Source of the DNA: a virus
Taxonomy: Duplodnaviria; Heunggongvirae; Uroviricota; Caudoviricetes
Length of the DNA stretch: 14,053 nt
Strand: one strand, 5' to 3'
IMG/VR virus record: IMGVR_UViG_2617270944_000005
Made by a program: the position numbers and the translations under genes
Shown here: piece by piece, positions 1 to 14,053 of the stretch
How the letters are laid out: each line of letters starts with the position of its first letter
How positions within the stretch are numbered: the stretch's first letter is position 1
Notes under the pieces: generated by a model
What the model saw: only the letters and a program-made list of their open reading frames with translations
Database searches by the model: none
What the model was told of the DNA's origin: nothing

Positions 1-1236
1 CTACGATAACCGCGCATTCAACATGGCTATCTGTTCGTCGTTCATGTCATCAATCCACATACCGTAAATTTCATACACCATCTGCGCAGTTTCATGCCCC
101 ATTTGGCTGGCTATAAATGCCGGGTTCGCTCCTGCCGTCAACAGCCAGCAGGCAAAAGTATGCCGCGTATGGTACGGATTACGGCGGCGAATACCAGCAC
201 GTTTTACTGCTGCATTCCACCTTGCCCCCAAACTGCTTACCGAGTAATAAGGTTTTTGTTTTCCGTTACACACCCTGGGCATGAAAACAAAATGCAGTTT
301 TTGCTTTTCGGTTCTGCCGTACTCCCGATGATAAAAGGTGATTTCGCTTTTGCGATGATGCCCGGTCAGTTTGTATTGCTCCTTCAGTGCTTCAAGAGCA
401 GGCTGCAGTAGTGTTACTGTTCGGATCCCGGCATTTGTTTTTGGGGGACCGAACATATCAAGTATCGTCAGGTTTCTTCTGACATTCACTATTCCCTTTT
501 CGAGATCCACATCCTCCCACGCCAGAGCTGCCAGTTCCCCGTGACGAAGTCCTGAGTAAACGGCAAATTTCCACAAGTTCTGGCTCTGTCCTTTTTCACT
601 TTCCATTAATGCATTGAATTCTGTTTTAGATAACGGATCAGGCTTTATTCTGTTTCGCTGTAATTTTTTTACTCCTTCAAATGGTTTGGTTGATATAAAT
701 CCCGACTGATACGCAAAACGCAACAGCGAACAGAGCAGGGCGATATAGTTATCAACTGTGCGCACGGTTCTTCCTTTTTTGTTGGATCTTGGATTATCCA
801 GGTAAAGCGTTTCTCCATGCAGCAGTTCATTCCGGTAGTTTAAGATATCGCTATAACGAATATGTGATATCGGGGTACTTTCACAAATTATTATTCTGAG
901 TGTTTTTAATTGTGATTTCGTTTTCTTCATTGTGTTTGTTGTTAACTCTGTCTCTTTAATTTTTGTCCAGATATCACAAAGCTCTCCGAACGTTTTTATG
1001 ACTCTCGTTGTCACCATTTTTGCCCCAGTGCTGGACTGGGGAAAACGTCTTAAATACTCAAATTCACCGGAGTTTATTTCATGAACTATCAGCGCTCTTA
1101 AATTTCCGGCCTTTTTAATATTACTGTTTGTAATCTCCCAGCCTTTTAATGTTTCCCGACATCGTTTTCCTCGAAACATGAACCAGATGCGAATGTATCT
1201 ACCTCTAATCTCGACACCTGTTGGTAATTTAGACAT
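1..1236 (-). CDS. intR: Tyrosine recombinase / prophage integrase (Rac IntR-like), 411 aa
   Basis: Complete 411-aa ORF; N-terminus MSKLPTGVEIRGRYIRIWFMFRGKRCRETLKGW matches my recollection of Rac IntR; C-terminal region has the tyrosine recombinase catalytic residue pattern (HxxRHT...Y); stop codon is the first 3 nt of the window. Confidence 0.93.
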   Translation of the reverse strand: MSKLPTGVEIRGRYIRIWFMFRGKRCRETLKGWEITNSNIKKAGNLRALIVHEINSGEFEYLRRFPQSSTGAKMVTTRVIKTFGELCDIWTKIKETELTTNTMKKTKSQLKTLRIIICESTPISHIRYSDILNYRNELLHGETLYLDNPRSNKKGRTVRTVDNYIALLCSLLRFAYQSGFISTKPFEGVKKLQRNRIKPDPLSKTEFNALMESEKGQSQNLWKFAVYSGLRHGELAALAWEDVDLEKGIVNVRRNLTILDMFGPPKTNAGIRTVTLLQPALEALKEQYKLTGHHRKSEITFYHREYGRTEKQKLHFVFMPRVCNGKQKPYYSVSSLGARWNAAVKRAGIRRRNPYHTRHTFACWLLTAGANPAFIASQMGHETAQMVYEIYGMWIDDMNDEQIAMLNARLS

Positions 1237-1237
1237 A

Positions 1238-1453
1238 TCATGAGTCTTTGATAAACTGATTTATCTTTGGATAGTTGTACCAGATAATCCCTCGTTTGCT
1301 GTCTGGCTTACCTAAAGGAGATACTCGTTTGAAGTGGAAGCCCTCCACCCAACAGTTCTGGCGGTATGCTTCAATTTGTCTGGCCCCCAGACCAGTGCGA
1401 AGCATCAGGCCGTATTCAACCATCCACTCTTCATTAAAGATTACTTGTGCCAT
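1238..1453 (-). CDS. xisR: Excisionase-like protein (Rac YdaQ/XisR-like), 71 aa
   Basis: Immediately upstream of int on the same strand; start chosen at [10 protein letters not shown], which has a GAGGTG Shine-Dalgarno 6 nt upstream; the longer 79-aa ORF from 1477 lacks an RBS. Stop is 1 nt from the int start codon. Confidence 0.8.
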
Positions 1454-1531
1454 CGCATCACCTCTGGCAGGCGCCAATGTTAGACTGAAATTGACGCCCG
1501 ATGTTGATTATTAATAATCAGCTATGAAGTT

Positions 1532-1741
1532 TTAATTTGAATACAATGCAATTCTCGAGGACTGAAGTTTCTCGCAATTAAAATTTATCAGTTTTACTTT
1601 CTGCTCTCTGGAAACGCCTGCTTCTTTTTTACCTGAGAGCATTTTTTCGCATTCTGATTTCGTTAGTTTAGATTTTGAATATCTTGTCCAGTTAGTAGGA
1701 GTGCCACCTTCCTTTTCAATAGTGGCGGTAATTTTATACAT
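1532..1741 (-). CDS. ydaC: Small prophage protein YdaC-like (DUF1187-type), 69 aa
   Basis: Start chosen at MYKITATIEKEGG, preceded by a GGAGGTG Shine-Dalgarno; ORF track shows a longer 93-aa version from 1813. Start overlaps the ralR stop by 8 nt. Confidence 0.75.
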   Translation of the reverse strand: MYKITATIEKEGGTPTNWTRYSKSKLTKSECEKMLSGKKEAGVSREQKVKLINFNCEKLQSSRIALYSN

Positions 1742-1928
1742 GAACACCTCCATTATTATTTCCAGTGGTTCGTTTATTCCATCTTTCGAGTGCTTCTTTT
1801 TCACTTCCACCATAACCGGTTCGGGATTCGCATCCGTTACACTTCGCTCGGTAATATCCTGAAATGGCTTTCACCGTTACTGATGGACAACCACAAAATG
1901 GACATGGTTTAACATTGTCATATCTCAT
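1734..1928 (-). CDS. ralR: Restriction alleviation protein Lar / RalR (reported DNase toxin of a type I TA pair), 64 aa
   Basis: Sequence MRYDNVKPCPFCGCPSVTVKAISGYYRAKCNGCESRTGYGG with a CxxC...CxxC pattern matches the Lar/RalR family as I recall it; start taken at MRYDN (no strong SD, so the start is uncertain; in-frame alternatives at 1940 and 1967). Confidence 0.8.
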   Translation of the reverse strand: MRYDNVKPCPFCGCPSVTVKAISGYYRAKCNGCESRTGYGGSEKEALERWNKRTTGNNNGGVHV

Positions 1929-1984
1929 AATTTTTCTCATAAAAAATATTTCAAGTTGGCGGTGCATTACCCCGCCAGGCTGAA

Positions 1985-2794
1985 TTATTCCTCTGAATTA
2001 TCGATTACACTGTATTCCCCGGTTAATACAGAGGAATCTGCAGGATCGATTGTCAGTGGTTCCTTTTCATCCATTGATACTGCACGCTGGATCTCAATTG
2101 ATACGGGCAGATATTTGAACAGGCGACGAATAGCCGTTTTCTTTGCCATTTCTTCCCAGTGAGTTACCCACGGCCCGTTATTACCAGCTTTACTCAGGCT
2201 GCGCACCAGCTCAATCTGTTTGCGCGTCATAACTTCAAACTGAGTACCTCCGTCTTTCAGTCTTGCGACAGCATAGACGTGGGTAACCGGGGCATCTTCG
2301 TTTTCTCCCGGGCGGTGTATTAACTTTTCATCAAGGCCAAATTCGAAGCTAAACTCGTCACCTTCACGGACAACACGGGCTGACAGGCTGGCGATTTGAC
2401 CAGAACGGCGAGCCAGATCAATCATGCCGCGATAGCCAATGATTAGCTGAACGTTCTTTTTACCGCTCTTTTCGTTTTTATTACCAAAAGGCAGTAAATA
2501 TGCATGACCGAGGGCGCTACCTGGCTCAAGTCCGAGCTGTGAACACTGTACGATCGCACTGACAAAACTCATAGTGTCACAGTTTCCTAACGCCGGAACT
2601 TTACGAATTTCTGTGGTGGCGATACGGATCATACGTTCAGCCGTCATATGGCGTGGAAGAGCTGCTGCCAGTTGCTCTTTCATTGATGGCTGGTTAATAA
2701 AACTAATCACGTCGCTATTTTTAACTGCTGCTGGTGCACGGTTTCCCTGAGTTTTTTGCAGATCGGCTTTTGCGATTGGTGGTTGCTTAGTCAT
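1985..2794 (-). CDS. recT: Recombination protein RecT (single-strand annealing protein), 269 aa
   Basis: Starts [24 protein letters not shown], matching RecT; start is the third in-frame ATG of the 288-aa ORF; overlaps the recE stop by 8 nt. Confidence 0.95.
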
Positions 2795-5387
2795 TTGCAT
2801 ATTCCTTAGCCCAGCGGGGCAGTGATAATGTCTTAATAGCTGGCCATTCATCGGTATTCAGGCAGTCAGACAGGGTTCGCAGATTGCGGTGATATTCCTG
2901 TTGACCTGCCAGTTTTGCTTCTTCGCCCATCATGAAAATTTCAACCGGATAACGTCCGCATTCAATAGTTGTGCTGGCAACCAGAAAAACGAAAGTTGGC
3001 TGCACTCCAAACTGTGCTTCATAACCGTCACTGTAGAACGCATCCTGAACGTGATAGCGGTAGTCGTAATAAGCGGTTTTGAATCGTTGAATATCCGCCG
3101 TAGTTTTCACGTCCATGATCCAGTGAAATTCAGGGATAATTTTGTCCGGACGGCACCGACACAAAATTCCTGTTTCAGGATCTTCCCAGTAAATTGATGA
3201 TTCAGCGTGTCCGGCGCTTTCAACAAGCCATTGCCCCAGCGGCAAAGCCATAACGCTTTGATACATGAGTTCAATTTTCCGGCCTTCTTCCGCAGTGATA
3301 ACCGTTTTTCCTGTGCTTGCGCATTCCATCAGAAACGCTTTCTCTTCTTCTTTTCCGGCGTTTGTACGGCGGTTAAATTCAGGTGCTACGATAAAGCGGT
3401 TACTGAATTCTTCCGGTTCAAGTACCCGGCAGTGGAAAGCAGTTCCTAAATCGAGCGTTTTTGTCTTTGTGGTGTCCACGGGGGCATTTTTACGCCACAA
3501 ATATAGTGCCGGAGTATCAGCAATGTCATCGAGCTGAGACTTACTGATACCGGGACCCGCGTGGTAATTCTCATTCGAAATTCCGTAATAAATACCTGGC
3601 TCTATGTCTTCTACGATTACGGGATCTGCGACTTCGCCAGTTTCATCACTGCAATCGCGATGCGGATCGCTGCCAGCATTCTCATTGTGCGGATGTTCAG
3701 CGCCTTCCATTTCCTCCGGATCATTTTCCTTAGCTTCAACCTGACTCTCTTCATCGAATGTTTCCTGGTATGTTGCGTCGCCCATCACCGCACCACAGTC
3801 AGGGCAGTTATCCCCGCCAGTCTGGCCGCAGGCATTGCAGGCTATTTCCGGTTCCTGTTGCACTACTGGCTCAGGTTGATTCATATCTGGGCTGGTTTTT
3901 TCCGTTTCTGGCTGGTTCTGGTACACACAATCGCGAGTCTGGATCCCCTTTACCCATTTCGGATCGTTCGGGTCGCTAATTCCGTCAACAAATTCACCAC
4001 GTGATGCAGCAAGCAATTTATCGGCATCGACAGGATTTTTTGATGGAATGTTTTTCCGGGCTTCATGGAGTTCTGCCCGCAGTTCCTGATATTTCGCATC
4101 AACAGAATTTACCTGTGACTGAGCATCCAGCGGCTGCGTGTCCTGATGATGTTCAGTTGCGTCCGGTTCCATTGTTTCAGCCTCTCCCTGTTCAACTGCC
4201 GTTGTTCCAGATGGTTGCGGTTTTTCTTCATCATCCTGTTTTCCTTCTTCTGTTACTCGCTGCGGCATCGGGGCAGAGGAGCGACCGCAGGCAATATCCA
4301 CGATTTCCGGATCAGGGTTGGCATGATCGGTTTCAGTCAGTACTTTGTTCAGATATTCAGTGACGTGCGCGGGGATGACCTCGATCCCAATTGGTGCTTC
4401 TTTTACGGACGCAACCACGATGGCGCGGGAATAATCCAGCCCGCCAGGCATGGTGATGAATTTGTCGCGGAAAACAGAAAAGGGCGGTTTATTTTCAGCG
4501 ATAATTTCCTCAATGCGTTTAGCGTGTGCCGGATGAAGGTTATAGATGTCCAGATCCATTGAACGGGCCAGTACGCCAGTGGCTACGTCGCGCGCCAGTG
4601 ACGTCAGATCGTGTACGAAACCTTCGCCGCGATCGGTGAGGTTTCCGCCGCCAGCATTAGCACCGGAAGCCGTGCAAGTGATGTGTGAAACACGATTACC
4701 CTTCATCCACTCTTTTGTCAGCAGTCCTCGATCGGTGTAGTCAGCGTTCAGGTATGCTTCGAAAAAAGCAGTTATCAGTCCCAGGTTTGAATTACCAGGA
4801 TTAGGGAAAACTTTGTCAGTGTCACGAACCAGTTTGTGGAGTTCGCGAATTTCCAGCGGGTCGAGCAGGCTGGTTTTGTGGGAAACAGCCAGGGCAGTAA
4901 CAGCCGGTAGTTCTTCAGCCCGAGCAATGTGTAATGCCTGGAGTCCGTCGCGTGAAACGTGCGTTACCGGTTTTTCGCTGCCGTGTTGAGCAAGCCAACG
5001 AATGGGCAGTTCCTGGCCAGAAATTGGGAGTAGCATATTCTCCTCAATCTCAGTCATGTCTTCGCCGTTGACGTTGGTATTGCCTTGATAGTGAGCGTTG
5101 TCTGGTGCTGCTCCCGGTTTTAGTTCCCATGTCATGGAGTCTTTGCTGAGTTGATAGCGTTCACTCCAGGTAAAATCGATCTCACCTTCAGCGGGCAGGT
5201 CATTAACGACAGGAAAATTCGTGGCAACAGCTTTAAAATAGCTGCTCAGTTTTTTACCTGACTTAACGATCAGGTAGTCCAGAGTGGCACAGGTCGATTC
5301 AAAATCGTTGCTTGCCCACAGGACGACGTCAGGTTCACCGGATGATTTTTTCGCTTTCCGTAACAGGAAGAGTGGTTTTGTGCTCAT
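2787..5387 (-). CDS. recE: Exodeoxyribonuclease VIII (RecE), 866 aa
   Basis: 866-aa ORF starting [24 protein letters not shown]; acidic low-complexity central region and a conserved C-terminal nuclease part; directly upstream of recT as in the Rac recET operon. Confidence 0.95.
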
Positions 5388-5458
5388 TGTTTTTTAACCT
5401 CAACTCAGATTAAAATTCGTTTTGTTCAGTGAATGATCTTGCCGGATACACACTGTTC

Positions 5459-5483
5459 ATAGCCTGCGCCATACGCAGGCTAT
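5459..5483 (-). terminator. Perfect 10-bp stem / 5-nt loop hairpin at the racC-recE junction (possible terminator or RNA structure)
   Basis: ATAGCCTGCG-ccata-CGCAGGCTAT read directly from the sequence; lies 6 nt downstream of the racC stop on the minus strand. The T-rich run (TTCTTTCAGATTT) follows it on the plus strand, not the minus strand, so canonical intrinsic termination of the racC transcript is not supported. Confidence 0.35.
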
Positions 5484-5488
5484 TTCTT

Positions 5489-5764
5489 TCAGATTTCACC
5501 TTTTAATTTCATTGCAATTAGAGTTGCCAGAAATTCGGCTTTTTTTTCTGCGGGCAGATTCTTTCCGATATGCACCAGGCACATTTTTTTGACACCTTCA
5601 TCAAGTGTTTTTACGTTGCCTGATGGACCATCGATATCAACCACAGTGAATGGGGTTTCTTTATTTTCTGTTTTAATTACGTAGCCAATGCGCTTTCCTT
5701 CCAGATTCACCTCGTGAACAATGTCATCGGTAGTTACAACAGTGGCTTCATAATTGGTAATCAT
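5489..5764 (-). CDS. racC: Rac prophage protein RacC-like, 91 aa
   Basis: Start at MITNYEATVVTTDDIV with an AAGGAG Shine-Dalgarno upstream; located immediately upstream of recE as in Rac. Confidence 0.8.
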   Translation of the reverse strand: MITNYEATVVTTDDIVHEVNLEGKRIGYVIKTENKETPFTVVDIDGPSGNVKTLDEGVKKMCLVHIGKNLPAEKKAEFLATLIAMKLKGEI

Positions 5765-5838
5765 GTTTTTCTCCTTAATTAAGGTTGAGCGAATACCTGC
5801 CATTTCTGGCATAAATTCAGTTTCGAATAGTCAATTAA

Positions 5839-6009
5839 TTAAAGTTCATGTGCCATCTGGTCTTTTTCGGCACAAGCTTCACTGCAATATTTTCTCGGTT
5901 CGTCTTTTGATAAAATCCCGTGCATGAAGTGAAGCATTCTTTCAATAGCTTTGCTTTCTTCAACGTCTTTTTTGCAAAGGTGGTAAGCACATTTTATTTT
6001 CTTAGTCAT
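5839..6009 (-). CDS. ydaE: Small zinc-ribbon-like protein YdaE-like, 56 aa (absent from the ORF track because under 60 aa)
   Basis: Translated by hand from the minus strand: [56 protein letters not shown]; four Cys as CxxxxC...CxxxC; start ATG overlaps the kilR stop (TGATG). An in-frame ATG two codons upstream (6015) has GGAG 5 nt upstream and is an alternative start. Confidence 0.7.
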   Translation of the reverse strand: MTKKIKCAYHLCKKDVEESKAIERMLHFMHGILSKDEPRKYCSEACAEKDQMAHEL

Positions 6010-6230
6010 CACCATGACTCCGCCTTTACAGGTAAACCATCACGACCGAGGAAGACTTTAATCATGCGGTCAGTAATGAATGTTTTTGTGGTCAGGTTAC
6101 GAATATATAGTTTTCGCTTTTTAATATTGTTTGCCGAGGCAATATATGTCCGGCCTTCATGAAGAACATAATCGCCAGGAGTCACACACTGACGTGGTAT
6201 TTCATCAGTTCCGAAGTGATGTGCAATCAT
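6009..6230 (-). CDS. kilR: Killing protein KilR (cell-division inhibitor), 73 aa
   Basis: [35 protein letters not shown] matches KilR as I recall it; GGAG 8 nt upstream of the chosen ATG; ORF track shows a 77-aa version starting 4 codons earlier. Confidence 0.85.
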
Positions 6231-6671
6231 AATTATCTCCATTTTTACAAATGAACTTTGTTGATGCGGTGTCTGGTGCCTCCAGGTGACTGCAACCAGT
6301 TAACAATTACAGTCGGCTTTCCCACCCAAACCAATAAGGACTAACATGACTTTTAACTGTGCCACGTGCGCTTAGCCGCATTCACCGCATCACAAAATTC
6401 ACTTTAAAAAGGGCGGACATCAGCCGAACTTCAAGAAAAAAACTGATGCCGCCAGGACTACACACAGCAATGTCGTTATTTACAACCGGAGGCGCACTCC
6501 CTCCATTTAAATTTAACAGACAAGACCGACTCTTTATGGATATCGGAAATGCGCCTTCGTGTTGTGCCCGGTTTTATTTCACCACCTCCGGGCTTCGGTG
6601 GTCTCGGCTATACCCCTACAGCGAGAGCTTGTGTTAACATTTCAATACCCTTACAGTTGAGAGTTATTGAT

Positions 6672-7160
6672 ATGTTGGATGTATTTACTCCATTGTTGAA
6701 ACTTTTTGCTAACGAGCCACTCGAAAGACTTATGTATACGATTATCATTTTTGGTCTCACTCTCTGGCTGATACCGAAAGAGTTTACTGTCGCATTCAAT
6801 GCTTATACTGAAATACCTTGGCTCTTTCAGATTATCGTTTTTGCCTTTTCTTTCGTGGTCGCCATTTCCTTCTCAAGATTGCGAGCACATATTCAAAAGC
6901 ATTATTCATTACTACCAGAGCAACGAGTATTGCTTCGTTTATCTGAGAAAGAAATCGCTGTATTTAAAGATTTCCTTAAAACAGGAAATCTTATTATCAC
7001 TTCTCCTTGCCGTAACCCGGTTATGAAAAAATTAGAACGGAAGGGCATCATTCAACATCAGAGTGATAGCGCAAACTGTTCTTATTATCTCGTCACCGAA
7101 AAATACTCCCATTTTATGAAGTTATTCTGGAACAGCAGGAGTAGACGTTTTAATCGTTAG
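6672..7160 (+). CDS. sieB: Superinfection exclusion protein B (SieB), 162 aa, membrane protein
   Basis: MLDVFTPLLKLFANEPLERLMYTIIIFGLTLWLIPKEF with hydrophobic segments; the 203-aa ORF in the track starts upstream, but the start is placed at MLDVF to match the 162-aa SieB length I recall. Confidence 0.88.
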   Translation: MLDVFTPLLKLFANEPLERLMYTIIIFGLTLWLIPKEFTVAFNAYTEIPWLFQIIVFAFSFVVAISFSRLRAHIQKHYSLLPEQRVLLRLSEKEIAVFKDFLKTGNLIITSPCRNPVMKKLERKGIIQHQSDSANCSYYLVTEKYSHFMKLFWNSRSRRFNR

Positions 7161-7312
7161 CTTACTGTGTGCTTCTCCAACCATCGGCGCGCACCAGTTT
7201 CGGTTTTAAATGTTTTGCTTTTGGTATACGTCATGGCAGTGAACGTTCCATCCTGGTTGGGGAACACGCCGCACACCAGGGATTCGTTGTTGCCGAGGTC
7301 GATTTTTTGCAT
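7157..7312 (-). CDS. ydaF: Small prophage protein YdaF-like, 51 aa
   Basis: Hand translation of the minus strand: MQKIDLGNNESLVCGVFPNQDGTFTAMTYTKSKTFKTETGARRWLEKHTVS; 3' end overlaps the sieB 3' end convergently by 4 nt; position matches Rac ydaF between sieB and racR. Not in the ORF track (under 60 aa). Confidence 0.6.
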   Translation of the reverse strand: MQKIDLGNNESLVCGVFPNQDGTFTAMTYTKSKTFKTETGARRWLEKHTVS

Positions 7313-7322
7313 TTTGCGAATC

Positions 7323-7457
7323 TCACATCTTGTTGCTACGTATAGCGACTTCTGCCTGCCAGAGATCCCAGTCGTTGCTGCGTAAAGCCTGCACAGCCTG
7401 GTTGTAAGTGATACCGCAACAATCCATCAAATACTGAACTACTTCGTAATGCACCAT
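7323..7457 (-). CDS. ydaG: Small prophage protein YdaG-like, 44 aa
   Basis: Hand translation: MVHYEVVQYLMDCCGITYNQAVQALRSNDWDLWQAEVAIRSNKM; GGGGAGAG Shine-Dalgarno-like sequence 6-8 nt upstream; size and position match Rac ydaG. Confidence 0.55.
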   Translation of the reverse strand: MVHYEVVQYLMDCCGITYNQAVQALRSNDWDLWQAEVAIRSNKM

Positions 7458-7623
7458 CTTATCTCTCCCCTTAACGCCGGGTGGCGGAACTAACTGCTGC
7501 ACTGCAAAATTTGAATCCCGCCGTCATGTTCTTACGCCTCGGGCTGGCTACTTAACCCCTGACCACTGCCTGGTAACTCGAAGTATTGCCCTGCATTCTG
7601 TGGGGCGGGGTGGGTGGCAGGCA

Positions 7624-7671
7624 TATAATGTACTTTGTGTTCATTGTTGTAAAGTACATTTAGTACATTTT
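7624..7671. promoter_or_regulatory. Candidate leftward operator/promoter (OL-like): 10-bp inverted repeat AATGTACTTT / AAAGTACATT plus a third AGTACATTT copy
   Basis: Read directly: AATGTACTTT at 7627-7636 and its exact reverse complement at 7651-7660, 14 bp apart, with another AGTACATTT at 7662-7670; plus-strand TATAAT at 7624-7629; possible minus-strand -35 TTTACA (7648-7653) and -10 CATTAT (7625-7630) for leftward transcription toward ydaG. Confidence 0.4.
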
Positions 7672-7743
7672 ATGTGTAAAAAAATGAGATGGGATAAAGT
7701 GAAGCACAAACCCGGAGGAAGGCGCTACCGGATTTATGCTGGT

Positions 7744-8163
7744 TTAAGAGGCTTTTTGTTTTTTCTTTCGTGCTAACTCTTCGTAAATTGCATTGTACTT
7801 CTGTTTTTTCTCTTCAAGAGTTTTTAAAAGTTCATCTGTCTCACTGTCAGGGAGCTCGTCCAGAAGGTCAATGATGATTTTTTGTCTTGGATTTAACTCC
7901 TGATAGAAACGTACCTGTCCACTTTCTTCTGTATCCTCTCCCAAAAGATAGGTTGGTGTTGTTCCTATTAGTGTTGCTAATTCCCTTAATTTCTCCCGGC
8001 GAGGAATTGTTTCGCCATTAAACCATTTGCTAACCGCTTTTGGTGTTAATTTCATTCGACGGGCAATTTCTGCCTGCCTTCCATGTTGTTCATAACCAGC
8101 GTTTTCACAGGCTAGCGCAAGCCTACTGGCGAACTCTTTACGCGCTTTATCTTCATGAACCAT
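7744..8163 (-). CDS. racR: Prophage repressor, XRE-family HTH (RacR-like, cI analogue), 139 aa
   Basis: HTH region QAEIARRMKLTPKAVSKWFNGETIPRREKLRELATLIG; divergent from the cro-like ydaS; no alternative standard start upstream in frame before a stop. Confidence 0.85.
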   Translation of the reverse strand: MVHEDKARKEFASRLALACENAGYEQHGRQAEIARRMKLTPKAVSKWFNGETIPRREKLRELATLIGTTPTYLLGEDTEESGQVRFYQELNPRQKIIIDLLDELPDSETDELLKTLEEKKQKYNAIYEELARKKKQKAS

Positions 8164-8183
8164 AAGTTCAATGATATTCGCTC

Positions 8184-8218
8184 TTGAATGTACTGTCAGT
8201 TCTGTTATAGCATGTACT
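8184..8218. promoter_or_regulatory. Candidate rightward operator/promoter (OR-like) in the racR-ydaS divergent intergenic region
   Basis: Two copies of the same AATGTACT / ATGTACT motif seen at the OL-like site (8187-8194 and 8212-8218, 24-25 bp apart), overlapping a plausible -35 TTGAAT (8184-8189) and -10 TATAGC (8207-8212) for ydaS. Confidence 0.45.
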
Positions 8219-8242
8219 CAAAGTTCACATTGTGAGGGTGAT

Positions 8243-8497
8243 ATGAACCAGAAAACACTTGAAGATGTAATCAAAACTGTTCGCGTTGCTGTTGTGGCCG
8301 ACGTTTGTGGTGTCAGCCAAAGAGCAATCTATAAATGGATGGATAACGGAAAATTGCCTCGCACAGAATATACCGGCGAAACAAATTACGCTGAAAAAAT
8401 CGCTCTTGCATCAAACGGATTATTTTCTGCCGATGCAATTTTAACTATTGGCAGGAATAAAACTACTACGAAAAAGCTGATGGGAGTTGATTCATGA
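8243..8497 (+). CDS. ydaS: Cro-like HTH protein YdaS, 84 aa
   Basis: MNQKTLEDVIKTVRVAVVADVCGVSQRAIYKWM (HTH); start chosen at the ATG preceded by GAGGGTG; the ORF track's 108-aa version starts at 8171 inside the operator region. Stop overlaps the ydaT start (ATGA). Confidence 0.8.
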   Translation: MNQKTLEDVIKTVRVAVVADVCGVSQRAIYKWMDNGKLPRTEYTGETNYAEKIALASNGLFSADAILTIGRNKTTTKKLMGVDS

Positions 8498-8919
8498 AAA
8501 TCAAGCATGAACACATCCGCATGGCGATGAATGCCTGGGCGCATCCGGACGGCGAAAAAGTACCGGCTGCGAAAATTACCAAAGCGTATTTCGAGCTGGG
8601 AATGACGTTCCCGGAACTGTATGACGACAGCCATCCGGAAGCCCTGGCTCGCAATACTCAGAAAATTTTCCGCTGGGTGGAGAAAGACACCCCTGATGCG
8701 GTTAAAAAAATTCAGGCGTTGTTACCAGCTATCGAAAAAGCAATGCCACCTCTGCTGGTGGCCCGAATGCGCAGTCATAGCTCAGCCTATTTTCGGGAAC
8801 TAGTGGAGACGCGGGAACGACTGGTGAGAGACGCTGATGATTTTGTCGCAGTGGCGATCGCTGGTTTCAACCAGATGAATCGTGGTGGCCCTGCAGGAAA
8901 TATTGTGGCTGTGCATTGA
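8494..8919 (+). CDS. ydaT: YdaT (CII-like regulator, also reported as toxic on overexpression), 141 aa
   Basis: MKIKHEHIRMAMNAWAHPDGEKVPAAKITKAYFELGMTF matches Rac YdaT as I recall it; GGAG 8 nt upstream; translationally coupled to ydaS. Confidence 0.9.
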   Translation: MKIKHEHIRMAMNAWAHPDGEKVPAAKITKAYFELGMTFPELYDDSHPEALARNTQKIFRWVEKDTPDAVKKIQALLPAIEKAMPPLLVARMRSHSSAYFRELVETRERLVRDADDFVAVAIAGFNQMNRGGPAGNIVAVH

Positions 8920-8990
8920 CTCGCAATATTCATACCGGATCGCTTCCGGCAATTTGTGAGTAAAAAGATTCGGTATCAAAAGAGGTGAGT

Positions 8991-10061
8991 ATGGCTAACG
9001 CCTGGCTCAGATTATGGCATGACATGCCAAATGACCCTAAGTGGCGAACAATTGCCAGGGTGTCAGGGCAGCCAATTGCAACAGTGATGGCAGTGTATAT
9101 CCACCTCCTGGTGAGCGCGTCACGAAATGTCACGCGAGGTCACATTGAGGTCACGACAGAAGATTTGGCAAGTGCGCTCGACGTGACAGAAGAGGTAATT
9201 GATTCAATTTTGCAGACGATGCAGGGGCGGGTACTTGATGGTGATTTAATCACTGGATGGGAAAAACGCCAGGTGCTTAAAGAGGACAACGGCAATATTT
9301 CGCAAACCGCAAAATCTCCTGCAGAGCGCAAGAGGGCGCAGCGAGAGAGGGAAAGAAAGCGGGAACAAAATGGCGATTGTCACGGCGCGTCACGAAATGT
9401 CACGCATATGTCACGACGAGTCACGACAGATAAAGATACAGATAAAGATACAGATCAAGAAGATCAAAACACTATGGTCCATGGCGTAAAAAACGCCACG
9501 AACCAGGCAGGGGATGTTCAGACCGTCAATCTTGGTCAGCCAGCAGGCACGACACCGGAAGCCGATTCAGCGTATGCGCTGAAAGCCGATTCGGGCGCTG
9601 TGCAGCAGGTGATGACCGCAAGGCCGGAGCAATCACACCAACTGCAGCAGCCCGAAGCCGATTCCGCCATTCAGCGGGAAGCCGATCGGGTAGTCCCGGA
9701 AAACACCGGGCAGTCTGTGGGACGAGTGGATTATCCGGATGTGTTCGAACAGGTCTGGCGGGAGTACCCGTTGCGTGCTGGGGCAAACCCGAAGAAATCC
9801 GCTTTCAGTGCCTGGAAGGCCAGATTACGCGAGGGGGTGCCACCAGAGGCCATGCTGGATGGCGTGAGGCGTTACGCAAGATACTTGGCGGCTACCGGGA
9901 AAACGGGAACGGAATTTGTTCAGCGAGCGACGACGTTTTTTGGACCGGACCGGAATTTTGAGAACCCCTGGTTGCTCCCGGTAAGCGGCACGAACAACCA
10001 GCGTTGTGTGAATCATATTTCTGAACCGGATAACGAAATTCCGCCGGGCTTCAGGGGGTAA
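8991..10061 (+). CDS. Phage replication initiator-like protein (O-like / replisome-organiser-like), 357 aa, with intragenic iterons
   Basis: Position immediately after the cro/cII analogues; AAGAGG Shine-Dalgarno before the ATG at 8991 (the track's start at 8985 is a GTG two codons upstream); the gene contains two phased direct-repeat clusters, as lambda O contains ori-lambda; basic/acidic low-complexity linker; conserved-looking C-terminal domain (YPDVFEQVWREYPLRAGANPKKSAFSAWKARL). Family assignment is inferred, not searched. Confidence 0.7.
   Translation: MANAWLRLWHDMPNDPKWRTIARVSGQPIATVMAVYIHLLVSASRNVTRGHIEVTTEDLASALDVTEEVIDSILQTMQGRVLDGDLITGWEKRQVLKEDNGNISQTAKSPAERKRAQRERERKREQNGDCHGASRNVTHMSRRVTTDKDTDKDTDQEDQNTMVHGVKNATNQAGDVQTVNLGQPAGTTPEADSAYALKADSGAVQQVMTARPEQSHQLQQPEADSAIQREADRVVPENTGQSVGRVDYPDVFEQVWREYPLRAGANPKKSAFSAWKARLREGVPPEAMLDGVRRYARYLAATGKTGTEFVQRATTFFGPDRNFENPWLLPVSGTNNQRCVNHISEPDNEIPPGFRG
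9114..9154. repeat. Iteron-like cluster 1: four GTCAC(G/A) repeats at 10-11 bp spacing
   Basis: GTCACG at 9118, 9128, 9149 and GTCACA at 9138; includes the 21-bp unit GCGCGTCACGAAATGTCACGC (9114-9134), which recurs exactly at 9385-9405. Confidence 0.6.
9379..9452. repeat. Iteron-like cluster 2: five GTCACG repeats at 10-11 bp spacing, followed by a tandem 12-bp GATAAAGATACA x2
   Basis: GTCACG at 9379, 9389, 9399, 9410, 9420; tandem GATAAAGATACA at 9429-9440 and 9441-9452 (encodes DKDTDKDTD); together with cluster 1 a candidate replication origin. Confidence 0.6.
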
Positions 10062-10101
10062 GTGTTAATTTCTGGTCATGAGGTAATTTTCAGGAGGGCT
10101 T

Positions 10102-10524
10102 GTGGCAAAAGTTTTTACACAAGAAGAGCGGGAAAAAATTAAAGGGCAGGTTCTTGAACTCGTACGCCAGAGTGGGCGCGAGACGTTACGACAACTGGAA
10201 GCTAAAACTGGGGCAACAAGATATCTGATGAGCGTTCTGGCCAGAGAGCTGGTTGCCAGTGGCGATGTATACAATTCTGGCTACGGGTTATTCCCGTCTG
10301 AACAGGCTCGTAAAGACTGGCAAAATGCCCGCAAAAAATTATCGAGGGCAAAGCTGAAGAAACCGGTTGTGGTTGATCCGGACCTTATCTGGTCATTACC
10401 TGACGGAGAAATACGTCGCTACGACAGTCGCCTAAACATAATCTGTCGCGAGTGCCGGAAGAGCGAAGTTATGCAGCGCATATTGTCGTTTTATCAGGGG
10501 GATGTTCGGTATTTATTGAAGTGA
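10102..10524 (+). CDS. Hypothetical protein, 140 aa, in the position of a phage helicase-loader (lambda P analogue) but with no recognisable ATPase motif
   Basis: GTG start with a strong AGGAGG Shine-Dalgarno 4 nt upstream; no Walker A motif; lysine/arginine-rich segment (ARKKLSRAKLKK); one CxxC (CRECRK). Function not recognised. Confidence 0.65.
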   Translation: MAKVFTQEEREKIKGQVLELVRQSGRETLRQLEAKTGATRYLMSVLARELVASGDVYNSGYGLFPSEQARKDWQNARKKLSRAKLKKPVVVDPDLIWSLPDGEIRRYDSRLNIICRECRKSEVMQRILSFYQGDVRYLLK

Positions 10525-10858
10525 CGAGATTAAAGTGCATTAGTTCAGATGCAAATTGACATTTTGTGGCACAGGGTAGAGCTAGCGTGGTTGTCCGCTT
10601 TGTGCCAAGAGCAGACGCTGGTAATTCGTGCCTAATATACTTCACTTAACTTATATCCCAGCTTTGATACAGATCATACAAATTAAATGCCCCAGTAATT
10701 GGCAGGCTGAGTAACTTAAAACTCCTTAGAATATAGGATGATTTGTATCGGCACTCATTCCACCATGCATTCCGATTAACCCCGCATAGCCAGTTGAACT
10801 TTGCTACTCTGTGAGAGGTAGTACCTTCTATCCAGTGCGGATTTAATTAATGGAATAA

Positions 10859-13033
10859 ATGATTATGAGTGAAAATGATACAACCCCAAAGAAGTCTACA
10901 AGCCAGATTAACAAAGCGGTATTCTTTACATCTGCTTTGCTAATTTTCCTTCTTGTCGCCTTTGCCGCCGTATTCCCGGATGTCGCCGACAAAAATTTTA
11001 AACTACTTCAGCAACAAATCTTCACGAATGCCAGCTGGTTCTACATACTTGCTGTGGCCCTGATTTTACTGAGCGTCACGTTCCTTGGACTCTCACGTTA
11101 CGGTGATATAAAGCTGGGCCCAGACCATGCGCAGCCTGATTTCAGCTACCACTCCTGGTTCGCGATGCTTTTTTCGGCAGGGATGGGGATCGGCCTGATG
11201 TTCTTTGGCGTTGCCGAACCTGTGATGCATTATCTTTCGCCACCTGTCGGCACTCCAGAGACCGTTGCGGCAGCGAAGGAAGCCATGCGCCTGACGTTCT
11301 TCCACTGGGGTCTGCACGCATGGGCAATTTATGCCATCGTGGCGCTGATTCTGGCCTTTTTCAGTTACCGTCACGGTCTGCCTTTAACGCTGCGTTCTGC
11401 GCTCTATCCCATTATCGGCGATCGCATTTACGGGCCTATAGGCCACGCGGTTGATATCTTCGCCGTGATAGGCACTGTCTTTGGCGTTGCAACATCGCTG
11501 GGTTACGGTGTATTGCAGGTGAATGCCGGTTTGAACCATCTTTTCGGCGTGCCCATCAATGAAACGGTACAGGTCATTTTGATCGTGGTCATCACGGGGT
11601 TAGCGACGATTTCGGTGGTGTCCGGCCTGGACAAGGGAATACGCATCCTGTCTGAGCTTAATCTGGGCCTGGCGGTGTTGCTCCTGGCGCTGGTCTTGTG
11701 CCTGGGTCCCACTGTGCTTCTGCTGAAGTCATTTGTGGAAAATACGGGTGGTTATCTGTCGGAACTGGTGAGTAAAACGTTCAACCTTTACGCGTATGAA
11801 CCCAAGTCGAGCAACTGGCTGGGGGGCTGGACATTATTATACTGGGGATGGTGGCTTTCATGGTCGCCGTTTGTAGGTATGTTCATTGCACGCGTTTCCC
11901 GCGGCAGGACAATTCGTGAGTTCGTGACTGGCGTGTTGTTTGTTCCCGCCGGCTTTACGCTCATGTGGATGACGGTGTTTGGAAACAGCGCCATCTATCT
12001 CATCATGAACCAGGGCGCCACTGACCTCGCCAATACCGTTCAGCAGGATGTTGCGCTTGCCCTGTTTAATTTCCTGGAGCATTTCCCGTTCTCTTCCGTG
12101 CTGTCATTCATTGCAATGGCGATGGTCATCGTCTTCTTTGTAACGTCTGCTGATTCGGGGGCAATGGTTGTGGATACTCTGGCATCAGGTGGGGTGGCAA
12201 ACACGCCCGTCTGGCAGCGAATTTTCTGGGCATCGCTCATGGGCGTTGTTGCTATTGCCCTGCTGATCGCAGGGGGGCTGAGTGCGTTGCAAACCGTAAC
12301 GATAGCGAGTGCATTGCCCTTCTCAGTTATCTTATTAATATCCATATACGGACTGTTAAAAGCCCTGCGTCGGGATTTGACCAAGCGTGAAAGCCTTAGC
12401 ATGGCGACTATTGCTCCTACGGCTGCACGTAACCCAATTCCCTGGCAGAGAAGGTTACGCAATATCGCGTATTTGCCGAAGCGCTCTCTTGTGAAACGTT
12501 TTATGGACGACATTATCCAACCCGCCATGACGCTGGTTCAGGAGGAACTTAACAAGCAGGGAACGATAAGCCACATCAGTGACGCCGCCGAGGATCGTAT
12601 TCGCCTTGAAGTCGATTTGGGCAACGAGCTGAATTATATATATGAAGTGAGGCTTCGCGGGTATAACTCACCGACCTTCGCGCTCGCTGCGCTGGATAAT
12701 GATGAGCAGCAGAGTGAACAACATCGATATTATCGCGCTGAAGTCTATCTCAAAGAGGGCGGCCAAAATTATGATGTAATGGGCTGGAATCAGGAACTGA
12801 ACCGCCCCGGGTTTCCTGGAGAGTGTTTTATCTGTGAACTCAGGCTGCCAGATCATCGTTTCCGATGGAAGCATAATAAGCTTTTTCTGCTTCTGCCGGA
12901 GGAGTATGGCCCAGCCTTCCCAGCAATCGTCGATTGTTATACCAGTCCACCCACGTTAGTGTGGCCAGTTCCACTTCTGCACGGTTTTTCCAGCTCTTAC
13001 GGTGTATTACCTCCGCTTTGTAAAGACCATTGA
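10859..13033 (+). CDS. BCCT-family transporter, BetT-like (choline/osmoprotectant), 3' end interrupted by IS insertion; about 646 native residues followed by an IS-derived out-of-context tail
   Basis: BCCT signature GWTLLYWGWWLSWSPFVGMFIARVSRGRTIREF; collinear similarity to E. coli BetT along its length, including the cytoplasmic C-terminal domain, up to ...YDVMGWNQEL, where the IS terminal repeat begins (12798); roughly 30 residues of the expected C-terminus are missing. An alternative start is the ATG at 10865. Confidence 0.8.
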   Translation: MIMSENDTTPKKSTSQINKAVFFTSALLIFLLVAFAAVFPDVADKNFKLLQQQIFTNASWFYILAVALILLSVTFLGLSRYGDIKLGPDHAQPDFSYHSWFAMLFSAGMGIGLMFFGVAEPVMHYLSPPVGTPETVAAAKEAMRLTFFHWGLHAWAIYAIVALILAFFSYRHGLPLTLRSALYPIIGDRIYGPIGHAVDIFAVIGTVFGVATSLGYGVLQVNAGLNHLFGVPINETVQVILIVVITGLATISVVSGLDKGIRILSELNLGLAVLLLALVLCLGPTVLLLKSFVENTGGYLSELVSKTFNLYAYEPKSSNWLGGWTLLYWGWWLSWSPFVGMFIARVSRGRTIREFVTGVLFVPAGFTLMWMTVFGNSAIYLIMNQGATDLANTVQQDVALALFNFLEHFPFSSVLSFIAMAMVIVFFVTSADSGAMVVDTLASGGVANTPVWQRIFWASLMGVVAIALLIAGGLSALQTVTIASALPFSVILLISIYGLLKALRRDLTKRESLSMATIAPTAARNPIPWQRRLRNIAYLPKRSLVKRFMDDIIQPAMTLVQEELNKQGTISHISDAAEDRIRLEVDLGNELNYIYEVRLRGYNSPTFALAALDNDEQQSEQHRYYRAEVYLKEGGQNYDVMGWNQELNRPGFPGECFICELRLPDHRFRWKHNKLFLLLPEEYGPAFPAIVDCYTSPPTLVWPVPLLHGFSSSYGVLPPLCKDH

Positions 13034-13730
13034 TGCTCTCAGCCATCGCGTTGTCATACGAGTCGCCTGTACTCCCTGTTGATGCCAGTAATCCGGCTTC
13101 TTTTAGTCGCTCCGTATAGGCCAGTGACACATACTGAGAGCCTTTATCGCTGTGATGGATGGTGCCAGACGGACGACGGGCCCACAACGCCTGCTCCAGC
13201 GCATCCAGCACGAATGTCGTTTCCATAGACGATGAGACCCGCCACCCCACGATGTATCCGGCAAACACATCAATGATAAACGCCACATAGACGAAGCCCT
13301 GCCATGTGCTGACGTAAGTAAAATCAGCCACCCACAGCTGGTCAGGTCGTTCTGCCACGAACTGACGGTTTACGCGGTCGCCTGCGGCAACGGCTTTCCG
13401 GCTGATGGTCGTACGGACCTTTTTACCCCGGAGAACACCGGCAAGTCCCATAACCGCCATGAGACGTGCCACTGTACATCTGGCCACCCTGATTCCTTCC
13501 CGTAACAACTGACGCCAGACTTTACGCACACCGTACACCTGATGATTTTCATCGTATACGCGCTGTATCTCTCTCTTCAGCCAGTCGTCGTGCTGCGCAC
13601 GGGCACTGCGTTTATCCGGATGATGTCGCTGTTGCTGACAATGGTAATACGTTGACGGGGCAATATGCAGTTCGCTGCATACCGGTCCGACCCCGTACTG
13701 CTCACGCAGCTTATCCAGCAGTGGCATCAT
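12840..13730 (-). CDS. IS3-family transposase OrfB (DDE integrase-like catalytic domain), 296 aa
   Basis: DDE transposase hallmarks (WVADFTYV ... HSDKGSQY ... [15 protein letters not shown]); in the -1 frame relative to orfA, overlapping it by 4 nt. Confidence 0.9.
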
Positions 13731-14053
13731 TTTTTCCAGAGGCGGTCGAACTCCGCCTTCGCAAAATAAGCGGAAGCCTGGCGAAGGATATCGTTACTGC
13801 GGCGCAGTTCACGATTTTCACGTTCCAGCTCTTTCAGACGCTGACGTTCCGCGCTGGTGAGCCCACCATCACCGCCCCCGGTATCCCGCTCATGCTGGCG
13901 AACCCAGACACGCAGAGTCTCCGGCGTACAGCCAATCTTTGGGGCAATGGAACAAATTGCCGCCCACTGTGAGTCATATTCATCCTGACTTTCCAGAACC
14001 ATACGAATCGCCCGCTGACGGACTTCGGGGGAAAAACGAGTATTTTTAGTCAT
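13727..14053 (-). CDS. IS3-family transposase OrfA (HTH plus leucine-zipper region), 108 aa
   Basis: [30 protein letters not shown]... with a heptad-like [20 protein letters not shown] segment; ends in an A6 run directly before its stop, at the orfB overlap. Confidence 0.9.

Follow-up and report, generated by a model that had tools for sequence, protein, structure and literature searches.

The ralR locus of a Rac-type prophage encodes RalA antisense to rcbA, a probable protein-coding gene

The interval singled out in the original prediction (1734-1984) is ralR (lar) of a Rac-type prophage together with the 56-bp spacer upstream of the gene, and the locus is the published RalR/RalA system already described by Guo et al. 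in 2014 (PMC4041452). The window, here meaning the whole 14,053-nt stretch of viral DNA that was analyzed (IMG/VR record IMGVR_UViG_2617270944_000005), carries the small RNA RalA at 1557-1735 on the + strand; the identity and placement of both the locus and the RNA are practically certain. The explanation that we regard as likely for the locus as a whole joins ralR, RalA as its partner, the published pairing between the two, and a probable cis-antisense role for RalA. Comparative data that were unavailable in 2014 indicate that rcbA, the gene opposite RalA, is maintained as a protein gene, and they show no conservation of the pairing site or the fold of RalA beyond the Rac lineage of E. coli. 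[quoted passage not shown]

Gene order and identity with the K-12 Rac prophage

The start of the window is occupied by a Rac-type prophage, in which intR (1-1236), xisR (1238-1453), rcbA/ydaC (1532-1741), ralR (1734-1928), recT (1985-2794, with its stop codon beginning at 1985), and recE (2787-5387) all lie on the − strand. The coding sequence of ralR, described beforehand as intact, was an uninterrupted ORF of 64 codons that runs from the annotated start at 1928 (MRYDNVKP...) to a TAA at 1734-1736 in both the ORF list and the raw sequence; it encodes a 64-amino-acid zinc ribbon-type protein with four Cys residues (C9, C12, C30, and C33). The tight packing noted at the outset was also confirmed. 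The start codon of rcbA/ydaC occupies 1741-1739, so that 8 nt (1734-1741) are common to rcbA and ralR, and the gap to recT measures 56 bp (1929-1984, −) and is presumed to be the ralR 5′ leader. A consensus scan identified a σ70-like sequence on the − strand (2026 to 1997; 9/12 matches) in the 3′ end of recT, just upstream of this spacer, which may serve as a promoter.

[quoted passage not shown] Only one mismatch fell within 1500-2000, at position 1971 in the ralR-recT spacer (C here, A in K-12), and the RalR protein is thus 100% identical to that of K-12 (b1348). In the K-12 annotation, ralA (b4714), rcbA (b1347), and ralR (b1348) occupy identical relative positions. The locus is therefore the same as that of K-12 Rac (PMC4041452; RF02694), with RalA, ralR, and rcbA 100% identical and the gene order and 16-nt sites shared; the differences are the single spacer base and the divergence of the host prophage beyond 7617. 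The assignment as a RalR/Lar locus stood on two grounds, identity to b1348 and a match to Pfam family PF14354 (Lar_restr_allev; 53.5 bits; cut-off, 28.6; E value, 2.9e−14). The locus was present in about 1,925 of 5,426 complete E. coli genomes.

Position and anatomy of RalA

A search of the whole window against Rfam returned one relevant match, RF02694 (RalA), with a score of 225.1 bits (gathering score, 170) over the full length of the model (positions 1 to 179). RalA, which the original prediction could not place from sequence alone, could therefore be positioned exactly, as a 179-nt RNA at 1557-1735 (+). Comparison of the published RNA with 1500-2100, a check put forward with the original prediction, recovered a sequence identical to K-12 ncRNA ralA (b4714), and no mismatches to K-12 were present across 1500-1970. 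It had been argued that any antitoxin RNA must overlap coding sequence, and the RalA sequence is indeed contained entirely in rcbA, in antisense orientation. Of the expectation that a cognate antisense RNA would be found at the locus, the presence of the RNA was borne out, but it is antisense to rcbA and not to ralR: RalA shares only 1734-1735 with the flagged interval, 2 nt of the ralR stop codon. The RNA gene (+) and the toxin gene (−) are on opposite strands, and the evidence for the transcript comes from the literature.

In the study of Guo et al., primer extension placed the start of RalA 62 nt ahead of the 16-nt repeat, and the 3′ end was a prediction (PMC4041452). According to PMC7967276, the primary transcription start falls at the 5′ end (GAGGACTGAAGT), and the 5′ end in the window (GAGGACUGAAGU) agrees with it. 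Accumulation of RalA is very low (PMC7967276), and RNA sequencing detected it in all eight conditions tested (PMC12266141); a full-text literature search found no report of RalA in RIL-seq data.

From the sequence and an alignment of variants, TACAAT at 1542-1547 (+) was identified as a candidate −10 element that may direct ralA transcription. Four divergent E. coli variants (L093, L094, L096, and L097) have TATAAT at this position, and no convincing −35 element of the ralA promoter was seen. The + strand sequence closest to the promoter consensus (1491-1518; 10/12) was rejected, as transcription from it would start ∼30 nt too far upstream of 1557. At the other end, RalA carries a 3′ hairpin followed by GUAAUUUU (1702-1735, +), which the fold and Guo et al. 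indicate to be a predicted noncanonical terminator, with a 6-bp stem (1702-1707 paired with 1722-1727), a 14-nt loop, and four U residues. A canonical Rho-independent terminator, with a GC-rich stem, short loop, and long U tail, is lacking in RalA, and a scan of 1300-2200 on both strands found no terminator, including between ralR and rcbA. The suggested search for a promoter, a terminator, and a stretch complementary to ralR gave the candidate −10 element and a 16-nt match, with no terminator in the scan.

The minimum-free-energy fold of RalA was the Rfam consensus, and its stability was no greater than that of shuffled sequence (z = −0.26). In 16 antisense-DUF1187 sequences aligned without gaps, 71.6% of the Rfam structure was paired, with the unpaired cells contributed mostly by sequences outside the E. 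coli-like group. Covariation in these 16 sequences (0.133) did not stand out from controls in which the structure was slid along the alignment, being exceeded at +3 columns (0.154) and close to the value at +1 or −3 columns (0.116). In the same alignment, the terminator helix was broken in about half of the homologues. Citrobacter-type loci scored only 35 and 29 bits against the Rfam model. Judged from these alignments, the RalA fold is not conserved beyond one prophage lineage. One possible compensatory change was noted in the RalA 5′ stem at 1561/1592, where the window has A-U, L093 an A-C mismatch, and L096 G-C; the change at 1561 is nonsynonymous in rcbA (S to P), and this is a single case without statistical meaning.

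Published mechanism and the RalR protein

In the published model, nt 63-78 of RalA would pair with nt 123-138 of the ralR mRNA and, together with Hfq, lower the level of RalR protein and not that of the mRNA; RalA would behave as a trans-type small RNA, contacting ralR codons 41 to 46 by a 16-nt stretch of imperfect complementarity (PMC4041452). Several observations in that study are relevant here. The rcbA region protected cells from RalR even when the ydaC start codon was mutated or an early stop codon was introduced, and RalA supplied on a second plasmid neutralized RalR. Mutations in the 16-nt site abolished protection, which was restored by matching mutations in ralR. RalA lowered RalR protein without lowering ralR mRNA, and its effect required Hfq, to which binding was reported in vitro. 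The toxicity and neutralization data come from overexpression plasmids, and for most of the experiments the plasmid carried ralR and the rcbA region as a single transcript. These experiments give the best-supported picture of the capabilities of the locus, and the comparative results given here do not overturn them. The window contains ralR, RalA, and the two pairing sites, each identical to its K-12 counterpart.

The original prediction had named a missing RalA or a ralR sequence divergent at residues required for nuclease activity as evidence against the locus. RalA was present, and RalR residues 14, 37, 39, 49, 51, and 52, reported by Guo et al. (PMC4041452) to be necessary for toxicity, were those of K-12. 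In an eight-sequence RalR alignment, C12, C14, C30, and C33 were invariant, and C9 was found in all but the N-terminally aberrant P0090. AlphaFold2 modeling of RalR from eight sequences (pLDDT, 75) predicted a three-stranded sheet with a CxxC...CxxC arrangement followed by a C-terminal helix. Foldseek searches of the PDB with this model found nothing better than an E value of 0.2 and no nuclease fold; the top matches were weak and were to zinc ribbons of translation and transcription factors. A PDB sequence search with RalR and RcbA also gave no meaningful match.

These findings have to be set against the older view that RalR is chiefly the restriction-alleviation protein Lar, modulating the EcoKI type I restriction-modification system in the manner of lambda Ral, and no dedicated DNase toxin, a view to which we would give somewhat less than even weight. 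RalR belongs by sequence to the same family as Lar and lambda Ral (PF14354), NCBI names the Citrobacter homologues Lar family restriction alleviation protein, and restriction alleviation is the function associated with the work of King and Murray (1995), as cited in later literature. The gene also shares with lambda ral its place in the recombination/anti-restriction part of the lambdoid early left operon, where it adjoins recET; both the family name and this position fit the older assignment. The modeled small zinc ribbon and helix, dissimilar to nuclease folds, points the same way. However, with a pLDDT of 75 and a very small protein, the fold search is uninformative rather than negative, and on the model, DNase activity would be neither supported nor excluded. 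Further, Guo et al. reported that overproduced RalR was toxic and that RalR cleaved DNA in vitro, the cleavage by purified protein being Mg/Ca dependent and lost in K52Q, together with no effect on restriction and an identity to lambda Ral of only 24% (PMC4041452).

A premature stop codon in ralR (W50*; window position 1779) was found in E. coli strain 222 (L098) and in six viral contigs with an identical sequence pair. The resulting protein of 49 amino acids lacks residues 50 to 64, including residues 51 and 52 reported as needed for toxicity. O157:H7 strain 611 (H50), which gave an alignment of equal identity and length, may be a further carrier.

Complementarity between RalA and ralR

The published pairing site of RalA (nt 63-78, TGCTTCTTTTTTACCT) is located at 1619-1634 (+), a position derived from the distance of 62 nt between start and repeat and from the G64 and T63 mutants of Guo et al. 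and checked against the sequence. The target, nt 123-138 of the ralR mRNA in codons 41 to 46 (GSEKEA), is located at 1791-1806 (−; + strand, TGCTTCTTTTTCACTT). Between them, 14 Watson-Crick pairs, one G-U pair, and one mismatch can form, with 11 contiguous pairs. Because RalA is antisense to rcbA, this complementarity means that the sense strands of rcbA and ralR share a direct repeat, and the rcbA copy, GGT AAA AAA GAA GCA (GKKEA), and the ralR copy, AGT GAA AAA GAA GCA (SEKEA), are in the identical reading frame. A second near-complementary stretch, CTTCCTTTTCA, was identified in the loop of the RalA 3′ hairpin (1708-1718, +) and matches ralR nt 126-136 at 10 of 11 positions, or at all 11 in L093 and L094. 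Its opposite strand encodes IEKEGG, another Lys/Glu stretch, which argues that Lys/Glu codons readily yield such matches. RNA duplex-fold energies for RalA against ralR gave a very long interrupted duplex without meaning and were discarded.

The shared codons raise the alternative that the complementarity is a by-product of the Lys/Glu-rich peptides GKKEA of RcbA and SEKEA of RalR, that the conserved unit is formed by the early-left-operon proteins Lar and DUF1187/RcbA, and that toxin-antitoxin behavior appears only on overexpression; taken as a whole, we consider this unlikely. When RalA was shuffled with dinucleotides preserved, only 35 of 2,000 trials (1.75%) gave an exact run of 11 nt, which speaks against a by-product, whereas a shared 11-mer arose in 23 to 25% of trials when both proteins were kept and only synonymous codons were reshuffled, which speaks for it, as do the second match in the IEKEGG stretch, the failure to find RNA covariation, and the very low level of RalA. 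From these comparisons of codons and shuffles, the RalA-ralR match would largely follow from the shared Lys/Glu codons.

Conservation of the pairing was assessed over 48 distinct ralR/rcbA pairs. A first scan of viral contigs with YdaC had returned 80 nearly identical Rac copies, adding little diversity, and a scan of genome contigs with RalR gave only two divergent loci. The 11-mer was kept in most E. coli Rac copies, which counts against a by-product, though the mutual similarity of these copies leaves the point little weight. It was broken despite an intact ralR in four loci (L085, L091, L107, and L110). Pairing was absent from Salmonella (L112, L113, and L114) and from the Citrobacter clade (L008, L009, and L099 to L104), in which both proteins are conserved; the longest run common to the two genes in these loci was 6 to 8 nt and lay at nonhomologous positions. 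In addition, a 12-nt in-frame deletion in rcbA (L091, L115, and L116; window positions 1615-1626) eliminates 8 nt at the start of the RalA site, and its junction was found at ≥99% identity in at least 53 complete E. coli genomes. In the three deletion strains checked (CEC15, KCJ3K291, and M18), ralR was full length and carried the K-12 protein accession. Among the homologous loci compared, pairing of toxin and antitoxin was thus maintained in the E. coli Rac lineage and lost in the Salmonella and Citrobacter clades, a distribution in keeping with a by-product, and on these alignments the pairing site is not conserved beyond one prophage lineage. The location of the target, 123 nt inside the coding region, has also been called an unusual place for translational repression (PMC4147584). 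We see about even chances that the type I mechanism based on the 16-nt site is physiologically relevant.

One of the divergent copies, PP818812.1 (L097), is labeled Actinobacillus phage vB_Apl-pPE4 and carries an E. coli Rac-type ralR-rcbA-recT segment with about 91% identity. Such a segment is unexpected for a phage of Pasteurellaceae and may reflect host misassignment or contamination.

rcbA as a probable protein-coding gene

According to the conclusions of Guo et al., ydaC has no protein product (PMC4041452). The comparative data contradict this, as the pattern of substitutions is that of a protein under strong purifying selection. RcbA matched its own Pfam family, PF06688 (DUF1187), with 131.7 bits (cut-off, 20.7), and dN/dS was 0.03 to 0.12 in comparisons with eight divergent E. 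coli and phage copies. Against Citrobacter braakii, 29 synonymous changes over 39.5 sites and 34 nonsynonymous changes over 146.5 sites were counted (dN/dS, about 0.10). A strong GGAGG Shine-Dalgarno sequence, read from the sequence at 1747-1751 (−), lies 5 nt upstream of the rcbA ATG and inside the 3′ end of ralR, and the natural 12-nt deletion keeps the rcbA reading frame. DUF1187 genes were also found without ralR in lambdoid early left operons, namely, in L105 (after recT), L108, and L109 (after a Dam-type methylase gene). The coding function of the opposite strand thus accounts for the conservation of the RalA sequence.

The family match, the selection on rcbA, its ribosome binding site, and the occurrence of DUF1187 apart from ralR all favor a by-product origin of the RalA-ralR complementarity. 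Against this stand the experiments in which ydaC start and stop codon mutations left protection intact, and those in which compensatory mutations supported base pairing. A role of RcbA as a protein antitoxin of RalR was considered and set aside, given the DUF1187 genes without Lar in several prophages and the protection retained in the stop codon mutants of Guo et al. Extending the argument, the textbook RalR/RalA pair may not be a conserved RNA-protein module at all: rcbA would be a real and maintained protein gene, the 16-nt match a lineage-specific consequence of similar Lys/Glu-rich peptides, and RalA a weak antisense transcript of rcbA that acts as an antitoxin only on overexpression. We think it improbable that all of this holds; if it did, the double-strand-break phenotype of rcbA deletions would need to be reassigned among the RcbA protein, RalA, and polar effects.

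The K-12 type of rcbA encodes 69 amino acids only because the codon at 1553-1555 (−) is AGA; most variants have TGA there and encode 62 amino acids. In the TGA variants, the rcbA stop codon directly adjoins the +1 position of RalA (1557). The candidate ralA −10 element (1542-1547) falls in the final codons of the 69-amino-acid form and outside the coding sequence of the 62-amino-acid variants.

A probable cis-antisense role for RalA

Given the 8-nt overlap between ralR and rcbA and the lack of a terminator between them, the native ralR transcript must continue into rcbA, and the whole of RalA would then have a perfect complement in this transcript. On the chromosome, RalA is therefore probably a cis-antisense RNA of the ralR-rcbA message as well, or even chiefly so. 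This possibility, by way of overlapping 3′ ends, was raised in a 2014 review, which noted that the ends had not been mapped and called the locus unusual (PMC4147584).

In its stronger form, RalA would be mainly cis-antisense, forming a perfect duplex, at most 179 bp long, with the rcbA portion of the ralR-rcbA message (recE operon) and so affecting mRNA processing or rcbA translation, with the 16-nt match secondary. The position of RalA entirely within rcbA, the overlap of the two genes with no terminator-like site nearby, and the review just cited agree with this, as does the joint transcription of ralR and the rcbA region in most of the experiments of Guo et al. Three results of the same study run counter to it: RalR made from a construct said to carry only ralR was neutralized by RalA from a second plasmid, activity was recovered with compensatory changes in both 16-nt sites, and ralR mRNA levels did not drop on RalA induction. 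A mainly cis-antisense RalA is thus conceivable, with the odds leaning against it; the preferred explanation retains the published pairing beside a probable cis-antisense role.

Comparison with other type I systems

In TisB/IstR-1, ShoB/OhsC, and ZorO/OrzO, type I systems with divergently encoded antitoxins, the proposed contact is, as for RalA and ralR, a short imperfect pairing rather than full overlap. The RalA pairing comprises 16 nt, versus 18 to 21 nt in these systems, and it is placed 123 nt inside the coding region, whereas in the other three the RNA pairs in the 5′ untranslated region of the toxin mRNA. Their toxins are small membrane peptides, and RalR is a soluble zinc ribbon protein. 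RalA further differs from these RNAs in its published need for Hfq and in being fully antisense to a neighboring conserved protein gene. In having a soluble toxin that cleaves nucleic acid in place of a membrane peptide, RalR resembles SymE of the E. coli SymE/SymR system, the other type I system with such a toxin. SymR, however, is a true cis-antisense RNA over the 5′ end of symE, and the substrate of SymE is RNA, in contrast to the DNA reported for RalR.

Other features of the prophage

Beyond position 7617, the prophage differs from K-12 Rac in having another immunity region, with an HTH_3 repressor gene at 7744-8163 (−), and other replication genes. Within the collinear part, 6406-6503 (−) is the counterpart of the K-12 small RNA KilS (b4833), with one mismatch at 6502; this region gave no Rfam match at gathering thresholds. 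The place of K-12 trkG is taken by a BCCT betaine/choline-type transporter gene (10859-13033, +). An IS3-family element was identified at 12840-14053 (−), consisting of orfA (13727-14053) and orfB (12840-13730), and an Rfam ALIL frameshift pseudoknot was found in it at 13656-13772 (121.5 bits). The element overlaps the 3′ end of the BCCT transporter ORF, which it appears to interrupt.

Follow-up and report, generated by a model that had tools for sequence, protein, structure and literature searches.

The segment 7625-7667 belongs to a Rac-type prophage and is very probably OL/PL, the left operator and the promoter of early leftward transcription, of an immunity cassette of the HK022 type; there, a 139-aa repressor bound to the sites OL1 and OL2 would silence PL. 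The segment is part of a stretch of 14,053 nucleotides that was analysed as a whole and is referred to here as the window. Site sequences, spacing, homology, the match between repressor and sites, and conservation were computed, and by these comparisons the operator/promoter call is strongly supported. A sequence-only reading of the window had proposed an operator for the adjacent repressor over a leftward early promoter, in the position of a lambda-like OL/PL, and the comparative tests supported this proposal. Two of its details had to be revised. A pair of adjacent 15-bp pseudo-palindromes, as in HK022, is the functional unit, in place of a 10-bp inverted repeat plus a third half-site, and the neighbouring gene, which had been named racR, encodes a product that matches K-12 RacR in only 12 of 33 residues, within the helix-turn-helix. 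As features of an HK022-type OL/PL, the site format, the 24-bp spacing over a promoter, the nucleotide homology, and a cognate repressor and Cro with OR sites were all found; an OL3 about 53 bp beyond OL2 was not. The coordinates are collected in Table 1.

Table 1. Coordinates of the OL/PL region, the immunity cassette, and related loci
Feature	Position	Strand	Remarks
OL1, TGTACTTTGTGTTCA	7629-7643		TGWAC-N5-GTWCA with 0 mismatches; overlaps PL -10 and spacer; half-sites invariant in 9 alleles
OL2, AGTACATTTAGTACA	7653-7667		1 mismatch; abuts PL -35; allele variation confined to N5 spacer
PL -35, TTTACA	7648-7653	minus	Promoter scan; hexamer and position same as annotated HK022 pL -35
PL -10, CATTAT	7625-7630	minus	Promoter scan, 17-bp spacer; aligns with HK022 pL CATCAT; invariant in 9 alleles
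Predicted PL transcription start and left joint of immunity cassette	7616-7619	minus	Inferred about 7 nt downstream of -10
Leader of leftward early transcript	7458-7617	minus	About 150-160 nt; common to all cassette types
First leftward genes, ydaG and ydaF	7323-7457, 7157-7312	minus	RefSeq annotation of identical locus; Pfam/PHROG matches
Hairpin directly after repressor stop codon	7703-7740	minus	-19.2 kcal/mol, z = -5.0; separates repressor transcript from OL/PL
Repressor, 139 aa	7744-8163	minus	HK022-CI-type helix-turn-helix domain and short helical C-terminal tail; no S24 self-cleavage domain
OR3, TGAACCATAAGTTCA	8156-8170		Overlaps repressor start codon (8163-8161); repressor-sense strand identical to HK022 oR3
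OR2, TGTACTGTCAGTTCT	8189-8203		Overlaps -35 of repressor promoter (CTGACA, 8199-8194)
OR1, TGTACTCAAAGTTCA	8213-8227		TGWAC-N5-GTWCA match; OR alignment with HK022
Cro-like gene, 84 aa	8243-8497	plus	60% identity to HK022 Cro, E = 1e-33
Exchangeable immunity cassette	7618-8482		OL/PL, hairpin, repressor, OR, cro; flanks 96-99.8% identical to K-12 Rac/third variant
Gene order of window, left to right			intR, xisR, rcbA, ralR, recT, recE, racC, ydaE, kilR, sieB, ydaF, ydaG, repressor, cro-like, ydaT-family
K-12 RacR-type promoter and sites	L002 3627-3668 = NC_000913.3 1419626-1419667		Equivalent to window 7627-7668
Cassette of NZ_CP139177.1 (L131)	1735-1769, 2269-2302 (motif regions); 1813-2232 (repressor)		Third variant
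Extra sites, given with the OL3/HK022 extra-site observation	L028 1038-1052, L038 1547-1561, L005 163-177

Left Operator Sites and the Predicted PL Promoter

The repeat was found as first described: the 10-bp arm AATGTACTTT (7627-7636) and its reverse complement AAAGTACATT (7651-7660) are 100% complementary across a 14-nt gap, and a third AGTACATTT was confirmed at 7662-7670, in tandem with another copy at 7653-7661. By itself, one perfect inverted repeat of 10 bp carries little weight. With a gap of at most 30, four of them occur in the window, compared with 0.43 expected from dinucleotide shuffles, and about 35% of the shuffles contain at least one. Others with a short gap are located at 254-292, 5459-5483 (between recE and racC), and 6967-6992. 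The core ATGTACT occurs in five copies in the 14,053 bp against 1.07 expected, a number reached by 3 of 200 shuffles, and all five are found at 7628-7668 and 8188-8218, flanking the repressor gene on both sides. This recurrence is not due to chance. The arms themselves parse as AAT-GTAC-TTT and AAA-GTAC-ATT, that is, as the self-complementary GTAC core of different operators with A/T flanks.

From the five annotated sites of HK022 (GenBank X16093) the format TGWAC-N5-GTWCA was derived. Allowing one mismatch, it matched the window seven times, compared with 1.38 matches expected and a count of seven in none of 200 shuffles, and five of the seven matches flank the repressor gene. The two on the left, OL1 and OL2, are 24 bp apart from centre to centre; the earlier statement that the same motif recurs on the OR side was borne out by three matching sites at 8156-8227. 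At the nucleotide level, window 7620-7684 is 81.5% identical to HK022 oL/pL over 65 bp (E = 2e-12). In the alignment with the X16093 features, OL1 corresponds to the HK022 oL site TGAACTTTAAGTACA and OL2 to TGTACTATTGGTACT; the HK022 site positions rest on these features and on the summary in PMC8053113.

Promoter elements had been suggested on both strands. The suggestion held for the minus strand, where a sigma-70-like promoter was called, whereas the plus strand offers only TATAAT (7624-7629) with no usable -35. The called promoter, PL, matches the consensus at only 9 of 12 positions in the promoter scan. Its leader gave no significant fold (z = -0.02), and no put- or nut-like structure was seen in it. 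To the left of ydaF follow kilR, ydaE, racC, recE, recT, ralR, xisR, and intR. A third left site, OL3, was found with up to two mismatches neither at 7706-7720 nor elsewhere in 7668-7743, and a search of Rfam at gathering thresholds returned no match in 7300-8300. The hairpin behind the repressor stop codon may terminate the repressor transcript or stabilise its 3' end; no canonical T/U-run follows its stem, and the terminator scan did not call it. The YdaT-type site TTGATT-N6-AATCAA (PMC9986795) was also considered and bears no resemblance to the repeat.

Repressor and Right Operator

The live phage Tritos encodes, as its "CI repressor", the same protein as 7744-8163, and residues 4-102 of this protein are 47.5% identical to the CI protein of coliphage HK022 (both by tblastn of phage genomes). 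Within the helix-turn-helix, the segment TPKAVSKWFNGE of the repressor differs from TPKAISKWFNGE of HK022 CI only by V/I and T/S exchanges. By these comparisons the protein is classified as HK022-CI-type and not as an orthologue of K-12 RacR. In an alignment with five long relatives, the S24 self-cleavage region SAG...GDSM...KRL was missing, and no Pfam S24 match was obtained. As judged from its sequence, with neither the Ala-Gly site nor the Ser/Lys dyad found, the protein is not a self-cleaving repressor of the LexA/CI type. For its C-terminal tail no relative of solved structure was found, the only matches being designed helical proteins (E ~0.01); among deposited phages the tail occurs only in Tritos and three vB_EcoS phages.

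A scan of species-representative genomes with the repressor returned a single, identical locus, in Shigella, and diversity was therefore taken from the phage and IMG/VR collections. In Klebsiella phage 2b and Salmonella phage SI8, whose repressors are 63.5% and 39.6% identical, respectively, no OL pair was found within 1.1-1.5 kb downstream, which is probably explained by intervening genes or a different specificity.

On the right side of the repressor gene, the OR1-OR2 and OR2-OR3 spacings of 24 and 33 bp are equal to those of HK022. The predicted repressor promoter, CTGACA-17-TATCAT (8171-8199, minus strand), matches the consensus at 10 of 12 positions, and its start would coincide with the A of the repressor ATG or lie beside it. 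The mRNA would then be leaderless, as has also been reported for lambda cI, paaR2, and K-12 racR.

Conservation of the Sites and Association with the Repressor Type

Nine alleles were compared, namely the window, Tritos, vB_EcoS-673R7, a Shigella prophage, and five E. coli chromosomes, all of them retrieved by overall similarity or protein homology without reference to the operator sites. Eight columns are variable within 7629-7667, and all of these lie in the two N5 spacers or the promoter spacer. The 20 half-site positions are free of variation (hypergeometric P = 0.0012), as are the -10 and -35. Position 7658, in the right 10-bp arm, is T in seven of the nine alleles, which breaks the 10-bp repeat and leaves the 15-bp half-sites intact; the perfect 10-bp repeat is thus an accident of the window allele.

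IMG/VR was scanned with the OL/PL pattern, which yielded 120 viral loci. Because the pattern itself fixes the half-site positions, this set was used for association only and not for conservation. An HK022-type repressor N-domain was encoded upstream on the same strand in 109 of the 120 loci, and OR sites spaced by 24 and 33 bp were present in 106 of these 109. Six of the other 11 loci are cut less than 1 kb from the pattern. In a narrower, 1.6-kb scan, the short repressor was encoded in 55 loci, with 93-100% identity, and a long, self-cleaving repressor in 35, with 57-76% identity.

Alternative Readings of the Repeat

Four other readings of the repeat were weighed. A single long dyad with its centre at 7643/7644, formed by the arms 7627-7636 and 7651-7660 and occupied by one repressor oligomer, to which 7662-7670 would add an auxiliary half-site, would make use of the full complementarity of the arms in the window. 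This complementarity, however, is a consequence of the GTAC core, which is self-complementary and lies in A/T-rich flanks, and the T at 7658 makes the dyad imperfect in most relatives, whereas the 15-bp half-sites never vary. The long-dyad geometry is also absent from all OR sites, all five sites fit TGWAC-N5-GTWCA, and the HK022 annotation has two separate 15-bp sites at this place, so that one long dyad is very unlikely. The repeat could also function at the RNA level, by forming a hairpin that terminates or stabilises the repressor transcript at its 3' end, and minus-strand RNA of 7620-7675 does fold at -10.8 kcal/mol (z = -3.1). Yet such a score is expected of any palindromic operator pair; the stem is A/U-rich with no U-run behind it, the terminator scan gave no call, the allele substitutions are not compensatory, and the much stronger hairpin at 7703-7740 already stands in front of it. 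A function as RNA is thus extremely unlikely.

The plus-strand TATAAT might serve as the -10 of a rightward promoter for an RNA antisense to the repressor gene, regulated by the repeats. The hexamer is exact and is kept in the Rac-type alleles, but it is simply the complement of the leftward CATTATAT, and HK022 lacks it, with CATCATAAG as the aligned sequence. Neither a -35 nor an extended -10 accompanies it (the upstream sequence is GGGTGGCAGGCA), and the promoter scan made no call, which renders a rightward promoter highly improbable. That the repeat arose by chance in A/T-rich intergenic DNA and has no function would agree with the frequency of perfect 10-bp inverted repeats in the window and its shuffles described above. 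Against this reading stand the clustering of the motif on both flanks of the repressor gene, the homology of the block to characterised HK022 operators, the conservation in favour of the half-sites, and the presence of one repressor type at 109 of the 120 loci with the pattern. Chance has next to no probability left and is effectively refuted by the comparative data.

The preferred reading, an HK022-type OL/PL, leads to the following scheme. By the precedents of HK022, lambda, and CP-933P, repressor dimers on OL1 and OL2 would exclude RNA polymerase from PL, and binding to the two sites is probably pairwise cooperative at the 24-bp spacing. With PL shut, the ydaG-ydaF-kilR-racC-recET-ralR-xis-int transcript, whose start would be near 7618, would be silenced. 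The Cro-like protein is probably a second reader of the same OL and OR sites, and the three OR sites would control the divergent repressor and cro promoters. A bridge might form between OL and OR over the distance of about 540-585 bp. Binding, cooperativity, the start, and looping are steps that we infer; a point against cooperative or looped binding is that the 139-aa repressor is without the C-terminal domain that mediates both in HK022 and lambda CI.

Rac Prophage Context and Exchange of the Cassette

The window represents a Rac-type prophage adjoining ttcA, and its region 7400-8300 is 100% identical to several non-K-12 E. coli chromosomes. Window 4001-7617 is 99.8% identical to the Rac prophage of MG1655; this identity ends at 7617, and the homology to HK022 starts at 7620. 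Beyond the joint at 7617/7618, K-12 Rac is unrelated to the window. The equivalent spot, directly behind racR, is taken there by TTGACA-17-TATAGT, a leftward promoter close to the consensus and bracketed by the RacR-type TAGGC-N3-GCCTA sites TAGGTAATGCCTA and TAGGCTATGCCTA. Five RacR-type sites occur in 7 kb of K-12 sequence (0.13 expected), all of them flanking racR, and the bracketed promoter looks like RacR's own "OL/PL". The window contains no match to TAGGC-N3-GCCTA at up to one mismatch; RacR-type and HK022-type sites are reciprocally absent from the window and K-12 prophages.

A third variant, NZ_CP139177.1, agrees with the window at 99.7% identity as far as 7615 and again, at 96.7%, from 8483 on. 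Between these joints it is unrelated, except for 76% identity over the part that codes for the repressor C terminus. Its motif ACCYATRGGT occurs twice at the OL position and twice at OR. The repressor of this variant likewise has 139 aa, with an unrelated N-terminal domain and a C-terminal tail homologous to that of the window repressor (LTPRQRIFLDLLDELPESEADNLLKTLEEKKQYYNMIYEE). A tail common to repressors with unrelated DNA-binding domains suggests a portable tail module. Since the flanks are shared, the interior is replaced, and each version has matched sites on both sides of its repressor, the segment 7618-8482 behaves as an exchangeable immunity cassette, the left joint of which coincides with the predicted PL start.

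Among 5,426 complete E. coli genomes, 3,790 contain the leader upstream of ydaG, with matches ending at 7612-7617, and 1,043, roughly a fifth, contain the full cassette. The positions 7612-7617 are a recurrent mosaic joint, and the leader occurs in Rac-like as well as Qin-like (ydfA/B/C, dicB) contexts. Tritos (OV696610; L003 2997-3035), with its identical repressor, has the same OL/PL and leader, and its downstream genes differ (DicF, dicB, ydfD). Elsewhere in the window, Rfam matched the RalA antitoxin sRNA at 1557-1735 (plus strand, 225 bits) and, at 13656-13772 (minus strand, 121 bits), the ALIL pseudoknot, a frameshift element of IS3-family insertion sequences. The small RNA KilS, encoded in K-12 between kilR and sieB (L002 2406-2503), should be present in the window because this stretch is 99.8% identical to K-12. 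Its expected position is 6406-6503 on the minus strand; no Rfam family matching KilS was found.

Implications

The analysis assigns a control region to the leftward operon (kilR, recET, ralR, xis/int) of a common Rac variant. As the immunity of this variant appears to be of the HK022 type and not that of K-12 RacR, results obtained with K-12 racR should not be transferred to carriers. The exact joint of the cassette at the predicted PL start recurs in thousands of genomes and illustrates cleanly how lambdoid phages exchange modules.

We consider it possible, if somewhat doubtful, that carriers possess a DNA-damage-proof immunity to HK022-immunity phages, that HK022 CI and Cro cross-talk with the Rac kil/recET genes, and that the tail is a portable module for oligomerisation or induction. 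Cross-immunity with HK022 would follow from the almost unchanged recognition helix and the near-identical operators, and the immunity would not be switchable by DNA damage because the repressor has no self-cleavage domain. If this is true, an HK022-type phage that enters the cell or already resides in it could, through its CI or Cro protein, shut off or release the Rac kil/recET genes.

Comparison with Known Systems

The logic of the lambda OL/PL is the same: across the repressor gene from OR, repressor sites lie over an early leftward promoter. In lambda, too, neighbouring sites are spaced by about 24 bp, and the cassette boundary is a classic immunity-region joint, as in the window. Lambda differs in its 17-bp sites of another sequence, its three OL sites, its N/nutL leader, and its self-cleaving CI. 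The likeness to lambda is thus best described as a functional analogy only.

CP-933P of E. coli O157:H7 is Rac-like and resembles the window in its short repressor without a cleavage domain, PaaR2, and its ydaS/ydaT-type neighbours. In reporter fusions, its PL933P with OL1-3 was repressed about 100-fold by PaaR2 and by the Cro-like YdaS (PMC8630535). However, the operators of CP-933P differ, with the consensus GTTTAGTAA in 18-bp palindromes and another repressor specificity. No sequence homology was seen between them and the window operators, and CP-933P has a toxin-antitoxin pair between repressor and PL, unlike the window.

K-12 Rac shares the prophage backbone, the position, and the architecture of two RacR-type sites around a leftward promoter. 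The site sequence is unrelated, as is the repressor apart from the weak helix-turn-helix match. The RacR operators O1-O3 have been given as T/ATAGGC-N3-GCCTAT/A (PMC9638921, PMC5700373). Lowering RacR in K-12 raised ydaG, ydaF, kilR, and racC 40- to 70-fold or more (PMC6765115), and the same pattern was obtained by CRISPRi in a 2026 preprint (bioRxiv 10.64898/2026.09.06.749655). A 2023 paper called the RacR regulon and the ydaFG operon uncharacterised (PMC11014345), and our literature search found no paper describing an OL/PL for the window cassette or for K-12 Rac.

The Crohn's-associated strain LF82 harbours the live phage Tritos, the repressor of which was transcribed there 24-fold above the prophage background (PMC9928086). 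Tritos forms plaques on MG1655 (PMC9928086), which fits heteroimmunity with K-12 RacR, and it was not induced by ciprofloxacin or trimethoprim (PMC9928086), which fits the missing self-cleavage domain.

The switch proposed here is of a textbook kind, and the oL/pL of HK022, its closest relative, has already been characterised. In both OR and OL, binding of HK022 CI to neighbouring operators is cooperative, and CI joins OL and OR in a loop (PMC8053113). With 235 aa, it carries the Ala-Gly/Ser/Lys self-cleavage domain, whereas the 139-aa window repressor ends in a short helical tail. HK022 has an OL3 53 bp from OL2 and an extra site about 270-300 bp downstream of OR, neither of which has a counterpart in the window; in some HK022-type viral loci (L028, L038), a third OL site occurs at exactly this 53-bp distance from OL2. 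Leader and downstream region of HK022 hold nun and putL in place of the Rac-type leader with ydaG, ydaF, and kilR. The OR of HK022 likewise comprises three sites with 24/33-bp spacing and OR3 over the repressor ATG. Its two oL sites are also 24 bp apart, one over the -10 and the other abutting the TTTACA -35, and in the alignment these sites and the two promoter hexamers fall, column by column, on those of the OL block of the window.

Follow-up and report, generated by a model that had tools for sequence, protein, structure and literature searches.

The window analyzed here, a viral DNA stretch of 14,053 nt, carries at positions 7744-8919 an intact immunity region in which a repressor gene faces a divergent cro-like gene and a cII-like gene, ydaT, and the evidence laid out below supports this assignment. 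The element is very likely a Rac-type prophage at ttcA, in which a K-12-like left arm (int to ydaG) is joined from position 7618 to an immunity and replication module as in phage Tritos, and in which this module would work as a functional lambdoid switch unlike that of K-12. The immunity module is already known from Tritos and is an ordinary lambda-style on/off switch.

All three genes are uninterrupted and have the lengths of their closest relatives, bearing out the claim of the initial annotation that they are full length (Table 1). The annotation was also right that the stop codon of the gene in the ydaS position overlaps the ydaT start. At 8494-8497 the sequence reads ATGA (...gattcATGAaaatc...), with the ydaT ATG at 8494-8496 lying over the cro-like TGA at 8495-8497. 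As the 1.5-kb block is present at a coverage of at least 80% in 410 of 5426 complete E. coli genomes, the trio is not a chance arrangement. By sequence it has the organization of a lambdoid immunity region: the repressor gene is divergent from a cro-cII operon, predicted operators overlap promoters at both ends of the repressor gene, and the early-left kil/sieB genes lie on one side of the whole and the replication genes on the other. Iteron-like GTCACG repeats accompany the replication initiator gene at 9117-9156 and 9378-9426. The stretch 7503-7743 is non-coding, and no paaA2-parE2 toxin-antitoxin pair follows the repressor gene.

Table 1. Genes and predicted regulatory sites of the immunity region and its downstream partners (positions in the window).
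Feature	Position	Strand	Details
O_L / P_L region	7618-7674	-	Starts directly to the right of the end of K-12 Rac identity (7617)
P_L (predicted, leftward)	-35, 7653-7648; -10, 7630-7625	-	-35 TTTACA; -10 CATTAT
O_L candidate operators (two, 17 bp)	7628-7644; 7652-7668		ATGTACTTTGTGTTCAT; AAGTACATTTAGTACAT
Repressor gene (CI analogue)	7744-8163	-	139 aa
O_R with divergent promoters	8155-8228		Three 17-bp candidate operators
OR3 (candidate)	8155-8171		ATGAACC-ATA-AGTTCAA; spans repressor start codon 8163-8161
P_RM (predicted)	-35, 8199-8194; -10, 8176-8171		-35 CTGACA; -10 TATCAT, ending 7 nt from ATG
P_R (predicted)	-35, 8184-8189; -10, 8208-8213		-35 TTGAAT; -10 TAGCAT
OR2 (candidate)	8188-8204		
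OR1 (candidate)	8212-8228		
cro-like gene	8243-8497 (ORF list, 8171-8497)	+	84 aa from the probable real start, ATG 8243
YdaT-box (putative)	8487-8504		TTGATT-CATGAA-AATCAA; exact match to CP-933P YdaT operator OM
ydaT (CII analogue)	8494-8919	+	141 aa
Replication initiator gene	within 8991-10524	+	356 aa; downstream partner, travels with the switch in Tritos; PHROG 3729
DUF977/Ren-like protein gene	10102-10524	+	Downstream partner, travels with the switch in Tritos; PHROG 142

The element is a mosaic. Positions 1-7617 are 99.87% identical to K-12 Rac by blastn, with int, xis, recET and kil all being K-12 Rac sequence at this level, and no similarity to K-12 Rac was found to the right of 7617. 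Positions 7466-10624 are 96.8% identical to Tritos, the predicted Rac-like prophage 666R9 matches positions 2600-8517 at 99.1% identity, and the repressor and cro-like genes show no nucleotide differences from those of Tritos and of E. coli 13C1079T. Records of the vB_EcoS-666R9 type were dropped as proof of virions from this immunity type, being PHASTER-predicted prophages according to their source preprint. Tritos is prophage 3 of the AIEC strain LF82; it makes siphovirus particles and expresses CI 24-fold over background in the lysogen. Identical repressor sequence is in itself no proof of expression in the present host.

The Tritos module (OV696610, TRITO_33-37) has the identical repressor and cro genes, followed by ydaT, the replication initiator and the DUF977 gene in the same order as in the window. 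The surroundings differ. In Tritos, a complete siphovirus that forms plaques, the integrase and exonuclease are the phage's own and the left arm is of the dicB type; in the window, Rac genes (intR, recET, kilR, sieB) form the backbone, and metabolic cargo and an IS element come after the module. Sharing every base of both its repressor and its cro gene with this plaque-forming phage, the complete switch is almost certainly functional.

The initial annotation had named the trio RacR / YdaS-YdaT. If the three were orthologous to these proteins of K-12 Rac, the K-12 operators, essentiality and toxicity would apply to them directly, and the two elements do share their chromosomal site, flanking Rac genes, gene order and orientation. 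Both have a true YdaT family member and a YdaT-box with the ydaT ATG in its spacer, and both have 7-N3-7 operators, one of them on the repressor start codon. The proteins, however, point elsewhere. BLASTP similarity of the repressor to RacR (158 aa) is confined to the helix-turn-helix, with 12 of 33 residues identical (E 1e-4). The cro-like protein matches YdaS (98 aa) with an E-value of 0.075 and scores 12.1 bits (E 0.18) with the Pfam YdaS family PF15943, against a gathering threshold of 30, whereas the score of K-12 YdaS is 107.7 bits and that of the O157 YdaS-like protein 38.8 bits; nothing is shared beyond the generic helix-turn-helix. Even YdaT is only 33% identical to its K-12 counterpart, the K-12 ydaS and ydaT genes are separated by a gap of 22 nt instead of overlapping, and the K-12 replication genes are ydaU/ydaV. 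The half-site of the candidate operators is ATGWACY and not ATTAGGC. Finally, Tritos, which has the module of the window, forms plaques on MG1655 carrying K-12 Rac, meaning that Tritos and K-12 Rac are heteroimmune. Orthology to RacR and YdaS is refuted at the sequence level, and we consider this reading, with the K-12 properties applying directly, extremely improbable. The layout stands, and of the three names YdaT alone is correct as a statement of family membership. Near-identical Rac elements carry at least three unrelated repressor/cro alleles in the slot between ydaG and ydaT, namely those of K-12, of this window and of DXMF6-3R.

The repressor itself is an evolutionary chimera of two parts, with a helix-turn-helix from one lineage and a helical tail shared with another. 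Its N-terminus (approximately residues 2-74) is an XRE-type helix-turn-helix, for which HTH_3 is the only Pfam match, and its C-terminus (approximately residues 79-138) is an all-helical domain of the DicA/PaaR2 type in an AF2 model (pLDDT 83.7). An S24 peptidase autocleavage domain was seen neither in Pfam (no PF00717 match) nor in the all-helical model. The DNA-binding domain is ~75% identical to those of S24-type repressors from Raoultella/Klebsiella prophages that use the same operators and are presumably SOS-cleavable. The helical domain (~50 residues) is ~72% identical to that of the heteroimmune Rac-type repressor of DXMF6-3R, which has an unrelated DNA-binding domain. As the relatives P0021 and P0034 carry an S24 domain behind the same helix-turn-helix, the C-terminal domain has been swapped.

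Of the K-12 proteins, DicA comes closest to the repressor (29% identity over 112 aa by BLASTP, including the C-terminal LPxSE helical region), and it is also the best NCBIfam match. The score with the DicA model NF007257 is 56.8 bits (E 2e-15, residues 29-137 aligned to 20-132 of 135), below the curated cut-off of 101, and we rejected the repressor as a DicA equivalog while noting the like architecture. The dicA-dicC-ydfX region of Qin offers a second resemblance in YdfX, which is similar to the N-terminal part of YdaT, but its DicC is unrelated to the cro-like protein. Identity to an O157 PaaR-type repressor is 27%. When the repressor model was compared with the PDB by Foldseek, only the generic XRE helix-turn-helix matched, and no match reached E ≤ 0.001. 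For the C-terminal domain, which is thus left with no solved relative, we infer a role in oligomerization or signaling.

The longer version of the cro-like ORF (108 aa from 8171) was rejected, as its start would precede the predicted P_R promoter. The most likely start is the ATG at 8243, which is backed by the PGAP annotation, by a GAGGG 4-5 nt upstream, and by a Raoultella homologue that aligns from residue 1. The resulting helix-turn-helix protein is predicted to be the lytic-side regulator of this immunity type, and the cro-position protein of a Raoultella prophage having the same operator motif shares 58% identity with it. A sequence search of the PDB with this protein gave no match. A Pseudomonas relative with 61% identity carries PF15943, making a remote relationship to YdaS possible.

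The operator and promoter assignments are computational. Every copy of the repeated heptamer ATGTACT in the window (5/5) lies in the non-coding DNA to either side of the repressor gene. The 17-bp pattern ATGWACY-N3-RGTWCAT, which was refined to this final form once the sites had been seen, has matches within the window at O_L and O_R only. It also occurs, with two perfect matches, at the corresponding places in independent prophages from Raoultella and metagenomes whose repressors have the same helix-turn-helix, while four loci with other immunity alleles gave no operator-region matches. RacR operators are built on the half-site ATTAGGC (PMC9638921), and as a positive control the same k-mer method recovers this experimentally defined motif in K-12; ATTAGGC and its complement GCCTAAT are absent from O_R and O_L of the window. 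Short palindromes in O_R (e.g., ACTGTCAGT) were set aside in favor of the 7-N3-7 model, which generalizes to independent loci. The P_R match to consensus is weak (8/12). No Shine-Dalgarno sequence was found for the repressor gene, and the short distance between the predicted P_RM -10 element and the ATG implies that the repressor mRNA is probably leaderless, as has been demonstrated for paaR2 of CP-933P.

YdaT scores 39.1 bits with Pfam PF06254 (cut-off 21) and matches PHROG 163, 'CII-like transcriptional activator', with an E-value of 3.5e-45. Over all 141 residues it is ~97% identical to PDB entry 3c4r (E 1e-90), and it is ~85% identical to the crystallized CP-933P protein, 8bt1 (E 2e-80). 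This near-identity suggests a tetrameric, POU-like helix-turn-helix transcription factor with a long helix. Homologues of YdaT form such POU-like tetramers, bind a defined operator, activate a promoter and cross-activate; their binding site, the YdaT-box (T/A)TGATT-N6-AATCAA at the ydaT start codon, has been footprinted in CP-933P and K-12 (PMC9986795, PMC11879457).

The ATGA overlap sits in the 6-bp spacer of the putative YdaT-box, and ydaT has its own Shine-Dalgarno sequence, GGGAG, 7 nt upstream at 8482-8486. The ydaT ATG and its flanks make up a conserved junction of ~30 bp that serves K-12 and other alleles alike: it is kept in K-12 despite a ydaS that ends 22 nt earlier, and with other cro alleles the overlap with ydaT is 17 nt. 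Since the junction is conserved with a gap or with a longer overlap, the ATGA is not an independent sign of selected coupling. It is probably a by-product of the cro frame running into the YdaT-box/ATG junction, which probably doubles as a crossover point for module exchange.

These observations also bear on whether the cro-like/YdaT pair could be a type II toxin-antitoxin module, with the ATGA as coupling of the toxin-antitoxin style. The 4-nt overlap is typical of such operons, the Pfam names 'YdaS_toxin' and 'YdaT_toxin' suggest it, and growth arrest has been reported upon expression of K-12 ydaS/ydaT (PMC5700377, PMC5700373). Nevertheless, the YdaT homologues are operator-binding promoter activators, the CP-933P YdaT is non-toxic, and the CP-933P pair has been shown not to be a toxin-antitoxin system. 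Furthermore, the surrounding genes are those of a cI/cro/cII/replication region, and the cro allele has been exchanged independently of ydaT, unlike a co-adapted toxin and antitoxin. A toxin-antitoxin function for this pair thus seems to us highly implausible.

With the lambdoid switch as the preferred reading, CP-933P of E. coli O157:H7 provides a demonstrated parallel in logic, as bistability with CI/Cro/CII-like logic has been demonstrated there. The two share the identical TTGATT-N6-AATCAA box, a repressor of a helix-turn-helix plus helical tail, and a leaderless mRNA, which is shown in CP-933P and predicted in the window. They differ in the paaA2-parE2 pair that follows the CP-933P repressor, in the operator repeats, and in the O157 cro-like protein, which passes PF15943.

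We propose that the repressor binds the 17-bp operators, three at O_R and two at O_L, and would thereby shut both P_R (cro-ydaT-replication genes) and P_L (ydaG/ydaF, kilR, recET, xis, int). Occupancy of OR3, on the repressor's own start codon, would limit the leaderless P_RM transcript, and the Cro-like protein would act as the counter-regulator at the same region. YdaT, an activator as shown for its homologues, would then turn on an antisense P_RE-like promoter from its box to yield more repressor. The parallel to lambda cI-cro-cII lies in the gene order and logic, in several operators grouped on either side of the repressor gene, in the predicted leaderless repressor transcript and in an activator of the CII type that would work where cro and cII meet. 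In sequence the two are not homologous, the repressor lacks the RecA-sensitive S24 domain, and YdaT would bind an inverted repeat as a POU-like tetramer, unlike lambda CII, which recognizes a direct repeat. Two weak antisense P_RE candidates lie inside cro (8395-8367 and 8447-8419), the YdaT-dependent promoter itself not being placed; in CP-933P, YdaT-driven P_RE activity was seen with reporter fusions only.

The switch could alternatively be an inert relic, with its reading frames open through recent acquisition but neither expressed nor needed in a defective prophage. The closest complete relatives are indeed defective, the window contains an IS element, and near-identity across hundreds of genomes leaves little time for decay, making intactness alone weak evidence of function. 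Several features nonetheless argue for a working switch. Both the repressor gene and cro match, without a single difference, their counterparts in a phage able to lysogenize and form plaques. The 24 nucleotide differences between the ydaT genes of the window and of Tritos (94% nt identity) amount to 21 synonymous and 2 non-synonymous codon changes, and comparison with an O157 allele gives 19 synonymous and 11 non-synonymous changes. The predicted operators and promoters are intact, the single base by which O_R differs from Tritos lying in an operator spacer. In addition kilR, whose K-12 product is annotated as an FtsZ inhibitor, is intact under the predicted P_L. Together these observations leave the inert relic as a very unlikely explanation.

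The initial annotation further described a K-12-like repressor guarding growth-inhibitory products. The K-12 identity has to be given up, but the guarding role is very probable, given the intact kilR on the P_L side and the finding that silencing the prophage repressors by CRISPRi was detrimental in LF82, a strain whose Tritos prophage has the identical gene. The suggestion that the element is less degenerate than a typical cryptic prophage found no support. Its left arm is that of K-12 Rac, a textbook defective prophage, and an IS1203 is inserted in a cargo (BCCT) transporter within the window. Between ttcA and uspF, the closest complete genomes have no head or tail morphogenesis genes except tail-fibre remnants and tfaR. 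These nearest relatives suggest that the element is itself defective. The BCCT/IS1203 junction was not found as one piece among complete E. coli genomes, the nearest, DXMF6-3R, having a different immunity allele.

How the switch might be flipped is a separate matter. With a helical tail in place of a LexA-like S24 domain, direct flipping of the switch by RecA is not expected, and induction of the prophage by DNA damage seems doubtful. Treatment with ciprofloxacin or trimethoprim induced a set of prophages that did not include Tritos. On both counts mitomycin C would be a weak test and probably the wrong inducer. An ImmA/IrrE-like gene found downstream in Tritos is missing from this element, and the induction behavior of the two may differ. 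As a speculative idea that we think is more likely wrong than right by a good margin, the DicA/PaaR2-type tail might be a common receiver through which an induction signal acts independently of SOS; a small antirepressor of the kind known from SinR/SinI-like systems would be one example. If so, heteroimmune prophages of the Rac, Qin and CP-933P type would be switched together through the shared tail, and an SOS-blind copy of the repressor, such as this one, would confer dominant and non-inducible immunity to those homoimmune phages that are SOS-inducible.

Our additions to the known module are small, consisting of the proposed operator consensus and the two-module make-up of the repressor, and they leave current understanding unchallenged. 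They do show that the label 'Rac prophage' does not imply RacR immunity, and that K-12 data on racR essentiality, RacR operators and YdaS toxicity are not transferable by position. A host with this element should resist Tritos-like phages, and not phages of K-12-Rac immunity.

The window represents a Rac-type prophage inserted beside ttcA, with the gene order intR, xisR, rcbA/ralR, recT, recE, racC, ydaE, kilR, sieB, ydaF, ydaG, switch region, replication gene, DUF977 gene, BCCT transporter and IS3-family element. The immunity switch is real, intact and almost certainly working, and its three genes are all uninterrupted within 7744-8919, as the initial annotation had stated. For the cro-like gene, the start is most likely the ATG at 8243, giving 84 aa, based on the PGAP start, a Raoultella homologue that aligns from residue 1, a GAGGG just upstream, and the position of 8171 upstream of the predicted P_R promoter. 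The RalA antitoxin sRNA was also detected at 1557-1735 (+), opposite ralR/rcbA as in K-12 Rac (Rfam RF02694, 225 bits).

Coordinates of features of the switch and neighboring regions (window positions unless a comparison locus is named)
Feature	Position	Strand	Description
Repressor gene	7744-8163	minus	uninterrupted ORF, 139 aa
cro-like gene	8171/8243-8497	plus	uninterrupted ORF
ydaT	8494-8919	plus	uninterrupted ORF, 141 aa
OL1	7628-7644		predicted operator, 17-bp pattern
OL2	7652-7668		predicted operator, 17-bp pattern
OR3	8155-8171		predicted operator, 17-bp pattern
OR2	8188-8204		predicted operator, 17-bp pattern
OR1	8212-8228		predicted operator, 17-bp pattern
Conserved junction block	8480-8517; comparison loci L002 10655-10715 and L004 5885-5920		approximately 30 bp
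GTCACG repeat clusters	9117-9156 and 9378-9426		inside replication gene
ALIL frameshift pseudoknot	13656-13772		of IS1203-like element

Two of the three genes had, however, been misidentified. The trio was originally named RacR, YdaS and YdaT; protein similarity and Pfam scores uphold only the last of these names. The repressor has 12 of 33 residues in common with RacR, in the helix-turn-helix only, and we rejected this assignment. Among K-12 proteins it is most closely related to DicA of prophage Qin (29% over 112 residues, E 5e-15), although it misses the curated DicA cut-off (56.8 vs 101 bits), and it is 27% identical to a PaaR-type repressor of an O157:H7 prophage. YdaS was likewise rejected for the cro-like protein, which shows no significant similarity to K-12 YdaS (E 0.075) and scores 12.1 bits against Pfam PF15943, compared to 107.7 for K-12 YdaS and a cut-off of 30. 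The YdaT name holds, as the third protein reaches 39.1 bits on the Pfam YdaT model (cut-off 21). This protein is 33% identical to K-12 YdaT, about 97% identical to structural-genomics entry 3c4r, and about 85% identical to the crystal structure of YdaT from the O157:H7 prophage CP-933P (8bt1).

The DNA shows 99.87% identity to K-12 Rac over 1-7617, beyond which the match stops completely; in a separate search, K-12 genomes matched only the first ~115 bases of 7503-8497. Positions 7466-10624 are instead 96.8% identical to the temperate Escherichia phage Tritos, where the same five genes are annotated as CI repressor, Cro, regulator, replication protein and hypothetical protein. Repressor and cro match their Tritos counterparts with 0 nucleotide differences and O_R differs by one base, while ydaT carries 24 nucleotide differences (codon changes: 21 synonymous, 2 non-synonymous). 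Homology stops at 10624, directly past the DUF977/Ren-like gene, and the BCCT transporter cargo starts beyond. Tritos carries other genes past the equivalent position, among them hokD and a gene for an ImmA/IrrE-like metallopeptidase, the latter missing from the window.

The adherent-invasive strain LF82 carries Tritos as its prophage 3. The phage is released spontaneously, forms plaques on MG1655 hsdR- and was observed to be a siphovirus; in the lysogen, transcription of its CI gene lies 24-fold above the prophage background (PMC9928086). In an LF82 CRISPRi screen, prophage repressor silencing was detrimental 'across conditions and phages' (bioRxiv 10.64898/2026.01.05.697630). Since Tritos plates on Rac-carrying K-12, the two immunity types are functionally distinct, in agreement with the sequence prediction. 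Among 5426 complete E. coli genomes, the repressor-cro part is present at ≥80% coverage in 1047 and the whole 1.5-kb block in 410, while window-type ydaT is found in 3024, partnered by several different cro alleles. In E. coli DXMF6-3R, the Rac prophage at ttcA has a third immunity allele in the corresponding slot (14957-16420 of that locus). This allele comprises a repressor of 139 aa whose DNA-binding domain differs, a cro-like gene of 93 aa and YdaT, and repeats its own motif, ATACCCAT, at 24-25-bp spacing in both flanking regions.

Operators were sought as k-mers common to both regions flanking the repressor gene, in several immunity alleles. Applied to K-12 Rac as a positive control, this method recovers ATTAGGC, the RacR half-site known from footprints (PMC9638921). 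Other allele-specific motifs were found in DXMF6-3R and an O157 prophage, each at the same 24-25-bp spacing. In the 14-kb window, ATGTACT occurs five times (7628, 7653, 7662, 8188 and 8212), always within one of the two non-coding segments that border the repressor gene. The extended sites are 17-bp imperfect palindromes, ATGWACY-N3-RGTWCAT, which we predict to be operators; allowing up to two mismatches, this pattern has no match in the window outside the five OR and OL sites. ATGGTTCAT (8155-8163) both encodes the conserved N-terminus of the repressor family, MVH(E), and forms the right half-site of OR3, and two metagenome loci (L011 and L012) show a like arrangement, with TTGAACCTATGGTACAA across the start codon.

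The operator prediction was tested independently on loci of relatives, found using the repressor as query. In a Raoultella locus, ATGTACT occurs three times, each time within the corresponding regulatory regions, and the 17-bp pattern is fitted perfectly at two sites. A second family of relatives has the same pattern, with one site across the repressor start codon, while the operator regions of K-12 Rac, DXMF6-3R, O157 and Qin contain no match. The Raoultella prophage encodes a cro-like homologue with 58% identity, but what it encodes at the cII position is unrelated. This co-occurrence indicates that the DNA-binding domain, Cro and the operators are inherited together, and their joint inheritance is what defines immunity specificity.

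The promoter-like sites are consistent with this operator picture. The predicted P_R (TTGAAT-18-TAGCAT) is overlapped by OR2 and OR1, and the predicted P_L (TTTACA-17-CATTAT), which points into ydaG/ydaF, kilR, recET, xis and int, by OL1 and OL2. The predicted P_RM (CTGACA-17-TATCAT) ends 7 nt from the repressor ATG without a Shine-Dalgarno sequence, implying a leaderless repressor mRNA, as shown by experiment for paaR2 and known for lambda cI (PMC8630535).

The repressor consists of an XRE-type helix-turn-helix (Pfam) and an all-helical tail (AlphaFold model, pLDDT 83.7) and nothing else; a fold search with this model gave matches confined to the helix-turn-helix. Residues 1-76 are ~75% identical to repressors of Raoultella/Klebsiella and metagenome prophages that continue into an S24 autocleavage peptidase. 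Residues 90-139 share ~72% identity with the tail of the Rac repressor from DXMF6-3R, a protein with an unrelated DNA-binding domain, and bear a more distant likeness to DicA and PaaR-type tails. By sequence comparison, the repressor is thus a two-module mosaic, one module common to S24-type and one to DicA-type repressors. Without an autocleavage domain, direct RecA-mediated induction of the switch is unlikely. Consistent with that, induction by ciprofloxacin in LF82 was reported for Gally and Cyrano alone, and trimethoprim slightly lowered Tritos production.

The noted ATGA overlap is present at 8494-8497, where the ydaT ATG starts one base ahead of the cro-like TGA (gattcATGAaaatc). It arises because the cro frame runs 11 codons beyond its conserved domain to a TGA inside ATGA. 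In K-12 the ydaS stop lies 22 nt earlier; two other alleles have a 17-nt overlap between the cro-like frame and ydaT. The ydaT start codon is preceded by a GGGAG of its own, 7 nt upstream. Translational coupling is possible but not needed to account for the sequence. The junction also contains TTGATT-CATGAA-AATCAA (8487-8504), an exact copy of the CP-933P high-affinity YdaT operator (PMC9986795) and one base different from the footprinted 'YdaT-box' of K-12 Rac. Around 30 bases surrounding it (TGATTCATGAAAATCAAGCATGARCACATC) are conserved even between ydaT alleles whose proteins share no more than 33% identity. In the predicted Rac-like prophage 666R9, window-type cro is joined to K-12-type ydaT exactly at the box, which thus doubles as a crossover point, or recombination linker, in module exchange.

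The suggestion that the element is less degenerate than a typical cryptic prophage is unsupported. Its left arm is K-12 Rac sequence, so the intactness of this arm equals that of a classical defective prophage. In the genome that matches bases 1-12797 of the window without a difference, the element goes on to carry metabolic cargo, genes for late regulation and lysis, a tolA-like gene disrupted by an IS, trkG, tail-fibre pseudogenes, tfaR and pinR, and it ends before uspF without terminase, portal, capsid or tail genes. In the window, the BCCT transporter gene is interrupted close to its 3' end by an IS1203-like IS3-family element (~12798-14053), which replaces the transporter's C-terminus (ORF of 724 aa vs 665 aa in the uninterrupted allele); the BCCT/IS1203 junction was found as a single piece in no complete E. 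coli genome of the collection.

The immunity and replication modules look fully functional. The replication-initiator gene holds two GTCAC(G) clusters of four and five copies at 10-11-bp spacing, a perfect 21-nt direct repeat within them (GCGCGTCACGAAATGTCACGC, at 9115 and 9385), and a following A/T-rich tandem repeat (ACAGATAAAGAT x2; second stretch 9378-9449). Together these form a plausible origin, probably the 'candidate origin' of the initial annotation, and their iteron-like arrangement is similar to that of lambda ori, which lies within gene O. As with K-12 Rac, IntR/XisR could plausibly excise the element, but the production of virions is implausible.

All components of the switch are of a known kind, with exact genes from a described phage, solved YdaT structures and a published YdaT operator. 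Our analysis adds to these a map of the mosaic, an operator consensus that is predicted for this type of immunity and backed by independent loci, and the two-module repressor.

Follow-up and report, generated by a model that had tools for sequence, protein, structure and literature searches.

A short word that occurs twice in the same orientation between the repressor gene and the divergent cro-like gene of a Rac-like prophage raises the question of whether it marks operators and, if so, which protein would bind them and in what unit. The preliminary description of this DNA had read the two copies, AATGTACT at 8187-8194 and ATGTACT at 8212-8218, as an OR-like operator in a racR-ydaS promoter region, and both are present on the plus strand, where the surrounding sequence reads ...CTCTTGAATGTACTGTCAGTTCTGTTATAGCATGTACTCAAAGTTCACATTGTGAGGGTGATATG.... 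A formal scan of the window (the whole stretch of 14,053 bp that was analyzed) gives four exact copies of AATGTACT, at 7627 and 8187 on the plus strand and at 7653 and 7662 on the minus strand, against 0.38 expected, a count reached in 0 of 200 dinucleotide-preserving shuffles. For the 7-mer ATGTACT, the whole window holds five copies where 1.07 are expected, a number that 3 of 200 shuffles also reach. All copies of the word are confined to the repressor-cro intergenic region or to the ~130 bp directly downstream of the repressor gene, and the scan of the whole window found none elsewhere in the prophage. This agrees with what had been seen by eye, namely copies only in the two regions flanking the repressor gene, and the observation stands because frequent chance copies elsewhere in the prophage do not occur.

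Two details of the original observation hold only in part. The starts of the 7-mer copies are 24 bp apart, corresponding to ~2.3 helical turns, whereas ~2.4 had been given. Also, the copies had been described as overlapping the -35 and -10 hexamers of the cro-like gene. The candidate -35 TTGAAT (8184-8189) does share 3 bp with the 8-mer, but the overlap with the -10 is only approximate, the hexamer TATAGC (8206-8211) abutting the second copy and an alternative -10, TAGCAT (8208-8213), overlapping it by 2 bp.

Regarding the unit of recognition, the 8-mer direct repeat gives way to a pseudo-palindrome of 15 bp, TGWAC-N5-GTWC(A); ATGTACT comprises its left arm plus one base of the flank and one of the spacer. 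Exact matches to TGWAC-N5-GTWC are found in the window only at five sites, with 8 strand-matches where 0.29 would be expected and none of 200 shuffles reaching this number. Allowing one mismatch in this 14-mer adds positions 757, 4612, 4736, 5446, 7262, 11070, 11384, 11532, 13068, and 13359, which were treated as noise because ~8 matches are expected by chance. A search with the 10-mer AATGTACTTT and two mismatches is uninformative (21 matches against 15 expected), the palindromic 14-mer being far sharper. The preliminary description had overlooked the right half-sites GTTCT (8199-8203) and GTTCA (8223-8227), as well as a third site (8156-8170) and the fact that the upstream copies are arranged as palindromes.

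The region upstream of the cro-like gene would therefore hold three OR sites in place of the two proposed before, the third lying over the repressor start codon. OR1 (8213-8227, TGTACTCAAAGTTCA) matches the pattern exactly on both strands and is located between the predicted PR -10 and the cro ribosome-binding site, covering the expected PR start, and the second ATGTACT copy forms its left arm. OR2 (8189-8203, TGTACTGTCAGTTCT) is in the spacer of the predicted PR and has the first copy as its left arm. OR3 (8156-8170, TGAACCATAAGTTCA), also an exact match to the pattern, covers the start codon of the repressor (CAT at 8161-8163) and the predicted PRM start. On the other side of the repressor gene, OL1 (7629-7643, TGTACTTTGTGTTCA) lies within the spacer of the predicted PL and matches exactly on both strands, and OL2 (7653-7667, AGTACATTTAGTACA; minus strand, TGTACTAAATGTACT) is immediately upstream of the PL -35, touching it. 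The three upstream 8-mer copies fall within these two sites, one being the left arm of OL1 and the other two forming both arms of OL2. With centers at 8220, 8196, and 8163 for OR and at 7636 and 7660 for OL, the spacings are 24 bp for OR1-OR2, 33 bp for OR2-OR3, and 24 bp for OL1-OL2.

Three promoters can be predicted around these sites. PR (8184-8211, plus strand) was read from the sequence and consists of the -35 TTGAAT (8184-8189), a 16-bp spacer, and the -10 TATAGC (8206-8211), with an upstream TG at 8203-8204; it failed the consensus promoter scan, and its -10 does not carry the usual final T. PL (7625-7653, minus strand) came from the scan and has the -35 TTTACA (7653-7648), a 17-bp spacer, and the -10 CATTAT (7630-7625); its leftward targets would be ydaG, ydaF, and the genes that follow up to kilR, recE, and recT. 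PRM (8171-8199, minus strand), found by the scan with 10 of 12 consensus matches, has the -35 CTGACA (8199-8194), a 17-bp spacer, and the -10 TATCAT (8176-8171), from which we infer a start approximately at the repressor ATG and hence a leaderless mRNA. A terminator scan gave no terminator around the repressor gene. As in the bipartite OL/OR arrangement of lambda, one motif thus occurs in two clusters, each over an outward-facing predicted early promoter. The two-cluster reading put forward in the preliminary description, with the same motif on both sides of the repressor gene, is in this respect upheld, and the sites are very probably the repressor operators of an OL/OR immunity region overlapping the early promoters.

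A comparison with phage HK022, whose operators and promoters were taken from the annotation of GenBank X16093 (the sites are labeled there as 'potential' binding sites), reveals the same 15-bp operator form and the same number and order of OR sites. In HK022, oR3 and oR1 are both TGAACCATAAGTTCA, oR2 is TGTACTATCAGTTCC, and the oL sites are TGTACTTAAAGTTCA and AGTACCAATAGTACA. OR3 of the window is identical at 15 of 15 positions to the annotated oR sites with the first of these sequences, OR2 aligns with oR2, OR1 occupies the same position as oR1, and OL1 and OL2 align with TGTACTTAAAGTTCA and AGTACCAATAGTACA, respectively. The HK022 centers (3064, 3040, and 3007 for OR; 2208 and 2232 for OL) reproduce the 24/33/24 bp spacings of the window, and the pR and pL hexamers keep the same relative positions as in the window. 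For example, the annotated pR, TTGACT-N16-CATAAT, is co-linear with the predicted PR, and the annotated pL, TTTACA-N17-CATCAT, is co-linear with the predicted PL and has the same -35 hexamer. MAFFT alignments give 75% mean column identity for the OR DNA across the window, HK022, and phi24B, and 80% identity for the OL DNA against HK022. The operators of the HK022 immunity region were reportedly footprinted by Carlson and Little in 1993 (as cited in PMC8053113). Judged by this homology, direct homologues of the window sites have been known from HK022 since 1989-1993; no paper covered by a full-text search contained the operator strings of the window. From the sequence comparison, the two ATGTACT copies very likely represent the left arms of OR2 and OR1, which belong to a set of five 15-bp operators forming an HK022-type immunity region in a Rac-like defective prophage at ttcA.

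The two elements also differ. The window element is a Rac-like defective prophage at ttcA and not an HK022-like phage, and the gene downstream of cro is cII in HK022 and a YdaT-family gene in the window. Moreover, HK022 has accessory operators, OL3 and a site ~300 bp downstream of OR (PMC8053113). No equivalent of OL3 (53 bp from OL2) or of the far-right operator is present in the window with two or fewer mismatches; candidates for HK022 OL3 and for the far-right site, beyond cro, were located at L003 1209-1223 and 163-177.

Variation among close relatives follows the dyad. In a sample of 82-83 sequences (80 IMG/VR loci with a repressor 99-100% identical, the phages Tritos and vB_EcoS-673R7, and the window), 5 of 45 half-site columns are polymorphic, with 6 minor alleles, compared with 9 of 22 columns of the N5 spacers (106 minor alleles) and 33 of 94 other intergenic columns (207 minor alleles). 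Fisher tests give p values of 0.009 for arm versus spacer and 0.004 for arm versus other columns, which are only indicative because the sequences are related. Among the 82 loci, the OL1 half-sites are near-invariant while its spacer is polymorphic, and in OR1 the only commonly polymorphic position is 8219, in the spacer. At OL2, position 7658 is a T in 74 of 82 loci, so that the 8-mer at 7653-7660 is broken and the arm AGTAC is left intact. The predicted PR -10 varies at 8209-8212.

The same layout of three OR and two OL sites is also found in Tritos, vB_EcoS-673R7, Klebsiella phage 2b LV-2017, and Citrobacter phage Omnitron, and partly in Salmonella phage SI8; the arms are conserved and the spacers have diverged. 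OR2 of the Klebsiella and Citrobacter phages carries TGAAC as its left arm, and for this reason the doubled ATGTACT is not a conserved feature while the dyad is. More distantly, the annotated operators of the 933W type in phi24B (e.g., CGTACTGAAAGTACG and TGAACCAATAGTTCG) show the same dyad geometry, xG(T/A)AC-N5-GT(A/T)Cx, although the outer arm base is often C/G instead of the T/A of the window. 933W and phi24B also have three OR sites, the third of them located over the start of cI, as in the window, and their repressor has a related N-terminal domain (50.7% identity to the window repressor over aa 1-73 by tblastn against phage genomes), but the recognition helix differs (SSKGVSKWFN against TPKAVSKWFN) and the repressor carries an S24 domain, which the window repressor lacks.

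In lambda, the divergent cI and cro genes are separated by three OR operators over PR and PRM, an OL cluster lies over PL, one motif is common to both clusters, and the cI message is leaderless. The window resembles it in all these points, the leaderless message being a prediction here. However, the lambda operators are 17 bp long and share no sequence similarity with the 15-bp operators of the window, the OR2-OR3 spacing of 33 bp and the presence of two OL sites rather than three are further differences, and the predicted PRM -35 is located within OR2, a misfit with lambda-style activation from this operator, so that a lambda-type activation geometry is not evident.

The genes on either side support the comparison with HK022. 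The repressor gene (7744-8163, minus strand) encodes a protein of 139 aa with a Pfam HTH_3 domain (E 1.8e-9), which consists of an N-terminal domain of the HK022/933W type and a short, non-peptidase C-terminal part. The N-terminal domain shares 47.5% identity with HK022 CI over aa 4-102 (E 1e-22; tblastn, phage genomes), and the recognition-helix region is near-identical (TPKAVSKWFNGE here and TPKAISKWFNGE in HK022 CI; over the helix-turn-helix region, HGRQAEIARRMKLTPKAVSKWFNGE and HGRQADLAVRLKVTPKAISKWFNGE). Pfam gives no match to an S24 (LexA-like) domain, and the C-terminal 60 aa do not align with the HK022 or 933W CI. In HK022 and lambda CI, a LexA-like C-terminal domain mediates dimerization and cooperativity; HK022 CI has this cleavable domain, whereas the window repressor would have an unrelated, probably helical part. 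A single-sequence AlphaFold model, used only as a rough helix map because of its low confidence (pLDDT 53), suggests an N-terminal domain of five helices, followed by a linker and by two helices in the C-terminal part, and the sole match among solved structures is the N-terminal domain of P22 C2 (E 0.006). That the gene might be a truncated, HK022-like cI pseudogene was considered and rejected, OL lying only ~77 bp past the stop codon and an identical gene being present in viable phages: the protein has the same sequence as the CI of Tritos, a viable phage, and shares 99.3% identity with its counterpart in vB_EcoS-673R7. The Tritos CI is known as the master regulator of that phage and is among the few genes transcribed in its LF82 lysogen (PMC9928086).

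The cro-like gene (8243-8497, plus strand; 84 aa), with GAGGG (8234-8238) as its ribosome-binding site, encodes a protein of phrog_35 that is 60% identical to HK022 Cro (E 1e-33), and the assignment as cro agrees with the RefSeq annotation of the identical locus. Next to it, a YdaT-family (CII-like) regulator gene (8494-8919, plus strand; 141 aa) has matches to Pfam YdaT_toxin (E 1.1e-9) and to the CII-like activators of phrog_163 (E 3.5e-45). At the junction of both genes, a perfect inverted repeat, TTGATT-N6-AATCAA (8487-8504, TTGATTCATGAAAATCAA), is the single match without mismatches in the window. By analogy with the footprinted YdaT operator OM of CP-933P, which has the same motif in the same position at the end of the cro-like gene (PMC9986795), this repeat is a probable binding site of the YdaT (CII-like) protein.

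These protein comparisons also bear on a different reading of the sites, in which they are real operators used mainly by Cro, or by another regulator of a prophage or the host, and the 139-aa protein is not the maintenance repressor. The atypically short protein, without an S24 domain, would fit such a scenario, as would the fact that Cro is, at 60% identity, the more HK022-like of the two. Nonetheless, the operators of lambda, 434, and P22 are common to CI and Cro, and with this sharing of operators in lambdoid switches, use by Cro is compatible with use by CI. Moreover, the 139-aa protein occupies the cI position between OL and OR, its recognition helix is almost that of HK022 CI, and the gene of the identical protein carries a CI annotation and is transcribed at 24-fold over background in the lysogen of Tritos (PMC9928086). 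Taken as a whole, a scenario with Cro or another regulator as the main user is very improbable.

The names racR and ydaS, given to these genes in the preliminary description, come from the Rac prophage of E. coli K-12. Many E. coli chromosomes match the window at 100% identity; there it corresponds to a Rac-like defective prophage adjoining ttcA, and approximately 1047 of 5426 complete E. coli genomes carry at least 80% of window positions 7500-8500. Its gene content includes intR, xisR, rcbA, ralR, recT, recE, racC, ydaE, kilR, sieB, ydaF, and a ydaG-like gene, followed by the HTH repressor, the divergent HTH gene, the YdaT-family gene, and replication-type genes. K-12 Rac has the same chromosomal position and flanking genes (intR ... 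recE, kilR, sieB, ydaF, and ydaG), the same order of repressor and then divergent cro-like and YdaT-like genes, and repressor-motif copies that likewise flank the repressor gene: TTAGGC occurs seven times within a 7-kb stretch of K-12, always in the same two positions beside racR. However, the window is near-identical to the Rac prophage of K-12 MG1655 only up to ~7618, where a complete divergence begins. The repressor shares just 12 of 33 residues locally with K-12 RacR (E 1e-4, within the HTH only), and the similarity between Cro and YdaS is not significant (E 0.075). Since the repressor and Cro are unlike RacR and YdaS and the K-12 homology breaks at ~7618, the locus is a Rac-type prophage with a different immunity module, in which "racR" and "ydaS" are positional analogies only.

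The operators differ accordingly between both prophages. RacR was footprinted on operators of the form (T/A)TAGGC-n3-GCCTA(T/A), with ATTAGGC-type repeats, and its O3 lies over the racR start codon at a leaderless promoter (PMC9638921). An operator over the repressor start codon is therefore found in both, the leaderless promoter being reported in K-12 and predicted in the window, but the sequence in the window is TGWAC-N5-GTWCA, and the immunity specificity differs. In the window, ATTAGGC occurs once, at 10630, which is the chance level, and is absent from the immunity region, and TGWAC-N5-GTWC has no match in the K-12 Rac locus. Motif and repressor change together.

A second explanation, close to that of the preliminary description, would be that the direct repeats of AATGTACT, as 8-mer or 7-mer, are K-12-type RacR operators in the same orientation that control a lethal ydaS-ydaT pair. 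It is true that the OR 7-mer copies are directly oriented and 24 bp apart and that the A before and the T after TGTAC are largely conserved, which makes an extended arm of ~7 bp reasonable. In contrast, every copy is paired with a conserved GTWC arm at a distance of exactly 5 bp, TGAAC takes the place of TGTAC in OR2 of the relatives, and the 8-mer at 7653-7660 is lost from 74 of 82 loci with the same repressor, where the palindromic arms persist. OR3 has no ATGTACT, yet it is identical to an HK022 operator. Also, RacR and YdaS are not the proteins encoded here, and the footprinted RacR motif is missing from the region (PMC9638921). This explanation is consequently given very little weight, somewhat less than use by Cro.

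The lethality that had been invoked for these sites is confirmed for K-12, where racR is essential because it represses the toxic ydaS-ydaT (PMC5700373), but it is not simply transferable to the window because the repressor/cro pair is a different one and only the YdaT-like protein is homologous, with 33% identity to K-12 YdaT. Even for K-12, ydaS-ydaT were regarded by Jobling as Cro and CII analogues rather than toxins (PMC5917428). In the window prophage, loss of repression would also activate genes on the PL side such as kilR, which makes toxicity plausible.

The least probable explanation, that the conserved words are promoter elements or AT-rich composition kept for RNA polymerase with an incidental repetition, would account for all five sites overlapping or abutting predicted -35, -10, or start regions and for promoter DNA being conserved among the relatives too, but it is hardly compatible with arms that do not coincide with hexamers (OR1 and the right arm of OR3 are outside any hexamer), with a 15-bp dyad present five times at fixed 24/33/24 spacing, with a PR -10 that is more polymorphic at 8209-8211 than the arms in the population sample, or with dinucleotide-preserving shuffles that never reach the counts of the 8-mer and the dyad.

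For the HK022-type operator set, the following mode of action would be expected. A dimer of the 139-aa HTH repressor would bind each operator, with one recognition helix per 5-bp arm. With OR1 (at the PR start) and OR2 (in the PR spacer) occupied, rightward transcription through cro, the ydaT-like gene, and the replication genes would cease, and with OL1 (within the PL spacer) and OL2 (at the -35 of PL) occupied, so would leftward transcription toward kilR, recE, and recT. OR3, which covers the start codon of the repressor and the predicted PRM start of a leaderless message, would provide negative autoregulation, and the HK022-like Cro would presumably compete for the same sites when the switch flips. 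HK022 CI binds cooperatively to adjacent operators and forms OL-OR loops (PMC8053113; PMC7498355). The conserved 24-bp center spacing suggests, as for HK022 CI, that the repressor binds with pairwise cooperativity at OR1-OR2 and OL1-OL2.

Beyond its short repressor, the locus is an ordinary lambdoid switch, and the useful outcomes are a corrected gene identity, an exact map of five sites, and a set of HK022-type operators served by a short repressor that has no LexA-like domain. The exact operator and promoter coordinates, as predicted here, apply to a widespread module that also serves the viable phage Tritos of strain LF82. An annotation trap is corrected as well: at least two unrelated immunity modules occur among the Rac-like prophages at ttcA, and hence the results on RacR operators and ydaS/T lethality in K-12 are inapplicable to the approximately one-fifth of complete E. 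coli genomes with this HK022-type module. If the predicted PRM -35 is indeed buried in OR2, autoregulation may be purely negative rather than involving lambda-style activation.

Finally, the module constitutes a natural experiment, in which a DNA-binding domain and operator layout of the HK022 type are combined with a different, non-LexA-like C-terminal part. A tentative and rather doubtful extension is that a short repressor without S24 domain took over the full HK022-type operator set, which might entail cross-repression of, and immunity against, phages of HK022 immunity and an induction independent of SOS cleavage. If this were true, the Rac-like cryptic prophages of those ~1047 of 5426 complete E. 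coli genomes might confer immunity to HK022-immunity phages.

The window prophage and the Rac prophage of E. coli K-12 MG1655 differ by a swap of the immunity module, whose left breakpoint was placed by sequence comparison at approximately position 7618 of the window (approximately 2618 of the K-12 locus). Both prophages are near-identical up to and including ...GTGGGGCGGGGTGGGTGG and unrelated beyond it, K-12 Rac having TTAGGC-type repeats at the position equivalent to that of the leftward operators (OL).

The repressor encoded in this module (7744-8163, minus strand) is only 139 residues long and, whereas the repressors of HK022 and 933W carry a LexA-like S24 domain, this domain is absent from the window protein. 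Its C-terminal part (residues ~76-139) is charged and was tentatively predicted to be helical. An identical protein is used by the viable phage Tritos. Moreover, codons 2-3 of the repressor gene are encoded within the left arm of the predicted operator OR3 (window 8156-8163), and the alignment of the window, HK022, and 933W-type repressors shows an unchanged Met-Val-(His/Gln) start, ATG GTT CA(T/A). Judged from the sequence, this invariant N-terminus is consistent with a dual constraint, being both operator and coding sequence.

In the promoter scan, the best candidate for the repressor promoter PRM has its -35 hexamer, CTGACA, at 8194-8199, in the middle of OR2 (8189-8203). Given this location inside the operator, a repressor bound to OR2 should block its own promoter rather than activate it. 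The OR2-OR3 geometry in HK022 is the same as in the window. On the rightward side, positions 8209-8212, which comprise the end of the predicted PR -10 hexamer (TATAGC) and the base preceding OR1, are polymorphic across loci with the same repressor, the -10 variants being TATGGC, TATAAC, TATAGA, and TATAGT. This polymorphism may tune PR strength.

Outside the immunity module, the RalA antitoxin sRNA (Rfam RF02694, 225 bits) was located at 1557-1735 on the plus strand, opposite the ralR toxin gene. Also, an IS3-family element occupies 12840-14053 on the minus strand, with an rve integrase-core ORF (12840-13730), an upstream ORF (13727-14053), both on that strand, and an ALIL frameshift pseudoknot (13656-13772). 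The BCCT transporter gene, at whose 3' end this element sits, is a 724-residue ORF in the window and a 1998-bp gene in an otherwise identical chromosomal locus.

Finally, a perfect inverted repeat, TTGATT-N6-AATCAA (TTGATTCATGAAAATCAA), at 8487-8504 spans the stop codon of the cro-like gene and the start of the ydaT-like gene, and is the sole match with 0 mismatches in a motif scan of the whole window. The same scan returned a second YdaT-type repeat with 1 mismatch (TTGATTATTAATAATCAG, 1504-1521). It is located close to that end of the leftward operon where xis and rcbA lie, and could be a chance occurrence. For the 8487-8504 repeat, both the motif and the location agree with the footprinted YdaT operator OM of CP-933P, found at the end of a cro-like gene (PMC9986795). 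The 8487-8504 repeat is probably the CII/PRE-like control site of this immunity module.

Follow-up and report, generated by a model that had tools for sequence, protein, structure and literature searches.

Phased GTCACG arrays and a candidate replication origin within the initiator gene of a Rac-type prophage

The replication module and its setting

The window (the whole 14,053-nt stretch of DNA analysed; IMG/VR record IMGVR_UViG_2617270944_000005) is a Rac-type prophage of E. coli located at the ttcA locus. Its genes run in the order intR, xisR, ralR, recT, recE, racC, kilR and sieB, after which come the immunity and replication genes (Table 1). Late genes would be expected further downstream, but their place is taken by a BCCT transporter and an IS3 element; because of this replacement, the prophage is considered a truncated remnant which may never fire. 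The replication module itself is widely distributed. An identical 1.7-kb stretch is seen in many E. coli strains, and 1542 of 5426 complete genomes of this species carry the module over at least 80% of its length. It is also carried by phages Tritos and Evi and by several induced prophages. No origin is annotated for the module in the RefSeq and phage records inspected.

Table 1. Features of the replication module and its flanks (window coordinates)
Feature	Position	Strand	Remarks
Repressor gene	7744-8163	-	
cro-like HTH gene	8171-8497		
YdaT/cII-like gene	8494-8919		
Replisome organizer/initiator gene	8991-10061	+	356 aa, PHROG 3729; holds the whole candidate origin; ORF, RefSeq CDS
N-terminal domain coding region	8991-9368	+	aa 1-126; helical, weakly winged-helix-like; presumed iteron-binding
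Array 1	9119-9155	+	Four direct GTCAC(G/A) units at 9119, 9129, 9139, 9150; proposed auxiliary initiator-binding array
Inverted GTCACG copy	9182-9187	-	Codons D64-V65-T66; 32 bp downstream of array 1
Array 2	9379-9425	+	Five direct GTCACG units at 9379, 9389, 9399, 9410, 9420; proposed core initiator-binding array
AT-rich, A-skewed segment	9426-9474		Candidate DNA-unwinding element; ACAGATAAAGAT tandem and two GATC sites; TRF, GC scan
Imperfect inverted repeat	9475-9505		TGGTCCATGGCGT-AAAAA-ACGCCACGAACCA; right of the AT-rich segment; 13-pair stem
C-terminal helical domain coding region	9723-10058	+	aa ~245-356; presumed recruiter of host helicase-loading machinery
Ren-like DUF977 gene	10102-10524		

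A reading of this DNA from its letters alone (the sequence-only reading) had placed the initiator gene in the position of a lambdoid O-type gene, and the gene order bears this out: repressor, cro-like, YdaT/cII-like, initiator and Ren-like DUF977. The protein length of 357 residues given there is corrected to 356, which is what the open reading frame encodes and agrees with the RefSeq call. NCBI names the protein 'phage replisome organizer', and it matches PHROG 3729 ('replication initiation protein') from end to end (E 2.1e-257; residues 1-356 on profile positions 1-356). Other searches returned little. A Pfam scan of the protein yielded no family at E<=0.01, including the lambda O family (Phage_rep_O). 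Foldseek searches against the PDB gave only E values above 4, and a profile of the N-domain found only chance matches among PDB sequences.

In the AlphaFold2 (AF2) model, the protein consists of a helical N-domain (aa 2-77; pLDDT 68-87, lower at the segment encoded by array 1), a basic helix (aa 110-126), a disordered linker (aa 128-243; pLDDT below 50) and a C-terminal domain modelled with pLDDT of about 90 (aa 250-330). Array 1 lies within the region coding for the folded N-domain in this model, and array 2 and the AT-rich stretch lie in the region coding for the linker.

The last 24 residues of the initiator (encoded at 9987-10058) are identical to the C-terminal tail of E. coli DnaT at 16 of 24 positions (E 0.0027). 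Only these residues align with the full-length DnaT equivalog model NF002770, which scores 19.2 bits against a cut-off of 201. Relatives with the window-type C-domain have an IstB/DnaC-like gene directly downstream; this gene is absent from beside the initiator in the window, Tritos and Evi. In Tritos, which carries the module at 97% identity, the module is the only annotated replication gene, and the whole genome is devoid of an annotated helicase, loader or primase. Tritos was nevertheless isolated as a plaque on MG1655 (PMC9928086); the module thus appears to be sufficient with host factors alone. Because the 2026 preprimosome paper does not state the role of the C-terminal tail of DnaT, recruitment of the host helicase machinery by the DnaT-like tail of the initiator is a function which we infer from sequence likeness.

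Repeat arrays and the AT-rich segment

All nine plus-strand copies of GTCAC(G/A) within the initiator gene are confined to two blocks, one of 37 bp and one of 47 bp. Successive units are spaced by 10, 10 and 11 bp in array 1 and by 10, 10, 11 and 10 bp in array 2. Owing to this spacing, the hexamer cores lie on one face of the helix and the units are read in all three frames (as SR, VT and GH/CH); those of array 1 translate in turn as SR, VT, GH and VT. The unit at 9139 is GTCACA. A perfect 21-bp direct repeat, GCGCGTCACGAAATGTCACGC, is common to the two arrays (9115-9135 and 9385-9405); it is in the same frame in both and encodes ASRNVT. The sequence-only reading had recognised most of this. 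Its nine copies in two clusters and their 10-11 bp phasing are confirmed by the measured spacings, with the coordinates of the second cluster exact and those of the first one base too low; likewise, the 21-bp repeat is perfect and its second copy was correctly placed, while the first had been set one base low. The 12-bp tandem reported after the second cluster is present as ACAGATAAAGAT, in 2.9 copies (9426-9460; TRF). The inverted hexamer downstream of array 1 had been missed.

Over the window as a whole, the number of GTCAC(G/A) hexamers is unremarkable: there are 18 on both strands against 12.4 expected, a number equalled or exceeded in 16 of 200 shuffles. Within the gene the picture is quite different. 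Shuffling of synonymous codons gave a mean of 2.3 copies and a maximum of 7, and none of 5000 shuffles reached nine. The clustering and phasing of the arrays are far beyond chance.

The arrays are about 260 bp apart in the window and about 240-350 bp apart across homologues. A fixed helical register between them was considered and rejected, as these distances have no common remainder; since the inter-array distance is not kept to a helical multiple, it lends no support to a fixed looped geometry. Judged by their surroundings, the arrays are not equivalent: the AT-rich element adjoins array 2 only, and in a few relatives array 2 is the sole array (L041 and L042 are two that lack array 1).

The AT-rich segment has a GC content of 0.30, the minimum for the gene, and an AT skew of +0.6; its GATC sites are at 9453-9456 and 9462-9465. 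This arrangement is general. Among 51 loci, the 40 nt following array 2 have a mean GC content of 0.32 compared with 0.55 for the locus. When the first 800 nt of each locus were scanned in 40-nt windows, 43 of the 51 had their window of lowest GC starting between -10 and +30 nt from the end of array 2. A recurring AT-rich motif, (A/C)(C/T)AGATAAAGATAAAGA, directly follows array 2, even where host GC is 69%. There is no such segment adjoining array 1, and no other combination of repeats with an AT-rich element was seen within the window.

The inverted repeat to the right of the AT-rich segment is kept at the DNA level in three relatives which share the C-terminal domain (L066-L068; 47-58% protein identity). 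It may represent either the right arm of an origin or a conserved peptide motif (NTMVHG). This repeat was also the sole 'terminator-like' match in the scan, on the minus strand; a role for internal promoters or terminators was set aside, since such sites were no commoner in the scan than in shuffles. Two further candidates were dropped for the AT-rich element: oriC 13-mers, for which only 7-8 of 11 specified positions fit the 13-mer consensus by eye, and DnaA-trios, for which the trio pattern is absent.

Conservation and hexamer variants

A tblastn search with the N-terminal 160 residues identified domains with approximately 70% identity in Aeromonas phage pAEv1818 and in Pseudomonas D3-like phages. 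Neither their C-terminal domains nor the genes further downstream are related to those of the window. In both, four GTCAC units occupy the same codons as in the window, three to four more lie about 260 bp further on, and an AT-rich stretch comes next. When one genome per species was scanned, 58 loci were found, in gamma-, beta- and alpha-proteobacteria and in a small number of other MAGs; the family is widespread. All homologues with at least about 65% identity keep GTCAC at +129, 139, 149 and 160, across hosts with 34-69% GC, and carry three to five GTCAC copies near +370 to +430. Array 2 persists in the GTCACG clade although the linker peptide is otherwise not conserved. The inverted copy (GTGAC at +193) is found in most members of the clade, and the V65 codon is GTG wherever valine is kept, which is the case in 19 of 22 homologues. 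Within E. coli, alleles of the module vary by insertions of whole units.

Synonymous-site conservation, which the sequence-only reading had put forward as a check, is strongly positive. The codon test set comprised 22 non-redundant homologues with a median nucleotide identity of 69% and host GC contents of 34-69%. Among the codons overlapping the cores, TCA is used in 95% of the genes, and GTC, ACG, GGT, CAC, GTC and ACG in 100%. Normalised codon entropy is 0.015 for the core codons compared with 0.81 for 42 other codons at which the amino acid is conserved (Mann-Whitney p=1.4e-5). The core codons are frozen even in hosts with 58-69% GC. On this codon evidence, the hexamers are almost certainly under selection at the DNA level.

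In distant homologues, GTCACG is replaced by another hexamer at both array places, with one motif per genome. GTAACG is found in Pantoea, Enterobacter and others, CGAACG in many beta- and alpha-proteobacteria, GCAACG in Ralstonia phage Firinga, and GAAACG at one locus. A blind array score, which required that the best 5-mer occur at least twice in both arrays and at least six times in total, was positive for 51 of 61 loci; among controls, it was positive for 7 of 115 regions and for 26 of 1220 codon shuffles. Some 10 of the 61 homologues have no recognisable arrays; the N-domain can therefore exist without them. Across the family, units are spaced by 10 bp in 94 cases and by 11 bp in 28.

GTAACG units avoid the frame in which they would read TAA. 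This is achieved in different ways: L066 alternates spacings of 10 and 11 bp, while L036 turns the offending unit into GAAACG. Such changes in spacing and in the units themselves show that DNA and coding constraints act on the same bases.

Of the features compared in 62 loci, the N-domain alone is a constant partner of the arrays. The others, namely the cro-like gene, YdaT, DUF977, the repressor gene and the window-type C-domain, are each found at only one to five of the 62. Downstream partners also vary, and may be a 246-aa protein annotated as 'replicative helicase', a primase-helicase-like protein, DnaB, a DnaC-like protein, or none.

A candidate origin and its relation to known systems

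The hexamers are very probably binding sites for the N-domain of their own gene, as predicted from these comparisons. Array 2 and the AT-rich segment which follows it are a likely, though still putative, origin of replication; they are read in this way because array 2 is joined to the GC minimum of the gene and because the arrays are linked to the N-domain. The proposal of the sequence-only reading that a candidate origin lies within the initiator gene gains support from the frozen synonymous sites, the hexamer switches, the position of the AT-rich segment after array 2 and the exclusive linkage to the N-domain. The locus shows what is typical of an iteron origin within an initiator gene: phased repeats, a flanking AT-rich element, a position between domains, and conserved repeats which co-vary.

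In the proposed scheme, several initiator protomers would bind in head-to-tail order to the 6-bp cores, which share one face of the helix. The resulting nucleoprotein complex, together with read-through transcription from the early rightward promoter, would melt 9426-9474. The C-terminal domain with its DnaT-like tail would then bring in host DnaB-DnaC, as this allele is without a loader gene of its own. Array 1 and the inverted copy, some 260 bp upstream of array 2, may have an auxiliary role, be it in cooperative loading, in looping or in autoregulation. Binding, melting and helicase recruitment are inferred steps, and so is the part given to array 1.

Several other explanations for the arrays can be considered. 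The arrays may bind the initiator but serve mainly in control, whether by autorepression or as a roadblock, by handcuffing and copy control, or by titration of the initiator of an incoming phage (superinfection interference), with the origin elsewhere. Array 1 has the properties expected of such an element, in that it lies within the coding region of the folded domain and has no AT-rich segment beside it. Two separated arrays also resemble the control iterons of plasmids. In addition, it is reported that ectopic copies of the lambda origin can arrest the cognate phage (PMC4488673). Array 2, however, regularly adjoins the GC minimum of the gene, an arrangement also seen in bona fide origins; the window offers no second pairing of repeats with an AT-rich element to which the origin could be assigned, and Tritos has no other annotated replication gene. 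A mainly regulatory function for both arrays is thus unlikely; it is plausible for array 1 only, where it is compatible with an origin at array 2.

It could also be supposed that the repeats are bound by a host factor or by a neighbouring phage regulator, since the initiator gene is flanked by genes of this kind (YdaT/cII-like and DUF977). These neighbours, however, occur at only one to five of the 62 loci at which arrays are kept. Furthermore, Enterobacterales elements carry either GTCACG or GTAACG, and a difference in hexamer between related elements argues against a universal host factor. A binder other than the initiator is very improbable. There remains the view that protein-level repeats, or recent slippage or duplication, gave rise to the arrays as a by-product with no function as DNA. 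Both the in-frame 21-bp repeat encoding ASRNVT in the two arrays and the whole-unit insertions among E. coli alleles would be expected from such processes. This view is contradicted by the near-invariant synonymous positions in 22 diverged genes, by the reading of units in three frames, by the retention of positions from 34% to 69% host GC, and by the presence of a different hexamer in both arrays of distant clades; it can be regarded as extremely improbable.

The preferred reading, initiator binding at an origin formed by array 2 and the AT-rich segment, has a precedent in layout in phage lambda. The lambda origin lies within gene O and consists of phased initiator sites followed by an A+T-rich region of approximately 40-50 bp, and is activated by transcription from PR (PMC5043065, PMC6022878). 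Similarly, the candidate origin in the window is enclosed by the initiator gene, where it separates the N-terminal DNA-binding part from the C-terminal recruiting part, and has a phased array of four to five initiator sites followed by an A+T-rich segment; the gene is preceded by cro and cII-like genes and followed by a Ren-like gene; and, in the AF2 model, the arrays and the AT-rich stretch fall in or close to the disordered linker that connects two folded domains. The differences are equally clear. The window protein has no sequence match to O. Its sites are direct 6-bp cores repeated every 10-11 bp, whereas those of lambda are 19-bp dyad-symmetric near-palindromes bound by dimers. Unlike lambda, the window has a second array inside the region coding for the DNA-binding domain, and it has no P-type loader gene, the initiator itself having a DnaT-like C-terminal tail. 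The earlier description of the origin as analogous to that of lambda but distinct in sequence therefore holds: the layout is shared, while Pfam gives no match to O and the repeats differ.

In phage SPP1, the replisome organizer G38P binds direct repeats (oriL) in its own gene 38 next to an AT-rich DNA-unwinding element, as well as the distant oriR (PMC6316719). The window resembles this system in having direct repeats in the initiator's own gene beside an AT-rich element and in having a second repeat region; NCBI and PHROG annotators also file the window protein under 'replisome organizer'. In contrast to SPP1, the hosts of the window module are proteobacterial, both arrays are in one gene, approximately 260 bp apart, and the window allele has no dedicated helicase or loader gene. 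Similarity of the window protein to the replisome organizer N-terminal region (TIGR01714) is below threshold, at 14 bits against a cut-off of 49.8. The replisome organizers of lactococcal phages are of the same type as the SPP1 system.

Iteron plasmids (pPS10 RepA, R6K pi and RK2 TrfA) and the ori/crr of P4 also have direct repeats in helical phase, which are bound by winged-helix monomers and located next to a DNA-unwinding element; extra arrays have a control or enhancing function. In plasmids, the iterons measure 17-22 bp and are intergenic, while the cores in the window are 6 bp long and lie inside coding sequence. As a consequence, cores of this kind are also bound by the reading frame, as seen in the avoidance of the TAA frame by the GTAACG units of relatives.

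The Rac prophage of K-12 has a known active origin, oriJ (PMC3945230). It belongs to the same prophage family as the window and occupies the same chromosomal site (ttcA; intR, recET, kilR, sieB), and K-12 ydaU has the same gene position as the window initiator. Midway through ydaU there are internal repeats, TGTTCAAACA, followed by a GATAAAGATACAGATAAAGATC-type AT-rich element as in the window; since Rac has an active origin, the presence of this element in ydaU too is independent support for its reading as part of an origin. In contrast to the window, the N-domain of K-12 YdaU is a non-homologous DUF1376 domain, and K-12 has the DnaC-like gene ydaV. GTCACG arrays are absent from K-12 Rac, where the hexamer occurs three times in 8 kb and not at all in ydaU. 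The term 'Rac-type origin', mentioned in the earlier description, thus does not apply: with ydaU/ydaV non-homologous and no GTCACG arrays, the AT-rich element alone is shared. By sequence comparison, the window module is an allelic replacement and not oriJ.

The principle of an origin within an initiator gene is known from lambda and SPP1 and would not surprise a specialist in phage replication. The two-array architecture across a family and the natural specificity series seem to be undescribed: within the library searched, the longer repeat strings returned no paper containing them, and searches for iterons together with a replisome organizer returned nothing specific. A known origin would help to annotate prophage origins and to predict replication incompatibility or interference between co-resident prophages. 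It would also aid the construction of initiator-dependent vectors and the interpretation of in-situ prophage amplification. A testable route of host-helicase recruitment is suggested by the DnaT-like tail together with the lack of a loader gene.

The GTCACG, GTAACG, CGAACG and GCAACG variants, found with an otherwise conserved domain, provide a natural series for studies of recognition. When the GTCACG and CGAACG clades are compared over the folded N-domain (aa 5-95), the only discriminating residues are aa 45, 47, 51, 52, 55 and 65, all specified by codons of array 1 or of its inverted copy. Other discriminating positions are found in aa 101-117, namely a 9-residue indel and K114/Q117 in the basic helix; this region is the more conventional candidate for a specificity determinant. 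It is unlikely, though testable, that the iterons of array 1 encode part of the specificity-determining surface of the very domain which binds them. If they did, a base change in an iteron would also alter the recognition peptide, origin and initiator specificity would be coupled in one stretch of DNA, and new incompatibility types could arise in a few steps.

Initiator tail and neighbouring loader genes

The final 24 residues of the initiator, GTNNQRCVNHISEPDNEIPPGFRG (window 9987-10058), are identical at 16 positions to the very end of the E. coli DnaT C-terminus, and this motif is preserved among relatives at 45-58% identity. The tail may act as a DnaT mimic to gain access to the host helicase-loading machinery. 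Relatives which share the window initiator's C-terminal domain (loci L066, L067 and L068) carry an IstB/DnaC-like loader gene directly 3' of the initiator gene. In the window and in Tritos and Evi, two phages carrying the same module, the next gene after the initiator is a DUF977 gene, with no loader between them (window gap 10062-10101); no helicase, loader or primase is annotated across the whole Tritos genome.

Variation in the arrays and use of the N-domain

Some distant relatives carry GTAACG in place of GTCACG. These arrays are adapted around the TAA frame: exactly where a TAA stop would be read, the 10/11 bp spacing alternates or GAAACG substitutes for one unit. Among E. coli alleles (P0003, P0022, P0057, P0103 and P0019 in alignment A1), both arrays vary through the insertion of complete iteron units, e.g. 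TCHGVSR (21 nt) in array 1. The AT-rich segment and the 3' portion of array 2 are missing from one allele, P0019, which may represent an inactivated origin.

In a Serratia MAG (L049) and Pantoea (L060), the N-domain is joined to a different C-terminal part with the motif YVYxV...GxSxNPWxR, and neither locus contains recognisable arrays; the N-domain therefore serves another architecture too.

Inverted repeat and the probable sequence basis of the K-12 Rac origin

An imperfect inverted repeat adjoining the AT-rich segment codes for NTMVHGVKNAT, and its DNA sequence is conserved in L066-L068. The same peptide is found in protein P0047, which has a different N-domain. The repeat may be an origin arm, a recombination joint or a peptide motif.

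The ydaU gene of K-12 Rac encodes an N-domain unrelated to that of the window initiator. Within the gene, TGTTCAAACA repeats, both direct and inverted, precede the AT-rich element AATAAAGATACAGATAAAGATCTAAAAACAGATC, which is the same element as in the window. This is probably the sequence basis of oriJ, the active origin of K-12 Rac.

Features located in the window and in related loci
Feature	Location	Strand	Remark
RalA antitoxin sRNA	window 1557-1735	+	opposite ralR
Inverted repeat	window 9475-9505		13 pairs, A5 loop; right of AT-rich segment
BCCT-family betaine/carnitine/choline transporter gene	window 10859-13033		at expected start of prophage late region
ALIL pseudoknot (IS3-family frameshift signal)	window 13656-13772	-	in right-end IS element
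GTAACG-type arrays	L066 1652-1673 and 1924-1955; L036 cluster 2		
IstB/DnaC-like loader gene	L066 2487-3236		
IstB/DnaC-like loader gene	L067 2472-3197		
IstB/DnaC-like loader gene	L068 2451-3194		
ydaU repeats and AT-rich element	L065 (K-12 Rac region) 5005-5135		NC_000913.3 about 1421504-1421634

Transporter gene

The BCCT transporter gene is either cargo or a junction of the truncated prophage.

Follow-up and report, generated by a model that had tools for sequence, protein, structure and literature searches.

The locus lies in a 14,053-nt stretch of DNA from a virus of the Caudoviricetes (IMG/VR record IMGVR_UViG_2617270944_000005), referred to here in its full length as the window, which shares with K-12 Rac the prophage backbone and the attachment site adjoining ttcA. 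The part of interest holds immunity genes, a replication initiator gene with a predicted internal origin, and a gene for a 140-aa protein:

7744–8163, minus strand: repressor of the exchanged immunity region, a DicA-like HTH protein of 139 aa, not RacR (Pfam HTH_3, E 2e-9)
8171–8497, plus strand: Cro-like HTH gene (phrog_35), an ORF of 108 aa versus a shorter PGAP call of 84 aa
8494–8919, plus strand: YdaT/CII-like gene, 141 aa (Pfam YdaT_toxin, E 1e-9; phrog_163 'CII-like', E 4e-45)
8991–10061, plus strand: replication initiator, NCBI name 'phage replisome organizer', 356 aa (phrog_3729)
8991–9275, plus strand: N-terminal winged-helix domain of the initiator, aa 1–95, presumed iteron-binding
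9119–9187: iteron cluster I, with GTCACG at 9119, 9129 and 9150 (plus strand), GGTCAC at 9139 and an inverted copy at 9182 (minus strand)
9372–9722, plus strand: disordered, length-polymorphic linker of the initiator, aa 128–244 (AF2 pLDDT below 50)
9379–9425: iteron cluster II, with five GTCACG at 9379, 9389, 9399, 9410 and 9420
9426–9474: A-rich stretch of low GC content (about 35%; ACAGATAAAGAT twice), presumed to serve as unwinding element
9475–9505: imperfect inverted repeat with a 13-pair stem, immediately right of the A-rich stretch
9723–9980, plus strand: C-terminal three-helix domain of the initiator, aa 245–330, presumed to act in helicase/loader recruitment (AF2 pLDDT about 90)
10008–10058, plus strand: DnaT-like tail of the initiator, VNHISEPDNEIPPGFRG, aa 340–356, matching DnaT C-termini (PDB 6aep, 2ru8 and 9zbt; E 0.003–0.07)
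10102–10524, plus strand: DUF977/'LygF'/Ren-like protein, 140 aa, with a GTG start and AGGAGG 5 nt upstream

Positions 1–7617 of the window are 99.87% identical to K-12 Rac at the DNA level, after which the match breaks off completely; positions 7466–10624 show 96.8% identity to Tritos, a complete phage genome, and no DNA similarity to K-12 Rac. Against the NCBIfam DicA subfamily model the repressor scores under the cut-off (E 2e-15), and it matches RacR over 33 residues only; no significant similarity links the Cro-like protein to K-12 YdaS, and the YdaT-like protein is 33% identical to K-12 YdaT (blastp). Because the K-12 identity ends at 7617 and the repressor, cro and YdaT matches are weak, the exchanged block is the whole immunity-plus-replication region, about 7617–10624, with the repressor, cro-like and ydaT-like genes included. 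An earlier, sequence-only reading of the window had held that everything left of ydaT matches Rac gene for gene and that a lambdoid module exchange begins after ydaT. The module exchange is borne out by the Tritos match, its account of the K-12 arrangement (ydaU, then the DnaC-like ydaV) is correct, and the match to Rac stands for 1–7617, but the replacement also takes in the repressor, cro-like and YdaT-like genes, and the exchange is larger than that reading stated.

The region is ordinary lambdoid mosaicism, and its replication cassette, different from that of K-12 Rac, is already widespread: 1540 complete E. coli genomes contain 80% or more of the 1.8-kb region, and the cassette also occurs in several vB_Eco phage records and, in the same arrangement, in Tritos, a complete 46-kb genome with a full structural gene set. 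From such complete genome records we infer the viability of Tritos and similar entries. The window prophage itself is clearly defective, with a BCCT transporter gene and an IS element right of 10624; strain 504838, which is identical, also has remnants of tail genes right of the equivalent position.

The initiator ORF spans 8985/8991–10061 on the plus strand. The sequence-only reading had described an initiator-like, iteron-containing protein of 357 aa; its ORF, type and iterons hold, and the PGAP start, an ATG at 8991, gives 356 aa. The protein matches phrog_3729 'replication initiation protein' over its full length (E 2e-257) and phrog_1701 'DnaD-like helicase loader' (E 8e-63), is 98.9% identical to 'DNA replication protein O' of phage vB_EcoS-689R5, and is an O/DnaD-type 'replisome organizer'. 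Its N-domain appears to be DnaD-NTD/replisome-organizer-like, although for the phage replisome organizer N-domain (TIGR01714/PF09681) the TIGR01714 score is 14 bits against a curated cut-off of 49.8, and no sequence match to lambda O was found; unlike Firmicutes phage DnaD/'phage replisome organizer' initiators, it gave no match to a DnaD C-domain. The linker holds a 36-nt imperfect repeat, and close homologs vary in length from 302 to 374 aa. For the C-domain there was no Pfam match and no solved structure matched, a search for homologous proteins with this domain alone returned fragments only, and a sequence search of the whole initiator against PDB chains returned only the DnaT tail. We also considered a diverged form of PF17948, the ssDNA-binding three-helix domain of DnaT, which the Pfam scan did not match in the initiator; hhalign of the C-domain family against a PF17948-bearing family gave a probability of 0.5%, which rules this out. 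Some other prophage initiators do have PF17948 together with the N-domain found here.

The iteron claim of the sequence-only reading is supported by the counts. The window contains 14 copies of GTCACG, where 5.6 ± 2.4 are expected and none of 200 shuffles reaches 14, and nine of these copies fall within 9119–9425; the five in cluster II are phased at spacings of 10, 10, 11 and 10 bp. As a positive control, the iteron script recovered the annotated lambda iterons. Together with the A-rich stretch and the palindrome, the phased iterons indicate that the initiator gene holds a lambda-like origin. As in lambda, this candidate origin lies within the initiator gene and is made up of iterons, a stretch rich in A/T and an inverted repeat, and the repeat at 9475–9505 corresponds in place to the palindrome of lambda ori. 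Iteron sequence and N-domain type vary together: every close N-domain relative has GTCACG, irrespective of its C-domain, and P0296-type initiator genes have AAGGGGCTT in its place. Cluster I is also present in Pseudomonas phage P7869, cluster II is kept in Tritos, P7869 and the Yersinia, Serratia, Salmonella and O157 homologs regardless of C-domain, and AGATAAAGATACAGA is kept in P7869 as far as homology runs. Across the origin, a close N-domain relative from a Pseudomonas phage has 81% nucleotide identity. Again as in the lambda O-P-ren region, origin specificity appears to be set by the N-domain and the C-terminal end goes with the type of loader.

At this C-terminal end the initiator resembles host DnaT (protein i). 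The final 17 residues of the two proteins are nearly identical (VNxxSEPDxxIPPGFRG), the tail matches NCBIfam DnaT positions 156–179 (E 7e-4), and in both proteins it is disordered, as predicted or reported; apart from this tail of 17–24 residues, the initiator is unrelated to DnaT and its C-domain is not PF17948. K-12 YdaU has this DnaT-like tail too, and in blastp the two initiators match over their last 19 residues only (68% identity): the DUF1376 N-domain of YdaU (PF07120, E 3e-26) is not matched by the window protein and the C-domains are unrelated. With this limited match and with no YdaV homolog in the window, pairwise comparison agrees with the earlier claim that the module differs from that of K-12 Rac. 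Lambda O differs again in that it has the O-type D..DW end where the window initiator has the DnaT-like tail.

Across the modules that we compared, the type of tail goes with the type of loader. The DnaT-like tail is found next to a DnaC-like gene in nine module types (K-12 YdaU, 75/02, P0335, P0347, P0352, P0363, P0306, P0379 and a 58% variant of the mEp460-like module) and without a loader in six (the window, P0296, mEp460, SfV, P0295 and P0383), and the lambda-O-like [LIV]D...DW tail is followed by a P-like gene in a further six (lambda, Rac-SA53, P0375, P0334, P0332 and L086). Yersinia P0375, with an end of the LDCxxW type, and P0334 pair the window-type C-domain with the lambda-O-like tail and are followed by a P-like gene; the DnaT-like tail, in turn, is common to the YdaU, mEp460 and 75/02 initiators, although their C-domains show no further relationship. 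No crossed case was seen among the module types compared, nor among 52 + 76 redundant loci; these 128 IMG/VR loci, retrieved with YdaV and lambda P as queries, are almost all near-identical to the queries and carry little independent weight. As a testable rule drawn from these sequences, we suggest that the last ~17 residues of an initiator may predict its loader pathway, the DnaT-like tail indicating the DnaC-type or host pathway and the O-like tail the P-type pathway. Alternatively, the association could reflect linkage only, with the 3' end of the initiator gene and the loader gene inherited as one recombination block.

The 140-aa protein had been described as having no Walker A/B motifs and as unrecognised. 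Its ORF is real and the motifs are absent when the sequence is read directly, but the protein is recognised by profile: it matches Pfam DUF977 (PF06163) with 99.4 bits against a cut-off of 22.1 (E 2e-28), its residues 1–135 aligning with model positions 1–133 of 134, and PHROG 142 'Ren-like exclusion protein' (E 4.7e-45, profile positions 1–113 of 116). Lambda Ren (from J02459) matches the same PHROG 142 (E 1.6e-41, profile positions 11–110 of 116) and scores 28.1 bits against a DUF977 profile built without Ren, indicating a homology that is independent of the PHROG profile. These matches place the 140-aa protein in the lambda Ren family (DUF977/LygF). The window homolog is longer than Ren (140 versus 96 aa) and has an extra central segment. 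Its AF2 model, for which Foldseek retrieved generic GntR/MarR winged helices only (best E 0.03), contains a winged helix at aa 7–64, and a C-terminal motif, N.[IV]C.ECR.S..M.R[VI]L, is conserved; the sequence matched nothing among PDB chains. In Pfam, NCBIfam and PHROG scans neither the 140-aa nor the 356-aa protein matched lambda P (PF06992), DnaC/IstB (PF01695) or DciA; the same scans do pick up PF01695 in K-12 YdaV and the P-like phrog_109 in Rac-SA53 YdaV. Literature searches on DUF977/LygF, the PPGFRG tail and phage Tritos returned nothing usable.

The cassette thus follows the lambda order of a cII-like gene, an initiator and a Ren-family gene, with the difference that lambda has P as well as Ren and the window has no P gene. 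No loader or helicase is annotated anywhere in the complete 46-kb Tritos genome, in which gene 37 is the DUF977 gene, and mEp460_ev081 and SfV have no loader near the replication module; because of this, the cassette appears to need no loader of its own. Combining these data, we think it probable that the two genes form an 'initiator plus ren' lambdoid cassette without its own loader, in which the initiator feeds into the host pathway and the 140-aa protein is an accessory and not a loader. In this cassette, (i) the N-terminal winged helix of the initiator would bind the GTCACG iterons inside its own gene, (ii) the initiator would open the adjoining A-rich stretch, (iii) the C-terminal three-helix domain and the DnaT-mimicking tail would connect the origin to host DnaT/DnaC/DnaB helicase loading, and (iv) the 140-aa protein, which is small, of winged-helix type and cotranscribed with the initiator gene, would serve as an accessory factor at the interface of replication and exclusion. 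No plus-strand terminator was found between the two genes, and a promoter/terminator scan gave nothing above the shuffled background. The most likely route of helicase recruitment is via the C-terminal end of the initiator into the host DnaT/DnaC/DnaB pathway. More tentatively, the DnaT-like tail (SEPDxxIPPGFRG) may be a portable docking peptide that links the origin-bound initiator to this pathway. Such a peptide could bind DnaC or the DnaB-DnaC complex directly, or it could replace the tail of DnaT on the DnaT core. If so, it would explain how these phages manage without a loader gene, and the tail would be the long-sought element for the hand-over from DnaT to DnaB/DnaC. In a weaker variant of this proposal, Ren-family proteins would assist loading where a phage loader is absent.

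The sequence-only reading had instead suggested that the 140-aa protein may recruit the helicase as a functional analogue of lambda P, a role in which it would connect the initiator with host DnaB. The lack of a loader gene in the cassette speaks for this idea, as does the position of a Ren-like gene directly after the initiator in four of the six loader-less module types (the window, P0296, mEp460 and Salmonella P0295), and Thomason et al. describe lambda Ren as 'likely involved in DNA replication', with suppressors of ren mutations mapping in O and P. The same family, however, follows modules that already encode a loader, in lambda, Rac-SA53 (P-like), Shigella phage 75/02 (DnaC-like), the P0363 locus (IstB-like) and 10 of 80 surveyed IMG/VR loci, and there is no DUF977 gene at all in the loader-less SfV and P0383 modules. 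Moreover, profile searches and structure prediction gave the DUF977/Ren family and, as the sole confident fold, a generic winged helix, with no similarity to P, DnaC or DciA, and ren mutants are cited as growing poorly in Rex+ lysogens, implying that Ren is dispensable for growth as such. We therefore consider a P-like function unlikely; because its family also follows modules with P-like or DnaC-like loaders of their own, the 140-aa protein fills the ren slot and is probably neither a substitute for a loader nor a new helicase loader. It may still act in replication, because Ren-like genes directly follow the initiator in those four of six loader-less types; for lambda Ren, others suspect such a role (Thomason et al.). 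A second alternative starts from the defective state of the window prophage and from the DnaC-like genes in related modules: the loader would have been deleted from a cryptic prophage, leaving two ORFs that no longer support replication. Such decay is very unlikely given that both ORFs are intact, that the same arrangement is found in the complete Tritos genome (96.8% identity) and also in several vB_Eco phage records, that the region is shared by the E. coli genomes counted above, and that about 66 of 80 IMG/VR loci with a window-type DUF977 gene have an initiator directly upstream and no loader.

The tail itself might serve only the self-oligomerisation of the initiator on the iterons, with the helicase recruited by another surface or by transcriptional activation. 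In the part of the published record available to us, the one function found for the DnaT tail is trimerisation of DnaT (Szymanski 2013, as summarised in PMC5314882): DnaT without its last 18 residues forms a dimer instead of a trimer. The tail contributes to cooperative ssDNA binding as well. A 2026 preprimosome paper suggests that the N-domain of DnaT, not the tail, recruits DnaB/DnaC. Self-oligomerisation alone leaves unexplained why the tail never sits on initiators paired with P-like loaders and why one host-like 17-mer is found on three unrelated C-domains, and we regard it as improbable as the tail's only function; docking into the host pathway would account for the absence of a loader gene. 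Because the 2026 paper states that the way in which DnaT recruits DnaB/DnaC is unknown, phage initiators that copy only the tail of DnaT offer a natural handle on this step. The cassette itself is routine; its value lies in the tail rule across modules and in the filing of the 140-aa protein with lambda Ren.

Within the Rac group, K-12 YdaW is not the counterpart of the 140-aa protein: it belongs to DUF1627 and has no blastp match to it. K-12 Rac differs from the window in having the DnaC-like YdaV and a DUF1627 YdaW fragment and in having lost the DUF977 gene, which is retained after ydaW in fuller relatives such as Rac-SA53.

The window is a Rac-type prophage that adjoins ttcA. Its positions 1-7617 are 99.87% identical in DNA to K-12 Rac, and beyond them no identity is left. 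Positions 7466-10624 are 96.8% identical to the complete phage Tritos (46.4 kb), whose genome shares all five genes of this stretch in identical order. In K-12, ydaT is followed by ydaU (DUF1376), ydaV (IstB/DnaC-like AAA+) and ydaW (DUF1627); the sequence-only reading gave this arrangement correctly, and a YdaV homolog is absent from the window. What that reading observed is largely right and the module exchange that it proposed is supported, but the boundary, placed after ydaT, has to be moved: the left breakpoint (7617) is upstream of the repressor gene, the right one at about 10624, and the YdaT-like protein is only 33% identical to K-12 YdaT. None of the repressor, cro-like and YdaT-like genes is orthologous to the K-12 gene that it replaces, and the whole immunity region has been swapped together with replication. 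The cassette is common, at least 80% of the region being present in 1540 complete E. coli genomes, and is present in complete phage genomes as well; E. coli strain 504838 is 99.96% identical to window 1-12797. The cargo right of 10624 is a BCCT-family transporter gene (10859-13033) in the place of trkG in K-12 Rac, interrupted at 12797/12798 by an IS3-family element (12798-14053; rve and HTH_Tnp_1 ORFs on the minus strand) that truncates its 3' end; the read-through ORF is 724 aa as compared with the 665-aa protein in strain 504838.

Genes and origin elements of the replication segment (window coordinates)
8991-10061, plus strand: initiator ORF, 356 aa; a GTG at 8985 upstream would make 358 aa
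9119-9187: further four copies of GTCACG
9379, 9389, 9399, 9410, 9420 (to 9425): five-copy GTCACG array with helical spacing
9426-9474: A-rich stretch after the five-copy array, about 35% GC
9475-9505: imperfect palindrome after the A-rich stretch
10102-10524, plus strand: DUF977 ORF, 140 aa; GTG start with AGGAGG ahead

The 356-aa protein, a 'hypothetical protein' in PGAP and a 'phage replisome organizer' by NCBI cluster name, is matched end to end by phrog_3729 ('replication initiation protein', E 2e-257) and in its C-terminal half by phrog_1701 ('DnaD-like helicase loader'); a Pfam search gave no match. An AlphaFold2 model from a 30-sequence alignment has four predicted parts: aa 1-95 form a winged-helix N-domain, aa 128-244 a disordered linker and aa 245-330 a C-domain of three helices, modelled with confidence (pLDDT about 90); the tail is predicted to be disordered. 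Comparison of the C-domain with solved structures gave no match, and its assignment as a DnaT ssDNA-binding domain was rejected (hhalign probability 0.5%). Within the linker, an imperfect direct repeat of 36 nt (9555-9590 and 9651-9686) encodes PEADSA..., and linker length varies by whole-block indels, close homologs measuring 302 to 374 aa.

The claim that this is an iteron-bearing initiator is supported. The window has 14 copies of GTCACG where 5.6 are expected, a count reached in 0 of 200 shuffles, and the iteron script, as a positive control, also finds the annotated lambda iterons. Array, A-rich stretch and palindrome together have the layout of lambda ori. The repeats follow the N-domain irrespective of the C-domain: every close N-domain relative has both GTCACG clusters, the carriers including Tritos, Yersinia, Serratia and Salmonella loci, the O157 initiator P0332 and Pseudomonas phage P7869, and none are found in genes with other N-domain types. 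In the P0296 type, AAGGGGCTT takes both of these positions, with 2 + 3 copies, and the mEp460 initiator gene carries GGTCAAAATG. Across N-domain types the clusters are paired about 250-270 nt apart (window; L104 3501-4610; L007 2495-3460), and the first of them lies where the N-domain coding region specifies a variable loop. Over the origin, P7869 and the window share 69.5% amino-acid and 81% nucleotide identity; this P. aeruginosa phage (L091 4110-4490) is 81% identical in DNA to the E. coli prophage across origin and N-domain, and homology stops directly after the A-rich stretch; the rest of the Pseudomonas gene encodes a different C-part, and a primase/helicase gene comes next.

Similarity of the 356-aa protein to YdaU is restricted to the last 19 residues. 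Its last 17 residues, VNHISEPDNEIPPGFRG (10008-10058), nearly match the end of host DnaT (VNTVSEPDSQIPPGFRG in E. coli, INSVSEPDNHIPPGFRG in Klebsiella), and the same tail is common to YdaU and the mEp460, 75/02 and SfV initiators, although, tail apart, the YdaU and mEp460 C-domains are unrelated to that of the window. Among 21 module types (window 10008-10058; L096, L098, L099-L108), nine pair the DnaT-like IPxGF[RK]G tail with a DnaC-like (IstB_IS21) gene next to it, six have this tail and no helicase loader gene after it, and in the other six a lambda-O-like [LIV]D...DW end precedes a lambda-P-like gene. No crossed case was found; in this set, the neighbouring loader is predicted by the last ~17 residues of the initiator. 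Most telling are the Yersinia/Serratia initiators P0375 and P0334, which have the window's N- and C-domains but the O-like end, and a P-like gene next. Redundant IMG/VR loci also fit (52/52 and 76/76) but add little as independent evidence, since the 3' end of the initiator gene is linked to the loader gene in a single block. Many O157-type prophage initiators (P0320-P0382; L103) join the same GTCACG-type N-domain to a genuine DnaT ssDNA-binding domain (PF17948), and have an O-like LDCPDW end and a P-like loader next; DnaT domain and DnaT tail are thus used separately. The cassette itself is of modest significance, and the association of tail and loader is the part that deserves pursuit.

We suggest that the C-terminal end of the initiator connects the origin complex to the DnaC-type pathway, and that host DnaC would be used where the phage supplies none. 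Removal of the last 18 residues converts DnaT from trimer to dimer (Szymanski 2013, as summarised in PMC5314882), the DnaT tail aids cooperative ssDNA binding (PMC4132743), and a 2026 preprimosome paper states that the way in which DnaT recruits DnaB/DnaC is unknown and suggests the N-domain (PMC13377028). With published knowledge of the tail this thin, the tail of the initiator could dock on DnaC or DnaB-DnaC, could dock on the DnaT core, or could merely oligomerise the initiator.

Downstream, with no plus-strand terminator-like site in between by site scan, lies the 140-aa protein, in which the sequence-only reading suspected an unrecognised helicase-recruitment factor analogous to lambda P. 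This proposal is not supported. Pfam DUF977 matches the protein over its full length (99.4 bits, cut-off 22.1), PGAP names it 'DUF977 family protein' and phage records 'LygF' or 'Ren-like exclusion protein', and searches of Pfam, PHROG, NCBIfam and PDB chains found no similarity to helicase loaders, P and DnaC included; it is a member of the Ren family. DUF977 is a small family, with 99 representatives when 1.84 billion proteins are clustered at 50% identity. After a confident winged helix (aa 7-64), AlphaFold2 places one helix, then a disordered segment, then a pair of short helices at the C-terminus, and Foldseek returned only generic GntR/MarR-type winged helices.

Genomic context speaks against a loader substitute. 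Lambda encodes both P and Ren; Rac-SA53 has ydaU, a P-like ydaV (phrog_109), DUF1627 ydaW and lygF, the Stx phage 75/02 of Shigella an initiator, a DnaC-like gene, a 256-aa protein and LygF, and the locus of initiator P0363 an IstB-like gene, DUF1627 and DUF977. In 80 IMG/VR loci whose DUF977 protein shares 92% identity or more with that of the window, the gene directly upstream is a window-type initiator in about 50 and the mEp460 type in about 20, and ten have initiator, loader and DUF1627, the pair being of the K-12 YdaU/YdaV type in five, while the loader is a DnaC-like gene in four and a P-like gene in one. DUF977 also follows modules with their own loader, and the SfV and P0383 modules lack both loader and DUF977; the 140-aa protein therefore takes the position of ren irrespective of loader type. 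A role in helicase recruitment nevertheless retains some plausibility: Thomason et al., who refer to suppressors of ren that lie in O and P and describe two-hybrid signals for Rex-Ren and Rex-O, consider Ren 'likely involved in DNA replication', and a Ren-like gene immediately follows the initiator in four of six loader-less module types, one encoding a 109-aa Salmonella protein (PHROG 142, E 6e-13). A DUF1627 (YdaW-like) gene lies between loader and DUF977 in all loader-containing E. coli modules seen (L009 2723-3484; L006 4858-5628; L105 5408-5914; L099 5258-5986); it is missing in the loader-less E. coli modules, and in the loader-less Salmonella locus it comes after the Ren-like gene.
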